DNA from: Acidimicrobiales bacterium
Lineage (GTDB): Bacteria; Actinomycetota; Acidimicrobiia; Acidimicrobiales; CATQHL01
Reading direction: 5' to 3'
Length of the DNA stretch: 64,000 bases
NCBI GenBank assembly: GCA_963668565.2
Contig: CAXXMX010000003.1
Location: forward strand, 8,932-72,931
The position numbers and the translations under genes are program-made. Positions 1 through 64,000 of this stretch are shown here, in pieces. How positions within the stretch are numbered: the first letter of the stretch is position 1; each line of letters starts with the position of its first letter. The notes under the pieces are model-generated. The model saw only the letters and a list, made by a program, of their open reading frames with translations. It did not search any database and had not been told where the DNA came from.

Positions 1-435
1 AGTTGACCGAAGGCACGGGCGGAGCGGCTAGTGGTGTGTGCACACACGTTCGCGCGGGTCGCTCAGTGCCACCATGTCCCCGTGATCCCCTCAGCGGCGG
101 CCGTTGGCGCTCTCCCCGTCCGAACGCGCTCCGGGCCCGCCTTCGGGAGTTTGTGGGCACTGCACGACGGGACTGGCGCGTGCTTGGCCGCGGGCTTGGA
201 GAGCCTCTTGCCGACGCGAGGTCTCAAGAGGGGATACACCTCACCGGAAGTTCAGATGTGACATCGGTCACACCGGGTGGCGCGGTTCGCGTGCGGTGAC
301 CCGTCCGAGAGGCAGAGCCCGCTGACCTGGGGTTTTGATGGGACTTCCAGGCCCGATCCCGGCAGGCACCCGAACGCGAACCCACCCAGACACAGAAGAA
401 TACATACATCCGTTGGTGATCTGTCCTACACATAC

Positions 436-441
436 TATAAT
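436..441 (+). promoter_or_regulatory. Candidate -10 box (TATAAT) for the HNH gene
   Basis: Perfect TATAAT in an AT-richer patch about 90 bp upstream of ATG 532. Confidence 0.4.
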
Positions 442-531
442 GTGGTGACAAGCAATCAACACGTGACAGCCGGCCGGAAGAGGACCGGTCGGGGACAATC
501 CGGAGCGCTTTCGAGAGGGGGTGATGAACCG

Positions 532-2082
532 ATGGGTGGCGATGCGATGCGGGACGCTGCGATGGGTGAGTGGGCGGTGCTGGCTGAGTGGCAGGCGTCG
601 CCGGTCTCGCTGGTGGGAGTCGACCTTGCTGTGTTGCGTGGGCGTTTGCGTCTCGTGGGGCGGGCGAGGGCGTCCCTCGCCGCGTTCGAGGCCGACCTCG
701 TTGGTGAGATCACCCGCCAGGAGGGCGAAGCGAAAGCGGAGGAGATCCTGCGCCGTGACCAGAAGCGCTCGCTGGCCGGCGCCCGCAAGGCGGTCAAGGT
801 CGCGGCGCAACTGGAATGGATGCCCGGCGTGGCCGAGAAGCTCGCGGAGGGCGCCATCACCGCCGAGGCTGCGAGCCTGATCGCCGAAGCCGCCGGGGAG
901 ACCCCCGTCGACCAGAACTTCCTACTCGACGCCGCCGAGAACGAGGCCGACGACCTGTTCCGGCGCACGCTGAAGAACCACATCAACGAACGCACCAACA
1001 ACGAGGAACTCCAAGCCCGCCGCGACCGCCAGCGCCGCCGGCGTCGCGCTTCGATCTCCGAACAACCCGACGGCATGTTCAACCTCTTCGCCCGCCTCGA
1101 TCCCCTCGCCGGAGCGCGGCTGCGCGGCGCCCTGTTCGCCAAAGCCGACGAACTGTTCCGCGCCGAGGACCCCCAACAACGCGCCACACCCCAACAGCGC
1201 CTCGCCGACGCCCTCGAACAACTCGCCTACAACCCCAACACCGCCAACGGCGGGCGACGCACCGACGCCGAACTCGTCGTCCTCGCCGACTACGACGCCG
1301 TCCACGACAAACTCGTGAACGCCGGCCTCGTCGACGGCACCCGCCTCACCGAAGCCGAAACCCTCGCCATCGCCTGCGACGCCAACATCCTGCCGGGCAT
1401 CTTCAACAAACACACCGGCAACATCATCCTCGGCCAAACCCGCCGCAAAGTCAGCCGCCGCCTCCGCAAACGCCTCACCATCCGCGACCGCGGCTGCATC
1501 GGCTGCGGCGCCCCAGACAAGATCTGCGAAGTCCACCACATCGAACACTGGCAAAACGGCGGGCCAACCACCTACCACAACACCTGCCTCCTCTGCTGGC
1601 GCTGCCACCACATCCGCGTCCACCACCACGGCGAACAAGTCACCCGCCACCCCAACGGCCACTACACCCTCCAACCACCAACCCACACCCCCCCACGCGC
1701 CGGACCGCCAAGCCCGCCAGACCGCGAACAAGAAGGCCCGCCAGACCCAGGACCGCCAACCCCACCCGACCCGGCAACGCGACACGCACCGCCAACCCCA
1801 CCCGACCCAGCAACCCGACAGGCACCGCCAACCCGACACGCACGCCGAACGGTGGACCCAGGCTCAGCGACCGCGGAGGGAGCGTTCGCCAGTCCTCTGT
1901 CCGCAAACCCTTGTAGGGGTGCGGCGAACGCCGTTGAGTCGGAGCACACGCGCAGCACTGCTGATGACACGCCCGATCGGATGCACTGGCCGGATTCCCG
2001 ACGCGACGAACGTTGGGGGACACGGCACAAGACAGTGGACCCCGGCCTTCGCCGGGACGACGGAGCAGTCCTCGAGGCATGA
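532..2082 (+). CDS. DUF222-domain HNH endonuclease (13E12/REP13E12-like)
   Basis: RDRGCIGCG...CEVHHIEHWQNGGPT..NTCLLCWRCHH HNH motif; helical N-terminal region; Pro-rich tail; start chosen at ATG 532. Confidence 0.85.
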   Translation: MGGDAMRDAAMGEWAVLAEWQASPVSLVGVDLAVLRGRLRLVGRARASLAAFEADLVGEITRQEGEAKAEEILRRDQKRSLAGARKAVKVAAQLEWMPGVAEKLAEGAITAEAASLIAEAAGETPVDQNFLLDAAENEADDLFRRTLKNHINERTNNEELQARRDRQRRRRRASISEQPDGMFNLFARLDPLAGARLRGALFAKADELFRAEDPQQRATPQQRLADALEQLAYNPNTANGGRRTDAELVVLADYDAVHDKLVNAGLVDGTRLTEAETLAIACDANILPGIFNKHTGNIILGQTRRKVSRRLRKRLTIRDRGCIGCGAPDKICEVHHIEHWQNGGPTTYHNTCLLCWRCHHIRVHHHGEQVTRHPNGHYTLQPPTHTPPRAGPPSPPDREQEGPPDPGPPTPPDPATRHAPPTPPDPATRQAPPTRHARRTVDPGSATAEGAFASPLSANPCRGAANAVESEHTRSTADDTPDRMHWPDSRRDERWGTRHKTVDPGLRRDDGAVLEA

Positions 2083-2249
2083 AGACGCGAGGACACAATC
2101 AGCTAGACAGTGCACCCCGGCCTTCGCCGGGACGACGAGAGAGAGGCCGGAATGACGAACGGCGGGGCCGGAATGACCGACGGCGGGGCCGGAATGACCG
2201 ACGGCGGGGCCGGAATGACCGACGGCGGGACCGGAATGACGAACGGACG
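2031..2249. repeat. REP-like palindromes plus a 21-bp tandem array
   Basis: gacagtg(g/c)accccggccttcgccgggacgac at 2031 and 2106; five copies of ggccggaatgac(c/g)(g/a)acggcgg at 2145-2249. Confidence 0.85.
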
Positions 2250-2291
2250 GGTCAGGACGGCCCGCAGGATGACTCGATCAGAGGAGCGACG

Positions 2292-3209
2292 ATGACACAC
2301 CAACCCCTGGTGGGCGTGGAGCCGGATTGCTGGCGGAGCGAGTCGCTGGCCGTGGCCGTGGCCGCCGGCGGGGGCGTCGTCGTACCGGCAGCCGAGGCAG
2401 AGGCGCTGATCTGGGCGGATCCGGACAACCCCGACCTGCTCGGCCCGGTGCTCGAAGCGGCGCCACAGCTGCGCTGGATCCAGTTGCCGTATGCCGGTAT
2501 CGAGCCGTATCTGCGGTTCATCGACGGCGACCGCCTCTGGACCTGCGGCAAGGGCGTGTACGCCGAGCCCGTGGCAGAGCTGGCACTGAGCCTGCTGCTG
2601 GCCGGCATGCGCGGCCTCACCACCTACCTGCCGGCCCGGCAGTGGCTTGGACCGGAGGGCCGCAACCTGCGCGGCGCCGCGGTGACAATCCTCGGTGGAG
2701 GGGGCATCACCGTCGTGTTGTTGAAGCTGCTGGAACCGTTCGACTGCGACGTTACGGTGCTGCGCCGCCACCCGGATCCGCTCCCGGGCGCGACGGTGGT
2801 CGGCCCCGCAGGGCTCACCGATGCGCTCGCCGGTGCGGACGCGGTCGTCGTGGCGCTGGCACTGACCGCCGAGACGAGGGGCATCATCAACGCCGCCGCG
2901 CTGGACGTGATGCTCGAGCACTGCTGGCTCGTCAACGTGGCACGGGGCGAGCACGTCGTGACCGATGATCTGGTCGCAGCGCTTCGAACGGGGAGCATTG
3001 CCGGCGCGGGACTGGACGTCACCCACCCAGAGCCGCTCCCCGACGGCCACCCGCTCTGGGACCTGCCGAACTGCATCATCACGCCGCACGTGGGCAACAC
3101 CCCGGAGATGGGGCTGGCGCTGCTGGACCGCCGGGTGACCGAGAACGTTCGTCGATTCGGGGCGGCAGAGCCGCTTCTGGGACCGGTGAACGCGGCGCTC
3201 GGCTACTGA
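2292..3209 (+). CDS. D-isomer-specific 2-hydroxyacid dehydrogenase
   Basis: LGGGGI Rossmann loop, NVARG, LDVTHPEPLP, ITPH motifs; GAGGAG RBS. Confidence 0.9.
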   Translation: MTHQPLVGVEPDCWRSESLAVAVAAGGGVVVPAAEAEALIWADPDNPDLLGPVLEAAPQLRWIQLPYAGIEPYLRFIDGDRLWTCGKGVYAEPVAELALSLLLAGMRGLTTYLPARQWLGPEGRNLRGAAVTILGGGGITVVLLKLLEPFDCDVTVLRRHPDPLPGATVVGPAGLTDALAGADAVVVALALTAETRGIINAAALDVMLEHCWLVNVARGEHVVTDDLVAALRTGSIAGAGLDVTHPEPLPDGHPLWDLPNCIITPHVGNTPEMGLALLDRRVTENVRRFGAAEPLLGPVNAALGY

Positions 3210-3237
3210 GCCGGCGCGGGCGCCGAGGCCGGTGGCG

Positions 3238-4605
3238 CTACGGCTCCGACGCGACGCGCACCTCGACCAGGCGGCTGGCGCCACCGTCGTGGCGGATGAC
3301 CCGCAGGGCGCGCCCACCGACGGCGTGCCGGTTGGGGCCGAACGTTGCCGTGTCCGTCCACAGTTCCACAGCATCGAAGCGTTCGATGTCGGCGGCCAGG
3401 ACGGCCGGGTCGAGGCTCCCGGTGCGTTGCGCGGCCCGGATGAAGATCCAGAGCGCCTCCGCGCCGGTCACCGCCCAGCCCACACGGTCGTCCACGACCG
3501 CCTCGACCGCCTCGCTCGCAACCTGATCGCCGGCCTCCTGATCTCCGGCGGAGCGCTCGCGGCGGAGATCGCCGGTGATGATGGAGGCGAAGTAGGCGTT
3601 CACCTGGTTGCTGAGGTCGTCGCCGTAGGTGGATGCCTCGCTGATCACCACCAGAGGTTCGTACCCCGGGATTCCGTAGCGCAGAGCGGCACCATCCAGA
3701 GCCGCCGAGGCCAGGACCGGCGTCATGACTCCCGCCGACCGTAGGAACTCGAAGACCTCCGCACCGCGGCCGCCGACGGCGGCACAGATGACCGCCATCG
3801 GGTAGCCGGACACCGGCGATAGCGCAAGGGCGGTCGCGTCCGCCCCGACGATGGGCTGCGCGCCAATCCAGTGGCGGTCGAACCGGAACGAGAACCCGAC
3901 CGATCCCCCGAGTTCGGCGAACCGACTGTCGAACGCGTCGCACATTTGCACCGCCTCGTCGTTATCGGTCTCGACCAGGGTCGCCACCGAGCGGATCCCG
4001 GCATCGACGGCGTGCTCGGCCATCACCCGCCCGTAGGCCGCCGCGGGGGTTCCGGCCGAGAAGATCAGGGCCCGCACGCCGACGCCGGCCCGCCGGGGCT
4101 CCGGCCCGCACGGGATGATCACGAGCACGCCGGCGCGCCCCGCCTCCTCCAGGATCGGTCGGCTGAAGTAGGGGTCGCACGTGGCGAAGATCACCGGAAC
4201 ATCCCTTTCGACGAGCCGGCGCGCCGCCTGGTAGGCCCCGTTGAGTTCCGAGCGGGAGTCCGCGTACACAATCTCCAGAGGCCTCCCCTGCAACCCTCCG
4301 GAGGCGTTCACCTGGCGTACTGCGTACTGAAGGACGTCGAGGACCGGCCCGTCGTGCGACGCCAGCCGGCCCGTGGTCGCCATGATCACGCCGATGCGGA
4401 CGGGCTCGGCACCGCCGGGCACCGCAGGCGGCGGTGGAGCGCCGGTCGGAGCCGCCACCGGCGCGGCTCCCGTGTCCTCCCGCGCCGCTTCAACCTCGGG
4501 GGCGGTTCCACCGTTGGGTTCGACCCCCGAGGGGTCCACCGCGCAGGCCGCGGCCACCAGGACCGCCGCCGTCAGAACTGCCGCGGCTCCGAAGCGGCTG
4601 CGCAC
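3238..4605 (-). CDS. ABC transporter substrate-binding lipoprotein (branched-chain amino acid/LivJ-like fold)
   Basis: Lipobox VAAAC; VRIGVIMATTG...VNASGGLQGRPLEIVYADS. Confidence 0.8.
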   Translation of the reverse strand: MRSRFGAAAVLTAAVLVAAACAVDPSGVEPNGGTAPEVEAAREDTGAAPVAAPTGAPPPPAVPGGAEPVRIGVIMATTGRLASHDGPVLDVLQYAVRQVNASGGLQGRPLEIVYADSRSELNGAYQAARRLVERDVPVIFATCDPYFSRPILEEAGRAGVLVIIPCGPEPRRAGVGVRALIFSAGTPAAAYGRVMAEHAVDAGIRSVATLVETDNDEAVQMCDAFDSRFAELGGSVGFSFRFDRHWIGAQPIVGADATALALSPVSGYPMAVICAAVGGRGAEVFEFLRSAGVMTPVLASAALDGAALRYGIPGYEPLVVISEASTYGDDLSNQVNAYFASIITGDLRRERSAGDQEAGDQVASEAVEAVVDDRVGWAVTGAEALWIFIRAAQRTGSLDPAVLAADIERFDAVELWTDTATFGPNRHAVGGRALRVIRHDGGASRLVEVRVASEP

Positions 4606-4689
4606 GGAACGCAGGTTACGTCGGCGGGCTTGTTCGGGTGGGCCGAGCGGCCGGTCGCGTTCTGGCGCGGGGCCCGATCGCGACCGCCG

Positions 4690-5694
4690 TCAGCTCGAGA
4701 CCAGCGCTCGCAGCGACTGGCGCAACGAACCTGCGGTGGCAAAGACCGCGGAGGGTTCGTAGCCGCAGTGCGCCATGCAACCGGCGCAGCGCTCGTCGCG
4801 CCCTCGCCCGTACTGATCCCAGTCGGTCTCCTCGATCAGTTCCCGGTAGGTCTCGGCGTACCCGTCAGCCATCAGGTAGCAGGGCCGCTGCCAACCGAAC
4901 ACCGAGTAGCTCGGGATTCCCCAAGGGGTGCACTGGAAGTCGACCTTCCCTTCCAGGAAGTCCAGGAACAGCGGCGAGTGGTTGAGGCGCCACTTCTTGC
5001 GCCGCCCATCGGCGAAGCTCTCACGGAAGAGTTTGCGGGTCTGCTCGACCTGCAGGAAGTGCTCCTGATCGGGGGCCTTCTCGTAGGCATACCCCGGCGA
5101 GATCATGAGCGAGTCGACACCGAGGTCGTCGTTGAGGAAGTCCAGCACGCCGCGCACCGACTCCGGCGTGTCGGTGGTGAAGAACGTGCTGTTGGTGGTG
5201 ACGCGGAATCCCCGCCGCTTGGCCTCCCGGATCGCCTCGACGACCTCGTCGAAGACGCCGTCGCGGGCCACGGCGATGTCGTGGCGATCACGCAGGCCGT
5301 CCACGTGCACCGCCCACGAGAAGTAGGGCGAGGGTTTGAACTGATCCATCTTGCGCCGCAGCAGGACACCGTTGGTGCACAGGTAGACGAAGCGCTTGCG
5401 CTCGAGCAGCGCCCGCACGATCTCGGGCATCTGCGGGTGCAGCAGGGGCTCGCCGCCGGCGATGGACACCATCGGCGCCCCGCACTCCTCCATGGCCGAC
5501 ACGCAGTCCTCGACGCTGAGGCGCTTGCGGAGGATCTCGGTGGGATGCTGGATCTTGCCGCATCCGGGGCATTCCAGGTTGCAGGCGAACAGCGGCTCCA
5601 TCTCCACGATGATCGGGTACTTGGTGCGCCCACGGAGCTTGTTGTTGAACATGTAGAGGCCCACGCGGGTGGCCTGTCGAAGCGGGATGCCCAT
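4690..5694 (-). CDS. hpnH: Adenosylhopane synthase, radical SAM
   Basis: EPLFACNLECPGCGKIQHP (CxxxCxxC); C-terminal CMAHCGYE; start overlaps upstream stop. Confidence 0.95.
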   Translation of the reverse strand: MGIPLRQATRVGLYMFNNKLRGRTKYPIIVEMEPLFACNLECPGCGKIQHPTEILRKRLSVEDCVSAMEECGAPMVSIAGGEPLLHPQMPEIVRALLERKRFVYLCTNGVLLRRKMDQFKPSPYFSWAVHVDGLRDRHDIAVARDGVFDEVVEAIREAKRRGFRVTTNSTFFTTDTPESVRGVLDFLNDDLGVDSLMISPGYAYEKAPDQEHFLQVEQTRKLFRESFADGRRKKWRLNHSPLFLDFLEGKVDFQCTPWGIPSYSVFGWQRPCYLMADGYAETYRELIEETDWDQYGRGRDERCAGCMAHCGYEPSAVFATAGSLRQSLRALVSS

Positions 5695-6323
5695 CAGCGA
5701 ATACCTCCAGAGGCTGCATTCTCCAGCCCTCGACGAATGTCCTGCCCGAGAAATGCCTCCCGGGCGTCCAACGTTTGGGCGATGCGGGAAAGCACCACCA
5801 GGCTGCGGCGCACCCGCCACGGTAGCGACAGCGACACCAACTCCGCTCGGGGAGCGTCACAGATGACCCTGACCACCGCAAGCGGCCGCGGCTCGGCCGC
5901 CAGTAGCCACCACGACTCCATGTCCACAGCCAGGGTTCCGTCGGTGGCGAGGCTGTGCCGCCCCGCACCGCGCACAGGATGGGAGACGGAGCGCACAGGC
6001 CCCCGAACCGCAGCGATGCCTGCGGTTTGCAGCCGGGAAACGATCGCCTCGGAGGCGGGACCCCAGATCGGGTGATCGGGACCGGGACCACGCACGGTGT
6101 CCGCCACGATCACGTCGCCCGGTGCCAGGTCGTCGGTGATCGCGCCACCGAGGCCCAGCACAACCGCACCGGCGTGGGCCTGCTCGCCGGCGGCGCCGCG
6201 GCGGTCGGCGAACGCCGCCGCCCGCCGCGGTCCGGCGCCGGTGCGCGCCACGATGGCCGAGCGAGCCGCTCGGCGCGCCGCCGACGCCTCGAGGCGCAAG
6301 GGACACCAGATCTCGAGACTCAC
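5694..6323 (-). CDS. hpnG: Hopanoid-associated nucleoside phosphorylase-like protein
   Basis: GLGGA..LAPGDVIVAD and AVDMES motifs of the PNP/MTA fold; lies between shc and hpnH; GTGA overlap. Confidence 0.75.
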   Translation of the reverse strand: MSLEIWCPLRLEASAARRAARSAIVARTGAGPRRAAAFADRRGAAGEQAHAGAVVLGLGGAITDDLAPGDVIVADTVRGPGPDHPIWGPASEAIVSRLQTAGIAAVRGPVRSVSHPVRGAGRHSLATDGTLAVDMESWWLLAAEPRPLAVVRVICDAPRAELVSLSLPWRVRRSLVVLSRIAQTLDAREAFLGQDIRRGLENAASGGIR

Positions 6324-8287
6324 CGCGGCGGTCCCTCCCCCACGGTGGTGCGCAGGTACCGTCCCAGCGCCATGGTCGGGAAGATCTGCCGGTAGAGGTG
6401 GTAGTTGATGTAGAAGTAGCCTTGGAAGCCGGTGCCCGTGTACTGGGGTTCGTCCCACGTGCCGTCGGCCCGGCAGGTGCGGGCCAGCCATTCGACGCCA
6501 CGGCGGGTCGGTTCGCCGTACTCGTCGGCGGCCATGAGCGCCAGCAAGGCCCAGGCTGTCTGCGAGGCGGTGGGGTCGCCCCGGCCCCGCCAACTGTCGG
6601 AGTCGTAGGACCGCAGGTCCTCACCCCATCCACCGTCGGGTCCCTGCGTGGCGTGCAACCAGCGCACGGCGCGCCGGATGCGACGGTCGCTGGGCGGTAT
6701 ACCCACGGCCCGCAGCGCCGGCAGAACGGCGCCGAGCCCATAGAGGTGGTTCACTCCCCACCGTCCGAACCACGAGCCGTCGGCCTCCTGGTTGAGCCAC
6801 AGCCAATCCACCGCGCGTCGCAGGCGTCGGCCGTCCACCGGGATGTCGGTGTGGGCGCGGACCCAGCACAGCATCTCCACCACATGCGCCGTGACGTCGG
6901 AACTCGGCGGATCGATGACCTCGCCGAAGTCACAGAACGGCAACTGCTCGCACAGTCGCCGGACGTTGTCGGCGTCGAACGCCGCGTAGCCGCCGTCGCT
7001 GGACTGCATTCCCTCGGCCCAGGCAACCCCGCGTGCGATCGCCGCGGCCGCCCGCTCGGGGTCCGACGCCTCCGCCTGACCCAATGCCAGCACGACCTCG
7101 GCGGTGTCGTCGAGGTCGGGGTAGTTGTCGTTGTGGAACTCGAACGCCCAGCCTCCCGGCGCGAGTCCGGGGCGGCGGGCCGCCCAGTCGCCGCGTACCT
7201 GGACCTCCTCGTCCACCAGCCAGTCCGCCGCTGCCACCATCGCCGGATCGTCGCGGCGCAGTCCGGCGTCGCCGAGCGCCACGACCGCCAGCGCCGTGTC
7301 CCAGACCGGAGACTGGCAGCACTCCATCCAGCGCATGTCCCCCTCACGAACCTCGAACTTGTCGAAGCCCGCCAGAGCCCGGGCCAGGACGGGGTGATCC
7401 AGCGGGTAGCCGCGCAGGTGCAGCGCGATGATCGAGTACACCCACGGCGGTTGGATGCCTCCCCAGCAGCCGTCGGCCTCCTGGCGGCGGATGATCCACT
7501 GCTCGGCGAGCTTCATGGACATCTCCCGCAGCCGCCACAGGGGTCGGTAGTGGTACTTCTGCAGCAGCTTGTCGAAGCGCTGGAACAGCCCTCCGGGGGT
7601 GTTGATCGGCCGCCGGCGGCGCTCGGGCGGTAGCTCCCCGGTGCGCAACTCGTCCAGCGAGATATCGATGTCAGCACGCGGCCGGTAGGTGCTCACGATC
7701 GTCAGCGGAACGATCGTCTGACGCGCCCAGCAACCGAAGTCGTAGATGTTCAGCGGGATCCAACGGGGCAGGAGGATCAGTTCGGGGGGAATGGCGGGCA
7801 ACTCCTGCCACGACCACGCGCCGAACAGGGCCAACCAGAGCCGCGTGAACACGCGCGAGTGCTCCAGCCCGCCGAGGTCGCGCACGAACTCCGCCGCCAG
7901 GCGCATGTGCTCGGCGTCGGTGCTGTCGCCGGCGAGGCGCAGCGCCGCGTAGGCCTCGACGGTCAGGGACAGGTTGGAGGGTCCTCCGTAGTGGGACGAC
8001 CAGCCCCCGTCGGCGCACTGCTTCGACCGGATCCAGTTCGCCGTGAGAGCCAGGACGTCGTCGTCCAGAATGCCCAGGAAGGCACGAAGCAGGAGGTCCT
8101 CGGACTCGATGGCGACGTTGGTCTCCAGCTCGCCCTTCCACCAGCCGGCGTCGTCCTGCATACCCAGCAGCGCATCGGTCGACCTGCTGAGGGCGTCGGC
8201 CGCCTTACGCTCGAGTTCGCCGGCAGCCTCCGCCGAGGAGACCCACGGCAGCGCAGGCAGCGATCGTCTCGCCATGGTCATACCCAA
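6320..8287 (-). CDS. shc: Squalene-hopene cyclase
   Basis: YPDLDDTA (DxDD) motif; QW-type repeats (QEADGSWFGRWG, QEADGCWGG). Confidence 0.97.
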   Translation of the reverse strand: MGMTMARRSLPALPWVSSAEAAGELERKAADALSRSTDALLGMQDDAGWWKGELETNVAIESEDLLLRAFLGILDDDVLALTANWIRSKQCADGGWSSHYGGPSNLSLTVEAYAALRLAGDSTDAEHMRLAAEFVRDLGGLEHSRVFTRLWLALFGAWSWQELPAIPPELILLPRWIPLNIYDFGCWARQTIVPLTIVSTYRPRADIDISLDELRTGELPPERRRRPINTPGGLFQRFDKLLQKYHYRPLWRLREMSMKLAEQWIIRRQEADGCWGGIQPPWVYSIIALHLRGYPLDHPVLARALAGFDKFEVREGDMRWMECCQSPVWDTALAVVALGDAGLRRDDPAMVAAADWLVDEEVQVRGDWAARRPGLAPGGWAFEFHNDNYPDLDDTAEVVLALGQAEASDPERAAAAIARGVAWAEGMQSSDGGYAAFDADNVRRLCEQLPFCDFGEVIDPPSSDVTAHVVEMLCWVRAHTDIPVDGRRLRRAVDWLWLNQEADGSWFGRWGVNHLYGLGAVLPALRAVGIPPSDRRIRRAVRWLHATQGPDGGWGEDLRSYDSDSWRGRGDPTASQTAWALLALMAADEYGEPTRRGVEWLARTCRADGTWDEPQYTGTGFQGYFYINYHLYRQIFPTMALGRYLRTTVGEGPPR

Positions 8288-8296
8288 ACCTCCCGC

Positions 8297-9313
8297 TCAG
8301 AAATCCCGATCAACAATGAAGTCCGCCAACTCCTGCAGTTCGGCTGCCGCACCTGTATCGATCCCCGCCGAGGCCAAGGCCTCCGCGGCACGATGCATGC
8401 ACTCCCGCGCCGCCGCCGCGGTGACTGCACGACCGCCAACCTCTTCGATGAGGTCCGCCGCCCGGGCGATGTCGGCCTCGTCCAGGTGGGCGCGACCGTA
8501 GATGCCGGCCAGTTCCGCGGCGGCGGCGCCGTTCGAACTCAGGGCAACGGTGACGGGCAGCGAGCGCTTGCGCTCGCGCAGGTCGTTGCCGGCGGGCTTA
8601 CCCGTGATGGCGGGCTCCCCCCAGATGCCGAGCAGGTCGTCGATGGCCTGGAATCCCCGGCCCAACTCGTCGCCGAACCGGCGCAGGGCGGCAACGGTCG
8701 GCTCCGGCGCTCCGGCCAGGATCGCCCCGACCGCACTGGCGTGGGCCAGCAGGGCGCCCGTCTTCAGCGAGATCATCTCCCAGCAATCGGCCACCGACAC
8801 GTTGGCGCGGCCGTCCAGCGACATGTCCAGAGACTGCCCTGCGATCATGGCCGCCGTCGCCCGGGCCAAGTCGGCTGTGGCCGCCGCGCGGGCCGGTGTC
8901 GCCACGTCCAGCAGCACCTCGAACGCCAGGGCCATGACGGCGTCACCGACAATGATGGCGTGGTCGGTGCCGTAGACCTTCCACACCGTGGGACGGTGAC
9001 GGCGCTCGGCATCGTCGTCGACGATGTCATCGTGGATGAGGGAGTAGTTGTGCATCAGTTCCACCGCCACGCCGCCCGGGACGGCCACCTCGGGTGCCGC
9101 GCCGACCGCTTCGGCCGAGAGCACCGCCAGGGTGGAACGCACACCCTTGCCGCCGCTCGGAATGGCCGGCGCGGCGCCCTCGGGATCGGTCCAGCCGAAG
9201 TGATAGCGGACCGGGACGGCGAGTTCGGGCACCAGACGGTCGACTGCGGCACCGAGAGCGGGCTGCACGAGGGCACCGGCTCGCCCGAGTACCGCGGGAG
9301 CGGGGCGCTTCAT
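8297..9313 (-). CDS. Polyprenyl diphosphate synthase
   Basis: GKGVR, LIHDDIVD (FARM), FQAIDDLLG (SARM). Confidence 0.93.
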   Translation of the reverse strand: MKRPAPAVLGRAGALVQPALGAAVDRLVPELAVPVRYHFGWTDPEGAAPAIPSGGKGVRSTLAVLSAEAVGAAPEVAVPGGVAVELMHNYSLIHDDIVDDDAERRHRPTVWKVYGTDHAIIVGDAVMALAFEVLLDVATPARAAATADLARATAAMIAGQSLDMSLDGRANVSVADCWEMISLKTGALLAHASAVGAILAGAPEPTVAALRRFGDELGRGFQAIDDLLGIWGEPAITGKPAGNDLRERKRSLPVTVALSSNGAAAAELAGIYGRAHLDEADIARAADLIEEVGGRAVTAAAARECMHRAAEALASAGIDTGAAAELQELADFIVDRDF

Positions 9314-10725
9314 GCCGCCACCGCCGGCGCATCGGGGAGGTCAGCATGCGGCTCGGGGAGGTCAGCATGCGGCTCGGGCGGCGCCGGGGTCGCAGCCGCG
9401 AATTCGGTCGCCAGGCGTGCCGCTTCGACCCCGCTGCGCACCGCGCCCTCCATCGTGGCCGGCCAGCCCGTGTCGCACCAGGCGCCGGCCAGGAAGACGC
9501 CAGGCACGGCGGTGTGGCTGCCTGGGCGCAACGCGTGCGTTCCCGGCGTCCCGAAGAAGGTGGCCGCACGCTCGCGGGTGACGATCGAGTCGGTGACGCG
9601 GGCACCGGCGGCGGCGGGCAGCAGCCGGGCCATCTCCCCCTCGAAGTGCGCCACGAGATCGGGCGAGCGGCGACCGATGTAGGCCCTCGCCGCCGACAGG
9701 GAGATGGTCAGACACTGGCGTCCGTCATCGAGCCCCGACGCCTCGGTGTGGTCGAAGACGAACTCGACGTCGCTGCCCACGGTTGCGGCCATCGGCAGTT
9801 CCATCACCGGGCGGTCGTAGACCAAGTGCACGTTCAGGATCGGCGAGACGCCGAGATCACCGAGTCTCTCCTGGCCCGCCACGGTCCCCACCGGCAGCAG
9901 CCCCCCGGCGGCATCGTGGGGCACCGCCACCACGACCGCGTCGGCCTCGATCAGTCGACCGTCGGTCTCCACGACCGGTCGCCCGCCCGGGCCGGGCCGT
10001 ACGCCCCGCACCGCGGCACCCGCCGTGACCTCGGCCCCGGCTGCCTCGAGAGTCCTCCGCGCTGCGTCGCCGTGCAGCACCGACAGCGGCACCGTCGCCC
10101 AGCCGATGTCACCCGCGTCGGCGCGACTCAGCAACCCGGTCCTGAAGACCATCGCGGCCAGCTTGAGCGAGGCCTCGGCGGCCGGAACGTTCACCGTCGG
10201 CAGCACGATGAGATTCCACAGCGCCTCGACGGCGGCGGCGTCCTGACCGCGCGCCGCCAGCCAGTCACCGAACGTCGTCCGGTCCAGCGCTCGGTCGTCG
10301 GGGTCCAGCCGGCGCAACGCCACGGCGGCACGCATCACACCCAGGCGCCGACGCGCCGTCAGGTGCGGGTAGGTCAGCAGCGATGCGAGCAGGTGCATCG
10401 GGGCGGGGCCCGCGGTGCGGCGGATGGCACCGGCGGGACCACCGGGACGCAGCACCGGGACCTCCAGCCGCCTCTGCAGGCGGACGTTGCCGGCCGAACC
10501 GATCCGCTCGAGGAAGCGCCGGTAGGCACTGCAGCAGCGCATGAACACGTGCTGGCCGTTGTCGAAGGAGATGCCGCGGTGCTCGAACGACCAGGTCGCC
10601 CCGCCCAGGCGAGGCCGCCGTTCCAGCAGCGTCACCGCTGCGCCCCGGTCGGCAGCTTCGACGCCCGCGGCCAAGCCGGCGAGGCCGCCGCCGACCACCA
10701 CGACCCGCCGACGGTGACCGCTCAT
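9310..10725 (-). CDS. hpnE: Hydroxysqualene dehydroxylase
   Basis: VVVGGGLAG FAD loop, DNGQHVFMRCC, TGWPATMEGAVRSG. Confidence 0.92.
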   Translation of the reverse strand: MSGHRRRVVVVGGGLAGLAAGVEAADRGAAVTLLERRPRLGGATWSFEHRGISFDNGQHVFMRCCSAYRRFLERIGSAGNVRLQRRLEVPVLRPGGPAGAIRRTAGPAPMHLLASLLTYPHLTARRRLGVMRAAVALRRLDPDDRALDRTTFGDWLAARGQDAAAVEALWNLIVLPTVNVPAAEASLKLAAMVFRTGLLSRADAGDIGWATVPLSVLHGDAARRTLEAAGAEVTAGAAVRGVRPGPGGRPVVETDGRLIEADAVVVAVPHDAAGGLLPVGTVAGQERLGDLGVSPILNVHLVYDRPVMELPMAATVGSDVEFVFDHTEASGLDDGRQCLTISLSAARAYIGRRSPDLVAHFEGEMARLLPAAAGARVTDSIVTRERAATFFGTPGTHALRPGSHTAVPGVFLAGAWCDTGWPATMEGAVRSGVEAARLATEFAAATPAPPEPHADLPEPHADLPDAPAVAA

Positions 10726-11600
10726 GGCCGCAGTCCCGCCACGCTCCGCAGGGCCACCAGTGCCTTCTCCCGGGTCGGGAGCCGGACACGCATGCTGAGC
10801 AGCCGCTCGGGATGGGCGACGATGCGGTGCAGCAGCCGCCGGTAGATGCCCGCCATTGCCGCTGTGCAGGCGCGGCTGCGATGGTCGAGATGGTCGAGCA
10901 GCACCAGCCCGCGCCCGAACCACGTCACCGCGTGCTCCCCGACGTGGCGCACCAGCGCTGCGACTCCTTCGGGCGGCGCCCACTCCCCGGGCCGGACCCC
11001 GAAGCGATCACGCTCCTCTGTGGGCAGGTAGATGCGCCCCATTGCGTGGTCCTCGCCGATGTCACGCAGCATGTTGGTGAGTTGCAACGCCACGCCGAGT
11101 TCGTCGGCCAACCGTGGCGCCAGTCCGGCGGCGTCGGGGTGGTCTCCGTGGCGGATGCCGAAGACCCCCAGTGACAGGCGGCCAACCGACCCCGCCACCA
11201 GGCGGCAGTAACGCACCGTGTCGTCCATCGTCTCGTACGTCACGCCCACCACGTCGTGCTGGCAGCCTTCGACGATCTCGTGCAGGACGTCCACGGGGAT
11301 CGGGTACCGGTTGGCGGCATCGGCGAGACCGACGAGAACCGGGTCGGTCGGGTCGGTGAGTTCGCCCGCCTCCAACGCGTCGATCGAGGCGTGAAGGTCT
11401 CCGAGCGCCTCGAGTTTGCGGTCCTGGGGCCAGTCGCCGTCGCCGACGTCGTCGATCCTTCGGGCCATGGCGTACAGAGCCGCCATCGCCCGGCGCTTGG
11501 GCGGCGGCAGCAGGCGGATGCCGTAGGCGAAGTTCCGGGCCTCGGCCCAGGTGATCTGCTCGCAGCGGCGGTACGCCGACTCTGCGGTGAGCGCGCTCAC
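10722..11600 (-). CDS. hpnD: Presqualene diphosphate synthase
   Basis: EARNFAYGIRLLP, RRIDDVGD, LQLTNMLRD. Confidence 0.92.
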   Translation of the reverse strand: MSALTAESAYRRCEQITWAEARNFAYGIRLLPPPKRRAMAALYAMARRIDDVGDGDWPQDRKLEALGDLHASIDALEAGELTDPTDPVLVGLADAANRYPIPVDVLHEIVEGCQHDVVGVTYETMDDTVRYCRLVAGSVGRLSLGVFGIRHGDHPDAAGLAPRLADELGVALQLTNMLRDIGEDHAMGRIYLPTEERDRFGVRPGEWAPPEGVAALVRHVGEHAVTWFGRGLVLLDHLDHRSRACTAAMAGIYRRLLHRIVAHPERLLSMRVRLPTREKALVALRSVAGLRP

Positions 11601-12559
11601 GGAACGCTCCGCCGGCGCAGTACGGCGCCGAGGTACAGCGGCACGAAGCGGCGCAGCAGCCGTACGGTGCCGGCGGAGCGGGTGGTGCTCAACACCTCGA
11701 ATCCTGCGGCCTCGACGGCGTCGAACCCGGCGAGTCCCCCCGCCACGAAGCCGGCGATGGCGAGCCGGGCGTATCCACGCAACGACCCCACGAGCGCCCT
11801 GCCACCCTCGAGCATCTCCCGGGCGCGGGCAGCTTCGAACGCCACGAGTGCTCGCAGCGACTCGCCGGCGATGGCGGCCGCCAGATCGGCAGGGGTGCAG
11901 CCGAAGCGTTCCATGTCATCGACCGGGAGGTAGACGCGACCTGCCGCGGCGTCCTCCGCCACGTCCTGGAGGTGCTCGAGCACCTGCAGCCCGCTGCAGG
12001 TGGCGTCGGAGGCGGCGATGCGATCCGGCGTGGACGCTTCGAAGACCGCCAGGACGAGATGACCGACCGGGTTCGCCGACAACTCGCAGTACGCCAGCAG
12101 CTCGCCCCAGTCGGCGTAGCTGCTCTTGGTCTGGTCGAGCCGGTTGGCCGCCAGCAGCCGGTCGAACGGGGTGCGCGAGATGTCGAAGTCACGCACCGTC
12201 GCGGCGAGACGGCGGAAGACCGGGTGTCGCGGGGATCCCGCATAGAGATCGTCGATCTGGCGCTCGAGCCAGTCCAGCGCCGCCGAGCGATCCCCCGGAT
12301 ACTCGTCACCGAGATTGTCGACCAGCCGGGCGTAGCCGTAGATCGCTTCGAGGTGGTGGCGCAGCCGGCGCGGCAACGCTCGCAGTGCCACCGGGAAATT
12401 CTCCCCGCCGGCCCTCGCCATGATGGCGTCGATGCCGACGAACCGCTCGATCGACTCGACCGAAGCCGCCGCGGCGGTGGGAACCGGCCGGCCGTCGGCC
12501 CCGGTCCGACCCGCCGTTGGTTCGATGGACACTGCATCCTCCACCCGTACGGACCCCAC
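11597..12559 (-). CDS. hpnC: Hydroxysqualene synthase (start uncertain)
   Basis: ENFPVA, YCELSANPVG, EHLQDVAED. Confidence 0.92.
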   Translation of the reverse strand: MGSVRVEDAVSIEPTAGRTGADGRPVPTAAAASVESIERFVGIDAIMARAGGENFPVALRALPRRLRHHLEAIYGYARLVDNLGDEYPGDRSAALDWLERQIDDLYAGSPRHPVFRRLAATVRDFDISRTPFDRLLAANRLDQTKSSYADWGELLAYCELSANPVGHLVLAVFEASTPDRIAASDATCSGLQVLEHLQDVAEDAAAGRVYLPVDDMERFGCTPADLAAAIAGESLRALVAFEAARAREMLEGGRALVGSLRGYARLAIAGFVAGGLAGFDAVEAAGFEVLSTTRSAGTVRLLRRFVPLYLGAVLRRRSVP

Positions 12560-12604
12560 CGGTCGGAGTTCGTTCCCACAACGGCGAGCACCCTACACAA
12601 TTCG

Positions 12605-12618
12605 TGACCGCTCGGTCC
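12605..12618. promoter_or_regulatory. TetR-type operator candidate upstream of hpnC
   Basis: Palindrome GACCG-ct-CGGTC just upstream of the hpn operon. Confidence 0.5.
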
Positions 12619-12747
12619 AAGTCTTGCAGTAGCGCTCCACCGTCACGCGGAGGCTATCCCGAGCGGTTCGATTGCGCCTCCGGAGACCGCTTCGGTGCCA
12701 CGTCGGCGGCGCGCCCGCGGCAGGCGGCGCTCGCTGGCCGACCGCCG

Positions 12748-13548
12748 CTAGCGCGACGTCTCGACGCCCGCGTCGCGCCCTCCCACCAGCGACCGGAACA
12801 CCTGCACGGTTGCGTCCAGGATCACCATTCCCGCGGTCGTGTGGCTCCCGGCCTCGCCGGGCAGCAGGATCTCCCCCATCTCGGCCGCCAGCAACCGGAA
12901 CGTGGCCCGCGCCTCACCCACATACTCGGGTTCGAACAGCATGGCCCTCTTGGCCAGTTCGAGCAGGAGCGGGAGACCCGGTCTCAACGCCTCGGCGCAG
13001 ATCTCCGCCGCGGCGTGCATTTCGAGCGGCCGGGGGAGTCCGGCGATGCCGCTGCGGAAGCGCTCCAGAATCTGCAGCACCACCCGCTCGGCGGCACGCA
13101 CGAAGACCTGGCTCTTGGAGTCGAAGTGGCGGTAGAAGGTTCCCTTGGCGACATCGGCGCCCGTACACAGGTCGGCGATGCTCACCTCTCCGTAGCTGTG
13201 CAGGCCGAACGCCTCGATCGCCACGTCGAGGATCCGCTCGGCCACAACCGACTCCTGTGGACCACCGCCGACCAGCGGTTCCGCCATGAGCCCGAGGCTG
13301 CGGTTGGCGAGGATCTCCGGCAGGACCTCGGCGATCTTCGACAGCGAGAGGCGCTGGCGCTGGCGGAGGCCGCGGATCACCCGCAGCGCGTCGACGTGCT
13401 CCGGGCCGTACAGGAAGCGCTTGGGCGCTATCCGCGTCGGCGTCGGCAGCAGCCCCCTCCGCACGTAGTGGTGAACCGTCGATGCCGGCACGCCGGTCCG
13501 GTCCACCAGCTCAGCCATCGAGAAGCTGTCCGTACGCTGAGCGTCCAT
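12748..13548 (-). CDS. MerR-HTH plus TetR fusion transcriptional regulator
   Basis: SMAELVDRTGVPASTVHHYVRRGLL (MerR) followed by VSIADLCTGADVAKGTFYRHF (TetR). Confidence 0.88.
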   Translation of the reverse strand: MDAQRTDSFSMAELVDRTGVPASTVHHYVRRGLLPTPTRIAPKRFLYGPEHVDALRVIRGLRQRQRLSLSKIAEVLPEILANRSLGLMAEPLVGGGPQESVVAERILDVAIEAFGLHSYGEVSIADLCTGADVAKGTFYRHFDSKSQVFVRAAERVVLQILERFRSGIAGLPRPLEMHAAAEICAEALRPGLPLLLELAKRAMLFEPEYVGEARATFRLLAAEMGEILLPGEAGSHTTAGMVILDATVQVFRSLVGGRDAGVETSR

Positions 13549-13708
13549 CCTTTTCCTGCGTCGACGAGTGAGCCCGAGTGATCCGAACAGTATCCCTCCC
13601 GTTGCGGGATCACTCCGCGCCGGCCGCGAGAATGGCGCGCACACGGCGCTCCGTGCGAGGTTCCCTCGTGCCTGTGCCCATGACCCGTCCGGACTTGGAG
13701 GCGGATCC

Positions 13709-15046
13709 GTGAGTCCCCCCATACCACCGAACCCCGCGAGCGCCCGCCGGCAGTGGGATCGCGACATCTTCCGCCTGGCGATTCCCGCCTTCGGCGCGCT
13801 CGTGGCCGAGCCGCTGTACGTGCTCGTGGACACCGCGATCGTGGGTCACCTGGGCACGCCGCAACTCGCAGGTCTGGCGTTGGCCGGTCAGCTGCTGCTC
13901 AGCGTGTACGCCCTGTTCATCTTCCTGGCCTACGGGACCACGGCGGCGGTGGCGCGCCTGCTGGGCGCCGGTCGAGCCGCCGATGCCGCCCAATGGGGGG
14001 TGCAGGCCCTGTTGATGGCTCTGATCGCCGGCATCGCCGCCGGCGCCGTGCTGTACGGCCTCTCCGATCCGCTGCTGACGTTGCTGGGCGGCGAGGGTGA
14101 GGTGCTCGAGCAGGCCCGCATTTACCTGCACATCAGCCTCGCCGGCCTGCCTGCGCTGCTGATCATGCTGGCCGGCGTGGGCTACCTGCGGGGCGGGCTC
14201 GACATGGCTCGCCCCCTGAAGGTCGCGGCGCTGACGGCCGTCGGGAACCTGGTGCTCGAGGTGATCCTGGTCTACGGGCTGGGTTTCGGCATCGGAGCCT
14301 CGGCCCTCTCCACGGTGGTCGCCCAGTGGGTCGGCGCCGCGCTGTACGTGCGCTGGGTGCTGCAGGCGGCGCGCCCACACGTATCGAGCATGCGGCCCGA
14401 TCCAGCCGTCCTGCGCAGGCTGCTGGGAACCGGCGGCTCGCTGCTGGTCCGCACCGCCGCCCTGCAGGGAGCCTTCGTCATGGCCACCGCCGTGGCCGCC
14501 CGCACGGGTGTGGCCGACCTGGCGGCGCACCAGATCAACGCCCAGCTGTTCGGCTTCTCCGCTCTGGGACTCGATGCGCTCGCCATCGCCGCGCAGGGCA
14601 TGATCGGGATGATGCTCGGCGCCGGCGACGCTGCCGGCGCCCGCGGCGTCAGCCGGCGCGTCACGTGGTGGGGGCTGGTGGCCGGGCTGGCCGCGGCGCT
14701 CGTGGCGGTGGCGTTGCGCCCCGTGTTGCCGCAGCTGTTCAGCCCCGACCCGGCCGTGGTGACGCTGGCGGGGTTCCTGATGCTGCACCTGGCGCTGATG
14801 CTGCCGATCAACGGCGTGGTCTTCGCCCTCGACGGCGTGCTGATCGGTGCCGGTGACCTGCGCTACCTGGCACGTGCCATGCTCGCCGCGGCCGCGGTGT
14901 TCGTGCCCCTGGCCGTGGGGGTGCGGATCTCCGGGGCGGGGATCGGCTGGCTCTGGGGTGCGCTCGTGGTCTTCATGGTGGCGCGGCTCGCCGGCCTGAT
15001 GATCCGCTTCGTGGGGAGCCGCTGGCTCCGCCTCGGGGGACAGTGA
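13709..15046 (+). CDS. MATE family efflux transporter (DinF-like)
   Basis: LAIPAFGALVAEPLYVLVDTAIVGHLG; about 12 hydrophobic segments. Confidence 0.92.
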   Translation: MSPPIPPNPASARRQWDRDIFRLAIPAFGALVAEPLYVLVDTAIVGHLGTPQLAGLALAGQLLLSVYALFIFLAYGTTAAVARLLGAGRAADAAQWGVQALLMALIAGIAAGAVLYGLSDPLLTLLGGEGEVLEQARIYLHISLAGLPALLIMLAGVGYLRGGLDMARPLKVAALTAVGNLVLEVILVYGLGFGIGASALSTVVAQWVGAALYVRWVLQAARPHVSSMRPDPAVLRRLLGTGGSLLVRTAALQGAFVMATAVAARTGVADLAAHQINAQLFGFSALGLDALAIAAQGMIGMMLGAGDAAGARGVSRRVTWWGLVAGLAAALVAVALRPVLPQLFSPDPAVVTLAGFLMLHLALMLPINGVVFALDGVLIGAGDLRYLARAMLAAAAVFVPLAVGVRISGAGIGWLWGALVVFMVARLAGLMIRFVGSRWLRLGGQ

Positions 15047-15131
15047 GCCAAGGCCGCGCCGCCGGCGGTGCCGGGAGCCGCCGTCATCCCGGCGACGACG
15101 CGAGCGACGTCCTGCGGCTCGGTGGTACCGA

Positions 15132-16997
15132 TCAGTCGGCCGTACGCGTACCGCTGGGGGGGTCGTCGACGAAATGACGGGACTCGCCCGCAGTGTGGGC
15201 GAAGTCGTCGAGAGCAGGAATCGATTCGAGGTCGAGGCGGCCAATGTTCTGCATGATCAGGTCCGCCTCCCGGCGGTGGCCTGAGCGCTGAGCCGCGGTG
15301 ATTCGCCGCGCGAAGCACTGCTCGCAGCCCGGCGTGACGGCGAGTCCTCGAAGCGTTGCCCAACGGGCGACGTCGATCCGCCCCAGTTCCAGAGCCACGT
15401 CGGCGAGCCGGTGGGCCGTACTGTCCACGAGATACTCGACATGGCTGCGCCACGAGGCATCGGCCCAAGAGAACGTTCCGCCACTGCCACCGCTGAAGGG
15501 GGCGCCCCGCACCAGCCAGAGCGCGGCGCGCAGGCACTCGAGCGCCTGCTGCGGCGGCACCCGCTCGGCCAGCCGTTGCCACGCGGTGAACCGCTCCAGA
15601 TCGGTCGTGACCTTTGCAGACAGCCGGTAGACGCCCTCGGCACTAACACGGGAAAGGTACGGCTCACCGCGGGGATCCCGGCCAAGGCAGACGCGGGCTC
15701 GCGACACCACGTTGGCAAAGGCCTTGCGGCTCGGCACCCGCTCGCTGCGGCGCCACAGCCAATAGCAAAGCCGGTCGGAGGTCGCTCCGTCGCGGTGGAA
15801 GGCGAGGAAACAGGCCAGGTCCAGCGCCCGTTGCGACGTGAACGGCGACGACACCCCGACCGCTTGCACGACGCCCAGCACCTGCAACTCCACCGCACCG
15901 GCGGTCACATCGGTGACATCCGCGTACTGGCGGGCGTCGGGAGGTCCGCCCGTCCAGCCATAGCCGCCGATGCCCGGGCACGGGGTGGCCCGGAATGTCG
16001 AGCTGCCGTTTGCTTGAGCGGAGCCGGAGCGGTCACCCCACCCGGCCACGGATCTCGCCGGTGTCGCAGAGGGCGGTTGCAGGTCGTTGCGGGGCGATTC
16101 CGTCGGCAGCGGAGGGCAAGCCGAAGAATGGTCGAACTCCAGATCAACGCCGACGGGCTCCCAACGAAGCCGCCGCCCCTTGACCTCGAAGGCCCAGCCC
16201 TGGCCAACCGCCGGTCGGCCGGGACCGCGGGTTGCCGGGTCGTGCGCGACACCCGCTGTGATGACTGCCAGCCCGGGGCCGGCAAGCGCGCGCAGTCGTT
16301 CGCTCATCGCGGGATCTCGGGGGTGCGGATCGATGACCACCAGCGGAGGCGGGGTCCCACGCGACCCGCGCACGCGCAACTCCCCAAGCGCGGCGCGGCG
16401 TGCCTCGGTGCTGCGCACCCGCGCCCTGTGCACCTCCGCATCGGCCATGGCCTCGCTCTGGGATCTGACGATGCGGACCCTGTCGAGGTCGGCGAGTTGC
16501 GACCCGCTGTTCACACAGATGATCTGCGCACGTCCGCCGAAGTGATCGGCCACTATCTCCGCGGCCAGGGACTCGGTCAGCGCCAGCACATCCCCGGGCT
16601 CGCCGATCGCCTCGAACGTGCCGAACTCCTCGAGATTGCCCAACACGAGCGATCCGTCCGAGGGGAGGCGGCCCAACGACACCAGCAGCGACCACGGCAT
16701 CCCCCGGGCGGGCAGCACGTCGGGCGCGCCAAGAGCCGAACGATCGATCATCCAGGTCAGGCCGCCGTCGATGGCATCGAACCCCTCGGCCGGATCCAAC
16801 CGTGGCTCGCCCAGCAGCAGCCCGATGGACTTCGAGGAGACGGTGACGGCCACGACCCGAGGCAGAGGACGGCCCCGCAGCCGTTCCGGCATGCCGGCCA
16901 TGAGGTGCAGAAGTTCGCGGTTGAGTCCGTTCCGATCACCGGGGTCGCCGGAGTCAGACGTCCTCATCGGATCGGATGGTGCTGCGGCTCTTTGCAC
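15132..16997 (-). CDS. BTAD/SARP-like domain protein of the Tad locus
   Basis: VELQVLGVV, ALWLVRGAPF and ARWATLRGL motifs; GTG 16997 with AAGGAGG RBS. Confidence 0.7.
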   Translation of the reverse strand: MQRAAAPSDPMRTSDSGDPGDRNGLNRELLHLMAGMPERLRGRPLPRVVAVTVSSKSIGLLLGEPRLDPAEGFDAIDGGLTWMIDRSALGAPDVLPARGMPWSLLVSLGRLPSDGSLVLGNLEEFGTFEAIGEPGDVLALTESLAAEIVADHFGGRAQIICVNSGSQLADLDRVRIVRSQSEAMADAEVHRARVRSTEARRAALGELRVRGSRGTPPPLVVIDPHPRDPAMSERLRALAGPGLAVITAGVAHDPATRGPGRPAVGQGWAFEVKGRRLRWEPVGVDLEFDHSSACPPLPTESPRNDLQPPSATPARSVAGWGDRSGSAQANGSSTFRATPCPGIGGYGWTGGPPDARQYADVTDVTAGAVELQVLGVVQAVGVSSPFTSQRALDLACFLAFHRDGATSDRLCYWLWRRSERVPSRKAFANVVSRARVCLGRDPRGEPYLSRVSAEGVYRLSAKVTTDLERFTAWQRLAERVPPQQALECLRAALWLVRGAPFSGGSGGTFSWADASWRSHVEYLVDSTAHRLADVALELGRIDVARWATLRGLAVTPGCEQCFARRITAAQRSGHRREADLIMQNIGRLDLESIPALDDFAHTAGESRHFVDDPPSGTRTAD

Positions 16998-17055
16998 CTT
17001 CGGTCCTCCTTCCCCCTGGCCGGCTGCGCTGGAGCCTTGCTCGAAGCGGGTGACG

Positions 17056-18159
17056 CTACCCGGAGCCGGGCCGGGACGGGGCGCGAGCAGCAAGTGGGGG
17101 GAGGCGTAGCCGCCAACCCGGATGTATGAGGTTCGGGTCGCGGAGAGTGCCGCCCCCGGGCAGCGGTCCGGTGTTCAGGTCGTAGATGTCCTCCCAAAGC
17201 AGGGCGTCGCCCAAGTGCTTCTCAGCCAGGAGCCACAGCGAGTCACCGGGTTGCACCACGACCCACCCGGACGGCTCGATCTCCTCCGCCGCCATTCCCG
17301 ACTCCGGCAGCGCCGCGGGAGCCGGCTCGGCGGCAGTGACTTCTGCAGGAGGCGGATGCTGCAGTGGCGATAACGCGGGAGGGGTGCTGAGCGTCGGCGC
17401 CCCGACATCGAACATCGAAGACGGTGCCACCGGCGGAGACCCCACGTCCAGCGGAACGGCCAACGTCGCCGCTGTCTCCGGGGGCGCCAGGATCGGTGCG
17501 GTTGACTCGGAGGTGGCTACCGGCGCCGACGCAATGGAAGGCATCGCCGACAGGCCCGTCGGCGGCGCCAGGATCGGTGCGGACGCCGCTGGCGGCGCCG
17601 GCGTCTCGGGCGAGGTGGACAGCGCAGCAGCGGAAGGCCGCGCGGCGAGCGGTGACGATCCCATTGCACCACCGGTGGAGGACACCGGAGAGGACTCTCC
17701 GGCCCCTCCGCCCACCGACTCTCCGGAGGTCAGCGTGACCGAGATCCCGGCGAAGGACGGCGTCGCGGCGAGAACCGGCTGGGTGAGCAGCCCGAGAGTG
17801 CCCGCCGCGGCCACCACGATCGCCACGAGCCGCACCATGAGCGGCTGCATGCCGCAGGCGCTCAGAGGCAGCGGCTGGGCCGTCCGCCCCCGGCAGGCGG
17901 CCACGGCCTCGGCGGCGAACGAGAGGGCGACCTGTGACCACCAGATCCAAACGACGACCGCCACGACCCGTATCGCGACGCCAGGCGGGAGGACACCGCT
18001 CTCGACCGCCGCCACGACCGACGACCATGCCGGCAGCGCCGATGGCAGCGGGTTGCCGAGGAGTCTTACCAGGCACAGTGGCACCCCAATAAGGAACGTT
18101 CCGAGCGCCGCACAGACCGCGACACCCGACAGCACCGCACGTAACTTGCTTCCGTTCAT
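17056..18159 (-). CDS. Membrane-anchored LysM-domain protein
   Basis: N-terminal TM helices, Pro/Ala/Ser linker, VVQPGDSLWLLAEKHLG...DPNLIHPGWRLRLP. Confidence 0.85.
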   Translation of the reverse strand: MNGSKLRAVLSGVAVCAALGTFLIGVPLCLVRLLGNPLPSALPAWSSVVAAVESGVLPPGVAIRVVAVVVWIWWSQVALSFAAEAVAACRGRTAQPLPLSACGMQPLMVRLVAIVVAAAGTLGLLTQPVLAATPSFAGISVTLTSGESVGGGAGESSPVSSTGGAMGSSPLAARPSAAALSTSPETPAPPAASAPILAPPTGLSAMPSIASAPVATSESTAPILAPPETAATLAVPLDVGSPPVAPSSMFDVGAPTLSTPPALSPLQHPPPAEVTAAEPAPAALPESGMAAEEIEPSGWVVVQPGDSLWLLAEKHLGDALLWEDIYDLNTGPLPGGGTLRDPNLIHPGWRLRLPPLAARAPSRPGSG

Positions 18160-18235
18160 GTTTACCTCGCTTTTCGCTGTCTCGACTCGCTGGCCGGCCC
18201 GACCGGCAACACCCGCCGCGGCGGAAGCCGTTCAG

Positions 18236-18763
18236 TCATCTCCGGGCGGAACTGACACCCCACGTGGCGCGCGCCTCCTCGGAGGCGCTCACGGTCACGT
18301 ACCGATCGCCCAGCCCCAGCACGCGCACAGCGACGTCTCTGCTGATGCGCACCGAGGCCCGGTCGCCCCGAACGGTGACGTCCGCGTCCAAGCCTGAGCG
18401 AGCGGCGACAGCCCGCGCTGCGGTGACTGCGGCGGAGGAATCCAGGCGGATCGTTCCGGTGGACCGGTAGATCGTCACGTCGACCTCCTGGACCGCAGCG
18501 CGGGCGGCCTGCCGGGCAAGGTCCGACAGAGCGCGCCGCTGGCCCCTTAGTTCCGCGGAGTCCACCACGATGCCCACGGTGAGCAGGAACGCCACGAAAA
18601 GGACCGCCACGAACAGGCTGATCACGCCCGCATCGGTCGGGTCGGCGTCGCGCTGCGAGCGCCAGGGACGACGCCCTCCGTCGAGGCCGGAGTGCGGCAC
18701 AGGCAAGCCACCCCTGGTGGTGCCGTCGCCACCGCTGCTTCGGAGCCATCGCTCGCGGCCCAT
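18236..18763 (-). CDS. TadE/TadG-like pseudopilin
   Basis: DAG followed by hydrophobic helix, VVD...ARQAARAA; in the Tad operon. Confidence 0.7.
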   Translation of the reverse strand: MGRERWLRSSGGDGTTRGGLPVPHSGLDGGRRPWRSQRDADPTDAGVISLFVAVLFVAFLLTVGIVVDSAELRGQRRALSDLARQAARAAVQEVDVTIYRSTGTIRLDSSAAVTAARAVAARSGLDADVTVRGDRASVRISRDVAVRVLGLGDRYVTVSASEEARATWGVSSARR

Positions 18764-19188
18764 CAGGTTCCGCCCCGGCGCCGGTCCACGACCTCCGTCC
18801 CGGTCGCATCCAGCGTCACCGACCCCGGCATTCGCAGGAGCGTGAGATCCTCGAGCCGCGTAACGCAGCGGATCGTCACCGACACCGACCCGCCGGGGCG
18901 GAGAGCCCCCACATCGGTCCGCACCTCGAGTTCAGAGCACCGGACCTGGCGCCGACCCAGCGTCGCCAGCACCACCCGCTCAGCTGCGTCGGCTGCGTCC
19001 GACGGGTACTGGCGCAGCGAGGCCGCTCGGGCCGCCTCCGCGGCGGCGTCACCCATCTCGCCGCGCGTCTGGCCCAGCCGCCACGCCGCCGCCACGAGCA
19101 TGAGCGCCCCGAGCACGCCGACGACGACCAGCACGAACTCCAGCGACAGCACCCCTCGGCGGTCGCTCGACAACTCCGACGCTCTCAA
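18763..19188 (-). CDS. TadE-like pseudopilin
   Basis: RGVLSLEFVL prepilin site; AAAEAARAAS. Confidence 0.8.
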   Translation of the reverse strand: MRASELSSDRRGVLSLEFVLVVVGVLGALMLVAAAWRLGQTRGEMGDAAAEAARAASLRQYPSDAADAAERVVLATLGRRQVRCSELEVRTDVGALRPGGSVSVTIRCVTRLEDLTLLRMPGSVTLDATGTEVVDRRRGGT

Positions 19189-19577
19189 CGCCGACCCTCC
19201 GGGATGAATCGCTCGACGGGTCCCTGCACACGATGACTCACTGCGGTTGGAAGCCCGGGCACGATCCGGGGAGCGCTGGCCGAGACGGCGACCGTCACCT
19301 CGCCGTCCCGGATCACGACGTCGGTGGACAGGTCGCGGACGAGCCGCTCATCGCCCACGACGGTTTTCGCCACAGCCGGCGCCGAAACTGGCGAGCCTCC
19401 GGCCACCTGGACAGCCTCGAGTACCGAGTCGGCGGCGTCGGCCACCGCCAGGGAGGCATTGAAGACCAGGCCGAAGTGGATCACGCTCATCACAAGCGCC
19501 AGCAGGACGCCGTACAGCAGCACGAACTCGGTGGTCACTACGCCGCGGTCCTCGGTGCTCGCCCTTCTGCGGTTCAC
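19185..19577 (-). CDS. TadE-like pseudopilin
   Basis: RGVVTTEFVLL prepilin site. Confidence 0.8.
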   Translation of the reverse strand: MNRRRASTEDRGVVTTEFVLLYGVLLALVMSVIHFGLVFNASLAVADAADSVLEAVQVAGGSPVSAPAVAKTVVGDERLVRDLSTDVVIRDGEVTVAVSASAPRIVPGLPTAVSHRVQGPVERFIPEGRR

Positions 19578-19635
19578 CGACGGCTCGGGCAACGGTTGCA
19601 CGGGACTGCACGCGCGGCGGCCGCATCGAGCCCCC

Positions 19636-19878
19636 TTAGCCACCCAGGAAGTCGTCAGGGTCGGTCCCCACGTTGACGTTGGTCGGGATCTCATTGGCAA
19701 CCTCGGACGTGAGATTGCGAACCACGCTCACGACCACGATGGCCAGCGCGGCCACACCGGCGACCAGCAACGCCCACTCGGTCGTGGTGAGCCCCCGCTC
19801 GTCGTCGTGCAACCTCGCCCGGATACTCGAGGCAGTCGCCGTCAACCAGATCCAGCCTCGGATGGACATTTCTTGCAT
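19636..19878 (-). CDS. Flp-type pilin
   Basis: 80 aa; DERG/LTTTEWALL processing motif; AAGGAG RBS. Confidence 0.85.
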   Translation of the reverse strand: MQEMSIRGWIWLTATASSIRARLHDDERGLTTTEWALLVAGVAALAIVVVSVVRNLTSEVANEIPTNVNVGTDPDDFLGG

Positions 19879-19965
19879 GGGTTGCTCCTTCAGTTGTAGC
19901 CGTGTGTTTGAGGACTTCCCGGGCGCGCCTGGGCGTCCCGGACAGAGGACCGTGGCCGGCGCCGC

Positions 19966-20853
19966 TCACAGCATCTCCAGCAGCGAACTGAGGGCCGGGT
20001 AGCCGACGAACATCACGAATGCCATCGCCACAATGACCGTGGGGATCGACATGCGCTCGGTTGTCGCATCGGCCTTCATGCGGGTGTTCGCCAGTTCGAG
20101 CGCGCTCAGCATCTCGGCCTTGCAGGTCAGCGCATCGGAAGGGCTGGCGCCCTGTTCGGCCGTGAGCCGGATCGTGGCCGCCAACTCCTCCACGTCAGCC
20201 ACACCGATCTCGGCCGCGAGGCGCTGGAAACCCGCCGAGGGAGGCTTGCCGTTGACCCGGCTCCAGTCCATGGCCGCCTTCAGCTCGTCGAACGCCCAGC
20301 CGCTGCCGACCGCGGCAGCCTGGTACAGCGCCCCGTCGCTGTGGCTGCCGCCGGCCACCAGGATCTTCACGAGATCCATGTAGGCGCTGAGCGCCCGCAG
20401 GAACTCGTCCCTCCGCTCGGCGGCCTTCTTGCGCAGTGCACGATCGGCGCCGATGAACCCGCCGAGGACTCCTAGAGCGACGAGCACGAGGATGATCCAG
20501 ACCGGCGGCGCGAGCCCCACGCGGCGCGCGCCGTAACCCCCAACGGCCAGCACACCGCTCGCCGCCACTGCTCCCGACAGCTTGGCGAAGGCGTGTTGGG
20601 CGTGGCTACGGCCCACGATGCACAGATCGGTGGTGAGGGTGCCCAGGTCGAATCCGAGAGACTCGACGACCTGTAGGGCGCGCCGTTCCGCCTGGCCACG
20701 CCAGCCGGCAGGCCCCCACTCGTCCTCTCCGGGCGTCCGGCGCGGTTCGCGGTACTCGCTCAGCGCCCGCGCCAGCGGGATCGGCCGCCGCACCAGACCG
20801 CGACCCACCAGCCAGATACCGGTGCCGAGGAGGGCCCCTACCAATGCGGTCAT
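19966..20853 (-). CDS. tadC: Type II secretion F-domain protein, TadC-like
   Basis: TM segments and T2SSF pattern; follows tadB with ATGA overlap. Confidence 0.75.
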   Translation of the reverse strand: MTALVGALLGTGIWLVGRGLVRRPIPLARALSEYREPRRTPGEDEWGPAGWRGQAERRALQVVESLGFDLGTLTTDLCIVGRSHAQHAFAKLSGAVAASGVLAVGGYGARRVGLAPPVWIILVLVALGVLGGFIGADRALRKKAAERRDEFLRALSAYMDLVKILVAGGSHSDGALYQAAAVGSGWAFDELKAAMDWSRVNGKPPSAGFQRLAAEIGVADVEELAATIRLTAEQGASPSDALTCKAEMLSALELANTRMKADATTERMSIPTVIVAMAFVMFVGYPALSSLLEML

Positions 20854-21716
20854 CGGGCGAGGCGCGCCAGTCCGGCAGCTGCCGGATCGAAGTACCGCGC
20901 AGGGGGCTGTACCCGGCCGAGGCGTGCCAGCAACCAGAACCCGCCCAGGAAGACCATGCCGATGCCCGCCAACACGACCTGGCCCTGCGCGCTGTCGTAG
21001 GGCGCCAGGTAGCCGCGGTCCACCAGGTACAGCCCGCCGGCCATGACCGCCGTGGTGCCCACGATGAGCCGGGCCGAGGTGCGGTAGCGAGCCCGCCCGG
21101 CATCCGCCTCGATCACCAGGCGGCTCTCGGCCCGGACGACCTCTGCCTGCGAGCGGAGCAACGAGACCAGGTCCTGCGCTCCCTGGATCGACGCCAGGAT
21201 GAGCGACGCGGCGACCTTGTCGATGGCGGGATGGGCCACGTCGGCTGCGAAGCTCAGCAGCGCCTCGGGGAGGGGCCGGACCTCCAGGCGGGCGGCCAAC
21301 TCCTGCACCTCCCGGCGGATAGCGGCCGGTGCGGCACTTGCCGAGCCCGCGATCGCCCGCTCGATACCGCCTCCGGCGGCCAGGATGGCGTACAGCATCT
21401 CGATCCACCCGGCGATGGCGTCGCCCCGCTCGCTGATCGTACGCAGCCCTCGTCCCTTGCCGAACCGTCCGGCGAACAGCACGATCCCGGTGGCCACGAG
21501 CGCACCGGCACTCAGCCATCCGGTGACGGCGAAGATCAGGATCCCGGCGGCGACCGCGATCGAGCCGCGGCGCAACGCAGTCATCGACGCCTCCAGGCCG
21601 GCGGCGGTGCGCCGGCGACCCCGAGGGACCATCACGCGGCCCCGCAGGCCGGCGAGGAGCACCCACAGCCCAAGGCCGGCGACCGCCCCGCAACCCAGGA
21701 TCGGCAGCTGATTCAC
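20850..21716 (-). CDS. tadB: Type II secretion F-domain protein, TadB-like
   Basis: AGGGIERAI...APAAIR...YLAPYDSAQGQ; follows the ATPase. Confidence 0.78.
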   Translation of the reverse strand: MNQLPILGCGAVAGLGLWVLLAGLRGRVMVPRGRRRTAAGLEASMTALRRGSIAVAAGILIFAVTGWLSAGALVATGIVLFAGRFGKGRGLRTISERGDAIAGWIEMLYAILAAGGGIERAIAGSASAAPAAIRREVQELAARLEVRPLPEALLSFAADVAHPAIDKVAASLILASIQGAQDLVSLLRSQAEVVRAESRLVIEADAGRARYRTSARLIVGTTAVMAGGLYLVDRGYLAPYDSAQGQVVLAGIGMVFLGGFWLLARLGRVQPPARYFDPAAAGLARLAR

Positions 21717-23125
21717 CGGTCCCACCAACCCTCCGGGCGGTTCATGAGCGAAGCGTCGAAACCGTGCTCGGTGAGCCTGCGGAGGGTGGGCTCGACCCGC
21801 AGCGGCTCGCCGGAGGGCACCGCCCAGCCCCCTGGCGACGGGCGCCAGATCTCGTTGGACAACACGTGCGTCTCCGTCGAGCCGACCACCTCGCGAATGC
21901 TCGTGATGCGCCTTGTCCCGCCGACCGCCGCGACGTGCACCACGAAGTTCACGGCCGACCCCACGAGGCGGTAGGTAAAGGCCCGGGAGAACTGCTGCGG
22001 CGTGAGCGAGGCGTACATCGTGAGACGCTCGAAGGCCTCGGCGGTGCTGTTGGCGTGGATCGTGCAGAGCGAGCCGTCCTGGCCCGAGGTCATGGCCAGC
22101 AGCATCCCCAGCACCTCCGGGCCGCGCACCTCTCCGACGACGATGCGGTCGGCGTGCATGCGCAGGCACTCCCTCAGCAGCGCCTCCAGCGGGAATGCCC
22201 CGGCGCCCTCCACGTTGGGAGCGCGGGCCTCGAGGACGCCGATGTCGGGGTGGAGGTCGGCGTAATAGTGCATCCCCAGCTCCAATTCGTCCTCGACGGT
22301 GATGATCCTCTCGTGCGGCGGGACCTCGTTCAGCAGGCTGCGCACCAGCGTCGTCTTGCCGGCTCCCATGCCTCCGCACACCACGATGTTGAAGCCGGCG
22401 CGCACGGCCGCGGAGAAGAACGACTCGATGGCCCGGTCGAACATGCCCGAGGCGCGCAGCTCGCTGAGGCGCGCCAGTTCGGGATCGTGCAGGCGAATGG
22501 TCACCATCGGCATCAGCGACACCGCCATGACGGCATGCAGCCGGCCCCCGTTTGGCAGGCGCATATTCAGCACCGGCGACGACACGTCGAAGCGCCGCCC
22601 GCTGCGATCCAGGGTGGCACCGACCCAGCGGATCTGCTCGACGAGTTCGTCGTTACTGGCGGCCACGGGCTCGCCGCGGCGCTTGTTGCCCCGGCGATCC
22701 ACCAGCCAGACCTCGTCGCAGCCATTGATGTGAATGTCGGTGAGGTCCGGGTCGTTCACGAACTTCTCCCACGGCCCGGTGCCGAAGGCGTACGCCAGCG
22801 CGGTGCTGGCCAGGTCCTCCTCGGCCGCCGCGTCGAGCATGGGAGCCCCGATGACCAGGCGCTGCTGCGCCAGGCTCAACATCCACTCGCCGATCACGGT
22901 CCTGGCGCGCTCGCGGCGGTCCTCGTCGCCGGGACGCCGTCCGGCGCGGTTCTCCCGCTCGATCCAGACGGCCAGTTCGCCGCGCAGGTGTTCGAGCAGA
23001 CCCTCCAGCAGGCCCTCGTCACGATCGCCGCGCGTGGCAGCGTGGTGGATCTCTGGCGTCCGGCTGCGCACGGCGGCATTTGCGGCCGCCACCGGCTGCT
23101 CCGGCGGGTGCTCCGGGGTGCTCAT
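21713..23125 (-). CDS. cpaF: Flp pilus assembly ATPase CpaF/TadA
   Basis: GGMGAGKTT, ITVEDELEL, DRIVVGEVRG, GSLCTIHA. Confidence 0.93.
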   Translation of the reverse strand: MSTPEHPPEQPVAAANAAVRSRTPEIHHAATRGDRDEGLLEGLLEHLRGELAVWIERENRAGRRPGDEDRRERARTVIGEWMLSLAQQRLVIGAPMLDAAAEEDLASTALAYAFGTGPWEKFVNDPDLTDIHINGCDEVWLVDRRGNKRRGEPVAASNDELVEQIRWVGATLDRSGRRFDVSSPVLNMRLPNGGRLHAVMAVSLMPMVTIRLHDPELARLSELRASGMFDRAIESFFSAAVRAGFNIVVCGGMGAGKTTLVRSLLNEVPPHERIITVEDELELGMHYYADLHPDIGVLEARAPNVEGAGAFPLEALLRECLRMHADRIVVGEVRGPEVLGMLLAMTSGQDGSLCTIHANSTAEAFERLTMYASLTPQQFSRAFTYRLVGSAVNFVVHVAAVGGTRRITSIREVVGSTETHVLSNEIWRPSPGGWAVPSGEPLRVEPTLRRLTEHGFDASLMNRPEGWWDR

Positions 23126-23880
23126 GCCGCGGACGTCCGGGGCGCAACGGAGATCCCCGCCGAGGTGAGATGCGCAAGAAGATCGGTCACGGGCCGGGCA
23201 GTGCGCGCCAGCAGCGACCGACGCAGTGCCCGGGCGCGTCCGGTGTCGCTGGCGAGCGCCGCGGCACCCCGGACGTCCGCGGCCAACGAGCCGAGCACCC
23301 AGGCGCGGTCACCGGTGGTCTGGCGCAGGGCGGCATCGATCTCCGCGACCGGGTAAGGACCGTCGCCCACCACCACCGCCAGCAGCGGCGTTCGTTCCGA
23401 CAGGCCCGCCGCCCTGTCGAGCAGCACGGCGAGACTCTCGAAACGCGGCCGGATCACGACGACGACGAACTCCGCCCGCTCGCGCAACCGCGCCGCCGGC
23501 GGACTCACACGCAGCCGACCGGCATCGACGAGCAGGTCGGTGTCCTGCAGGCTCCGGTCCAGTGCGGCGAAGTCGACCTGCTCGAGAGCCGCGTCTGTTG
23601 ACTCGCCGCCGGGTGCCACCAGCACCGCAGGACCGTCGGGCAGGCACTGGCAGGCCGACCAGAACTCCGCCTCGCTCACCCCGTGGCGTGACACGGCGGC
23701 GAAACTCACGAGGCTCGGCTGGGTGGGGTGCAGCCCGAACCGCGGCGCCACCGCGCCGCCGTCGGCATCGGCCTCCACGAGAGCCACTCGGCGATGGCGC
23801 GGCCACTGGTAGGCCACGCACGTGGCGAGCGTGGTCACTCCCGGTGCGCCCTTGAGCGAGCCGAACACAACGAGGCTCAC
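23122..23880 (-). CDS. MinD/ParA-like Tad localisation protein
   Basis: Deviant Walker A SLKGAPGVTT; LVEADADGG. Confidence 0.75.
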   Translation of the reverse strand: MSLVVFGSLKGAPGVTTLATCVAYQWPRHRRVALVEADADGGAVAPRFGLHPTQPSLVSFAAVSRHGVSEAEFWSACQCLPDGPAVLVAPGGESTDAALEQVDFAALDRSLQDTDLLVDAGRLRVSPPAARLRERAEFVVVVIRPRFESLAVLLDRAAGLSERTPLLAVVVGDGPYPVAEIDAALRQTTGDRAWVLGSLAADVRGAAALASDTGRARALRRSLLARTARPVTDLLAHLTSAGISVAPRTSAA

Positions 23881-24689
23881 GGCGCCACCTCGGCGAGGCG
23901 AGGGCCGGCTTCGGTGGCCGCGACCACCCTCGCAGCCGCAGTTCTCGGCACGAGCAGCGACACGAGGGCGTCACCTCCCTCCCCGCTGCCGAGCCACTGC
24001 ACATCGAACACCTCCACGCCGGACACCACCACGGGGTTCTCCCAGCCGACCAGCGGTTCGCTGGTGAGCAGATCCACGACGTCGCCGGCACCGAGGGTGC
24101 TCACGGGGTACCTGCCGGCGCCGAGGCGCAGACCGACCACCGCGAAGTCGGGGGGGATCACCGAACCGACGACCAGGAGGGCGCCGTTTACGAACCCGCC
24201 CGCGTTGGCATCGAATGCCACCGTCCGTCCGATCACGTCGGTAGCAGCCGCCGCGTTCACCACGTCGACCGGGATGTCGACGTCGATGCTCGCCACTCCG
24301 AGGTCGGTCGCCGCCACCTCCTGGCCGCGCCTGACGTCGTTTGCCCAGACGAGCACGGAGACTCGGGGGACCTCCCGCCCGGCCAGCATCAGGGCACCGA
24401 TCGCCCCGAGCCCCGCGAGAACGACGCCGACCGCCAGCTCGGGAATGCGCCGGCGGATGGTGCGCGCCGGCGGCGGTGTCGCCGCTGACGTCACCCCTGC
24501 GGCCCCCGCAGGTTCAGTCTGCGGCGCCGAGCGGCCGGCGATGGCAGCGGGTGGGATCCCCGGCGAGACCGACCCCGGGCGGCCGGGGTGCGCCGACCCC
24601 GAGCCCTGCGGGCTCGCGAATCGCGTCGAACCGGGCCGGACGGGATCGGAGGGAGCCGACTCCGGGGTTGTGGGATTGGTGAACGGCAC
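23877..24689 (-). CDS. SAF-domain (CpaB/RcpC-like) protein
   Basis: TM segment then SAF-like region and GDVVDLL; AGGAGG RBS before GTG. Confidence 0.7.
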   Translation of the reverse strand: MPFTNPTTPESAPSDPVRPGSTRFASPQGSGSAHPGRPGSVSPGIPPAAIAGRSAPQTEPAGAAGVTSAATPPPARTIRRRIPELAVGVVLAGLGAIGALMLAGREVPRVSVLVWANDVRRGQEVAATDLGVASIDVDIPVDVVNAAAATDVIGRTVAFDANAGGFVNGALLVVGSVIPPDFAVVGLRLGAGRYPVSTLGAGDVVDLLTSEPLVGWENPVVVSGVEVFDVQWLGSGEGGDALVSLLVPRTAAARVVAATEAGPRLAEVAP

Positions 24690-24950
24690 CGACCGGACCT
24701 CCTGTACGCACGTGGGACTGCTGGGGCTGCCCTGTGGCTGCAAGAGGGCCGCTCGACGCTGTGATGCGCCGCCGGCGAGGGCGGTTCGATCGCCGCGGGA
24801 GGGGATCCATCCCGACCCCTCTCCGCTAGCCGCGGCGACGCGGCATCCGGATGGGAGTCAAGCGCCGCGTACCCTACGGCGTGACCGCCGGCTTTACAAC
24901 AAATACTTGGAAACTGTTTGATACTGATTGATAAGTAGCTATACCGTGGC

Positions 24951-25493
24951 ATGCTGAGACGCCGGGTTCGGACTGCGACAGTTGCGCTGGTTGTTGCCGG
25001 CGCCGCCGCTGTCAGCGACATCGAGGCGGCTCTCTTCGCCATCTGGCTGGCCGTGCTGGCGATCCTTTCCTGGTGCGACCTGCGGACCCGCCGCATCCCC
25101 ACCGGCATCGTCAACCCCGCAACCGTCGTCGGCGTCGTCGCCCTCGCCGCCACCGCCTGGCGCACCGGCGCCGCCGCCCGGCTGGGCACAGCCGCCGCAA
25201 CCGCCGCGATCGCCTACGCGGCGTTCGCCGTGCTGCACGCGCTCAATCCCGGCGGGCTGGGCTACGGCGACGTGCGGCTCAGCGGTCTGCTGGGGCTGTT
25301 CCTGGGGTGGCTCGGGCCGACGGCCATGCTCGTGGGCACGCTTCTCGGGGCCGCCGGCGCCGCAGTCGTGGCGCTGGTCATGCTGGTTCGCAGCCGCGAC
25401 GGCCGCTCAACGCTGCCCTTCGGACCCTTTCTGGCCGGCGGCGCGGCCACGGTGGCGTTACTGCACACCTCGGCGCCGCTGGGTTTCGGCTGA
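24951..25493 (+). CDS. Prepilin peptidase (A24 family)
   Basis: DLRTRRIP, GLGYGDVRL, LPFGPFL. Confidence 0.9.
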   Translation: MLRRRVRTATVALVVAGAAAVSDIEAALFAIWLAVLAILSWCDLRTRRIPTGIVNPATVVGVVALAATAWRTGAAARLGTAAATAAIAYAAFAVLHALNPGGLGYGDVRLSGLLGLFLGWLGPTAMLVGTLLGAAGAAVVALVMLVRSRDGRSTLPFGPFLAGGAATVALLHTSAPLGFG

Positions 25494-25496
25494 GGG

Positions 25497-26897
25497 CTAC
25501 TCGCCGCGGCGCCAGACCTCCAGGGCCGACCGCATGGCGGGATCCAGCCACGCCTCGAAGCGCTGCCGAGCCATAGGGATGTTGTCGCGGAAATTGATCT
25601 GGAACGGTTCCCGCGAGACCACCTGGTGGTCGTAGATCTCGCCGCCCCGCTTGCGGTAGAAGATGAGAATCGCCGCGATGACACCGCGGAACGACTGGCC
25701 GACGGCGTGGAACGAGAGCAGGATCTCCGAACGGCCGTTGGGGGTGTCCAGGCCGATGCGGTTCCAGGCGCTGAAGTTGCGCAGGTTGGCGAAATACCCC
25801 TGACGCCGGACACCGTCGATGACCTGCTTGCGGTGCCAACTGCGACGTTCGGGGTGATCGGGCGGCGAGTAGTCGGCGAAGACCCGCCGCTCACCGCTCT
25901 CGTCCTCGATCGCCTCGCCGAGGTCCGATTCGATCTCGGCGATCCGCGCCTTGCTGTGCCAGAAGACCTCCGTCGCCACCGTCACCGCCTCGGCGAAGCG
26001 GCGCCGCAGCGTCGGCGTACCTGCCCGGAACTGATCGGAGATCACCGAGATCACACCGGTCAGATCGTCGGGCTCGGACGGCACCCGGCCCAGCGCGCTG
26101 ACCGCCTGCAGGAAGCTGCGACGCTGGGACGTGGCCACCAGGTGCGACAGCCCCGTGAGCCCGTCGGAGGAGGCCGCGGCGGCCGCGTCGGAGAAGGCGT
26201 TCCGGTCCTCCCGGCGCACCGTGAGCGGGAAGAGATCGGCTGCCATCAGCCAGTACGACGCCACCGCCCGCGCCACCCGGTCACTGTTACGGCCGAACGG
26301 TCGCAGCCGCCCGAGGCTGTGGACCAGCCAGGCGGCCGCCAACTCCGGCGCCGGGTCGTCGGCCCGGGGTGGCAGGACGTCGATGACCTGCTGCACACTG
26401 TCGGGCGAGAACTCCACATCGGTGCCGGGGCTGACCCAACCACCGGTGGCCGGATCGGTCTCGGGAACCTGCATGCGCCGCTGGAGTTCGCCGAGCAGTT
26501 CCACATCCACGACGGGGCCGCCGTCGTCCTCCTCGTCCAGCCGATCCAGCAGCCACAGCAGAGCCTCCTGCAGGCCCGAGAGGACGTCCACCTGCCACTG
26601 CTGCATGCTCCCGGCGTCGGCGGCGTCCCGGCCGGCGGCGTCGAAACCGTTCGCTGCCAGCCGGAATGCGAGGCTCCGGTCGACGTCGATGAGGTGGTCG
26701 GCGGCCGCGAGGTCCAGTGCCCATTCGCGGGCCATCCGCGCCTCAACCGCCGCCAAGCCGTCGGGGTTCTCGTCGAGGGACAGGTCGCGAAGGTCCGCCC
26801 AGGCCTCGGCGATCGCCACGCACTCGCTACTCGGCGCGTCCCAATCAATCGCCGCCTGATCCCCCAAGGGACCGTCGGCCGCGTCCCCGTTTCTCAT
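25497..26897 (-). CDS. Fic-like protein with degenerate catalytic motif
   Basis: AAAWLVHSLGRLRPFGRNSDRVARA aligns by eye to HPFxxGNGRxxR. Confidence 0.6.
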   Translation of the reverse strand: MRNGDAADGPLGDQAAIDWDAPSSECVAIAEAWADLRDLSLDENPDGLAAVEARMAREWALDLAAADHLIDVDRSLAFRLAANGFDAAGRDAADAGSMQQWQVDVLSGLQEALLWLLDRLDEEDDGGPVVDVELLGELQRRMQVPETDPATGGWVSPGTDVEFSPDSVQQVIDVLPPRADDPAPELAAAWLVHSLGRLRPFGRNSDRVARAVASYWLMAADLFPLTVRREDRNAFSDAAAAASSDGLTGLSHLVATSQRRSFLQAVSALGRVPSEPDDLTGVISVISDQFRAGTPTLRRRFAEAVTVATEVFWHSKARIAEIESDLGEAIEDESGERRVFADYSPPDHPERRSWHRKQVIDGVRRQGYFANLRNFSAWNRIGLDTPNGRSEILLSFHAVGQSFRGVIAAILIFYRKRGGEIYDHQVVSREPFQINFRDNIPMARQRFEAWLDPAMRSALEVWRRGE

Positions 26898-27291
26898 AGA
26901 GTTTCTCTTCTATACAACAGCACGCGACAGCGATTGTCGGTGTATTGTGTTACATCTGCGATGACCCTTGCTGACAGCGGGCAAGGTTAGCAGATTCTGC
27001 ACCGGCGTTTTATGTCGCGCGCGGGTCAGCCGGATCGACGAGCATCACCCTCGCGCGGGTCTATCGGTGCTGAAATGGGCCACGATGCGGGTCGACCGCG
27101 AGCCGTGTGGGTCTGTCGCGCTACGACGGACGCCGACCTGTCCCGCGTGGCGCCGAGACCCAAAGCCGGTACGCCCGCACCGGCGAGCCGCGGCGTTGCC
27201 AACGCGGCGCCGGCCCGGCGGCGATGAGGCAGGATATTCGCCACCAAGCACGAGCCCGAGACAACGAGAGCCCCGCAGTGAGAGTCGACCG

Positions 27292-29757
27292 ATGAGCCCA
27301 CGACGCCGTCCCGGACCGGCCGCCGGTCTGCCGTTCGCCAGCGAGGTCCGCGACACGCCGATCACCGACGAGGTGTCGGAGTCGTTCCTGGCGTACTCGC
27401 TGTCGGTGATCACGTCCCGGGCCATCCCCGACGTGCGCGACGGGCTCAAACCGGTGCAGCGTCGCATCCTGTACTCGATGCTGCGCATGGGGCTGCGGCC
27501 CGAGTCGCCACATCGCAAGTGCGCCCGCGTCGTGGGCGACACCATGGGGAAGTACCACCCGCACGGCGACGCCGCCATCTACGACGCGCTGGTGCGCATG
27601 GGGCAGAACTTCAGCCGCGCCGTCCCGCTTGTGGACCCCCAGGGCAACTTCGGCACGCTCGACGACCCTCCGGCGGCGGCCCGGTACACCGAGTGCCGGC
27701 TGGCGGCGGCGGCCATGGAGATGCTCGACGAGCTGGACGAGGACACCGTGGACTTCCGCGCCAGCTACGACGGCGAGGCCTCCGAGCCGGTCTGCCTGCC
27801 GGGGAGGTTGCCGAACCTGCTGGTGAACGGCACGAGCGGGATCGCCGTGGGGATGGCCACCAACATGGCGCCGCACAACCTGCGTGAGGTGTACGAGGCG
27901 GTGCGGCTGCAGATGGCCGACCCGGACGTGCCGCTCGAGGACCTGCTGGCCGTACTGCCTGGGCCGGACTTTCCCTCCGGCGGGGTGATTCTCGACGACG
28001 GGCTGGCCGACGTCTACGCCAGCGGGCGGGGGACGATCCGGATGCGAGCGCAAGCCACCGTCATCGACGTGGGCGAGCGTCGCCAGGCCATCCGCATCCT
28101 GGAGTTGCCGTGGCTGGTGGGGCCGGAGAAGGTCGTCGGCCGGATCAAGGAGGTCGTCGCCGCGGGCCGTCTGGAGGGAGTCGAGGACGTCAAGAACCTG
28201 TCGGATCGCCACATCGGGCTGTGCATCCAGGTGGACTGCCGGCCCGGCACCGACGCCGCCGCTGTGCTGAGCAAGCTGTGGCGGCTGGCTCCCCTGGAGG
28301 AGACGTTCGCCCTCAACAACGTGGTGCTGGCCGGGGGCTCCCCTGTGACGTGCTCTCTGAAGCAACTCCTGGCGCACTACATCGACCATCGCCTCGACGT
28401 GGTCGTGCGCCGGGCGCGCTTCCGGGCGGCGGCCGCCGAGGAGCGGCTGCACATCCTCGAGGGGCTGATGACCGCTCTGGACAGCATCGATCTGGTCGTT
28501 TCGATCATCCGCGGCAGCCGTACCGCGGAGGTGGCCCGAGCGGCGCTGACTGAGCGCCTGGGGCTGAGCGAAGTGCAGGCCGAGGCGGTGCTGGCGATGC
28601 GGCTGCGACGCCTCGCCGCCCTCGAGCGCGAGAAGATCATCGGCGAGGGCGACCGGCTGGTGGCCGCCCTGGCCGGGTACCGCGAGCTGCTGGCGTCCGA
28701 GGAGCGCCGGCGGGCCGTGGTGGTCACCGAACTCGGCGCCCTGGCCGAGCGCTACGGCCGGGAGCGCCGCAGCCGGATCGTGCCCGCCGACGCCGAGGCG
28801 GGGGTCACCAAGGGCGCCGCCAAGCGGGTCGTCCCCGCCGGCGAGAGATCCGACGAGTGGCTGGTGGCGCTGTCGAACACGGGTCTCGTCGGGCGGTCGC
28901 CGGTGAACGCCCCGCGGCGGCGCACGCTGGGACGCCACGATCTCTTGGCCACCACGGCGCTGGCGACCGCCGGCGGCACGGTCTGGGCGCTGACCAGCGA
29001 GGGGCGTGCCGTGCCGGTGGCAGCATCGGTGCTGCCCGAGGTCGCCGGGCGGAGTCGAGGAGCGCCGACCGCAGACACCTTCGATCTTCCCGCCGGCGAG
29101 CGGATCTGCGGCGTGGTGTCGGCGCCGGGGGACGCCGATCCCGGCGGTTCCGGCGGCGGCGACGCCGGCGACATCGTCATGGTGACCCAAGCCGGCGCCA
29201 CCAAGCGGCTTGCCGTCGACGAGTTGGCCGCCGGGAGCCGGGCGCCCGCGGCCCGGGTGGTGTTCCCGCTGGGTGGCCGCGACGAGGTCGTGGCGGCGTT
29301 CGTGTGCCCGCCGGGGGCCGACATCGTGATCGTGTCCACCGACGGTTCGCTGCTGCGCACCTCCTCGGAAAACCTCCCGCGGCGGCGCGCCATAGCTGCG
29401 GGCACCGCCGGGATGAAGCTGCGGCCGGGCGCTGCGGTCATCGGGGCGGGGGCGCTGTTCGGCGAGGCGTACGTCGCGGTCGTGACGACCGCCGGGGCGG
29501 CCAAGGCGACGCCGGCCGGTGATTTCACGCCGGCGGGGCGGGGTGGCATGGGCGTGCGGGTGTGCTCCCTGCGCGACGGCGAGGGACTGCGTGACGCCTA
29601 CGTGGGGCCGCTCGTGGATGTGTTCGTGGTGACCGGCGCCCGGCCCAGCACACCCGACAGCGAGCCGGTGCCGTTCCCCTTCCGGCCGACGCGCCGCGGG
29701 CTGGTGGCCCGCTCGGGTCCCAAGCCGATCCTGGCCGTCGGCCAGAGGCGGTGGTGA
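27292..29757 (+). CDS. Type IIA topoisomerase subunit A (Topo IV-like GyrA/ParC paralogue)
   Basis: [24 protein letters not shown], active site AAARYTE, beta-pinwheel repeats; no clear GyrA box. Confidence 0.93.
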
Positions 29758-31910
29758 CGTCGGTGGCCGGCGAGGCGGACCTGCGTCTGTTCGATCCTGC
29801 GGGTAACGGGACCTCGACGGAGTCGGCGACGCAGGCCCGCGGATCGGAGTCCAGCCTGAGCCCGGCGCAAGGCACCGCAGCGCACGCTACGGGGGACTAC
29901 GAGGCCGATTCGATCCAGACCCTGGAGGGACTCGAGGCGGTCCGCAAGCGCCCCGGCATGTACATCGGCGGAACCGGCACGGCCGGGCTGATGCACCTGG
30001 TGTGGGAGCTGATCGACAACGGCGTCGACGAGGCGGCGGCCGGATACGCCCGGCGGATCGACGTGACCTTCGGCGGCGACGGCTCGGTGACGGTGCGCGA
30101 CGACGGCCGGGGCATCCCGGTCGGACATCCCCCCGGGCGGGACATCTCGGCCATCGAGGTGGTGTTCTGCGAGCTGCACGCCGGCGGCAAGTTCGGCGCC
30201 GGCACCAACGGGTCCGCCTATGGCGCCAGCGGCGGGCTGCACGGGGTGGGGGCCTCGGTGGTGAACGCCCTGTCGCAGCGGGTGCGCGTGGAGGTGGGTC
30301 GCGACGGCAACGTGTGGCGCCTGGACTTCTCCGAGCGGCAGGCCGGGCGGCGGGACGCCGCCGGGTTCACGCCGACGCACGAACTGCAGAAGGTCAAGAC
30401 CACGCGGCGGACGTTCACGCAGGTGCGCTTCTGGCCCGACTGGGAACTGTTCGACGAGGGGGCCGCCTTCGACTACGCCGCCGCCTGCGAGCGGGCGCGG
30501 CTGACGTGCCACCTGGTGCCCGCCCTGCGAATCACCATCAGCGACCGCCGCCGCGGGGCGGAGGGCGAACCGTTCGACTTCCGCTCCGAGAAGGGGCTCG
30601 GGGGTTTGGTGGCCGAGCTGGCCGGCGGCGGCGGTGCGGTCACGCGGGTCATCGATATAGCCGGCCGGGGCAGCTTCGAGGAGAAGGTGCCGGTGGACGG
30701 CAAGCTCACCACCGTTGTGCGGGAGTGTTCGGTCACCGCCGCGCTGCAATGGACCGACGGGTACCGCAGCGACGTGCGCAGCTTCGTGAACACGATCCCG
30801 ACCCCCGCCGGCGGGACGCACCTGGCCGGCTTCGAGCGGGCGCTGACGCGGGCGGTCAACGACGTGCTGCTCGACGGCTCGAAGCGCCTCGCCCGTGCCG
30901 GGGAGCGGGCCGGCCGGGAGGAGGTCCAGGAGGGGCTGGTCGGCGCGCTGCAGGTCGTCGTGCCGGAGCCGCAGTTCCGGGGCCAGACCAAGCAGGAGCT
31001 GGGCACCCCGGCGGTGCAGTCCATCGTCTACGACGCCGTCAAGTCGGCGCTGACGCAGTGGTTCACGACCGACGGGCCGCGCAGCAACGTCACCGCACTG
31101 CGGGCCAAGATCACCGACGCCGTGGAGGCCCGGGCAGCGTCGCGGCGCCTGCAGGCCGACCGGCGCAAGGCATCGTCGCTGGGCTCGGCGGGCCTTCCCG
31201 ACAAGCTCGCCGACTGCCGGACGCATGGACCCAACAGCGAGTTGATCATCGTGGAGGGTGAGTCGGCGGCCGGTCCCGCCAAAGCGGGGCGCAACTCCGA
31301 GAACGTCGCCATCCTTCCGCTGCGGGGCAAGCTGGTGAACGCCGCCAAGGCGTCGCTGCGCCAGGTGCTCGACAACGCCGAGGCGCAGGCGCTGTTCCGC
31401 TCGGTGGGTGCCGGCGTGGGAGCCGACTTCGACATCTCCGCCGCCCGCTACGGGCGCATCGTGATCCTCTGCGACGCCGACGTGGACGGGAGCCACATCC
31501 GCTGCCTGCTGCTGACGCTGATCCACGCCTACATGCGGCCGATGCTCGCCGATGGGCGGGTGTTCGCCGCCCAGCCACCGCTGTACACCACGCGGGTCGG
31601 CAAGGAGACCCACCGGGCCTTCAGCGAGGCCGAACGCGATGCCATCACCGCACGTCTGGCCAAGGGCCGGAGCGGCGGCACCGAGGGCATCCGCTGGCAG
31701 CGCTTCAAGGGGCTCGGTGAGATGAACACCGACGAGTTGGCGCACTGCGCTCTGGATCCGGCCACCCGCACGCTGCGGCGCATCACGCTGGCCGACGCCG
31801 ACGCCGCTCGGGAACTGCTGGAGGTGCTGATGGGTTCCGACGTGAAGCGGCGGCGCGACTACATCGGGCGCCACAGCAACCTGATCGACCCCGCCACGCT
31901 CGACATCTGA
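29751..31910 (+). CDS. Type IIA topoisomerase subunit B (Topo IV-like GyrB/ParE paralogue)
   Basis: [43 protein letters not shown]. Confidence 0.95.
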
Positions 31911-31939
31911 GCGCCGGCCGCCAATACCCTGGCCGCCCG

Positions 31940-34840
31940 ATGACGTTCCCGGGGCCTGCGGAGTTGGGGCGGGGGCTGGTGGTTGCTGCCGGCTCAACGC
32001 TTGGTGCCGATCTGGCCGCGGCGCAGAGCTGGGAGCGGGTACGGCTGGACACGGCGCTACTGGCCGATGGGACGCCCGGTACCAGACCCCCGCCGGACGA
32101 CAACGGCGCACGGCCCCCAGACGCCGGTGGACTGCGCAACGTGACGAACGGGCGACCGCGCGACCGCGGCGGGCTGCTGGGTGAGACCGTGGAACGGCTG
32201 CACCGGGCATGGGCGTCCCGTCGGCCGGTCGTCGTGGAGCTGGACCTGGCAGACGACACGCTGCGAGCGCTGCGGCAGCCAGTCATCACCGAACACCCTC
32301 CGTACTTGCTCGACGCGGAGTTCACGCTGTTGACCGAGCGGCTGCAGTTCCTGCTGTGGCGCAACAACTACGACGCCCGCAGCGGCGAGCCCGTGTGGTG
32401 GTGGGCGCGCAAGGCCTCGGCTTTCGGAGCGACCATCGGTGGTGGGGCCGACGTGGTGCTGCGCGACGGCACCGAAGCCTGGGTGGACGGCGGCCCTCGC
32501 CAACCCCTGGACCTGCCGGTCGTACACGCCGAGTCACTGGAGTTGGGGCGCCTGCGGCTCCAACCCCCGCCGGGGGTCGCCACCGGCGACGGCACCTTGC
32601 TGGCGCCCGACCAGCAGGCGGCCGTGGAGCATCCCCGCGGTCCGGTACGGGTGGTGGCGCCGGCAGGTTCCGGCAAGACCCGCACGCTGAACGCCCGGCT
32701 GTTGCACCTCGTCGACGACCGGGGAGTCGAGCCGGCGATCGTCACCGCTGTGGCCTACAACAACCGGGCGGCGGCGGAAATGCGAGAGCGGCTCCAGCGG
32801 CCGGACCTGCAGATCCGCACGATCCATTCGCTCGGCTGGCGGATCGTCCGGGACGTGCGACCCGACGCCACGCTGCTCGGTGAGCGGGACGTGCGGGGCC
32901 GCCTGCAGCGGATCCTGCCCCAAACCCGCAGGGCCGGCACCGACGTGTTCGGCCCGTACATCGAGGCGCTGGCCGATGTGCGCATCGCCCTGCGGCACCC
33001 CGAGACGGTCGAGACCGAGCGCAACGACGTGCTGGGCTTCGCCGGGATCTTCGAGACCTACCGCGCCGGGCTGGCCGAGCGGGACGAGTGCGACTACGAC
33101 GAGCAGGTCTACGAGGCCATCCGGCTGCTGCTCGCCGACCCCGACCTGCGGGCACGCTGGCAGGGGCGCTGCCGGCACCTGCTGGTGGACGAGTTCCAGG
33201 ACCTGACGCCGGCCTACCTGCTGCTGCTGCGCCTGCTGGCCTCGCCCGGGCTGAACGTGTTCGGCGTGGGCGACGACGACCAGACCATCTACGGCTACGC
33301 CGGCGCCGATCCCCGCTTCCTGCTGGAGTACGAGCAGTTGTTCCCGGGCGCCGGGGAGGCCGCCCTGGAGGTCTCCTACCGCTGCCCGCCCGAGGTGGTG
33401 GCTGCCGTCGGCAAGCTGCTGGTGCACAACCTGCGACGCCTGCCAAAGACAGTGCGGGCCGCCTCGGCCGCCGGGCCGGCCACCCCGGACGCCGGAACTC
33501 CCAACACCGACGAGCCGGGCGCCGCGAGCTCCGGCTCCCCCGACCCCGGCAACCTTCCGACGGGCGCCGCCAGTTCCGGCGCCTTCAGAATCCTCCGGCT
33601 GCCCGACGAGCAGTTGGCGGCGGAGGCCGCGGCGCAGGTCACCGCCTGGCGAACCGAAGGGGTGCCGGAGTCCGACATCGCGGTACTGGCGCGGGTCAAC
33701 TCGATGCTGCTGCCGACGCTGGCGGCGCTGGACGAGGCCGGCATTGGCACCCGCTGCGTTCTCGGGATCACTCTCATGCAACGGAACCTGGTCCGGGCCG
33801 CGCTGGCGTGGATGCGGCTGGCGCTGGGACCCGACTCGATGGATGCTCGCGACCTCAACGAGGCGGTGCGGCGGCCCGGCCGGAAGATCAACCGCCCGGC
33901 CAGGGACCTACTTGAGGGTGTCTGGGATGTGTCGCTTGAACAGCTCGCGGCCCTGGGCAAGGACCTCAACGAGCGCCACAGCGAAGCCTGGGGTGGTTTC
34001 ATCGCCGACATCGCTGCCGCGGCCCGCGTCGTGAGCGCCGGCGGCGACTCCCGCACCCTGGTCGACTTCCTGATGAGCAACGTGGGGCTGGGACGCGCCG
34101 CCGGCTCGCTGGATTCCGGGCGCACACGACCCGACAGGGCGGCCCACGCCGACGACCTCCTGGCTCTGCGTCGCACCGCCGCCGTCTACAGCGACCCTGC
34201 CGGGTTCGGGAGGCGGCTCGCGGGCCTGCTGCGGGGCACCTCCGAGGCGGGCGAGGGGGTCACCCTCACCAGCATCCACCGCGTCAAGGGCCTGGAGTGG
34301 GACCGCGTCCTCGTGTTCGGCGCCGACGAGACGCTGATGCCTCACCAACTCGCCACCGACATCGAGGAGGAGCGGCGCGTGCTGCACGTGGCCATCACCC
34401 GGGGCTGCAGCCAGGTCGTCGTGCTGGCCGACGAGAAGCAACCTTCCCGCTTCCTGGACGAACTGGAGGGCCGCCCGCCCAAGCCCCGCCCGCCGAAGCC
34501 CGACCCCGAACGCACCCCGATGCGCGCAGCGAGCCGAGACCCGAAGCGCGCCGGATCCGCCGCGTCGGCCGCTCCGGGGGACGACGAGCCCTACGACGAG
34601 GCACTGTTCGAGACCCTCCGCCAATGGCGTCTCGAGGAGGCCCGGCGGCAGAAGGTGCGCGCCTTTCACGTTTTCGGCAACCGGGTGTTGAAGAACATCG
34701 CCCGACGCAAACCCTCAACCGACTTAGATCTGGCAGCCGTGTCCGGCGTCGGGCCGGCCAAGATGGCCGCTTACGGCGAAGCCGTGGTGACGATTGTCCG
34801 CGCGCATCGCCGTTCACCTGAGAGTCCCCACGGCGATTGA
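31940..34840 (+). CDS. UvrD/REP-family helicase with C-terminal HRDC domain
   Basis: APAGSGKT, LVDEFQD, VGDDDQTIY, VKGLEW, EERRVLHVAITR; LFETLRQWR HRDC. Confidence 0.93.
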   Translation: MTFPGPAELGRGLVVAAGSTLGADLAAAQSWERVRLDTALLADGTPGTRPPPDDNGARPPDAGGLRNVTNGRPRDRGGLLGETVERLHRAWASRRPVVVELDLADDTLRALRQPVITEHPPYLLDAEFTLLTERLQFLLWRNNYDARSGEPVWWWARKASAFGATIGGGADVVLRDGTEAWVDGGPRQPLDLPVVHAESLELGRLRLQPPPGVATGDGTLLAPDQQAAVEHPRGPVRVVAPAGSGKTRTLNARLLHLVDDRGVEPAIVTAVAYNNRAAAEMRERLQRPDLQIRTIHSLGWRIVRDVRPDATLLGERDVRGRLQRILPQTRRAGTDVFGPYIEALADVRIALRHPETVETERNDVLGFAGIFETYRAGLAERDECDYDEQVYEAIRLLLADPDLRARWQGRCRHLLVDEFQDLTPAYLLLLRLLASPGLNVFGVGDDDQTIYGYAGADPRFLLEYEQLFPGAGEAALEVSYRCPPEVVAAVGKLLVHNLRRLPKTVRAASAAGPATPDAGTPNTDEPGAASSGSPDPGNLPTGAASSGAFRILRLPDEQLAAEAAAQVTAWRTEGVPESDIAVLARVNSMLLPTLAALDEAGIGTRCVLGITLMQRNLVRAALAWMRLALGPDSMDARDLNEAVRRPGRKINRPARDLLEGVWDVSLEQLAALGKDLNERHSEAWGGFIADIAAAARVVSAGGDSRTLVDFLMSNVGLGRAAGSLDSGRTRPDRAAHADDLLALRRTAAVYSDPAGFGRRLAGLLRGTSEAGEGVTLTSIHRVKGLEWDRVLVFGADETLMPHQLATDIEEERRVLHVAITRGCSQVVVLADEKQPSRFLDELEGRPPKPRPPKPDPERTPMRAASRDPKRAGSAASAAPGDDEPYDEALFETLRQWRLEEARRQKVRAFHVFGNRVLKNIARRKPSTDLDLAAVSGVGPAKMAAYGEAVVTIVRAHRRSPESPHGD

Positions 34841-34868
34841 GGGTGTTACGAGTCCTGCACCGGCCTAG

Positions 34869-34967
34869 GTGGCTGGTGCCAAACTCCCGAAATGGGGATT
34901 CTGCGATCACAAACCCCCAGGTCAGCGACTTGCAGATTGCGACAAATTGCTATTTTGCACCAGCCTC
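34869..34967. mobile_element. 99-bp MITE (IS5-family-like)
   Basis: 15-bp terminal inverted repeats with 13/15 match; CTAG on both flanks (34865-34868, 34968-34971). Confidence 0.7.
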
Positions 34968-35006
34968 CTAGGAGACTGCCGAGCAATGCTGCGGGCCACG
35001 CCCTCT

Positions 35007-35032
35007 GTCATTCCGGCGAGGGACGAAATCCA
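35007..35032. repeat. Degenerate REP-like palindrome
   Basis: gtcattccggcgagggacgaaatcca. Confidence 0.55.
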
Positions 35033-35093
35033 TGGTCCAGCAGATCCGACGGAGCCTGGCGTCGATTACCCAGCACACTCCTAGAGTTGGGCT

Positions 35094-35591
35094 ATGGCTC
35101 TCACTGACGAACTCGTCAACAGGCTCACCTGGAAGATCCCGAATGCGCTGGCGCTGATCGGGTCCCGGGCGGGCTCCGAACGCAACGGCATGACGGCGAG
35201 CTGGATCTCCCAGCTGTCGATGGAGCCGGTGCTGATCGGGGTGTCGGTGGAGAACACCGCCGTGACGCACCGGCTGATCAGCGAGGGTGGATCGTTCACC
35301 GTGAACCTCTGGGATGCGGAGCAGACAAGGGTGTTCGTGAAGTTCTCCAAGCCGGCCGCCTACGCCGACGGCACGCTGAACGGGCGGCCGGTGCGGGAGG
35401 CCACCACCGGGGCGCCGGTCTTTACCGAGTCGATCGCCTGGCTGGACTGCGAGGTGCGTCACGCGCTGGACCTCGGCACGCACACGCTGTTCGTGGGCGA
35501 GTTGGTAGACGGCGGCATCAACAACGACGATCCCCGGGCCGCCTCCATGAGCGACACCCGCATGAAGTACGGCGGCGTCAAGCGCCACTAG
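35094..35591 (+). CDS. Flavin reductase-like protein
   Basis: NGMTASW, GAPV, GTHTLFVGE. Confidence 0.9.
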   Translation: MALTDELVNRLTWKIPNALALIGSRAGSERNGMTASWISQLSMEPVLIGVSVENTAVTHRLISEGGSFTVNLWDAEQTRVFVKFSKPAAYADGTLNGRPVREATTGAPVFTESIAWLDCEVRHALDLGTHTLFVGELVDGGINNDDPRAASMSDTRMKYGGVKRH

Positions 35592-35645
35592 GCCCAAGCC
35601 CAGCCGGCGGCGCGTCACTCACCGGCCAGGCGAACCCCTCCACAT

Positions 35646-35672
35646 GTCATTCCGGCGAAGGCCGGAATCCAG
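35646..35672. repeat. REP-like palindrome
   Basis: gtcattccggcgaaggccggaatccag, identical to 54210-54236. Confidence 0.8.
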
Positions 35673-35875
35673 GGTCGAACGAATCCGTGCCTGTGGCAGT
35701 TGGCGGTCCGGCGCCTGCGGGGAGGCAGTGTCCCCTCGGGCGGTGGGGTTTGAGGTAGCTGGGAGGGTCCAGATCGAGTGCCCGTATCTGTATCTGGACG
35801 CCACCTATCTGAACGTGCGCAACAACCTCTCCCAGCCCGCCTCCATGGCCACCGTCGTCGCCAGGCGGGCGACGC

Positions 35876-37270
35876 TCATGTTGCGCCACATCCAGGAGGG
35901 GAGCGCCTCAACGGCTCGGGAATCATGTCGCCGTGCGCCTCGATCAGATCGTCCACCAGAGACCAGATCTGGTCGAGGTCGAGCTCGCTGGCGGTTCGGG
36001 GATCGAGCATGGCGGCGTGGTACACGCACTCGCGGTCCCCTGACGTCAGCGCCTCGACGGTCATCCGTTGGGGCGCGATGTTCGTTGTGATGAGCGCTGC
36101 CAGATGCGGTGGTATGCGCCCAACGGCTGCCGGTGAGAGGCCCTCAGCGTTCGCGGTCGCAGGAACTTCGACGATGCACTCGCTAGGAAGGTTCTCGATC
36201 AGGTCGCCATTCCGGACATTGACGTACACGGTTCGCTCAGTTCCGGTCTCGATGCTGTGGATGATCTGGGGCGCGAACTCGCCGCTACAGGGAACCTCCA
36301 CGGAGTGGGAGGGATCCTCGAGGCGGGCCCGCAAGTCATCCCATCCCGCGATCTGCAGTTCGCAGCGCCGTATGTACTCACGTACGGGAACCTGGAAACG
36401 CTCGGCCAGATCAGGGCGGTGGCTCTTGAGAAAGTACGGGGTGTACTCAGCGAAGTGCTCGCTCGACTCCGTCACGAAGTAGCCGACGCGGCGCAACATC
36501 TCGTAGCGGACCGAGTCGGGAAGGCCCCACTCGCCGCGCTTGGGGGCGTCGGCGGGGTCCGGGTACAGCCGCTTGAGTTCCGGATAGAGGTCGCGGCCGC
36601 GATGCTCAAGGCGGAGGAAGAAGGCCATGTGGTTGATGCCGGCCACGACGTAGTCGAGATCCTCCACGGCGATTCCGAGGTCCGAGGCCAAGTGGGCGGC
36701 GGTTAGGGGCACGCTGTGACACAGTCCGTATGCCTCCACCTCGCAGAACTCGGCCAGTCCCCACATGTTGATGGCCATCGGATTCGCGTAGTTGAGAAGC
36801 ACGGCGGCGGGGCACCGCCTCTTCATCGCTTCAGCCACCTCCACGAGGGCCGGGACGGTCCGCAGGCCCCGCATGATGCCGCCGATGCCGACCGTGTCGG
36901 CGATCGTCTGCTGGAGCCCGTAGCCCTCGGGCATATCGAAGTCGATGACTGTGGCCGGCTCGTATCCGCCGACCTGGAACATCGTGACCACGTAGTCGGC
37001 GCCCTCGAGGGCTGCCTCGAGGTCGGTGGTCGCCCTGACGCGCGCCGCGGCGCCCCGTGCCTGGACCAGTCGCAGGGCCACGATCTCCGACGTCGCAAGC
37101 CTGCGCTCGTCGATGTCGTGCAGACGCAAGTCGAGTTCGTCGCGCAGATCGGCGAAGGCGAGCAGATCACAGACGAGGCCACGGGCGAACACCGTGCTTC
37201 CCGCCCCGATGAATGCGACCGCTACCACTTTGCTCCTCGTCGCCGAAGGCTGCTCCTCAACTGATCGCAC
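35876..37270 (-). CDS. melA: GH4 alpha-galactosidase
   Basis: FIGAGSTVF, LNYANPM, GLCHSV, AGINH, TESSEHFAEY. Confidence 0.9.
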   Translation of the reverse strand: MRSVEEQPSATRSKVVAVAFIGAGSTVFARGLVCDLLAFADLRDELDLRLHDIDERRLATSEIVALRLVQARGAAARVRATTDLEAALEGADYVVTMFQVGGYEPATVIDFDMPEGYGLQQTIADTVGIGGIMRGLRTVPALVEVAEAMKRRCPAAVLLNYANPMAINMWGLAEFCEVEAYGLCHSVPLTAAHLASDLGIAVEDLDYVVAGINHMAFFLRLEHRGRDLYPELKRLYPDPADAPKRGEWGLPDSVRYEMLRRVGYFVTESSEHFAEYTPYFLKSHRPDLAERFQVPVREYIRRCELQIAGWDDLRARLEDPSHSVEVPCSGEFAPQIIHSIETGTERTVYVNVRNGDLIENLPSECIVEVPATANAEGLSPAAVGRIPPHLAALITTNIAPQRMTVEALTSGDRECVYHAAMLDPRTASELDLDQIWSLVDDLIEAHGDMIPEPLRRSPPGCGAT

Positions 37271-37320
37271 CCTAAGGTGTTGTCAGCGCTGACGCCAGCG
37301 ATGACACCAACGCATCAATT

Positions 37321-37425
37321 TCATGCTGGCCGCTCATGGAGCCGAGCGGCGACGCCGGCCGCGTTGAAGAAGGCGAAGAACTGGACAGCCTCCCACAGGC
37401 CGGCGCCGCCGGCGTGGGGAGTCAC
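37321..37425 (-). pseudogene. Remnant of L-fuconate dehydratase-like enolase
   Basis: 34-codon ORF with PHAGGAGLWEAVQ, resembling the PHAGGVGLCELVQ motif. Confidence 0.5.
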
Positions 37426-39512
37426 GTCGACTCCTGTGTTGATCGGTTGGTCCAGAGACCGGCGTGCAGCGCGGCTCCGACCACTCCGCTGAGATCCCCG
37501 TGCATAGCCAGGGCGACCGGAGGCGGCGGCCTCGATGGCGCTAGGAGAGCAGCAAGCCGCGGACCTACAGCCTGTAGGAGTTCCCAGCCTGCGTTGGCGA
37601 GCCCACCTCCTAAGACCACTATCTCTGGATCGCAAAGGCACACGCCTGTGGCGAGACCGTGGGCCAGTGCGTCCATGGCGGTGGACCAGACCCGCGCCGC
37701 GACGGGATCCTCGGACAATGAGGCCACAATCTGCGCGACGCCGAGGGCTTGTCCGGTCTCTCGACAGTAGGCGTCACTGATGGCTCGCCCGGATGCCACC
37801 CGCTCAAGGGGGCGACTGTCGCTGCCAACCGGCACGAATCCCATCTCGCCTGCCAGTTGCGAGCCACCGCGTTCGGTGCCAGCGAGAGTGAAGTGGCGCG
37901 AAGCCACGCGCGTTCCGACAGACACGTACAACATCGACGCAGCGCCCACTCCGCGGCCCGTTTCCCACTCGGCTCGGGCCCCGAGGTAGACGTCATGGTC
38001 CAACACGACTGGCAGCCCAAGGCCTCGACCGACCTCTGTACGAACATTGACATCGCGCCACCCCAGACTCGCCGCTTCAATCACGACGCCGGATGGACCG
38101 CCAACTATGCCCGCACACCCAATCCCGACTCCACGGACATCGGCACCCTCCGCGGTGCGCACGAGTTCGTCGATCGCTTCACGGATGGCTGCCAGGACCG
38201 AGGCGACGGGCTGGTCCGGCCCTGTGCTGCCCCGCAGCACTCGGCCCAACTTCACGCCGTCGAACACGGCCGCCTTGAAGGCGGTACCGCCAATGTCGAC
38301 TCCAATGGCGGCAGATGTGAGCTTCTCGGATTCCGGCTTCCTCTCGGGCGATGGGGATTGGGGAACGCTGATGCGCTCGGTCCGGCGGTAGGCGATCCTT
38401 CCTTCGAGCACGGTGGCTACCGGCCGAAGCTGCGCGTCCACGATGACGATGTCAGCGCGCCGGTCGGGTGCTAACCGTCCTCGGTCGGTGTCATGGAGCA
38501 GATCGGCCGGGTTTGTCGAAGAGATCGCGGCCAGCTCATCCCATGTGGCGCCGGTGACTCTCTGCACCTGCCGGACCGCCTCTGGCATCGCGAGCAACGA
38601 GCCGGCGAGACTTCCATCGCCGTCACGGGCCGCTTCACCGCACTCGACGATCTCGCTTCCGATGCGGTAGGTACCGGCCGGCGCGCCCATGCCGGCCATC
38701 GCGTCGGTAACCAGGCAGATGCGGCCGGGTCCTGCCAGGCGCCAAGCGATCTGGATGGCCTCCTCGCTGAGATGATGACCATCGGCGATAAGCGAGACAT
38801 AGGCGTGGGAGTGCAGTAGCCCGGCACCAGCCGCGCCGACCTCACGGTGGTGCAGCGGTCCCATCCCGTTGAAGACATGGGTTAGTGCCGACGCGCCTGC
38901 GTCCAGCGCGGCGGACGTCTGCGCCGCAGTTGCGGCGGTGTGTCCGAGCGAAACTGCAATCCCCGCCTTGGCCAGCCGCGCAATCGAGTTCGATGCGCTC
39001 TCCACCTCAGGGGCGACGGTCACAAGAGCAACTACGTCCGCCTCGCGGAGGATTTCGACTGAGAGTCCTTCAGGGCCGCTCACCAGTTCGGTGCGCGGAT
39101 GGACGCCCGCGTAGTCGGGCGCGAGCGCGGGCCCCTCGATGTGCAGGCCGAGCGGCATCGCGCCCCGATACCCGGCCGGCCGGGATCTGATCGCGTCATA
39201 GGCGGCTTGCCGCCGCTGAGGGGGCGACGATATGACCGTGGGTAGGAATGCGGTCACGCCATGGCTCAAGAGCCGCTCGCCGATCGACCACATCTTCAAG
39301 GGGTCGGTCGTGATGTCGTGGCCGAAGGCACCGTTCAGTTGCAGGTCGACGAATCCAGGCAGGGCCACGTGGGGTGTGAAGTCCAGATCCGCGTCGCCAT
39401 CCGGGCCGGTGAGGGGCAACGGACCCACCTCGACGATGCGGTCGGAGGCGACGACGATGCGGGCGCAGTAGAGCCCACCCCGTCCGTTCGGCAACATGGC
39501 GGCTAGGCGCAT
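37422..39512 (-). CDS. N-acetylhexosamine-6-phosphate deacetylase (NagA) fused to a ROK kinase; start uncertain
   Basis: PGFVDLQLNG, HIEGP, THVFNGM, VTDAM, then GVDIGGT, AGEMG, VVLGGG in one frame. Confidence 0.85.
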   Translation of the reverse strand: MRLAAMLPNGRGGLYCARIVVASDRIVEVGPLPLTGPDGDADLDFTPHVALPGFVDLQLNGAFGHDITTDPLKMWSIGERLLSHGVTAFLPTVISSPPQRRQAAYDAIRSRPAGYRGAMPLGLHIEGPALAPDYAGVHPRTELVSGPEGLSVEILREADVVALVTVAPEVESASNSIARLAKAGIAVSLGHTAATAAQTSAALDAGASALTHVFNGMGPLHHREVGAAGAGLLHSHAYVSLIADGHHLSEEAIQIAWRLAGPGRICLVTDAMAGMGAPAGTYRIGSEIVECGEAARDGDGSLAGSLLAMPEAVRQVQRVTGATWDELAAISSTNPADLLHDTDRGRLAPDRRADIVIVDAQLRPVATVLEGRIAYRRTERISVPQSPSPERKPESEKLTSAAIGVDIGGTAFKAAVFDGVKLGRVLRGSTGPDQPVASVLAAIREAIDELVRTAEGADVRGVGIGCAGIVGGPSGVVIEAASLGWRDVNVRTEVGRGLGLPVVLDHDVYLGARAEWETGRGVGAASMLYVSVGTRVASRHFTLAGTERGGSQLAGEMGFVPVGSDSRPLERVASGRAISDAYCRETGQALGVAQIVASLSEDPVAARVWSTAMDALAHGLATGVCLCDPEIVVLGGGLANAGWELLQAVGPRLAALLAPSRPPPPVALAMHGDLSGVVGAALHAGLWTNRSTQEST

Positions 39513-39594
39513 GTCGCTCGGCCCCCGGTGCGTTCCTCGACAATGTGTTGTGACCGCGACCCGGGGGACGACCCCTTCGACGGGACGACGCCCT

Positions 39595-40100
39595 TCAGCA
39601 TTGCCCCACCCGGGCTCGGTCAGCCGACTCGAAGGCGTCGACGACAGCGAGGAAGTTGTCACCGATCGTTGCTTCAGCCTCGGTCTGGGTGGTCTCGCGG
39701 TTGCACAGCACCAGGATTGGCTCCCGCCAGATGGAGCGACCGACGGCGAAACCCCGATAGTGCTCGTTGCCGCCTCGGCAGGAAAACGCCTGCCGCAGCC
39801 CGCCGATGTCGGATCCTCCCCCCAAGATGAGAATCCCCGCGTCCTGGCGGGCCGATGCCACGAACGCATTCCCGAACCCTCCTCGGAGCGCGAGCAGCTC
39901 CCGACGCAGGACGGCGGCTGCCGCGTCGGGGCGGAGCGTGTCGCCTCCTGACTCCTCCAGGGCGAGGGCGACCCGGACGCCGGCCGAGTCGGCTTCACAC
40001 CCGATGCGCTCGTTGCCGCGGTCGATGAGTACGGCAACGTCGGCGTCTTCGGCAACGCGAGGCAGCGCCGTCTTCAGGCCCTGCCAGACGATCAGCTTCA
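39595..40100 (-). pseudogene. DUF2090/IolC C-terminal-like aldolase fragment
   Basis: KLIVWQG, ILILGGG, GFAVGRSIW motifs; N-terminus and apparently a central part missing. Confidence 0.55.
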
Positions 40101-40301
40101 ACTCACTTCGGCGAGATGCGCAGCTGAGCCGCACCCAATGTGCAAACACGACCCGGAGACCAGAAATCGATGAAGTTGCTCAGCTGCGACCCCTTCACCA
40201 ACGGCGACAGGCCACAGCTCTGGCTGCGACACGATCTCGGCTCGGGTGTTAGAACCCGGTCCGAGGTCGTCCCGTCGTGACATCCTACGAGTGCGTTTCA
40301 T
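40098..40301 (-). pseudogene. Truncated SIS-domain (AgaS/GlmS-like) gene
   Basis: TRAEIVSQPELW...HIGCGSA, then stop at 67 aa. Confidence 0.55.
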
Positions 40302-41584
40302 CGCGAGCCTCTGCGCAGGATCTGGGAAGTGTCTGCATCAAATACTGTTCGCGGGTCAACGACTTCGCCACGAACTCGGGATTCTTCGAGCGCGAATCCA
40401 ACACGGTGGCTTCTGAGCGCTTCGGAGAAAGAATGAAGTCCCTTATCGCTAGGCTCCCTCATCTCGGCCATGAACGCTCCAACGACTCCCTCGTCTCCTC
40501 CGGCGTGCCCGCTGGCGATGTCATGGCCTGACGTTGCGACGGTGTATCTCTTTCGCTTGCGATCGTAGAACGAATAGACTTCGATGCCAGAGGTGGTGAC
40601 TATCGCCTCCGCTCGGGTCCCGCCAAGAACGGTGTGCCGACTCCTGAGTTCGCTGAACGCGCTAACGGTGATCGTAGCTGTCTGGCCTCCCTTGAAGAAC
40701 AGATTCGATACCTGGTTGTCCATCACGTTGTTGTCACTGTCATAAACACAGATGCCGTAGGGACCTGTCTCAAGCGCCTCTAGAACGCCGTCACGGGTGC
40801 GACTCTCGGTGATGGTGGAGACTGGATGGCCAAACTCGCCCCGGTCTGCCGCTGCGAGATAGATGGCCTTTGCATCGTAGGCGCAGTCAATCGAGCAGTC
40901 CACGCACCTTGCGGCAGCTCCTGGAGGTTTCGAACCGTTCACAAAGTAGCGAAGCGAACCGAACGACGACACCGCCGTGACCTCGTCTGAGATCAGACTC
41001 ATGACCCAGTCGACATCGTGACAGGCCTTGCTGACAATGAGCGGAGCCGCACTTCGGGTGGAACGCCATCTTCCGCGTGCGTACGAGTGTGAGAAATGCC
41101 AGAATCCAACAGGTTCGAGGTGATGAACGTTGATGATCTCACCAAGGACACCGTCCGCAATCAACTCATTCAGGCGCGCTGTGTACGGCGCGTAGCGCAG
41201 AACATGAGCGACAAGAATCGGCGCAGGATCATCGGGGAGCCCGTCGAAGAGGCGCTGGCACTCCGACCACGTATGACCGATGGGCTTCTCTAGCAGCATC
41301 GGAACTCTGAGCATTGCGAAGCGCAACGCGGGGTCGACGTGAAGATCGTCTCTAGTCGCGATCACGATTCCGTCGATTTGGCCTCGGGAGAGGTCCAGGC
41401 TCTCCCAGCTGGCCACGGCGCCAGTCGCCATGATCGAGTGTCGATCCATAAACGCTTGTCGGCGAGTGTCGTTCGGCTCAGCAACCGCCACAATGACGGC
41501 ACCTAGGTTTGAGAGGATGTCCGCGTAGCGGTTGCCGCGATCACCTGCTCCGATCACGGCAACCCGATGAATCGACCTGCTCAT
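40298..41584 (-). CDS. Gfo/Idh/MocA oxidoreductase
   Basis: VIGAGDRG, LLEKP, HSYARGRW, KACHDVD. Confidence 0.9.
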   Translation of the reverse strand: MSRSIHRVAVIGAGDRGNRYADILSNLGAVIVAVAEPNDTRRQAFMDRHSIMATGAVASWESLDLSRGQIDGIVIATRDDLHVDPALRFAMLRVPMLLEKPIGHTWSECQRLFDGLPDDPAPILVAHVLRYAPYTARLNELIADGVLGEIINVHHLEPVGFWHFSHSYARGRWRSTRSAAPLIVSKACHDVDWVMSLISDEVTAVSSFGSLRYFVNGSKPPGAAARCVDCSIDCAYDAKAIYLAAADRGEFGHPVSTITESRTRDGVLEALETGPYGICVYDSDNNVMDNQVSNLFFKGGQTATITVSAFSELRSRHTVLGGTRAEAIVTTSGIEVYSFYDRKRKRYTVATSGHDIASGHAGGDEGVVGAFMAEMREPSDKGLHSFSEALRSHRVGFALEESRVRGEVVDPRTVFDADTSQILRRGSR

Positions 41585-41663
41585 CGAATCAACTAGCCCC
41601 TGGGGCTCTTGCCGAGGTCGGGCGTTCGGGTACTCCAAGCGATGTTACGTGTGATGCTGACGG

Positions 41664-42509
41664 TCAACCCTTCGAACTGCCGGACAGGAGGCCGCTAGTG
41701 AACTGCTTCTGCAGCAACAGATAGTAGATGAGAATCGGTATCGATGCTAAGAACATGATCCCGAACATCTGCCCGTAGTCGTTGTTGTATTGGCCCAGAG
41801 CCACAAAGATCCCTAACGTGATTGTTATGCCCTGGCTGGGTCCCAGGATGAACAGAGGCGTCACTAGGTCGTTCCAGGTCCACAAACCGATAAAGATAGC
41901 GACAGTCGCAGTCGCCGGGCGCAGCAGTGGAAAGACGACGTACACCAGCGTTTTCATCGGAGTAGCGCCGTCGACGAGAGCAGCCTCATCGAGACTCTTG
42001 GGGAGTGTCGACATAAAGCCGACGTAGACGAACACGGCGAATGACAGGAAGCCTCCCCCGACGTTGAACAGCACCAGCCCGGGAAACGTTCGAGCGATAC
42101 CGAGAAACTCCAGCACGTCGACAGCCGGGATGAAAACCATGTGAGGAGGGATCATCATGCCCGACATCAGCACCAGGAGCGCGATCTTTGTGATTCTGCT
42201 CCGCCGCCGCACTATCCAGTAGGCGACGGTGGCGGCGATAGGGACGATGATGATGACGGTGGCAGTCGAAATTATCACGCTGTTCCGCAACCCGATCCAC
42301 AACAGATTGTCAGAGCGAGTCAGGCCGTCGATCAAATTCTGCATGCTGACAGGGTTCGGCAGCGCCAAGGGTTGGCGTGAGATCTGTGTGTTGATCTTGA
42401 GGACATTCACCACGGCGATGTAGAGCGGAAGCGAGAATGCTGCGACGGAGATTCCAGCGAGCACGAAGCGCGCCCGAGGCGGCAGTGTTGTCTCGCGGGT
42501 CCTGCTCAC
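41664..42509 (-). CDS. Carbohydrate ABC transporter permease
   Basis: EAA loop LDEAALVDGA; TWND. Confidence 0.93.
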   Translation of the reverse strand: MSRTRETTLPPRARFVLAGISVAAFSLPLYIAVVNVLKINTQISRQPLALPNPVSMQNLIDGLTRSDNLLWIGLRNSVIISTATVIIIVPIAATVAYWIVRRRSRITKIALLVLMSGMMIPPHMVFIPAVDVLEFLGIARTFPGLVLFNVGGGFLSFAVFVYVGFMSTLPKSLDEAALVDGATPMKTLVYVVFPLLRPATATVAIFIGLWTWNDLVTPLFILGPSQGITITLGIFVALGQYNNDYGQMFGIMFLASIPILIYYLLLQKQFTSGLLSGSSKG

Positions 42510-43405
42510 AGCTGGACCTCACGACGTCGCATCAGACCGACCAGGATTACCGATACAGAACCGATGATCAACAAGAGCACGAACGCGATAGCGGACGCGT
42601 AGCCGGTCCGGTTGTTTGTGAACCCCATGCGCAGGAGGTAGAACACTGCGGTTTCCGTCCGGAAACCTGGACCCCCACCGGTCAGCACGGCTACGTGGTC
42701 GTACAGTCGGAGTGTGGTGATGAGGACGATCGTGACTGCGATGGTCACGCCTTGCCCCATGAGCGGAAACGAGATCTTGGAGAAGCGATTCCACGCTCCT
42801 GCGCCGTCGATCCGAGCGGCCTCCAATAGTTCATCCGGCACCGACTGCAGAGCCGCGAGGTAAACCACGGTCGTGAAGCCGATCATCTGCCAGATAACCA
42901 CCGCTGCAATGGACCAGAGCGCCAAATCCGGTTTGCCCAACCATGGCTCGGTCAGGCTCTCCAATCCAATGGACTCGAGCACCGAGTTCAGGATCCCACG
43001 GTTGGACAGGATCGTGACGAAGATGAAGCTCACCACGACTGCGCTCAAGACTTGAGGTATGAACACCAGCGTGCGGAGAACGCGATAGTAGCGCGACGTC
43101 CCATCCAACACAATAGCCAAGGCCAATCCACCCAGATTTGCGCCGATGGTGACGGCGAGTGTCAGCCTCGCCGTGTTGTTGAGAGCCCGGTATAGCGACT
43201 CGTCGCCGGACAGTTCGCGATAGTTGTCGAATCCGACGAAGTTGGCGTCGCTGAGCAGCGGATTCTGGTCGGTGAAACCGAAATAGAAGCTGATTGCCAG
43301 AGGAACGAGAACGAACGTCGTGAAGAGCAGCAGGCCTCCAGAGGCCGCAGCCTCGAGCATCGTGTTTCGGCGCCGTCCGCCCCGACGATGGCTCAATGGT
43401 TCCAA
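42506..43405 (-). CDS. Carbohydrate ABC transporter permease
   Basis: FVGFDNY; LLEAARIDGA. Confidence 0.93.
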   Translation of the reverse strand: MEPLSHRRGGRRRNTMLEAAASGGLLLFTTFVLVPLAISFYFGFTDQNPLLSDANFVGFDNYRELSGDESLYRALNNTARLTLAVTIGANLGGLALAIVLDGTSRYYRVLRTLVFIPQVLSAVVVSFIFVTILSNRGILNSVLESIGLESLTEPWLGKPDLALWSIAAVVIWQMIGFTTVVYLAALQSVPDELLEAARIDGAGAWNRFSKISFPLMGQGVTIAVTIVLITTLRLYDHVAVLTGGGPGFRTETAVFYLLRMGFTNNRTGYASAIAFVLLLIIGSVSVILVGLMRRREVQL

Positions 43406-43425
43406 GGAGGACCTCGCTCGAGAGA

Positions 43426-43476
43426 AACTCTTCGGCCTACGGTGCGAGGTGCCGCAGGCCGAAGGGCCGAAGAGTT
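43426..43476 (-). terminator. Intercistronic stem-loop after the substrate-binding protein gene
   Basis: aactcttcggcc...ggccgaagagtt and cttcggcct...aggccgaag inverted repeats. Confidence 0.5.
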
Positions 43477-43503
43477 CCTCCCGAGTCTATAGGGAGGCCT
43501 GAT

Positions 43504-44979
43504 CTAGCTGTTTGCGGCGTCGAAGGCTTCGTCAAGTCGGTCCATCTCGTCGACGACGTCGTCACCGAGGAAGATGTTCTGCGCTGCCGCGTAGAACTCA
43601 TCGTTGAAGCCCGGGGGCATGAGCATCCGGTCATTGACGGTCCAGGCGAATGGGGGCACGACGGTGCTGCTCGTGTCCGTGGTCCAGGAGAAAGCCTCGT
43701 TGTAGATAGGCAGCACATCAGCACCGAGATCGGGCGCTCCCTGTCCCTTCACGTACACGAACAAGCCGTCGGACTCGATCAAGAATCGCGACACCTCAGG
43801 GTCGGTGTGCCAGTTCTGCGCGAATTGCATCGCTCTATCGACATCCTCGGCCAGTGCAGACACCGACAAGTTACCGCCGACGTGGAGCGGGATAACCACA
43901 TTCCCGCTGTCGCTAGGGAACGGGAAGACGCCGACCGGGAAGTCGGCTTGTCCGGCCGCACCCAGCCACCACGAACCCATCATGTACATCGCCGCCTCCC
44001 CGTCGAGGAAGGCGTTGGTGGCGCCATCGTAGGCGACGCCGAGCGCTCCGTCATCAACTAGGCCCTCATCGACGAATTGCTTCCACTTGTTGGCCGCGGC
44101 CACAACATTGTCATCAGAGAACGACACCTCGCCGGCTGTGCGCTTGATAACCCAATCGGGATCCTGGCCCAGCACGTCGACTGCCATGAGAGTGGAGAGC
44201 GTTAGAGAAGCAGACCAAGGCTCCGCTCCGGCGTACGAGATAGGCACGAACCCGGCGTCCCTGGCTGCCTGCGCAACATCGAGGAACTCGGCGTAGGTGG
44301 TCGGGACGTCTAGATCGAGATCAGCAAAGACGCTCTCGTTGTAGAACACCATTGTGATGATCTGGCCACCCGATGGCGTCTGCCACGCATTGCCGTCGAT
44401 TTTTGTGGCATCCGGGAAAAGGTAGTGCTCGTTGAGGTAGTCGTCGCGGTACGGGACCAGCAGGTCGGCTTCCACGAAGTCATTGACATTTAGTGCGGCC
44501 AGAACATCGGGGAGCTGGCCCGCGGCTTGGAGTTGCTTTGCGTAGGCCGTCCTGTCGAGATCCGGAGTCACGAGTTTGACGACATTCAGCCCGTCAATGG
44601 GCGCTGCAGCTGCGGCCAATGTGGCGTCCCAGAACTCGGGAGTAAGTGCCGGCGTCTCAAAGACAAGCACCTCCAGATCGAATTCCGCCGCGGGTTCAGC
44701 AGCGTCATCCGCCGCGGGTGCAGGCGCGTCATCCGCCGCGTCATCCGCCGCGGGTGCAGGCGCGGGTTCAGCAGCGTCATCCGCCGCGGGTGCAGGCGCG
44801 GGTTCAGCAGCGTCATCCGCCGCGGGTGCAGGCGCGTCATCCGCCGCGGGTACGGGCGCGGGTGCCGGGGCGGGATCCGCCGCGGGTGCGGCAGCGTCGT
44901 CGTCGCCACACGCTCCGGCAATCAAGGCCAACACGAGAAACACACCAAGGAGCCGCACAATGGTACTGGACTTGGACAT
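43504..44979 (-). CDS. Sugar ABC transporter substrate-binding lipoprotein
   Basis: Lipobox IAGAC; PAADDAAEPAPA repeat linker; FLDGEAAMYMMGSW. Confidence 0.9.
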   Translation of the reverse strand: MSKSSTIVRLLGVFLVLALIAGACGDDDAAAPAADPAPAPAPVPAADDAPAPAADDAAEPAPAPAADDAAEPAPAPAADDAADDAPAPAADDAAEPAAEFDLEVLVFETPALTPEFWDATLAAAAAPIDGLNVVKLVTPDLDRTAYAKQLQAAGQLPDVLAALNVNDFVEADLLVPYRDDYLNEHYLFPDATKIDGNAWQTPSGGQIITMVFYNESVFADLDLDVPTTYAEFLDVAQAARDAGFVPISYAGAEPWSASLTLSTLMAVDVLGQDPDWVIKRTAGEVSFSDDNVVAAANKWKQFVDEGLVDDGALGVAYDGATNAFLDGEAAMYMMGSWWLGAAGQADFPVGVFPFPSDSGNVVIPLHVGGNLSVSALAEDVDRAMQFAQNWHTDPEVSRFLIESDGLFVYVKGQGAPDLGADVLPIYNEAFSWTTDTSSTVVPPFAWTVNDRMLMPPGFNDEFYAAAQNIFLGDDVVDEMDRLDEAFDAANS

Positions 44980-44992
44980 CGAGAATCCCCCT

Positions 44993-45032
44993 TTGAGTAA
45001 TCGATTACTCAATTTGGAGTAATCGATTACTC
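44993..45032. promoter_or_regulatory. Two tandem LacI-type operators
   Basis: Perfect palindromes TTGAGTAATCGATTACTCAA (44993-45012) and GAGTAATCGATTACTC (45017-45032). Confidence 0.8.
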
Positions 45033-45072
45033 ATTCTACAACACAACCTCGGCGATCTGTCAAGTAGCGGTT

Positions 45073-45626
45073 ACAGGTGGGCCCCTGATTCGAGTCCGCG
45101 TGTTGTGGGCCGGAGTGCCCCCGAATGGGAGGATGACCACAACGGAGACGAGGCGTCACACTCCGGGGCAGGCGGTTCGCAAGGTCCGTGAGGGCGGGCG
45201 GATGCTGGGGTCGGGCGGTGATCTCAGGGAGGTTCTGCGCCATCTGGAGATCACCGGGTCGACTTGGCGCCGCTGGCGCCGAGTCGCGCTGAGGCCGAGT
45301 TGCGTGAGCGGCTGCGGGACTTCGCTGTCGGATCTGCCCCGCATCAAGCTGCTCAACGCGGTTGACGAGCTCATCGCGAGGCCCTCGCTGTCGCAGCCGC
45401 CCACAGCATCGACGCCCGAGCCGCGCTCGAGAACCGGAGAGTCGAGTACCACACCTACCGGTCCCACCAATCTCTCGGCGGGCTCACCCCCGCCGCCCAC
45501 GCTGACCACTGGAAGACCCACCAGCACCAACCAACACACCTATAGAACCAGGACTCACAAACGGGTGGGCCAACGGTCATGATGACCGGTGCCAACACAA
45601 GCACCAACCGATGGAGGTCCCCCTCA
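45073..45626 (+). mobile_element. Internally deleted IS3-family element
   Basis: OrfA start RRHTPGQAVRKVREGGRML; rve C-terminal remnant; ends ...CCCTCA; GTT on both flanks. Confidence 0.75.
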
Positions 45627-45660
45627 GTTGCTGACCAGCCATCGGCTATTGTGCACGACC

Positions 45661-46677
45661 GTGGCGACAATCCGTGACGTGGCGACTGAGGCTGGATTAT
45701 CGACGGCCACAGTGTCCCGAGTCTTGAACAACAACGGCCGCGTGGATGTGACGTTGGTAGCTCGCGTGAACGAGGCCATTAACCGGCTCGGCTATCGGGC
45801 GAACCCGCTCGGCCGCGCGCTGCGATGCAAACGAACGCCTATCTGGGGCTTCCTGGCATCTGACATCGAGGCCCCTTTCTTCGCGTCGCTCCTGCACGGG
45901 CTCGAAGGACAAGCACTCCTAAACGGCAAGCTGCTCATGCTGTGCAACACAGGCGAGGACCTCGAACGAGAGCGCCAATACATCCAGACAGCGCTCGATT
46001 ACCAGTTCGGTGGCCTTGTCATCGCGGCGGCATCGATGACCGCTACCGAGTTGGACGTGCTCAAAGACGAGATGCCAGTCGTGCTGGTTGACCGCGTCTC
46101 GGCTACCTACCCCGAGATCGATGCAGTGCTGGTCGACAACCACCTCGGGGCCCACTTGGCGGTGACTCATCTGTTGGAGAATGACTACCGGCGTATCGGG
46201 TTTATAGCCGGTCCGTCGGACATCAGCACGGCTCATGAGCGTCGAGCGGGCTACTGCTCAGCGCTCGTCGACTATGGGCTCGGCGTGACTGACGACCTTG
46301 TCGCGACCGGCGATTTCTTTGCCCCCAGCGGCTACGCAGCAGCAACCGCACTTGTCACGGCGGATCAACCTGCAGACGCGTTGTTCGTTGCAAACGGACA
46401 GATGGCCGTGGGAGCGTTCGCTGCGGTGCGCGACCTCGGCCTCTCCATCCCAGATGAGTTGGGGTTCGCTACATTCGATGACGATCTGTGGATGACGCTG
46501 GTCGATCCATCAATTACCGTTGTGCGCCAACCTGCCTACGAACTCGGCGAGGCTGCAGCCCAGATTCTGATGCGCAGAGAAAGCGTTAAGGATTCAGAAA
46601 CGGTCGAGGTCGTCCGCCGCGTCTTAGAACCCGAACTAATTGTGCGAGCCAGCAGCTACCGTGGGGTGGGCCGCTGA
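45661..46677 (+). CDS. LacI-family transcriptional regulator
   Basis: ATIRDVATEAGLSTATVSRVLN; sugar-binding domain with TFDD and VRQP. Confidence 0.95.
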   Translation: MATIRDVATEAGLSTATVSRVLNNNGRVDVTLVARVNEAINRLGYRANPLGRALRCKRTPIWGFLASDIEAPFFASLLHGLEGQALLNGKLLMLCNTGEDLERERQYIQTALDYQFGGLVIAAASMTATELDVLKDEMPVVLVDRVSATYPEIDAVLVDNHLGAHLAVTHLLENDYRRIGFIAGPSDISTAHERRAGYCSALVDYGLGVTDDLVATGDFFAPSGYAAATALVTADQPADALFVANGQMAVGAFAAVRDLGLSIPDELGFATFDDDLWMTLVDPSITVVRQPAYELGEAAAQILMRRESVKDSETVEVVRRVLEPELIVRASSYRGVGR

Positions 46678-46915
46678 TTTGAGTCCGCGTGTTGTGGGTC
46701 GGAGTGCCCCCGAATGGGAGGATGACCACAACGGAGTGGAGGCGTCACACTCCGGGGCAGGCGGTTCGCAAGGTCCGTGAGGGCGGGCGGATGCTGGGTT
46801 ACCGGTCCCACCAATCCCTCGGCGGGCTCACCCCGCCGCCGACGCTGACCACTGGAAGACCCACCAGCACCAACCACCACCAATAGCACCGGGCCTCACA
46901 AACGGGTCCCCCTCA
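46662..46915 (+). mobile_element. Second, shorter IS3-family deletion derivative
   Basis: Near-identical to both ends of 45073-45626; TG...CA termini. Confidence 0.75.
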
Positions 46916-46957
46916 ACGGGCCTCGCAGCTGAGCAGCACGGTTCGCCGTCAATCGGC

Positions 46958-47443
46958 TCAGAGGACACCCTTGCGAACTGTCGCGTTCCCATAGGCACGC
47001 GGTTCACCTGTCTGCACGATGACAACGGCGGAACTGGCGTAATCGTAGAAATCGTGCCGCTTGAGTCCCGCAACGTGCTCGTCGGCTACCCCGGCGCGTC
47101 TGAGAACGGTGCACTCAGCATGAACCTGACCTCGCGCGTGGTTGCCATGGCATGGCGCTGGGCAGATCGTCGATACGGCTCTGCACTCAGCATGAACCTC
47201 GACCTCGCCGCGTGGTTCGGCCATGAGCATGGCGCTGGGCAGATCGTCGATATCCACCGGAATTGCCGAGACTACGGCCTCAAGCGCTTCCGGTGTAGAA
47301 CATCCCACAAGCCGGACGACCGGCGGGCCCAAGGAGCTCGCGGGGAAGTTGCGATCCACAACGGCTGCCACGTCCCCGTGCCCCATCCCGGCCAAGGCCA
47401 TCAGCAGTTCCGGGGACAGCCGCGGGTCAACTCCGATGATCAT
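46958..47443 (-). CDS. RbsD/FucU-family sugar mutarotase with internal duplication
   Basis: LSPELL..LAGMGHGD...DRNFP; TGEPRAYGN..VRKGV. Confidence 0.85.
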   Translation of the reverse strand: MIIGVDPRLSPELLMALAGMGHGDVAAVVDRNFPASSLGPPVVRLVGCSTPEALEAVVSAIPVDIDDLPSAMLMAEPRGEVEVHAECRAVSTICPAPCHGNHARGQVHAECTVLRRAGVADEHVAGLKRHDFYDYASSAVVIVQTGEPRAYGNATVRKGVL

Positions 47444-47453
47444 CTGACTCCTT

Positions 47454-47467
47454 AGTAATCGATTACT
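47454..47467. promoter_or_regulatory. Third LacI-type operator
   Basis: AGTAATCGATTACT, 10 bp upstream of the mutarotase start. Confidence 0.8.
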
Positions 47468-47873
47468 CGAACTATAGAACATGTCGCACAGGAGCAGCAA
47501 ACGAATCGGTGTCGTTCACTAGCGCGGTTCAACCTGTGCCATCGGTTACTCCCGACGGACTTGGTCTGCCCCGTGTCTTTCGCGGTCGGTTTAGGCGACT
47601 CTCGGGCACGTCGACCGAAGGGAGGTCATCGGGGAGGTCTATCACGCCTCGCGGCGCACCTACGGGGCGCGCCGTATGCACGCCGAGTTGACCCAGGGGC
47701 GGGGCATCGTCGTGGCGCGTTGGATCGTTGAGCTGGTGATGCTCCGCAACGGCATCTGCGGGCTGCCGGGGCGGCCCCGCTGGCGCAAGGTCCCCGACCA
47801 GCGCACCTCCCGTGACGTGGTGGACCGCCAATAGGCCCGCGACGGGCCCGATCAGCTGTGGGTCACCGACTTG

Positions 47874-50032
47874 GAGCGCTACGAGGCGTTCTTGAACCCG
47901 GCGGTGGTGAGAGGGCACCGCGTCGGGCTCGTCGCAGCGGGCTGGTTGAAGCTGAGGGCAGCCGGACCCGGGGGACACCGGGGAGGGTGGAAGCAGCCCT
48001 GACAACGACGGGACGCGCCAGCACTGTCAGATGGTGTGGGTCCGGCTAGTGAGACGGAAAGGCGTACGTGAGGAACCAGTGGCTGAACGCCCGTCGAGAG
48101 ATCCAGCAGCTCGAACCTGACGGATCGGGGCTGCGTTGCAACGCGCACCCGGCCATCTTTGGTGGGCGGGGAACTTCTAGATCGGTCGATGTCGCTGGTC
48201 GGGAGGTCGTGGTGAATGCCTGCGGCGTAGCGGTGACGAGGTTGCAGGGGCATAGCTGGGCGCCGACCCCGTCGAAGGGTTCAGGAATGAACGTGGGAAC
48301 CATCTCGTTGGTCCCTGCGCGCTGCCGGGCCAGGGCGGCGGGCGGGAAGACCTGTCGCCGGTTGATGCCGTCGGGATGGGGCGGAGGGTTCGTAGTAGTC
48401 CGGGTACGGGAGAGCCGTGCACATGGCGAAGGGACCCAGTGTGTTCGCAGCTTCAATGCCGAACGGGGAGTCCGCTGGTGAATACCGGCGTTTCGTGGCC
48501 TGGCCTCTTGGAGGCCGAGTCGCGGGTACTCGCGATGCGGTCGAAGCTGCACCAATGGGCGAAGGCCGATCCTGGCCGTTCGTTCGATGACGTGTTCAAC
48601 CTCGTCTATGACCCGGCGTTCCTCGTTGTGGCGTGGAGCCGGGTGCGGGCTAACAAGGGCGCGCGAACCGCCGGCGTCGATGGGATCGCTGCGCGACCCG
48701 TCGTCTTCGGTGTCGAGTCGATGCTGGACGGGCTGCGAGATGATCTCAAAGCTCGCCGGTTCCGCCCCGAGCGGGTGCGGGAGAAGACGATTCCCGAGGC
48801 GAGCGGCAAGGTCCGTTCGTTGGGGATCCCGACTGTTGTTGACCGCGTCGTGCAGGCCTCGTTGAAGCTGGTGCTCGAACCGATCTTCGAGGCGGACTTC
48901 AAACCGTGTTCCTACGGTTTGCGCCCGAAGCGACGGGCCCAGGACGCGATCGCTGAGATTCACTACCTCGGCTCACCCCCCAGGAACTACCACTGGGTGT
49001 TCGAAGCAGATATCAAGGCGTGCTTCGACGAGATCGACCACACCGCCCTCATGGAACGTGTGCGACGTCGAGTCCGAGACAAGCGTGTCGTGGGTCTGGT
49101 GAAGGCGTTCCTCACCGCTGGTGTTCTCGCGGAGGACGCCAGCCGACGAGCAACGATCACCGGCACACCCCAAGGCGGGATCCTCTCGCCGCTGTTGGCC
49201 AATATTGCCCTGTCCGTGCTGGACGAGCACTTCACCCAGAAATGGGAAGCGCTCGGCCCGGAATGGACCCGCGCCAAACGTCGTCGCGCCGGGGAACCGA
49301 CCATGAGGCTCGTCTGTTACGCGGACGACTTCGTGGTCATGGTCCACGGCACCCGCGACGACGCCGAAGCGCTCAGCGATGAGGTCGCAGCGGTGCTCGC
49401 TCCGATGGGGCTGCGCCTCTCGGAAGAGAAAACGAGGGTCCGCCACATCGACGAAGGGTTCGACTTCTTGGGCTGGCGCATCCAGCGCCGGAACCGCAGA
49501 GGCCGCGCTGGCAACAAAGCGATCTACACCTACCCGTCGAAGAAGCCGTTGGCTTCGATCATCGGGAAGATCAGACTGCTGACTCGCCGTCGACGCCATC
49601 GAACGCTTGCAGACCTGCTGCGCCGGCTGAACCCGACGCTGCGGGGCTGGTGCAACTATTTCCGCCACGGCGTGTCAACGCGGACCTTCGGCTATATCGA
49701 TCATTTCGCCTTCTGGCGAATCGTCGGCTGGCTGAAGAAACGCCACGTCGGGCTGAACATGCACACCCTGGTCCGCCGCTACCTCCCACGCTGGAGGATC
49801 CACGACGGCGGCATCGAGATGTTTCGCCCCGAGCGGGTCGCCATCGAGCGCTACCGCTACCGAGGCACCCGCATCCCGACACCATGGACAAGCGTGACAA
49901 CAAGATCACCCGCACCAGCGGCATGACCACACGGAGAGCCCGATGCGGTGAAAGTCGCACGTCCGGTTCGCAGGGCGGGCCGCAGAAACCAGCCGACCGA
50001 AAGACGGCCAGGCGCTGCGGTCCGACCCCTAC
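47874..50032 (+). mobile_element. Group II intron
   Basis: 5' end GAGCG; domain V gagcccgatgcggtgaaagtcgcacgtccggttc at 49936-49969; 3' end ...CCCTAC. Confidence 0.88.
48478..49926 (+). CDS. ltrA: Group II intron reverse transcriptase/maturase without endonuclease domain
   Basis: RSLGIPT, GTPQGGILSPLLANI, YADD, GFDFLG, RGWCNYF. Confidence 0.95.
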   Translation: MNTGVSWPGLLEAESRVLAMRSKLHQWAKADPGRSFDDVFNLVYDPAFLVVAWSRVRANKGARTAGVDGIAARPVVFGVESMLDGLRDDLKARRFRPERVREKTIPEASGKVRSLGIPTVVDRVVQASLKLVLEPIFEADFKPCSYGLRPKRRAQDAIAEIHYLGSPPRNYHWVFEADIKACFDEIDHTALMERVRRRVRDKRVVGLVKAFLTAGVLAEDASRRATITGTPQGGILSPLLANIALSVLDEHFTQKWEALGPEWTRAKRRRAGEPTMRLVCYADDFVVMVHGTRDDAEALSDEVAAVLAPMGLRLSEEKTRVRHIDEGFDFLGWRIQRRNRRGRAGNKAIYTYPSKKPLASIIGKIRLLTRRRRHRTLADLLRRLNPTLRGWCNYFRHGVSTRTFGYIDHFAFWRIVGWLKKRHVGLNMHTLVRRYLPRWRIHDGGIEMFRPERVAIERYRYRGTRIPTPWTSVTTRSPAPAA

Positions 50033-50186
50033 ACCAAGCACCCCACCCGGGAAGACAAGGTGTACTGCGCGGTCGTGCTGGACACCTTCAGCCGCCGGCC
50101 CGATTGCCGACTACGAAAGCGCTGGTCAGAGACTTGCAGGGATGGCGAAATGCCCACTACTCAGCGGTCTCCTAGCTTTGATCCGC

Positions 50187-50675
50187 ATGGCGGATGCGGT
50201 TCTGGACCAACTCGACTCCCTGGGGCTGGCCTACGAGGTGGTGCCCTGCGACCCCGACCTGGCCGACACGGCGGCGTTCTGCGAGGCCTACGGCTATGCC
50301 GCCGATGACTCGGCCAACGCCATCGTGGTGATCGGCAAGGCCGATCCGCCCAGCTACGTCATATGCCTGGTGCTGTCGTCGACCCGCCTGGACGTGAACC
50401 GTGTGGTGCGCAAGCGGCTGGGCGTGCGCCGGGCGTCGTTCGCCTCGGCGGCCCAGACCATGGAGCTGACCGGCATGGAGATCGGCGGCGTCACGCCGTT
50501 CGGGATCTCCGGCGATCTGCCCGTGTGGGTGGATGCCCGGGTGATGGACCGGTCGGCGGTCATCATCGGCGGCGGTGGCCGGGATCGGAAGCTGCTGGTG
50601 CCGCCGGCCACGATCGCCGGCCATCCCGACGTGACCGTCGTGGAGGATCTGGCGATGCCGCTTCCGACCGGCTGA
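50187..50675 (+). CDS. YbaK/prolyl-tRNA editing domain protein
   Basis: LTGMEIGGVTPFG, IIGGGGR. Confidence 0.85.
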   Translation: MADAVLDQLDSLGLAYEVVPCDPDLADTAAFCEAYGYAADDSANAIVVIGKADPPSYVICLVLSSTRLDVNRVVRKRLGVRRASFASAAQTMELTGMEIGGVTPFGISGDLPVWVDARVMDRSAVIIGGGGRDRKLLVPPATIAGHPDVTVVEDLAMPLPTG

Positions 50676-50762
50676 CCACGGAGCCCGACCGCTCGACGCA
50701 ACTCCCCTCACAGGCACCCTCGCCGGCCTCGAGGGCCGCGCCGGAGAGGCCGTCGGCGAAGC

Positions 50763-51260
50763 TCAGTAGTCCGAAGGGAACAGCACCGTGGTCTGTGAGC
50801 GCACGCCACGCCCGTCCTCGGCCTCGGTGATGATCCACAGCCGCTCGTCGACGATTGCTGCGCTCGAGTCGCGCCCGGCACCGTGGGCCTCGGCGCCCGC
50901 GCCGGCACCAGCGGCGGCCTCCGAGCCGGCCCCGCTTCCGGACTGGTCACCGCCTGCGGTGCGTCGGATCTGCCCGGGGATCGGGTAGCTCGACAGAATT
51001 CTGCCGCCGGTTACGAGAGCCAGATCGTTGGCCTCGGCGTCATGGCTGCCCAGGTCGCCCCAGTCGCCCCGCCCGTGGCGGCGCAGGCACGACATCACGA
51101 AGGCCCGGCCGCTCTCGTGACACATCAACAGCTGGTCCACTGCCCGCGTGACGACGACAATCCCCAGCGGCACCCGCACCTGCCGGTCTGTTCGGCTCGC
51201 AGCATCCCTAGCACCAGGGACGGCGGAATTGATCGGAGGCGACGCGTCTTCTCCCCTCAT
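50763..51260 (-). CDS. Conserved plasmid/ICE-associated hypothetical protein
   Basis: LRRHGRGDWG...RILSSY...LWIITE...TTVLFPSDY motif family; Gly/Ala-rich insert. Confidence 0.6.
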   Translation of the reverse strand: MRGEDASPPINSAVPGARDAASRTDRQVRVPLGIVVVTRAVDQLLMCHESGRAFVMSCLRRHGRGDWGDLGSHDAEANDLALVTGGRILSSYPIPGQIRRTAGGDQSGSGAGSEAAAGAGAGAEAHGAGRDSSAAIVDERLWIITEAEDGRGVRSQTTVLFPSDY

Positions 51261-51393
51261 CCAGCCCGGCACTGCTGTAACGACCGGGCACGGCATCGGG
51301 GAAGCCAACGGGCAGCCTATATGGATATCACTCGACAGTAGCTAACAAGCAACAACGACATCCAATCCAACCCCCGATGCAACGCGCCAATAC

Positions 51394-51458
51394 CCCCACC
51401 GGCAGCCCAGCGCCCCAACGGCAGCCCAGCCCCCCACCGTCAGCCAAGCCCCCCACCG
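51394..51458. repeat. About 19-bp tandem repeat next to the IS110 end
   Basis: About 3.5 copies of cccccaccggcagcccagc. Confidence 0.6.
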
Positions 51459-51473
51459 ATGCTCCTATGTTTG

Positions 51474-52700
51474 TCAAGCGGCTTGTTGGGTGAGCCAGGT
51501 GTGGTAGTGGGTGGCGAGGGTGTGGTTGTGGTGGGTGCCTCGTTCGAGGGCGCTGAGGCGGCTGGTGGGCGTGTTGAGGGTTGCGGCGGCTGCGGTGAGG
51601 GCGATGTTGGCGTTGAGGCGCCGGTGGCGGAGGTCGGCTCCGTGGGGGACCGGTGGCGGGTTGGTGAGGAGCCGGTGGATCTCGCGGGCGATGTGGCGTT
51701 TGAGGCAGCGGATGGTGTCGCGGGTGGTTTTGCCTTCGCTGCGGCGTCGGGCGGCGTAGGCCTGGGTGCGTTCGTCGCAGCGCAAGCGGACCATGGCGAT
51801 GCGCCAGAGGGCTTGGTTGGCGTGGCGGTTTCCGCCGCGGTTGAGTCGGTGGCGGGTGGTTTGGCCGCTGGAGGCGGGGAGGGGGCTGGCGCCGCAGAGG
51901 GCGGCGAAGGATGCGTCGCTGTGGAGGCGGTGGGGGTTGTCGCCGGCGGCGATGAGCAGTGCGGCGGCGGTGTCGGGTCCGACGCCGTGGGCGGCGAGCA
52001 GGGCGGGGTTAGCCGCGGCGCACAGGGCGCGGAGTTCGCCGTCGAGGGCGGCGATCTCGGCGCTGAGCGCCTGGTGGCGCCTGGCGAGGCTGCGCAGCGC
52101 CCGTTTGGCGGCGCCGATGAGCGCGTCGGTGGTGGAGTTGGGGCGCAGGCGGGCGCAGGAGTCGATGAGGGCGCCGCCGCGCAGACCTCCGAGCTGGTCT
52201 TTGAGCGTCTCGGGGGCGGTGACGAGCAGGCCGTGGATCTGGTTGTGCGCCTGAGTGCGGGCCTTGAGCGCCGAGCGCCGCGCGACGGTGAGCATGCGGA
52301 TCGCCTCGACGGGGCCGTTGTGGGCTTTGGGGACGGCGGTGGCGTGCCCGGCGAGGGCGCCGCGCGCCGCGGCTTCGGCGTCGACGGTGTCGGACTTGCC
52401 GGCGCGGCGGCGCATTTGGCGGTTGGGACGATTCACCTCCACCACCTCGACGCTCGCCGCGGCGAGGTGGCGCGCCAAGCCGGCGCCGTAGCTGCCGGTG
52501 CCTTCGACGCCGACACGGCGCACGGGACCCCACGTGGCCAACCAGGCGGCCAGCTCGCCGTAACCGGCGGCGTTCGCCGCGAACGACGCCGTCGCCAACA
52601 GCGCCCCGGTGGCATCAACAGCGGCGGCGACATGGACATCACGATGGGTGTCGACCCCGCCGACGATCTCAGAACCACTACAGGTGTGCTTCTCGGACAT
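51474..52700 (-). CDS. IS110 recombinase A with C-terminal HTH-like extension
   Basis: GVDTH, VEGTGSYG, KSDTVDA (DEDD); ASSG..RHRLNRGGNR; AGGAGG RBS. Confidence 0.95.
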   Translation of the reverse strand: MSEKHTCSGSEIVGGVDTHRDVHVAAAVDATGALLATASFAANAAGYGELAAWLATWGPVRRVGVEGTGSYGAGLARHLAAASVEVVEVNRPNRQMRRRAGKSDTVDAEAAARGALAGHATAVPKAHNGPVEAIRMLTVARRSALKARTQAHNQIHGLLVTAPETLKDQLGGLRGGALIDSCARLRPNSTTDALIGAAKRALRSLARRHQALSAEIAALDGELRALCAAANPALLAAHGVGPDTAAALLIAAGDNPHRLHSDASFAALCGASPLPASSGQTTRHRLNRGGNRHANQALWRIAMVRLRCDERTQAYAARRRSEGKTTRDTIRCLKRHIAREIHRLLTNPPPVPHGADLRHRRLNANIALTAAAATLNTPTSRLSALERGTHHNHTLATHYHTWLTQQAA

Positions 52701-52809
52701 AATGGTGCGGCCCTCCTTGGACAACCAACCGATACAGGGCACCACCGGCCGCGACGGCGGACAGGACACTCACGGTGCTGGACTCAAGGCTCCTGACTTG
52801 TTGGAATGG

Positions 52810-53000
52810 GGCCAGCACCCCGGTCCCGACGGGGACGTAGGGTGCGAGGTCGGTGACCGGTTGGGCTCTCACGCTCCTTGCCCACTTCGGTGTGGCTCTC
52901 TCATAGCGTGTCCGGCCGGTCGCCGCCCGCTGCGGCGTGGCTCAATAGAGGCGTGATCGTTTCCTGAATTCAGGTTGCCCGCCGTGGAACCCATTGTTCG
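52810..53000 (+). ncRNA. Predicted bridge RNA of IS110-B
   Basis: Stem 52855-52864/52912-52921 encloses GCTCCT and ATAG (target match); stem 52930-52941/52977-52987 encloses ATAGAGGCG and TCAG (donor match); ends approximate. Confidence 0.7.
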
Positions 53001-53020
53001 GCAACCACGAGGAGCGACAA

Positions 53021-54062
53021 ATGACGATCGTTATCGGTATCGACCCGCACAAGGCTTCCCACACGGCGACCGCGATCGGTCCCGGGTCCGTCGAGGCCGC
53101 CACGATCAGGCTGCGAGCGGCCCGCTCGACACCGCAGGAGTTGTTGAGCTGGGCGGCCCGGTGGCCCGAGCGTCGCTGGGCGATTGAAGGCGCCCGCGGC
53201 CTGGGCCAGTTGCTGGCCCAGCAACTCGTCGCCGCCGGCGAGCATGTTGTCGATGTGCCCGCCTCGCTGTCGGCGCGGGTGCGGACCCTCGACACGGGCC
53301 ACGGCCGCAAGACCGACCGCATCGACGCCGCCGCGGTCGCGCTCGTCGCCACACAGCGCCCCGATCTGCCCCGCGTCGCCGCGGACGATCACCACTGCGT
53401 GCTGCGGCTGTTGTCGGATCGGCGCGACGAGCTGACCAGGGAACGGCGCCGCACGATCAACCGGCTGCACCGACACCTGCGCGACCTGATCGCCGGCGGC
53501 GCGCCAACCCAGCTCAGCGCCAAGACCGCCGCAGGACTACTCGCCAAAGTCCGCCCCCGAGACGGCGTCGAAGCCGAACGCAAGCAGATAGCCCGAAACC
53601 TCCTCGCCGACGTGCGGCGCCTCGACGGCGCCCTCGCGGAGAACCGGCGCCGCTGCGTAGCCGCCGTCGCCGCCAGCGGCACCACCCTGACCCACCTCGC
53701 CGGGATCAGCGACGTGCTCGCCGCCAAAAATCTCCGGCCACATCGGCGACATCGGCCGGTTCCCCAGCGCCGACCACCTCGCCAGCTACGCGGGCACCGC
53801 GCCCATCGAAGCCAGCAGCGGCGACGTCATCCGTCACCGACTGTCCCGACGCGGCAACCGCCAACTCAACAACGCCATCTACCTCGCCGCCCACACCCAG
53901 ACCATCCGCCCCGGCCCCGGCCGCGACTACTACCAACGCCGACGCGACGCCGGCAACAGCCGCAACGAAGCCCTCCGAGCGCTCAAACGACAACTCACCA
54001 AAACCATCTACCGCACCCTCACCGCCGACGCCGCCCGCGCCCACCACAACGCCGCGACTTGA
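53021..54062 (+). pseudogene. IS110 recombinase B with a +1 frameshift
   Basis: GIDPHK, IEG, KTDRIDA; shift at A5 run 53726-53730; other frame continues GTAPIEASSG...RGNRQLN to TGA 54062. Confidence 0.88.
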
Positions 54063-54074
54063 CATAGAGGCGCT

Positions 54075-54207
54075 ATCAGGTCACGTCCGTCCGACCGGTC
54101 GGTGCGCGTCCCCGACCAGCAACGGGCCGACAGATCGGACGAGAGGCACCACGGCCAGCATTCCAGCGAGTCAGACCCACCACCAACCGGGGACCCACAC
54201 AGTATGA
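54075..54207 (-). ncRNA. Displaced 5' half of the IS110-A non-coding end (putative bridge RNA)
   Basis: Joins 52701-52794 across the CT core to give gtgacctgATAGGAGCcttgag; ATAGGAGC equals the IS110-A right-end sequence. Confidence 0.6.
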
Positions 54208-54209
54208 AT

Positions 54210-54236
54210 GTCATTCCGGCGAAGGCCGGAATCCAG
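54210..54236. repeat. REP-like palindrome abutting IS110-A
   Basis: gtcattccggcgaaggccggaatccag. Confidence 0.8.
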
Positions 54237-54292
54237 AATCAAGCGCTCCCACCGGCGCCTGCCATCGGCTGCTCAGCACACTCCCAGGCCCG

Positions 54293-55471
54293 CTAGACCC
54301 AGATGTGCATGGGGTAGCCGGTTTCGTCGTGCTCGCCGGCGCCCAGGCAGTCGGCCTCGCCGGCGACGATGCGCCGGGCGGTCCAGGCGGCGGCCGCCGC
54401 ATCCAGAAGGTCGTCGAGACCCGGTCTCGGCGGCCCTGGCGGAGGCGCAGAGACGGCCACCTCCGCGATGTTCGGGAACGCCTCGCCGAGTACGTCCAGC
54501 CGCTCCTGCTCGCCTGCCGGTTTGCGCTTGGAGACCGACATTGGCTCGCCGGCCAGGCGCACGAAGCTGCTCTCCGGATGCACCTCGACTGCTCGGGGCC
54601 GGGCGTCCGGAGCGAAGTCGTCGGGCTCCAGCGCTTCCCGCAGTTCGCGGATCTTGGGCACCAGGTTGAAGGCCTGCGCCGAGATGCCCCGGCCTGTCTC
54701 GTCCCACGACCGCCGGTTGGCTTCGGCATGTCCAGCGGCATCCACGACGCACAGCGGTGGTGTCCAGAACAGCGACGACCGCCGCGCCCCGAGCAGCCGG
54801 TGTGCCTCGAGGTCCGCCTCACGCCTCTCCGCTCCCGGCAATCCGGCGGGCATGTCGACCGCCACCACGAGCAACCGCCGCGCCCGTGCCACCGACCACA
54901 GGTCTCCGAGCGTGGGCCGCACCAGGAACTCCACCGGCGACCCGCCGGCAACACCGGTGACGGCCATGACCCAGCCACCTGACACGCCGTCCACGCCGCC
55001 CACGAGCGCCGGACCGGCAGTGGGCCGGGCGGGCGCTCTCCCCGACGGCGTCGGGGCTTGTCCCCAGGGGCTTGTCACGGCGACGTCAAGCCCGTCGAAG
55101 TCACGCACGTTGCGCGTTGCGACCGTCAGGTCGTGCGCCTTGGCGGTTCCGGCAATGAATGCATCACCGGCGTGGGGCACGTGGCCAGCCAGCCGCGCCT
55201 GAGCCCTCAGTCGCGCCGCCCACTCGGCCTCTCGACGCCCCAGCGGCAGGATGCGGTCGCCGAATTCCGACGTGAACTCCTCAAGTGTGCGTCGCAGGCC
55301 GTCACGACGGTGACCGTGCGGCAGGAGTTCCAGACCGAACTCCAACTCGTGCAGGACCACCGACGACAGCCACAAGTCATCGTGTTCGGAGAGGAAGTTC
55401 AGCACCCCCACCGCCGGTGAAGCTTTCGTCAGTTCCGAGATCACGTTGGTGTCGAGGAGGTAACCGCTCAT
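54293..55471 (-). CDS. PIN/VapC domain fused to a DUF429 RNase H-like domain
   Basis: YLLDTNVISE...DAFIAGTA...TRNVRDF, then GVDGVSGGW, VDMPAGL, EVHPE, DDLLDA with no stop. Confidence 0.8.
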   Translation of the reverse strand: MSGYLLDTNVISELTKASPAVGVLNFLSEHDDLWLSSVVLHELEFGLELLPHGHRRDGLRRTLEEFTSEFGDRILPLGRREAEWAARLRAQARLAGHVPHAGDAFIAGTAKAHDLTVATRNVRDFDGLDVAVTSPWGQAPTPSGRAPARPTAGPALVGGVDGVSGGWVMAVTGVAGGSPVEFLVRPTLGDLWSVARARRLLVVAVDMPAGLPGAERREADLEAHRLLGARRSSLFWTPPLCVVDAAGHAEANRRSWDETGRGISAQAFNLVPKIRELREALEPDDFAPDARPRAVEVHPESSFVRLAGEPMSVSKRKPAGEQERLDVLGEAFPNIAEVAVSAPPPGPPRPGLDDLLDAAAAAWTARRIVAGEADCLGAGEHDETGYPMHIWV

Positions 55472-55532
55472 CGGCGCGAGTCCTGGTGCGAGTACGCCGG
55501 CATTGGCACGCCCGTCTCGAGGAGGTTGCCGC

Positions 55533-55811
55533 TCACACGGCGTCCGGATCGAACAACGGGATCCCGCGGCCGGGTTCGCGGCGATCGGGAATCTCCAGGT
55601 CGACGCCGCGCGGCATGTTCTCGACGAGCCACCGGCCCAAGGACTCCCGGGGCGAGATGTGGGACCGCCAAGCACTCTCGGGAACGACGATGAACGACTT
55701 CCTCGTGCCGATGCGTTGTGGTCCCTCCTCCTCGGCGCGGCGCAGCACTTCTGACAGGCGCGCCTTGGCCTCGGCGACCGTCCACACTCGTAAGGGCTCG
55801 GGCTCGCTCAC
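55533..55811 (-). CDS. Phd/YefM-family antitoxin
   Basis: WTVAEAKARLSEVLRRAEEEGPQRI; GAGGAG RBS. Confidence 0.85.
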   Translation of the reverse strand: MSEPEPLRVWTVAEAKARLSEVLRRAEEEGPQRIGTRKSFIVVPESAWRSHISPRESLGRWLVENMPRGVDLEIPDRREPGRGIPLFDPDAV

Positions 55812-55862
55812 TGCGACACTCCTCTTCGACGCTTCTTCGATACTACTCTTCGAAATAGTAGC

Positions 55863-55881
55863 TGGACTAGTGTGGACTAGT
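55863..55881. promoter_or_regulatory. Candidate toxin-antitoxin operator
   Basis: TGGACTAGT twice, 10 bp apart, each containing the ACTAGT palindrome. Confidence 0.5.
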
Positions 55882-56262
55882 ATTGCTTTTATTGATCGCG
55901 GGAACGCCAAGGACTCTTCTGCCATCTGCAGCAGATGCCGAAACCGCGCGCCGTCCCGCCCCAGATTCGGTCGATCTCCACCCCCGGACCGCCCCCGCAA
56001 CGCCACCGCGATCGCTCGCCGCTTCCAGCATCTCCGGGACCGTGAAGTCCGCAGCGGGCTCGATCCCGCCGGCATTCGCCCCACCCGCATCGAGATAGTT
56101 ATGACATTCTCGTGCAAACGCCTGCCAGCAAGAAACGATTATGTCATAACTATGCGGGCGACCCCGACGAGGGGGAGCGGATCCTCAACACTGACCGATC
56201 GTTCCGCCCTAAGTACCCATTTGTGGGACTACCAGGTGCCCACATATGGGCATATCGATAGG

Positions 56263-56397
56263 CAGCGCCTCCAGAGCAGGGTGGACGCCGACCGCACCGG
56301 CACACCGTCCCGCCTCGTCGTGGTCACCGCCGGCGGCTACGGCTACGAACACCCCGACGGCGTCACCATCGCCCCGATCACCGCACTCGGCCCCTGA
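56263..56397 (+). pseudogene. C-terminal fragment of an AAA/DUF4143-type ATPase
   Basis: LVVVTAGGYGYEHPDGVTIAPITALGP-stop with no upstream gene body. Confidence 0.5.
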
Positions 56398-56512
56398 GAG
56401 CCCGCCCGGCTCCGCTCGGTCAACGTCAGCGGCGACACGCAGCAGCGCCGCCCGCCCCTGCCGCCGTGGGGAATGGATCGGGATCGACCGGACCGACCCC
56501 TGCGCGCGGGAC

Positions 56513-57859
56513 TCACCTGTCGGCCTGTACGAGTTCGGCGGCCACACCGAAATTGCCGAGCGACGGAATTGGCCTCGCACCGTAGTGCCCTTCGAGGAAC
56601 CGCTTTCCGACGGACTCCTGCTTCCGTGGATCGAAATCGGTGAGTGGATAGAGCCGGGTGCTTCCATCGTTGGACTTCTGGGTGAACCAGATCTGATCTC
56701 GCCCCAAGAGCCGGGGGCTCGTGGAGTCGCCCATGAGGGTCACATCATGGGAATTGAAAACGATCTGAGCGTGCCGGGGATTCGATTCCAGATCCTGGAA
56801 GAGATCCAGGACAGCCTCCACCAGCGTTGGATGAAGGCTCGAGTCCAACTCGTCGACCAAGAGCACCGAGCCGTCGGCCAATGCCCGGAGGATGGGGCCG
56901 AGGAGTGCGAACCACACCAGTGTCCCGCGGGACTCCTCCGAATCATCGAGTTCCACTTCACCGTCAAGAGCGCTGTGGCTGAAGCGCATCCCTCTGAACG
57001 GTTCGAATTCGAGAGAGTCGCCCGATATCGGAGTGTCCTCCTCGCCGCTCAGGATGCGTGCGACGCGTCGAACACGTTCCTGCATGACGGGATCCAACTC
57101 GACCATCCGTGCAGCCGTGATGCCAAGATCTGCCGATCGCATCAGCCGGATGACCGGATCGCGGAACGTTGCATGATCAAGAAGCGCAGCCGTGAACATC
57201 GTGCGTGGCTGATGGCTCTCGGCATCCACCATCAGCAGATTCTCCGCAAACCACTTGTACAGGCGCAGCAGGGCCGGATGTTCGATCTGTGCCGCCGCCG
57301 AGAGAAAGAGTGCGTTCGGCCGGAGGATCCCAATCGCCGCCCGTCCCTTCGCCCGATGCGCGGCGCCGAGCGTGACCTCCGCGGGATCCCGATCGAACAG
57401 TCGCACGGCCCGGCCGTTGGGATACCACGACGCCGACTCCTCCAGAACCCGATCGTCGTCCAGCGAGAAGCGGTAGCAGTGGAGAACACCGTCAAGCACC
57501 AGGTCGATCTCGTAACGCGACGGTTCGGCCTTGCACCGCTCGTCCAGCCGGAACGGTGACCGCGGCACCTTGCCCCCTGGCGTCCCGTGCTTGAAGGAGT
57601 GAACGACGTGTTCGCGCATATCCACGAGTGACCGCAACAGATTCGTCTTGCCGGACGCGTTCGCACCGAAGATGCCGGCGGCACCCAGGATTGAGATCCG
57701 CTTCCCGCCCTTGCGCCACGGGATCTCACGCACGTACTGCGGCTCGGACATGGCGGTGGATTCCAGGGAGAAGCTCACGTCGCCCTTGAACGAGCGCACG
57801 TTGCGCGCTCGGAACTCCAGCAGGGCCGAGACCTGAGAATCAGATATAGGTTCTCTCAT
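56513..57859 (-). CDS. AAA_21/RloA-like ATPase
   Basis: LLEFRARNVRSF, GANASGKTN, ESRGT, VDELDSSLHP, FNSHD, RDQIWF, GHYGARP. Confidence 0.88.
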   Translation of the reverse strand: MREPISDSQVSALLEFRARNVRSFKGDVSFSLESTAMSEPQYVREIPWRKGGKRISILGAAGIFGANASGKTNLLRSLVDMREHVVHSFKHGTPGGKVPRSPFRLDERCKAEPSRYEIDLVLDGVLHCYRFSLDDDRVLEESASWYPNGRAVRLFDRDPAEVTLGAAHRAKGRAAIGILRPNALFLSAAAQIEHPALLRLYKWFAENLLMVDAESHQPRTMFTAALLDHATFRDPVIRLMRSADLGITAARMVELDPVMQERVRRVARILSGEEDTPISGDSLEFEPFRGMRFSHSALDGEVELDDSEESRGTLVWFALLGPILRALADGSVLLVDELDSSLHPTLVEAVLDLFQDLESNPRHAQIVFNSHDVTLMGDSTSPRLLGRDQIWFTQKSNDGSTRLYPLTDFDPRKQESVGKRFLEGHYGARPIPSLGNFGVAAELVQADR

Positions 57860-57929
57860 AGATCAATTATTGCGGTATCTCTGCGATAACACAACTGTTA
57901 GAGTCTTCTATCCTCGACAATGGCCTGCG

Positions 57930-58000
57930 GCACCGCCCGCCGAGGGCGGCTGGACCGGAGAAGGATCCACGGCGTTGTCATGACCGAGATCGCCGACTAA
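57930..58000 (+). pseudogene. HigB-like toxin C-terminal remnant
   Basis: LDRRRIHGVVMTEIAD-stop directly upstream of the HigA-like gene. Confidence 0.45.
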
Positions 58001-58031
58001 TACTGGGACGCCACAAGTGCCGGAGAGCCCC

Positions 58032-58307
58032 ATGATGACGACATATCCGTTCAGCCCGGACTACGCCACGCCTCCCGGCTGGACGCTCGAGGAAACACTC
58101 GAGGAACTGTCGATGAGCCAGGCCGAGTTGGCGCGCCGCACCGGATTATCGACGAAGCACATCCATCAGATCGTCCGGGGCAAGGTTCCCATCACCACCG
58201 ACGTGGCACAGCGCCTCGAGCGCGCCACCGGCGTGCCCGACCGGCTCTGGAACAACCTCGAGAGCCGCTATCGGGAGTATCGGGCCGGTCTCGTCTCCGA
58301 AGATTGA
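58032..58307 (+). CDS. HigA-family antitoxin (HTH), possibly truncated
   Basis: PDYATPPGWTLEETLEE..SQAELARRTG...WNNLE. Confidence 0.85.
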   Translation: MMTTYPFSPDYATPPGWTLEETLEELSMSQAELARRTGLSTKHIHQIVRGKVPITTDVAQRLERATGVPDRLWNNLESRYREYRAGLVSED

Positions 58308-58424
58308 GTTCCGCGTCGGGAGGGGTGGCGACACGCATCCACGCCAGCCACCCTCAGGACGTCGACGAGGGCGAGGACAGTTCTGGACGCCGTTGAGGTG
58401 CAGCGCCAGGACGTAGCAGGCACC

Positions 58425-58740
58425 GGCACCGGCGCCTCCAAGCGGCGCCGCCGCGCCCGTCGCCGCGCCACCTCGGCGCGCCGCTGCGCCGCCGCCGGCC
58501 CGTAGCGCTCACGGCCGCCCCCGGCGTTGATCTCCCGGGCCACCGTCGTGGGATGTCGACCCACCCGACGGCCGATGGCGGCCCAACCCGCCTGCAGATC
58601 CTCGACCAGCGCGCGGAAGATCTCCTCGCGTTCGTGCAACTCCAGCGGTGCGCCTGGCATGCTGGTACCTCCATCGGTTGGTGCTTGTGTTGGCACCGGT
58701 CATCATGACCGGAACCGTGCACCGACCGATGGAACTGGCC
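58425..58740 (-). pseudogene. IS30-family transposase N-terminal fragment
   Basis: LHEREEI...AIGRRVGRHPTTVAREI HTH; no DDE domain. Confidence 0.75.
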
Positions 58741-58881
58741 GACGCTATGCAAGGAGACGCCGATTCGGGTCACATATACTTGATCGACTATTGCTAGAGA
58801 GAAGTGCAGGAAAGGGTGGAATGCTACGCGCTCGTTCGACCATTGATGAGCTGCTCCCATATAACCGGTGAGGTACTGCTG

Positions 58882-61470
58882 TTAGGAAGCCATCTGAGTC
58901 TCGCTCATGAGTCTCAATCCTGAGTCCGATTCCTCTTCCAGAGCACGCGGCCGCAGGTAGATCTGTAGACGCCACTGCACGATCTCGGCGACCAGCCTTG
59001 AGAACGTGGCGATGTGTTCATCCTTGACCTTGAATCTGACCTCGAACTGGTCGTCTGACAGCTGGAACAGGCTGTCCGGCTTGTCGGTGAGATGGGTCAA
59101 CGGGTTCTTCATCCAGAACGCTCTCCACGTACCGGCAGTGACGGAGTCGAGGTCGGACATCTGCTGTGTCGCCTCGATGTCGGCTCGGAGACGGGGGTCT
59201 CGACGGGTGAGGTCCAGAGACTTCGATGTCACGTCGGCTATCGGTGCGCCGTGCTGTAGAGCATGCAGGTCCAGCAGTGCGGCGAGGGTTATGAGCTTGT
59301 AAGCCTTTGTCAGTGCCTCGCGTTCTAGCCCGCGGAGGACGTCCCCAAGCTCGTCGACCACCGCTCGCTCCTCTGGTGCCAGCAGTCCCAGGCCGTTGAG
59401 ATAACGATGCCAGCCACCAGCGTCTCGGATGGTCTTGGTCGACGTTTTGAGGCCAACCGACGAGAACGCCTGGGCGGCGGTCGGCCGGATGCCGTTCTCT
59501 GACTCGTAGTTGCGGCAGAACTCCTCCAGCCTTGCGGCCTGGCTCGGCGACGGCGACGACAGGCGGCTGAGGATCTCGACTGCCTCCAAGTCGAAGTCCA
59601 CCGAACATCCCGGCGGCAACTCGAAGTCGCCGCTCTGCAGCGCCTCGAGGACTTCCTTGTTCTGCGGCGTCCGGCCTCCCAACGACAGGAGCGTGCGCGG
59701 CTTGGTCAGGAAACTGTGATGGTTCCCCACGAAGTCGATCACGCAGAGAGCCGCTTTGCCGGTTGTCCGGCGCAGGCCGCGGCCGAGTTGCTGCAGGAAG
59801 ACCACAGGCGAGTCGGTGGGCCGAAGCATCAGCACCGTCTCGACCTCGGGGATGTCCACACCCTCGTTGAACACGTCGACGGCGAACAGCACCTCGACCT
59901 CGCTGGACTGCAGCCCTCCGATCGACCGGTGGCGGGGGTCGGAGTCGCTGCCACTGTGCACGGCGGCCGAAGGCACACCCTCGGCGACGAAGAACGTCTT
60001 CATGAACTCTGCGTGCGAGATCGACGAGCAGAAGGCCAGCGTTGGCCCACCCCCCTTGTCGCGCCACTCGCGGAGCGCCCTGGCGGCACGCTCACGGGTC
60101 TCGATGGCAGTGGCGAGGGTCGTCGGCTCGAAGCGGCCGCTGCGCCACGGGATCGGGGCGTAGTCGGTGACGTCGGCGATGCCCCAGTAATGAAACGGCG
60201 AGAGTTCGTGCCGGCTGATGCCCTCCGCCAGACCGCAGTCGAACACCAGGTTGTCGCCGCACAGCGCCAGGAGGTCGGCACCGTCGCGCCGGTCGGGCGT
60301 GGCGGTCAGACCCAGCAGGAACTTTGGCTCGAAGTGTCCCAGCACTCGCCGGTACGTGGAGGCGGCGGCGTGGTGGAACTCGTCGATCACCACGTAGTCG
60401 AAAGCGGCGCGGGCGAATCTGCCCAAGTGCCGGTGCAGCGTCTGGACGCTGGCGAAGACGACCTCGGCGTCCCGCACCTTCTCGTCACCCATGAAGAGAC
60501 CCAGGTCGGCGTCGGGCCGCACCCGGCGGAACACGTCCCGGCTCTGGCGCAGGATCTCCTCCCGGTGCGCCACGAAGAGCACGCGCCGGAAGCCCGGCCG
60601 AGCGCTGTCGAATGCAGCCAGCCAGGTCTTGCCCAGACCGGTGGCCATGACCACGAACGCCCGGTCGAAGCCGTCCGCTCTCGTTCGCTCCAGCGCCGCC
60701 AGCGCCTCTGACTGGATCGGCCGGAGAGCGACCGGCTGGGTCGGTGGCTCGTCGGCCACGCCGGTGAGGTTGCGGAGAATCTCCTCCGGGGCGGGTGGCG
60801 GCGATTCCTGGGCTGGTTCGGATTCCGGGTCGGGCTGCGGTGCCACGACCCTTCGGGCGTTCTGCCGCCACGTCTCGCGATACTCGCTGAGAGCCGTGGC
60901 GTCGAGCGGTCGAGTGCGCTCGTCGGCCCACAGCGACTCGAACCCCGCCACGAGTTGTTCCACCCGATCGACGCCCAGGTTCCATTCCACTCCTCCGTCG
61001 ATGCCGGAGGCGCTGAGGTTCGAACTCCCCACGTAGCCGGCGGCCGCCTCGCCCGCGCTCGACCAGAAGATGTAAGCCTTCGGGTGGAACGCAACCGACC
61101 CTGCGCTGAACAGGCGCACCTCCAGTTGTTGGCCGCCGCCCTCGGCCAGGTCCGTCAACTGCGTCAGGGCGTCGGGATCGGTTATCGCCAAGTAGTCAGT
61201 CGTGAGAATGCGGACGTGTGCCCCCCGGTCCAGCGCGTCCTCCAACGGCTTGAGGATGCGAGCAAGCCCGCTCTTCATGACGAACGAGACCGCCATGTCG
61301 ATGCGGTCGAGACTCTTGTCGCTCAGCCGGTCGAGTAGCTGCGGGAGCAGGCGACCGTCCTCCGAGCCGTCGAACAGCACCGGCGTGCCGTCACGTTGCT
61401 TCGAAACGTCGAGCAGAGTTTGGGGGCCAGCGGGCGGGCTCAGATCACCCACAGACGGTTCAGCCGCCAT
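58882..61470 (-). CDS. PLD nuclease plus SF2 (ResIII-like) helicase fusion
   Basis: FHPKAYIF...VGSSNLS; ATGLGKT, DEFHH, LTATP, QQLGRGLR. Confidence 0.88.
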   Translation of the reverse strand: MAAEPSVGDLSPPAGPQTLLDVSKQRDGTPVLFDGSEDGRLLPQLLDRLSDKSLDRIDMAVSFVMKSGLARILKPLEDALDRGAHVRILTTDYLAITDPDALTQLTDLAEGGGQQLEVRLFSAGSVAFHPKAYIFWSSAGEAAAGYVGSSNLSASGIDGGVEWNLGVDRVEQLVAGFESLWADERTRPLDATALSEYRETWRQNARRVVAPQPDPESEPAQESPPPAPEEILRNLTGVADEPPTQPVALRPIQSEALAALERTRADGFDRAFVVMATGLGKTWLAAFDSARPGFRRVLFVAHREEILRQSRDVFRRVRPDADLGLFMGDEKVRDAEVVFASVQTLHRHLGRFARAAFDYVVIDEFHHAAASTYRRVLGHFEPKFLLGLTATPDRRDGADLLALCGDNLVFDCGLAEGISRHELSPFHYWGIADVTDYAPIPWRSGRFEPTTLATAIETRERAARALREWRDKGGGPTLAFCSSISHAEFMKTFFVAEGVPSAAVHSGSDSDPRHRSIGGLQSSEVEVLFAVDVFNEGVDIPEVETVLMLRPTDSPVVFLQQLGRGLRRTTGKAALCVIDFVGNHHSFLTKPRTLLSLGGRTPQNKEVLEALQSGDFELPPGCSVDFDLEAVEILSRLSSPSPSQAARLEEFCRNYESENGIRPTAAQAFSSVGLKTSTKTIRDAGGWHRYLNGLGLLAPEERAVVDELGDVLRGLEREALTKAYKLITLAALLDLHALQHGAPIADVTSKSLDLTRRDPRLRADIEATQQMSDLDSVTAGTWRAFWMKNPLTHLTDKPDSLFQLSDDQFEVRFKVKDEHIATFSRLVAEIVQWRLQIYLRPRALEEESDSGLRLMSETQMAS

Positions 61471-61484
61471 CACGGACCCGGACT

Positions 61485-61646
61485 CTACGTCACTCGGAAC
61501 ACCTCTTCCTGCGGAATCGTCCGCTTGTGCAGGAGGTTCGCGTTGAGGAAGGCCGCTAGGTCGCCCCACTCGTCGGGCTCGTCGAGCGGGTGGCGGTCGT
61601 ACGCCTCGTAGGCAGCGTCGATCTCGGCATCTCGATGCTGTGGCAT
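61485..61646 (-). pseudogene. MazE5-like antitoxin C-terminal fragment
   Basis: [28 protein letters not shown]; N-terminal part and toxin gene absent. Confidence 0.55.
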
Positions 61647-61675
61647 CAATTCGTCAGCAGTCACTTCTGAGGCGG

Positions 61676-62761
61676 CTATCCGACTGCCGCCAAGAGGTCG
61701 CAGCGGCGGATCAGTTCGTCTGCGGTCTCGGTGGTGCGGCGACCGAGGCCGCAGGCGCAGGCGATGTCGACTTGAGTGCCGCGGGCTGTCTCGATCGTGG
61801 CGAGGAGGGCTTCGAGACTCTCCAGCGAGGGTTGCTCGTGGACGAAGCCGGCCACCAGGCGGGTGCCGGGCGGTAGGGCCAAGCGGCGGAGCGCCCGGTA
61901 GGCGGCGGGCTCGGTCGGTGCCAGTGACTGGCCGGCGGCGAACGGTAGATGTATGTAGGCGAGTTCGTGGGAGCGTGGCCAGCGGCGCGCCAGCGCGTTG
62001 GTGAAGGCGACGAGCCGGTTGAAGCGGCTCGGGGTGATGGCGGCGGTGTTGCTCAGGTCCGCGAAGCAGAGGTGGATCCCGACGGGGACCTCGGCGGGGA
62101 GCCGTGTCACGAGGTCGATGATCGGCCCGGTCGGGATCCCGACGGCGGGCCGCGGCAGCCGGTGGGCCGCGACCACCTCTGCGGGCGCCTCGATCTGGAA
62201 CAGGAGGCTGCCGGCGCCGATGGCCTGCGCCGCTCTGTTGGCTTCGCGTGCGACGCAGGCCGCGAACGCGGGTGCATGGCGTAGCGCCCGCAGCGGACCG
62301 AGGAGGGAGGCGGCGGCACCGAATCCCGTCGGCAGGCCCACCTGCATGCGCAGATCGGGCTGCCCGGTCGACGCTCGCAAGCGCTCGAAGTGGGGCCAAC
62401 TCCGGAGGGCGAATGTGTCGTAGCCGAACTCGAGGCGATCGGCCAGTTCGGCGCGGCGGAGTCGGGGGCGCAGGCGGACGGCCGAGTCGAAATCGACGGG
62501 AAAGCCCTGCTCGTTCATCGTGCCCTCGTCGACGACATCGAACAGGGAATCCTCGCCCGCCAGCCGCCCGGCGAGCCCGGCAGTCCACTGGGACCTGACA
62601 CCCGCCGGATACCGCTCGGATCGCTCGCCGATCTCCCCGTCGGGCAGAGCGATGAGCCGATCGCCGGCCAGCTCGCACGCACGGGCCATGGCCGACGCCT
62701 CGTCACGGTACGGCAGCGAACCCACCAGCAGAACCCGGCGCGGCGCGCCACCAGCGCTCAC
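61676..62761 (-). CDS. Cobalamin-independent methionine synthase-like (URO-D/MetE fold) protein
   Basis: [31 protein letters not shown]. Confidence 0.7.
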
Positions 62762-62773
62762 GAACGCAGTCTC

Positions 62774-62905
62774 TCACCCTGGACGGCAGACCAACGCCTG
62801 CACCACCCGTCCTCCGACATCTGGCAGGGCATGAAAATGTGGCGGCACGTGATCGTCGAAGTACTTCCGGATGACGATCCCGTAGAACCGGGAAATCTCA
62901 GGCAT
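62774..62905 (-). pseudogene. Truncated DUF4160 (HicA-like) protein
   Basis: MPEISRFYGIVI..YFDDH.PPHFHA, then divergence and stop at 43 aa. Confidence 0.7.
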
Positions 62906-62913
62906 CGACCTCC

Positions 62914-63183
62914 TCAGGCACGATGCGCCGGTATCACCTCCGAGGGAGATTTGCCGGTGAGCCGCATGTAGAGGGCGTCCGGGCACAACTCGACGTCCTC
63001 GCCCCATGCGATCCCTCCAGCCGGACCGATGTACACGGTCTCGAAGCGGGCGGATTCCTCCCACACCTTGAAGACGCCACGCCCCGCCAGATAGGACAGG
63101 TCGAGTTCCCCGGCAGTCCCGTCGGAGTACCGGAGCCAGATCCGGTGTCCTTCGCGAGGTTCCACTTCGATCGGCCGGATCAT
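62914..63183 (-). CDS. DUF2442 domain protein
   Basis: IWLRYSDG..GELDL...IAW...ELCPDALY. Confidence 0.85.
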   Translation of the reverse strand: MIRPIEVEPREGHRIWLRYSDGTAGELDLSYLAGRGVFKVWEESARFETVYIGPAGGIAWGEDVELCPDALYMRLTGKSPSEVIPAHRA

Positions 63184-63291
63184 TCCACCTCCAAAGTTCC
63201 TCCTCGAGAGCGTATTCTCGCCGGTTTCGTCTCGACGGCGGGCGGATCCATGTGCGGGGTTGAACTCAACAGGACGAATCTCGCGACGGCG

Positions 63292-63999
63292 TCACGAGAC
63301 CATGATCTCCAGGCGGCAGTGGTCGCTGGGACCCCACTCGTCGGGCTCGTTGAGCGCACGCACGCTCACCGAATCAGCCATGCCTCGCGACGCGAAGACA
63401 TAGTCCAGCTGGCGTGTGGCAGTCGCCGGGCTGCGCATCGGCGGGTGGTACGTGGGGACGTTCCTGCTGTCGGGGGGCAGTTCGTCGGGCCACGGTTCGG
63501 CCTGGCGCCCGTGAGGTGTCTGCGGGCCGACGAACGGCAGCCCCAGCGCCTCCATCCGGGCGAACACCGTCTCGTAGCGTGCGGCCCAGTACTCGCTGCC
63601 GTGCTCGCCGTGCCCGTGGAGGATGTTGAGGTCCCCGGCGGCCACGATGCGGTGACCGTTCTGCTGGCCGATCAAGACGGACAGGTCGGAGACGAGGCGG
63701 TGGGCCGAGGCGTCCGAGACGATCCAGCTGCTGCCGGTCGAGGTGTGGGGTTTCATCCAGATCGAGTACATCGACACCACCACGAAGCGCTCGATGCCGG
63801 GGGCCGTCACGTATGCGGCGGCGAGTGTGCCAGGGCGACTGACAGCGAACTCCCTGGATGCCGCATGCTCAAGGGAACTCATCTCGATCCACTCCACCGC
63901 GACGCGATCCGAGAGCCCGACGACCGCCGCCCGCCACGGCATCTTGAAATCCTCCCCAGGGGTTCGCCACGACCCGAAATCGGTGGCGATGCGCCGGTC
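63292..63999 (-). CDS. Endonuclease/exonuclease/phosphatase family protein, 5'-partial
   Basis: AGDLN, PTY, QLDYVF, PSDHC; frame open to the window edge. Confidence 0.85.
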   Translation of the reverse strand, partial: DRRIATDFGSWRTPGEDFKMPWRAAVVGLSDRVAVEWIEMSSLEHAASREFAVSRPGTLAAAYVTAPGIERFVVVSMYSIWMKPHTSTGSSWIVSDASAHRLVSDLSVLIGQQNGHRIVAAGDLNILHGHGEHGSEYWAARYETVFARMEALGLPFVGPQTPHGRQAEPWPDELPPDSRNVPTYHPPMRSPATATRQLDYVFASRGMADSVSVRALNEPDEWGPSDHCRLEIMVS

Positions 64000-64000
64000 C

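Follow-up and report, generated by a model that had tools for sequence, protein, structure and literature searches.

The 64,000-nucleotide stretch of DNA analysed here (the window), which comes from one contig of an Acidimicrobiales bacterium, contains two nested insertion sequences of the IS110 type. The outer element, IS110-A, extends from 51461 to 54209 and is interrupted in its upstream non-coding end by a second element, IS110-B, lying on the opposite strand. The initial annotation had proposed this arrangement, with CT on both sides of B, and it was confirmed by direct reading and by script. The octamer that it assigned to A's right end stands at 51461-51468; compared with that annotation, the ends of A are better placed at 51461 and 54209. 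The features of A and its immediate surroundings are the following:

51461..51468, minus strand: right terminus of A, ATAGGAGC (left donor), invariant in copies A1, A2, A3 and A5, with TTGACA preceding it at 51472-51477
51461..52794, minus strand: inner part of A, with the remainder of the predicted donor-binding loop, the transposase gene and a 13-nt right end
51477..52700, minus strand: A transposase, 408 aa, intact open reading frame (PF01548, E 5e-24; PF02371, E 3e-18; NF033542, 188 bits against a cut-off of 140)
52767..52773, minus strand: candidate for A's right donor guide, GTGAGTG, which complements the core together with the beginning of A's left end
52789..52794, minus strand: 3' part, AGGAGC, of A's predicted left donor guide, which is split by B and has its 5' part, AT, at 54075-54076
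54075..54209, minus strand: outer part of A's left non-coding end, reaching from the terminus ATTCATACTG to the point where B is inserted, with the predicted target-binding loop and the 5' edge of the donor-binding loop
54158..54165, minus strand: candidate left target guide of A, TGGAATGC, its position aligned with A4 and A5
54212..54233, no strand: REP-like hairpin repeat immediately beyond the left end of A, within A's own target neighbourhood

The REP-like hairpin is present in more than 30 near-identical copies of 26-30 nt in the genome. With B removed, A has about 230 nt of non-coding sequence upstream of its transposase gene and 13 nt after the stop codon, and the octamer ATAGGAGC, the reverse complement of 51461-51468, is reached 13 nt past that stop. 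Five A-family copies start aligning at the outer left part, which in an empty copy elsewhere in the genome (C10:1427589-1427818) is continuous with the remainder of A. The last two bases of the right terminus, GC, are probably A's core dinucleotide, for which the alignment of A copies is ambiguous between GC and AT. The candidate right donor guide was picked by eye from the same alignment, in which GTGAATG accompanies the left end ATTCA in A2 and GTGAGTG accompanies ACTCA in A3, A4 and A5. At the position of the candidate target guide, A4 (GAGGCTTCGC) matches its own left flank at 10/10 positions and A5 (GGCACCAAC) at 9/9, A1 at only about 6-7. The left donor guide and the right end agree over 8 nt in all copies of A.

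The inner element comprises the following features:

52795..54074, plus strand: IS110-B, 1280 bp including the 3' copy of the CT core at 54073-54074, with the same end bases in four more copies in the genome and absent at the twin locus
52795..53020, plus strand: left non-coding end and predicted bridge RNA gene of B, from the consensus fold of 33 B-family left ends and from flank matches
52815-52845, plus strand: stem-loop within the predicted bridge RNA gene
52870-52878, plus strand: predicted left target guide of B, CACGCTCCT, in the first internal loop
52879-52896, plus strand: inner hairpin between the two predicted target guides
52900-52906, plus strand: predicted right target guide of B, CTCATAG, in the first internal loop
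52945-52953, plus strand: predicted left donor guide of B, ATAGAGGCG, equal to B's right end over 9 nt
52969-52974, plus strand: TTCAGG, within which a possible right donor guide of B lies
53021..54062, plus strand: B transposase gene, its frame broken by one extra A in the run 53726-53730
54059..54074, plus strand: right end of B, TTGACATAGAGGCG plus CT, read directly from the sequence

B fits the IS110 group in having a DEDD/RuvC-like N-terminal domain (PF01548) and a C-terminal Tnp_20 domain (PF02371), a long upstream end (226 nt of non-coding sequence before the transposase gene) and a short right end (12 nt past the stop). In an intact 346-aa copy (L020:1727-2764), as in the A transposase, both domains score above the Pfam cut-offs, and the copy gives 175 bits for NF033542 (IS110 family RNA-guided transposase) against an NCBIfam cut-off of 140. 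The window's copy is itself dead, being frameshifted: the run at 53726-53730 has five A, against four in the intact 346-aa copy at C10:851157-852435. In the ends of A and B as read, no terminal inverted repeats are evident, and a TTGACA box is present in the right ends of both. In B this box could, by analogy with published IS110 elements, serve as the -35 box of a circle-junction promoter, with 17 nt separating it from TGGAAT at 52802-52807.

The junctions can be read to the base. B is preceded by GGCTCCT (52788-52794), whose final CT lies at 52793-52794, ends in its own CT at 54073-54074 and is followed by ATCAGGTCAC (54075-54084), so that the insertion site on A's strand is GTGACCTGAT followed, across the insertion point, by AGGAGCC. 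The empty site that had been anticipated on deletion of B exists uninterrupted in another copy of A in this genome, 97% identical to it, a twin locus without B in which C10:1427725 and C10:1427724 are contiguous; the CT found on both sides of B occurs there once (C10:1427724/5), bearing out the proposed CT core. The joined site is present in the intact A copies, and two more genomes of the genus, L010 and L011, as well as C9 of this genome, carry further uninterrupted A-family copies. Contigs assembled from three public DNA runs also join across the position of B, one with an exact skip of 1280 nt (X8) and others with skips carrying 13-15 other letters (X1, X5); these are short assembled contigs from mixed communities, and show only that empty A-family sites exist there. 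All four runs used consist of such contigs, which are uninformative as to circles, RNA ends and strand, and a lack of cover in them counts as no evidence.

The motif split by B is identical to the right terminus of the host element in A1, A2, A3 and A5 and in 17 hosts from other genomes, which end in TTGAC(N0-5)ATAGGAGC as A does. In three variant hosts the motif has changed at both places, to ATAGGAAC in L002 and L164 and to ATAGGAGG in L086. A consensus fold of the hosts puts the motif on the 5' side of the second internal loop, where the sections of Durrant et al. 2024 (PMC11208160) drawn on here locate the left donor guide. Since the identity with the terminus holds in the 17 hosts elsewhere, including the three covarying variants, the comparison supports the reading of ATAGGAGC at the split site as A's left donor guide, as had been suggested for the octamer.

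A second claim of the initial annotation, that B is programmed against A's donor motif, is likewise supported by sequence comparison. In the consensus fold of 33 B-family left ends the first internal loop, the place given to target guides by Durrant et al. 2024, holds both predicted target guides, CACGCTCCT and CTCATAG, which agree with the left half-site at 6-9 of 9 positions and with the right half-site at 6-7 of 7; flank matches to the guides amount to 6-11 nt overall. The site in the window is imperfect (7/9 left, 6/7 right), as at typical host sites, and the empty copy A2 has the better right-side match, 7/7, yet is unoccupied. The match is 9/9 for the flank of L105 and 11/11 for the fifth copy, B5, whose guide is CACGCTTCT; in L002 the guide CACGTTCCT is paired with the flank GGTTCCT and the host motif ATAGGAAC. 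The odd left flank of B5 was considered as a third IS110 element's left end and rejected, as the match is limited to 11 nt and the flanking DNA is unique and not part of an IS. The fold of B rests on energy and conservation, with compensatory change in only 3 of 43 pairs, and 5 of 19 positions differ between B's own donor loop and its target. Modelled in silico, both B and A have the architecture of a bridge RNA, with two internal loops whose sides match the target and donor half-sites. A scan of 50500-55500 against Rfam at E-values up to 1 gave 0 matches (Rfam 15 may or may not include a bridge RNA model), and contigs from one metatranscriptome run, which cover 52828-53060 and not the rest of B, are a weak hint.

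The association between the two elements recurs. At the right junction, each of the genome's five B copies adjoins a fragment of an A-type left end, and the left junction is also A sequence in three of the four copies that have a left end. Chance is excluded as the cause of this placement, because all five copies lie at A-type left ends and the 12-mer site pattern, occupied sites aside, occurs only twice in 3.77 Mb, one occurrence being the empty A copy. Elsewhere in the genus, G012 carries two B copies adjoining A-like hosts (76% and 68% identity) and G014 a B remnant adjoining another, and in G017 and G007 the hosts are uninterrupted. Other B copies lie in A-family ends and intact A copies carry the joined site, so that both of the checks by which the initial annotation could have been refuted turned out in its favour.

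For a wider census, search patterns were taken solely from inside B; for B left ends a fuzzy search returned mostly noise and an anchored search was used. The 42 instances found make up 32 left-flank groups, of which 30 are informative. Outside the genome, 19 of these 30 lie in an IS110 host. In 17 the insertion is in the donor loop, with an opposite-strand IS110 transposase gene beginning about 72-120 nt from the junction, and in the other two the host's C-terminus lies 28-35 nt beyond B's right end, which corresponds to insertion into the host's right terminus. The host transposases share 34 to 65% amino-acid identity with A, or 38-42% with B, and the titles of the B-family records span Acidimicrobiia, Chloroflexota classes and Dormiibacterota. 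In the scan of the genome collection with B's 16-nt right end, 18 of 113 loci were true B-family ends, the others being chance 16-mers, and 13-14 of the 18 right flanks read AT-N-A-R-G-Y-CAC. No IS110 host was found in 11 of the 30 informative groups, of which five are without a right flank, three have a host-like right flank only and three have neither (L094, L163, L170); B's address is therefore a sequence motif and not IS110 elements as such.

On the basis of these data, we consider it very likely that B is an IS110-group element that entered A by bridge-RNA-guided recombination, aimed at the donor-guide motif of its host. The recombination would have been of the ordinary kind, at a CT core, and the unusual point would be the address. 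With the left guide CACGCUCCU and the right guide CUCAUAG, the predicted target-binding loop would specify roughly CA-N-GCTC, then CT, then AT-G/C-A-G/A-G; read on the opposite strand, this is the putative left donor guide AUAGGAGC with a few adjacent bases, as found in the donor-binding loops of a wide range of IS110 elements. Such hosts would have to bear the same octamer at their right terminus, and elements of the B family therefore insert for the most part in the bridge RNA gene of the host and now and then in its right end. The loops themselves would act by analogy with those of IS621. In the window, B splits A's predicted bridge RNA gene, with 1.28 kb separating the left terminus and target loop from the donor loop and transposase gene, and because of this split and separation A is expected to be disabled in cis, both of its termini remaining intact. 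Since relatives of B in several bacterial phyla have inserted at this same site, they look like a lineage specialised in other transposons, and the site specificity may have been selected as a neutral multi-copy landing site, for the suppression of competitors, or for both.

If only the first of these applied, the mechanism would be unchanged and the motif would simply be a multi-copy address harmless to the cell, with no antagonism, co-evolution or hitch-hiking. We take this to be a real possibility, though we lean away from it. It accords with the common targeting of repeats and of other mobile elements' recombination sites by IS110 and IS1111 elements, as reported in the sections of Durrant et al. 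2024 (PMC11208160) and Siddiquee et al. 2024 (PMC11187229) used here, and with the roughly one third of B-family flank groups that lie outside IS110 hosts. It is also compatible with two of the three variant hosts, L164 and L086, whose changed motif the B guide did not follow, and with A3 and A4, where there is no sign of riding: the comparison of A3::B3 with A4::B4, the only pair able to reveal riding (hosts 95.8% and B copies 89.2% alike), gives no support to B being carried by A. Set against this, the site is the sole part of the host that is obliged to match the host's own terminus, and its conservation extends to hosts that have diverged widely; in L002 one and the same change appears in the host terminus, in the host guide and in the B guide; and occupied hosts would lose their bridge RNA, so that the insertion would not be neutral for the host element.

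In a more tentative reading, which we think somewhat unlikely as a whole, B belongs to an old, multi-phylum 'hyperparasitic' lineage aimed at a motif that can be changed only with a matching change of the terminus. Hosts would escape by coordinated change of terminus and guide, as with ATAGGAAC and ATAGGAGG, and B guides would follow, as in L002, in an arms race fought at the level of sequence by two RNA-guided mobile elements. The initial annotation had held that A cannot easily mutate the motif, which is right only in part, as three hosts changed both copies. Occupied hosts with intact termini could carry B along if mobilised in trans, and B's left target guide, complementary as RNA to the host donor guide, might interfere directly with the host's bridge RNA.

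We regard it as very improbable that the recurrence reflects descent from a single ancient insertion, the A::B composite having spread and diverged as a unit. The constant orientation and insertion base of B are what such descent would give, and in a few pairs the two partners have diverged to a similar degree (L131/L166: B 84.5%, host 82.3%). In 90 of 91 pairs, however, similarity is higher between the B copies than between their hosts, often by a wide margin (96.6% against 44% in L164/L169; 98.9% against 73.7% between the window copy and C10:851k), which establishes that the insertions are independent, and in the one remaining pair it is the hosts that are more alike (95.8%, B copies 89.2%). 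The empty twin locus, the wide divergence of the hosts noted above and the occurrence of B in the right termini of hosts and at places with no IS110 element are also at odds with it. Recognition through B's donor loop, in a donor-like 'half-match' recombination of the kind reported for IS621 in the portion of bioRxiv 10.64898/2026.08.31.748434 considered here, would draw on the resemblance between the host guide DNA ATAGGAGCG and the B donor end ATAGAGGCG (7 of 9 bases, in homologous donor loops sharing 14 of 19 positions), but it deserves hardly any credence and is disfavoured by junction position and orientation, since it would cross over after the motif and leave B in the host's orientation, whereas the crossover lies inside the motif, between AT and AG, with B always on the opposite strand, which is the CT core position of target-loop recognition, and the left flanks follow the target-guide variants (T variants in L002 and B5).

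IS110 bridge recombinases are being studied intensively as tools for programmable genome editing, and the natural targets usually given for them are repeats such as REP. IS621 and the IS110-group recombinases are also the subject of Hiraizumi et al. 2024 (PMC11208158). As far as the account of IS621 and its group in Durrant et al. 2024 (PMC11208160) goes, B resembles them in its DEDD and Tnp_20 domains, long upstream end and short right end, in the CT core at both junctions and TTGACA in the right end, in two internal loops that repeat the top strand of the left half-site on their 5' side and complement the right half-site on their 3' side, and in a donor guide equal to the element's right end. 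It differs in that the natural address of IS621 is REP, while B's predicted address lies in another IS110's bridge RNA gene, at the segment for the donor guide, or at that element's right terminus. Moreover, unlike in IS621, the match of B's predicted left donor guide covers the 9 nt before the core and leaves the core out.

In its choice of target B is similar to the IS4321/IS5075-like elements of the IS1111 group, which belong to the same superfamily and target another mobile element's recombination site, with an insertion expected to be crippling. In those elements the inverted repeats are subterminal and the non-coding region (seekRNA) lies downstream, whereas B has its long region upstream and a right end of 12 nt; B lacks the features of IS1111 membership, and the likeness lies in its target. 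Their hosts, in turn, are Tn3-family transposons recognised by protein, while B's host is itself RNA-guided and is hit at the guide. ISKpn4 and ISPst6, which insert at integron attC sites, and ISPa11, which inserts at REP, share with B an RNA-specified insertion into conserved multi-copy sites, some in mobile systems; in the parts of Siddiquee et al. 2024 (PMC11187229) that bear on them, they belong to the IS1111 group and their targets are folded recombination sites or repeats, not the guide-RNA gene of a related transposon.

In the published literature we found no description of an IS110 element aimed at another's bridge RNA gene, and the supplementary natural-target tables (Durrant 2024, 2026 preprints) might list such cases. 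The nesting is also a warning for annotation, as head-to-head pairs of IS110 genes may be nested and pipelines that call boundaries may mis-assign guides and targets. If confirmed, B would to our knowledge be the first known case of one RNA-guided transposon programmed against the guide of another. For a whole lineage, the natural target would then be the DNA that encodes the guide in other bridge-recombinase elements, and the terminus matching it; the lineage would offer a natural test bed for target-loop versus donor-loop specificity, the avoidance of self-targeting and half-site recombination, and may represent a natural brake on IS110 proliferation.

The window carries a head-to-head pair of IS110-family transposase genes, one belonging to element A (51461-54209, minus strand) and the other to element B, which lies within A on the plus strand:

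51477-52700, minus strand: transposase gene of A, 408 aa
53021-54062, plus strand: transposase gene of B, frameshifted by one additional A in the run at 53726-53730
52795-54074, plus strand: element B, directly preceded by CT and with CT as its last two bases

Both proteins contain PF01548 and PF02371 and match the NCBIfam model "IS110 family RNA-guided transposase" above its cut-off, B having been tested through an intact 346-aa copy elsewhere in the genome rather than the broken window copy. The flanks of B read ..GGCTCCT on the left and ATCAGGTCAC on the right. At 48376-49926 (plus strand), a 516-aa ORF has the look of a group II intron reverse transcriptase/maturase, with a YADD-type motif recognized by eye.

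The window contig is a roughly 99% twin of C10:1408261-1533319 in the same assembly, where the A copy (A2, 97% identical to that of the window, A1) is uninterrupted and the sequences flanking B meet at C10:1427725|1427724, sharing one CT. Direct reading and this empty site bear out the initial annotation, which had placed B, flanked by CT, inside the non-coding end of an opposite-strand A and predicted the joined sequence in an intact copy. Contigs of three public DNA runs also join across the B site, and other A-family copies without an insertion are found on contig C9 (70% identity) and in a further two genomes of the genus (L010 and L011, 83%). Differences between the 82.6-kb window contig and its twin include a roughly 42-kb gap and the presence or absence of IS elements; the pair could reflect a large duplication or the presence of another haplotype or strain in the assembly, and the contamination estimate for the genome is 7.7%. 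The A2 transposase gene (C10:1427819-1429041) has a 1-nt deletion that shifts the frame near residue 313-318, and the frame of the B-occupied A1 (51477-52700) is intact. An approximately 20-nt tandem repeat (GGTGGGGGGCT.GGCTGAC; 51380-51458) abuts the right end of A and is one unit shorter than at the twin locus (C10:1429060-1429120). Directly outside the left end is a REP-like hairpin (54208-54290, core 54212-54233), with more than 30 near-identical 26-30-nt copies in the genome and by far the deepest cover in metatranscriptome contigs (about 290-300); the edge of this repeat may have been the target of the A1/A2 insertion.

Alignment of five A-family copies (A1-A5), with B sliced out beforehand, sets the start of A at A[C/T]TCATA (54209 in the window) and its end at TTGACAAACATAGGAGC (51461). 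The motif ATAGGAGC also occurs in the left end, exactly at the B insertion point, and is invariant in all five copies despite an overall identity of only 68-74%. In the consensus fold of the hosts, that is, the IS110 elements holding B-family insertions, it occupies the 5' side of an internal loop whose closing stem is GGCGGA...UCCGCC. Since this position agrees with the bridge RNA as described by Durrant et al. [quoted passage not shown] Downstream of the motif, GTGAGTG or GTGAATG is complementary to the core and first left-end bases of A and covaries with the latter (GAAT with ATTC in A2, GAGT with ACTC in A3-A5); the core is probably GC, with AT as the alternative. The segment upstream matches the left flank of each A copy (10/10 in A4, 9/9 in A5), as the sequence of a left target guide should. 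Across the hosts, the octamer at the B site recurs as the right terminus in 17 of 17 testable cases, directly after TTGAC(N0-5) and about 1.1-1.3 kb away (468 nt in the L127 host, which is truncated). A variant octamer is present at both positions in three hosts (ATAGGAAC in L002 and L164, ATAGGAGG in L086), with a matching change in the B guide of L002 and none in L164 or L086; the L149 and L154 hosts end in ACAGGAGC. This recurrence and the three covarying variants uphold the earlier proposal that the split octamer is the donor motif of A.

The 226-nt left end of B holds ATAGAGGCG, which repeats its right end as far as the CT and is, by this sequence match, its donor guide. About 70 nt before it stand CACGCTCCT, a hairpin and CTCATAG, and when 33 B-family left ends are folded as a consensus, CACGCTCCT and CTCATAG form the two sides of the first internal loop. 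CACGCTCCT resembles the left half-site plus CT (7/9 matches in the window, 9/9 at L105, 11/11 at the copy B5), and CTCATAG is the complement of CT plus ATGAG (6/7 in the window, 7/7 at the empty A2 site). Guide variants correspond to the flanks: L002 has CACGTTCCT with a GGTTCCT flank, and B5 has CACGCTTCT with a CACGCTTCT flank. By analogy with IS621, the internal loops of B would act as guides. The high conservation of the family leaves little covariation in the stems (3 of 43 pairs). The donor loop is homologous to the B target at 14 of 19 positions and differs beside the core, which would keep B from hitting itself. Metatranscriptome contigs from one dataset cover the B left end (52828-53060) and the outer left end of A, with the rest of both elements uncovered, a weak hint of transcription from contigs that are not assignable to the window copy.

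The five B copies of the genome fall into two subfamilies (98.9-99.7% identity in one, 97.8% in the other, 88-90% between them). At the right junction, each of the five adjoins an A-type left-end fragment, confirming the expectation that other copies would lie at A-family ends, and three of the four that possess a left end have A sequence there as well. Occupied sites aside, the genome has two instances of the 12-mer site pattern, one at the empty A2 and one elsewhere. In B5 (C10:2139379-2140657), as in L157, L150 and L177, the right flank is a host left end and the left flank is unrelated DNA, which matches the copy's own variant target guide 11/11 in B5 (2140658-2140668) and 9/9 in L157. Such copies look like secondary rearrangements at a half-site matching the left guide only, comparable to the half-match recombination reported for IS621 in a preprint (bioRxiv 10.64898/2026.08.31.748434). 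The surrounding C10:2135500-2143000 is an IS graveyard, in which 1.15 kb of unique DNA is enclosed by two inverted A left-end fragments, both carrying a B copy; another IS truncates one of these B copies, and several other multi-copy IS elements surround the region.

Two collection scans, with patterns taken exclusively from the B interior, and the loci of the genus yielded 42 B-family instances beyond this genome. Sorting them by the 31 nt that lie upstream of their shared motif gives 32 groups, of which 30 are informative. In 17 of the 30, an IS110 transposase gene on the opposite strand starts about 72-120 nt from the junction. In two more (L158 with L152/L174; L165) a host C-terminus lies 28-35 nt past the B right end, B being in the host right terminus, the other copy of the motif. 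No IS110 host was seen in the remaining 11 informative groups, five of which have no right flank, three only a host-like right flank (L150, L157, L177) and three neither (L094, L163, L170). In the genome collection, AT-N-A-R-G-Y-CAC follows the B right end in 13-14 of 18 cases, and record titles extend the family over Acidimicrobiia, several Chloroflexota classes and Dormiibacterota. Within the genus, G012 has two B copies, in hosts 76% and 68% identical to A, and in G014 (L008) 44 nt of B survive next to an A-like host, with a flank identical to that of L002. The left-end remnants of L008 and L023 (G011), 44-46 nt long, are broken off at the same point, and that of L023 adjoins a CACGCTTCT flank. 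G016 carries at least 10 identical copies (e.g. L004, L022) of an IS110 element that shares 66% identity with B over 880 nt; the two copies examined have no A-like sequence beside them, so the address of this relative is presumably another.

Descent from a single ancestral A::B composite is ruled out, since 90 of the 91 comparisons among 14 B/host pairs available in full show a higher identity between the B copies than between the hosts (mean identity 74.7% for B, 52.8% for hosts). The B copies of A1 and A3, for example, are 98.9% identical in hosts sharing 74%; the corresponding values are 96.6% and 44% for L164/L169, and 94.6% and 53% for L151/L153. The sole exception, A3/A4 (hosts 95.8%, B 89.2%), likewise argues against co-descent.

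These comparisons establish the site, orientation, core, guide matches and recurrence of the B insertions; the original observation is confirmed, and its interpretation is supported in its core. From the anatomy, the insertion would cut the bridge RNA of A within the donor guide and move the donor loop and transposase gene 1.28 kb from the left terminus, so that A should be inactive in cis while keeping both termini. In mechanism, B is an ordinary IS621-type element of the IS110 group; membership of the IS1111 group was rejected because its non-coding region is upstream and subterminal repeats are not evident. In what is hit, it resembles IS4321/IS5075, which insert at Tn21-family transposon ends, and those IS1111 members that target attC. 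Literature searches and passages from the main texts of papers contained no report of an IS110 element aimed at the bridge RNA gene of another. The B lineage may benefit from a neutral landing pad, from suppression of a competitor or from riding on its host, and the finding is highly relevant to work on bridge recombinases and to the study of conflicts between mobile elements.

Follow-up and report, generated by a model that had tools for sequence, protein, structure and literature searches.

Bridge RNAs of IS110-family elements were described in 2024 together with the analysis of thousands of orthologues (Durrant et al. 2024, PMC11208160), and the described system closest to the one reported here is IS621. 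According to the two IS621 papers, pairing of the loop's 3′ side with the top strand extends over 4-7 nt, and the right donor guide (RDG) is split around the non-canonical position 12. Each 3′ guide is followed by one or two handshake bases, and once the strands have been exchanged these pair with position 6-7 of the other DNA (PMC11208160, PMC11208158). The guides take in the core, except that pairing of the left donor guide (LDG) extends no further than the first core base (PMC11208158).

We analysed a stretch of 64,000 nucleotides from an Acidimicrobiales bacterium (the window, always meant at its full length) that contains an IS110-family element, element B, inserted in a second one, element A. 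Element B resembles IS621 in having a recombinase with DEDD and Tnp domains, a guide RNA that is encoded upstream of the gene, in the left end, and has a 5′ stem-loop together with two internal loops, the core CT at both junctions, an RDG that is split or mismatched at donor position 12, handshake bases, and a -35 box in the right end. The two elements differ in the length of left donor that is matched ahead of the core (about 9 nt in B, 7 in IS621) and in the bases that follow the LDG, which are U and then G in B, whereas the IS621 LDG pairs with the first core base. B also has a high G+C content, and no distal stem was established in its donor loop. Its natural target is the guide region of another IS110 element, a trait described here for B alone.

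B is also similar to the IS1111-group seekRNA elements (Siddiquee et al. 2024, PMC11187229), as both choose their targets by RNA and have recombinases of one superfamily. It departs from that group in having the guide region upstream of the gene. IS1111-group elements carry subterminal inverted repeats and have their non-coding guide region downstream of the gene. IS4321 and IS5075 are other relatives with a known target preference and insert in Tn21-type terminal repeats. ISPpu9 and ISPpu10 target REP sequences (PMC12288879, bioRxiv 10.64898/2026.03.19.712850). Like these four, B uses a target that is conserved, multi-copy, and non-essential. Unlike them, it targets the donor-guide module of a related element, or the identical terminus of its right end, and the guides of the parasite track the guide variants of the host within the B lineage.

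The limits of B can be read from its junctions, ...GGCTC-CT/GACTTG... on the left and ...ATAGAGGCG/CT-ATCAGG... on the right (a slash marks the element boundary). Two sites without B in the same genome, on contig C10 near 1427725 and on contig C9 near 60625, read ...GCTC-CT-AT(G/C)... with a single CT. One CT in these sites and a CT at both junctions in the window define the element given in Table 1, with a core CT on either side as reported for IS621 (PMC11208158, PMC11208160). Contigs from two DNA sequencing runs also bridge B, joining 52777 to 54073, and the ends that the first-pass annotation had assumed are thus correct. A BLAST search with 52700-54300 as the query in the genome of the window (10 contigs, 3.77 Mb) found four full-length copies, including the one in the window, and one partial copy. 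The region 50500-55000 is shared, B aside, by the contig of the window (C3) and the 3.29-Mb contig C10 (locus L002, G000:C10:1426800-1430050) with 97.7% identity; this is either a segmental duplication or the result of two co-assembled strains.

Table 1. Features of elements A and B and copies of B in the genome. Positions are those of the window unless contig C10 is named.
Feature	Position	Strand	Remarks
Element A, second IS110-family element	51457-54207	-	interrupted by B; ends approximate
Element A, parts	recombinase 51474-52700; right end ~51457-51473; left end 52701-52794 and 54075-54207	-	
Element B, IS110 family, 1278 bp	52795-54072	+	core CT on either side, 52793-52794 and 54073-54074
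Left target AAGGCTC and core CT	52786-52794	+	minus strand is 3′ part of the left donor guide of A
Right donor GACTTGT	52795-52801	+	first bases of B left end; recognised with core by RDG
Possible -10 hexamer TGGAAT	52802-52807	+	preceded by TGT; by eye, weak
5′ stem-loop	52810-52851	+	precedes both guide loops; MFE fold; outside covariance model
Target-binding loop module	52848-52928	+	outer stem 52848-52866/52910-52928; inner hairpin 52880-52896
LTG CACGCUCCU	52870-52878	+	GCUCCU 52873-52878 identical to left target and core
RTG UCAUAG, 6-7 nt	52901-52906	+	complementary to core and right target
Donor-binding loop module	52930-52987	+	stem 52930-52941/52977-52987; U 52938 bulged
LDG AUAGAGGCG	52945-52953	+	9/9 identical to last 9 nt of right end
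RDG AAUUCAG, 7 nt	52967-52973	+	complementary to CT and GACTT, one internal mismatch
Handshake bases	52907 (C); 52974 (G)	+	C after RTG; G after RDG
Recombinase gene B, DEDD_Tnp_IS110 and Transposase_20	53021-54062	+	ATG 53021, TGA 54060-54062; frameshifted
TTGACA, perfect -35 hexamer	54059-54064	+	overlaps stop TGA 54060-54062; kept in right ends of homologues
Left donor ATAGAGGCG	54064-54072	+	final 9 nt of B right end
Core CT and right target ATCAGG	54073-54080	+	minus strand is AUAG 5′ part of the LDG of A and preceding loop bases
Copy B2	C10:851099-852570		96.4% identity to window copy
Copy B3	C10:1677815-1676401		88.6% identity to window copy
Copy B4	C10:2140663-2139241		87.6% identity to window copy
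Partial B copy	C10:2137353-2138077		

Two divergently oriented IS110-family genes are present in the window, gene A on the minus strand and gene B on the plus strand. The frame of gene B is broken in the window copy by one extra base within 53726-53734. The N-terminal 238 codons include PF01548 and the remainder, to the TGA at 54060, is in the +1 frame; due to this frameshift, only PF01548 is in frame. The description of B as a candidate reprogrammable recombinase, made in the first-pass annotation, therefore fails for the window copy as assembled. An intact version is encoded by copy B2, where a frame of 346 codons is open (L001:2384-3424) and the protein of 346 amino acids matches PF01548 with 68.3 bits and PF02371 with 73.2 bits. 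The recombinase frame of B4 is open as well. Residues D8, E56, D99, D102, and S265/S266 are invariant in seven aligned relatives, whose identity to the first sequence is 39-77%. In IS621, S241 is the catalytic serine (PMC11208158). From this protein alignment (A2), L017 and L021 were removed for stop codons in their matched stretches, and L020 was omitted alongside. Frame breaks or stops occur in the recombinase genes of several relatives (L017:1201-2212, L021:938-1943, and L003, which is copy B3), so decayed copies whose guide regions are intact are common.

The site of the extra base has five A at 53726-53730 in the window and four in B2. All contigs of DNA run X3 at the frameshift site (depth 666/666) are one letter short at 53734, and several contigs of run X1 are one letter short between 53726 and 53734. 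An assembly error is possible given that the extra base is in or next to the run of five A, and the window copy is either a real pseudogene or misassembled. As assembled, element B is non-autonomous and would need intact copies at other places in the genome. It is possible, if somewhat doubtful, that the window copy is a decayed relic, with RNA features that are real and no remaining activity as a source of recombinase or as a mobile unit. Such decay would agree with the frameshift and with the divergence of the copy (96.4% identity to B2, 88% to B3 and B4), whereas neither the four guides nor the two stems and termini show damage, all being identical or nearly so to their counterparts in B2 and L006, and the contigs of X3 and X1 would fit an assembly error at the run of A. 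With guides, stems, and termini intact, the window copy could still be moved in trans by B2 or B4, whose frames are open.

The gene of B is preceded by a non-coding left end of 226 nt. We conclude that, very probably, 52795-53020 forms the left end of an insertion sequence of the IS110 group and encodes a bridge RNA of IS621-like layout and predicted IS621-like mechanism, aimed at the LDG segment of A. The z-score of the minimum free energy (MFE) fold is -3.04 for 52800-53025, with none of 200 shuffled sequences folding as well. In this single-sequence fold the first stem is formed within a 15-bp helix. The donor-loop stem is absent from it, and for this reason was accepted only after comparative folding. 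Relatives were gathered by means of the intact protein, which gave 30 loci from species genomes and, with alignment A2 as the query, 80 from metagenomes. RNAalifold, run on 17 left ends (A1), gives a consensus of three helices, namely the outer stem, the inner hairpin, and the second stem. In the target loop, the first-pass annotation had paired GACCGGTTGG (52855-52864) with CCGGCCGGTC (52912-52921); this stem is present, with two G.U pairs, as a portion of the longer outer stem. The cUUCGg hairpin loop that it had noted is found at 52885-52890, within the inner hairpin, and its donor-loop stem recurs in the consensus of the 17 homologues at exactly the same coordinates.

A covariance model (R1) was built on 52846-52989 and 16 homologues (alignment A3) and has 106 matches in 100 sources. 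Standard pairs fill 95.6% of the cells in the 101 distinct rows of the resulting alignment (A4), and compensatory changes are seen at 29 of the 33 pairs. None of 500 shuffles gave values as high as those observed, and pairing fell to 32-44% when the partners were slid by 1-3 columns. The two helices of the donor stem (7 and 8) are paired in 93-97% of cells, with a compensatory change in 10 of 11 pairs. Because A4 was fitted to the structure of the model, these counts are biased in its favour; the MAFFT/RNAalifold fold, which is independent of the model, agrees with it. A search of 50500-55000 gave no Rfam match at E <= 1, and Rfam 15 may itself hold no bridge RNA model. Within the donor loop, RNAalifold predicts only a contact of three pairs. 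A CCUG/CAGG hairpin and a GGCG/CGUU mini-hairpin were considered as distal donor-loop stems and not adopted, as neither was consistent across homologues by eye.

The first-pass annotation had placed two guides in each loop. Their positions stand, and their lengths do not, as some guides are longer. Its short motifs are all there: GCTCCT at 52873-52878, ATAG at 52903-52906, TCAG at 52970-52973, and ATAGAGGCG at 52945-52953, where it is identical to the right end at 54064-54072. This last sequence has exactly two copies in the 64-kb window (0.18 expected), and at least two copies were seen in 1 of 100 shuffles. The left target guide (LTG) has six contiguous matches and one more with the left target AAGGCTC-CT in the window, and its length is estimated at about 9-11 nt from matches of 9-11 nt in relatives and in copy B4. 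The right target guide (RTG), UCAUAG, matches 5/6 positions at CTATCA in the window and 6/6 at the uninterrupted C10 site, CTATGA; the match to the target is thus a short one in the window. The RDG matches CT-GACTT at 6/7 positions, with the mismatch at donor position 12, and at 7/7 in relatives of the L016 type.

The LDG had been read as stopping before the core, and it does: it is followed by UG in nearly all homologues, while the core is CT. It thus has no Watson-Crick pairing with the core, and the U at most wobbles with the G that faces the core C. This feature had been taken to suggest a variant register. The LDG of IS621 also leaves the second core base unpaired (PMC11208158), so we regard the difference as modest, specific to the lineage and present throughout the family, and not as a new register.

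Gene A carries PF01548 and PF02371. By comparison of A-type copies, the ends of element A were placed near 54207 (left) and near 51457 (right, ...TTGACAAACATAGGAGCA), and B is therefore within the 229-nt left end of A, 94 nt before the ATG of gene A. The covariance model of the B RNA also matches uninterrupted A-type left ends, with 22.5 bits (E 0.0011) for L005 and 9.4 bits (E 0.29) for L002. The two-loop layout recurs in this alignment, and the donor guide there reads AUAGGAGC(C/U). The right end of A, ...ATAGGAGCA, and the LDG of A, AUAGGAGCC, are equal at 8/9 positions. The A-type copies and the R1 alignment did not fix the core of A (TC?) or its target guides. A 27-nt hairpin-forming repeat, gtcattccggcgaaggccggaatccag, is found at 54210-54236 and has dozens of near-identical copies in the genome. 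It is directly outside the left end of A, so A may be a REP-type targeter. The motif GGAAUG in the loop of A also occurs in this repeat.

B is inserted in A at AUAG^GAGCC, such that the CT core of B is the AG of the donor guide of A on the opposite strand. The LTG and RTG of B pair with the two halves of the LDG of A. Since the target of B is this LDG segment, B sits inside the donor-binding loop of A and splits it, and the bridge RNA of A should be disabled in the window copy. Three of the four full-length B copies (window, B2, and B3) are equally far upstream of an A-type gene. The fourth, B4 (L004, G000:C10:2136000-2142000), has an A-type left end on its right side only. The possibility that its left flank is what remains of a further B left end was rejected, as the flank is unique by BLAST; it is therefore read as a real left half-site. 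B4 looks like the product of a half-site event or a rearrangement in which the LTG alone acted as guide. The partial copy is about 1.2 kb from B4 in the opposite orientation.

The LDG of B, AUAGAGGCG, differs from the targeted host guide, AUAGGAGCC, mainly at two bases beside the would-be core. These two bases may keep B out of its own donor loop. Some relatives, such as L088, target guides of the ACAGAGGCA type, which resemble those of B's own family.

Target sites of relatives were surveyed at 68 loci with both junctions, which gave 65 unique sites. A donor-loop signature is present in 42 of the 65 reconstructed empty sites, at the same offset in 41 of these 42; in controls it occurred in 26 of 19,500 shuffles and in none of 3,932 other flank windows. 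R1 also matches the minus strand directly after the B-like right end in 11 metagenome loci, and the junctions there (for example ...GATAG/, ...CAACAG/, and ...CAAGAG/) match the RTG of each respective element. The target guides of relatives change with the class of the host guide, as in AUAG^GAGC, ACAG^AGGC, and AGAG^GGGA. The signature is missing from the other 23 unique sites, so this habit is common in the lineage and not universal. Sites L044, L069, and L077 resemble host right ends (TTGACA...ATAG^...), and targets of this kind are expected because the guide and the right end of a host share one sequence.

An alternative is that the place of B inside the left end of A is a matter of chance or a secondary event, such as a shared hotspot or a rearrangement, instead of RNA-programmed targeting. 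The left flank of B4 is unrelated to A and indicates that rearrangements or half-site events occur, the sites without the signature would be in line with this, and the start of an A-like recombinase is found to the left, on the minus strand, at just 12 of the 68 loci, although few of the flanks exceed about 370 nt. We nevertheless consider this explanation unlikely, given the frequency and constant offset of the signature relative to its controls, the change of target guides in step with host guide class, and the matches of R1 both on the minus strand after right ends and to uninterrupted A-type left ends.

On balance, we favour programmed targeting, in which the B lineage would be widespread hyperparasites of IS110 elements, with target loops aimed at the LDG or right end of the host on the opposite strand, a CT core that falls on the conserved AG of the host guide, and guides that diversified along with host classes. 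If so, insertion of B splits the donor-binding loop of the host and should disable its bridge RNA, a form of RNA-guided competition between mobile elements. A non-exhaustive literature search found no description of IS110 guides directed at the guide of another IS110 element, and the supplementary target tables of Durrant et al. (2024) may already contain targets of this kind. The available excerpts of one preprint describe repeated insertion into occupied IS110 loci, with no guide-directed targeting of the host guide (bioRxiv 10.64898/2026.08.14.744561).

The check that the first-pass annotation had named for its four-guide, IS621-like layout is whether the loop positions covary with the target and donor sites, and the layout is upheld for all four guides. 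The per-locus guide table retains 95 of the 106 R1 matches, and the 11 minus-strand matches after right ends were handled separately. For permutation, loci needed complete flanks and a junction placement with <= 1 mismatch, which left 79 of the 95 on each side; for the target guides these were de-duplicated to 63 (left) and 56 (right) unique pairs and permuted 1000 times. The mean longest common substring of the LTG and left target is 6.29, compared with 4.73 ± 0.15 after permutation (63 pairs), and that of the RTG and right target is 5.62, compared with 4.39 ± 0.16 (56 pairs). For the LDG segment the values are 8.38 and 7.33 (65 pairs), and for the RDG segment 6.19 and 5.78 (79 pairs). In each of the four cases, 0 of 1000 permutations reached the observed mean; the homologues are related, so these counts are not probabilities. 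The left-end and right-end junctions were placed via the donor guides, which makes the donor-guide matches in the per-locus table partly circular. The target-guide tests are free of this circularity, and the donor permutation tests used fixed search windows.

Individual loci illustrate the correspondence. The guide CAGCCUUCU of L039 accompanies the flank ...CCAGCCTTCT, and the guide GACGCUUCU of L069 and L076 accompanies ...GACGCTTCT. The RTG is UCAACAG in L088 and L115, alongside CTGTTGAG, and UCAAGAG in L094, L081, L073, and L097, alongside CTCTTGAG. In L021, CUAACGG occurs with CCGTTAG, the RDG AAGUUGG with CC-AACTT, and the LDG AGAGAGGUC with AGAGAGGTG. L110 has the guide AGACUUGCCU alongside AGACTTGCC(T), and L107 and L106 are also among the covarying cases. 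Changes in the LDG of L016 and L022 are mirrored in their own right ends. Copy B4 has GCUUCU in place of GCUCCU in its LTG, and its left flank, CTCACGCTTCT, matches its own guide region at 11/11 positions.

The handshake positions covary in the same manner. The base after the RTG (52907) and the last right-end base before the core form a Watson-Crick pair in 35 of 37 unique pairs (C:G 28, A:T 4, U:A 2, and G:C 1). The base after the RDG (52974) and the last base of the left target are Watson-Crick pairs in 55 of 74 unique pairs, with a further 10 wobble pairs. By covariation, the handshake guides are thus complementary to position 7 of the non-cognate DNA.

It is highly improbable that B is a classical transposon whose ATAGAGGCG repeat and other matches are subterminal repeats bound by a protein and whose stems form an mRNA leader or attenuator: two copies of a protein-binding site would also produce the covariation of LDG and right end, and the region is directly upstream of the start codon and ribosome-binding site as a leader would be, but an internal protein site does not explain the covariation of target-loop segments with flanks outside the element, the strand pattern is that of IS621 (5′ side the top strand, 3′ side its reverse complement), the handshake positions covary with the opposite partner, and bridge RNAs have been shown experimentally for this protein family (PMC11208160, PMC11208158).

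For a guide RNA in the left end, a promoter would be provided by excision. By analogy with IS621, we predict that B excises as a circle in which the right end is joined to the left end, and that this join would form a probable promoter from TTGACA and an extended -10 element, with 17 nt between TTGACA and TGGAAT. A junction promoter with its -35 box in the right end has been described for IS621 (PMC11208158), and the circle junction would probably be the promoter of the B bridge RNA. RNA made from it would fold into the 5′ stem-loop as well as both internal loops. C 52907 and G 52974, which are complementary to the last pre-core base of the other partner, may then aid strand exchange as handshakes, and the DEDD/Tnp recombinase is predicted to exchange strands at the CT core.

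Contigs from two RNA runs cover parts of this region. Those of metatranscriptome run X17 (0-1 differences) cover 52828-53060 and 54094-54200, with nothing within 53108-54076. Those of X19 cover 53845-54030, which is coding, and 54126-54200, leaving the bridge RNA uncovered. These RNA contigs are of low depth (2-13) and the libraries may contain DNA; uncovered regions in X17 and X19 are not evidence of absence. The runs were used as Logan contigs, which therefore give no starts, ends, or strand. Run X17 offers a weak hint that the bridge RNA region is more abundant than the mRNA.

B has the tested defining features of IS110-group elements with bridge RNAs and is in this respect ordinary for a known family. 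It provides a well-resolved bridge RNA of high G+C content in a family that is of interest for programmable DNA insertion, and about 95 natural guide variants aligned to its RNA define the guide, handshake, and structural positions in this lineage. The targeting of one insertion sequence by another is possibly undescribed so far and is the part worth following, more than the bridge RNA itself. If it is general, donor guides, which are bound to equal the end of their own element, would be a stable landing pad for a second element, and IS110 elements would compete by cutting into each other's guide RNAs.
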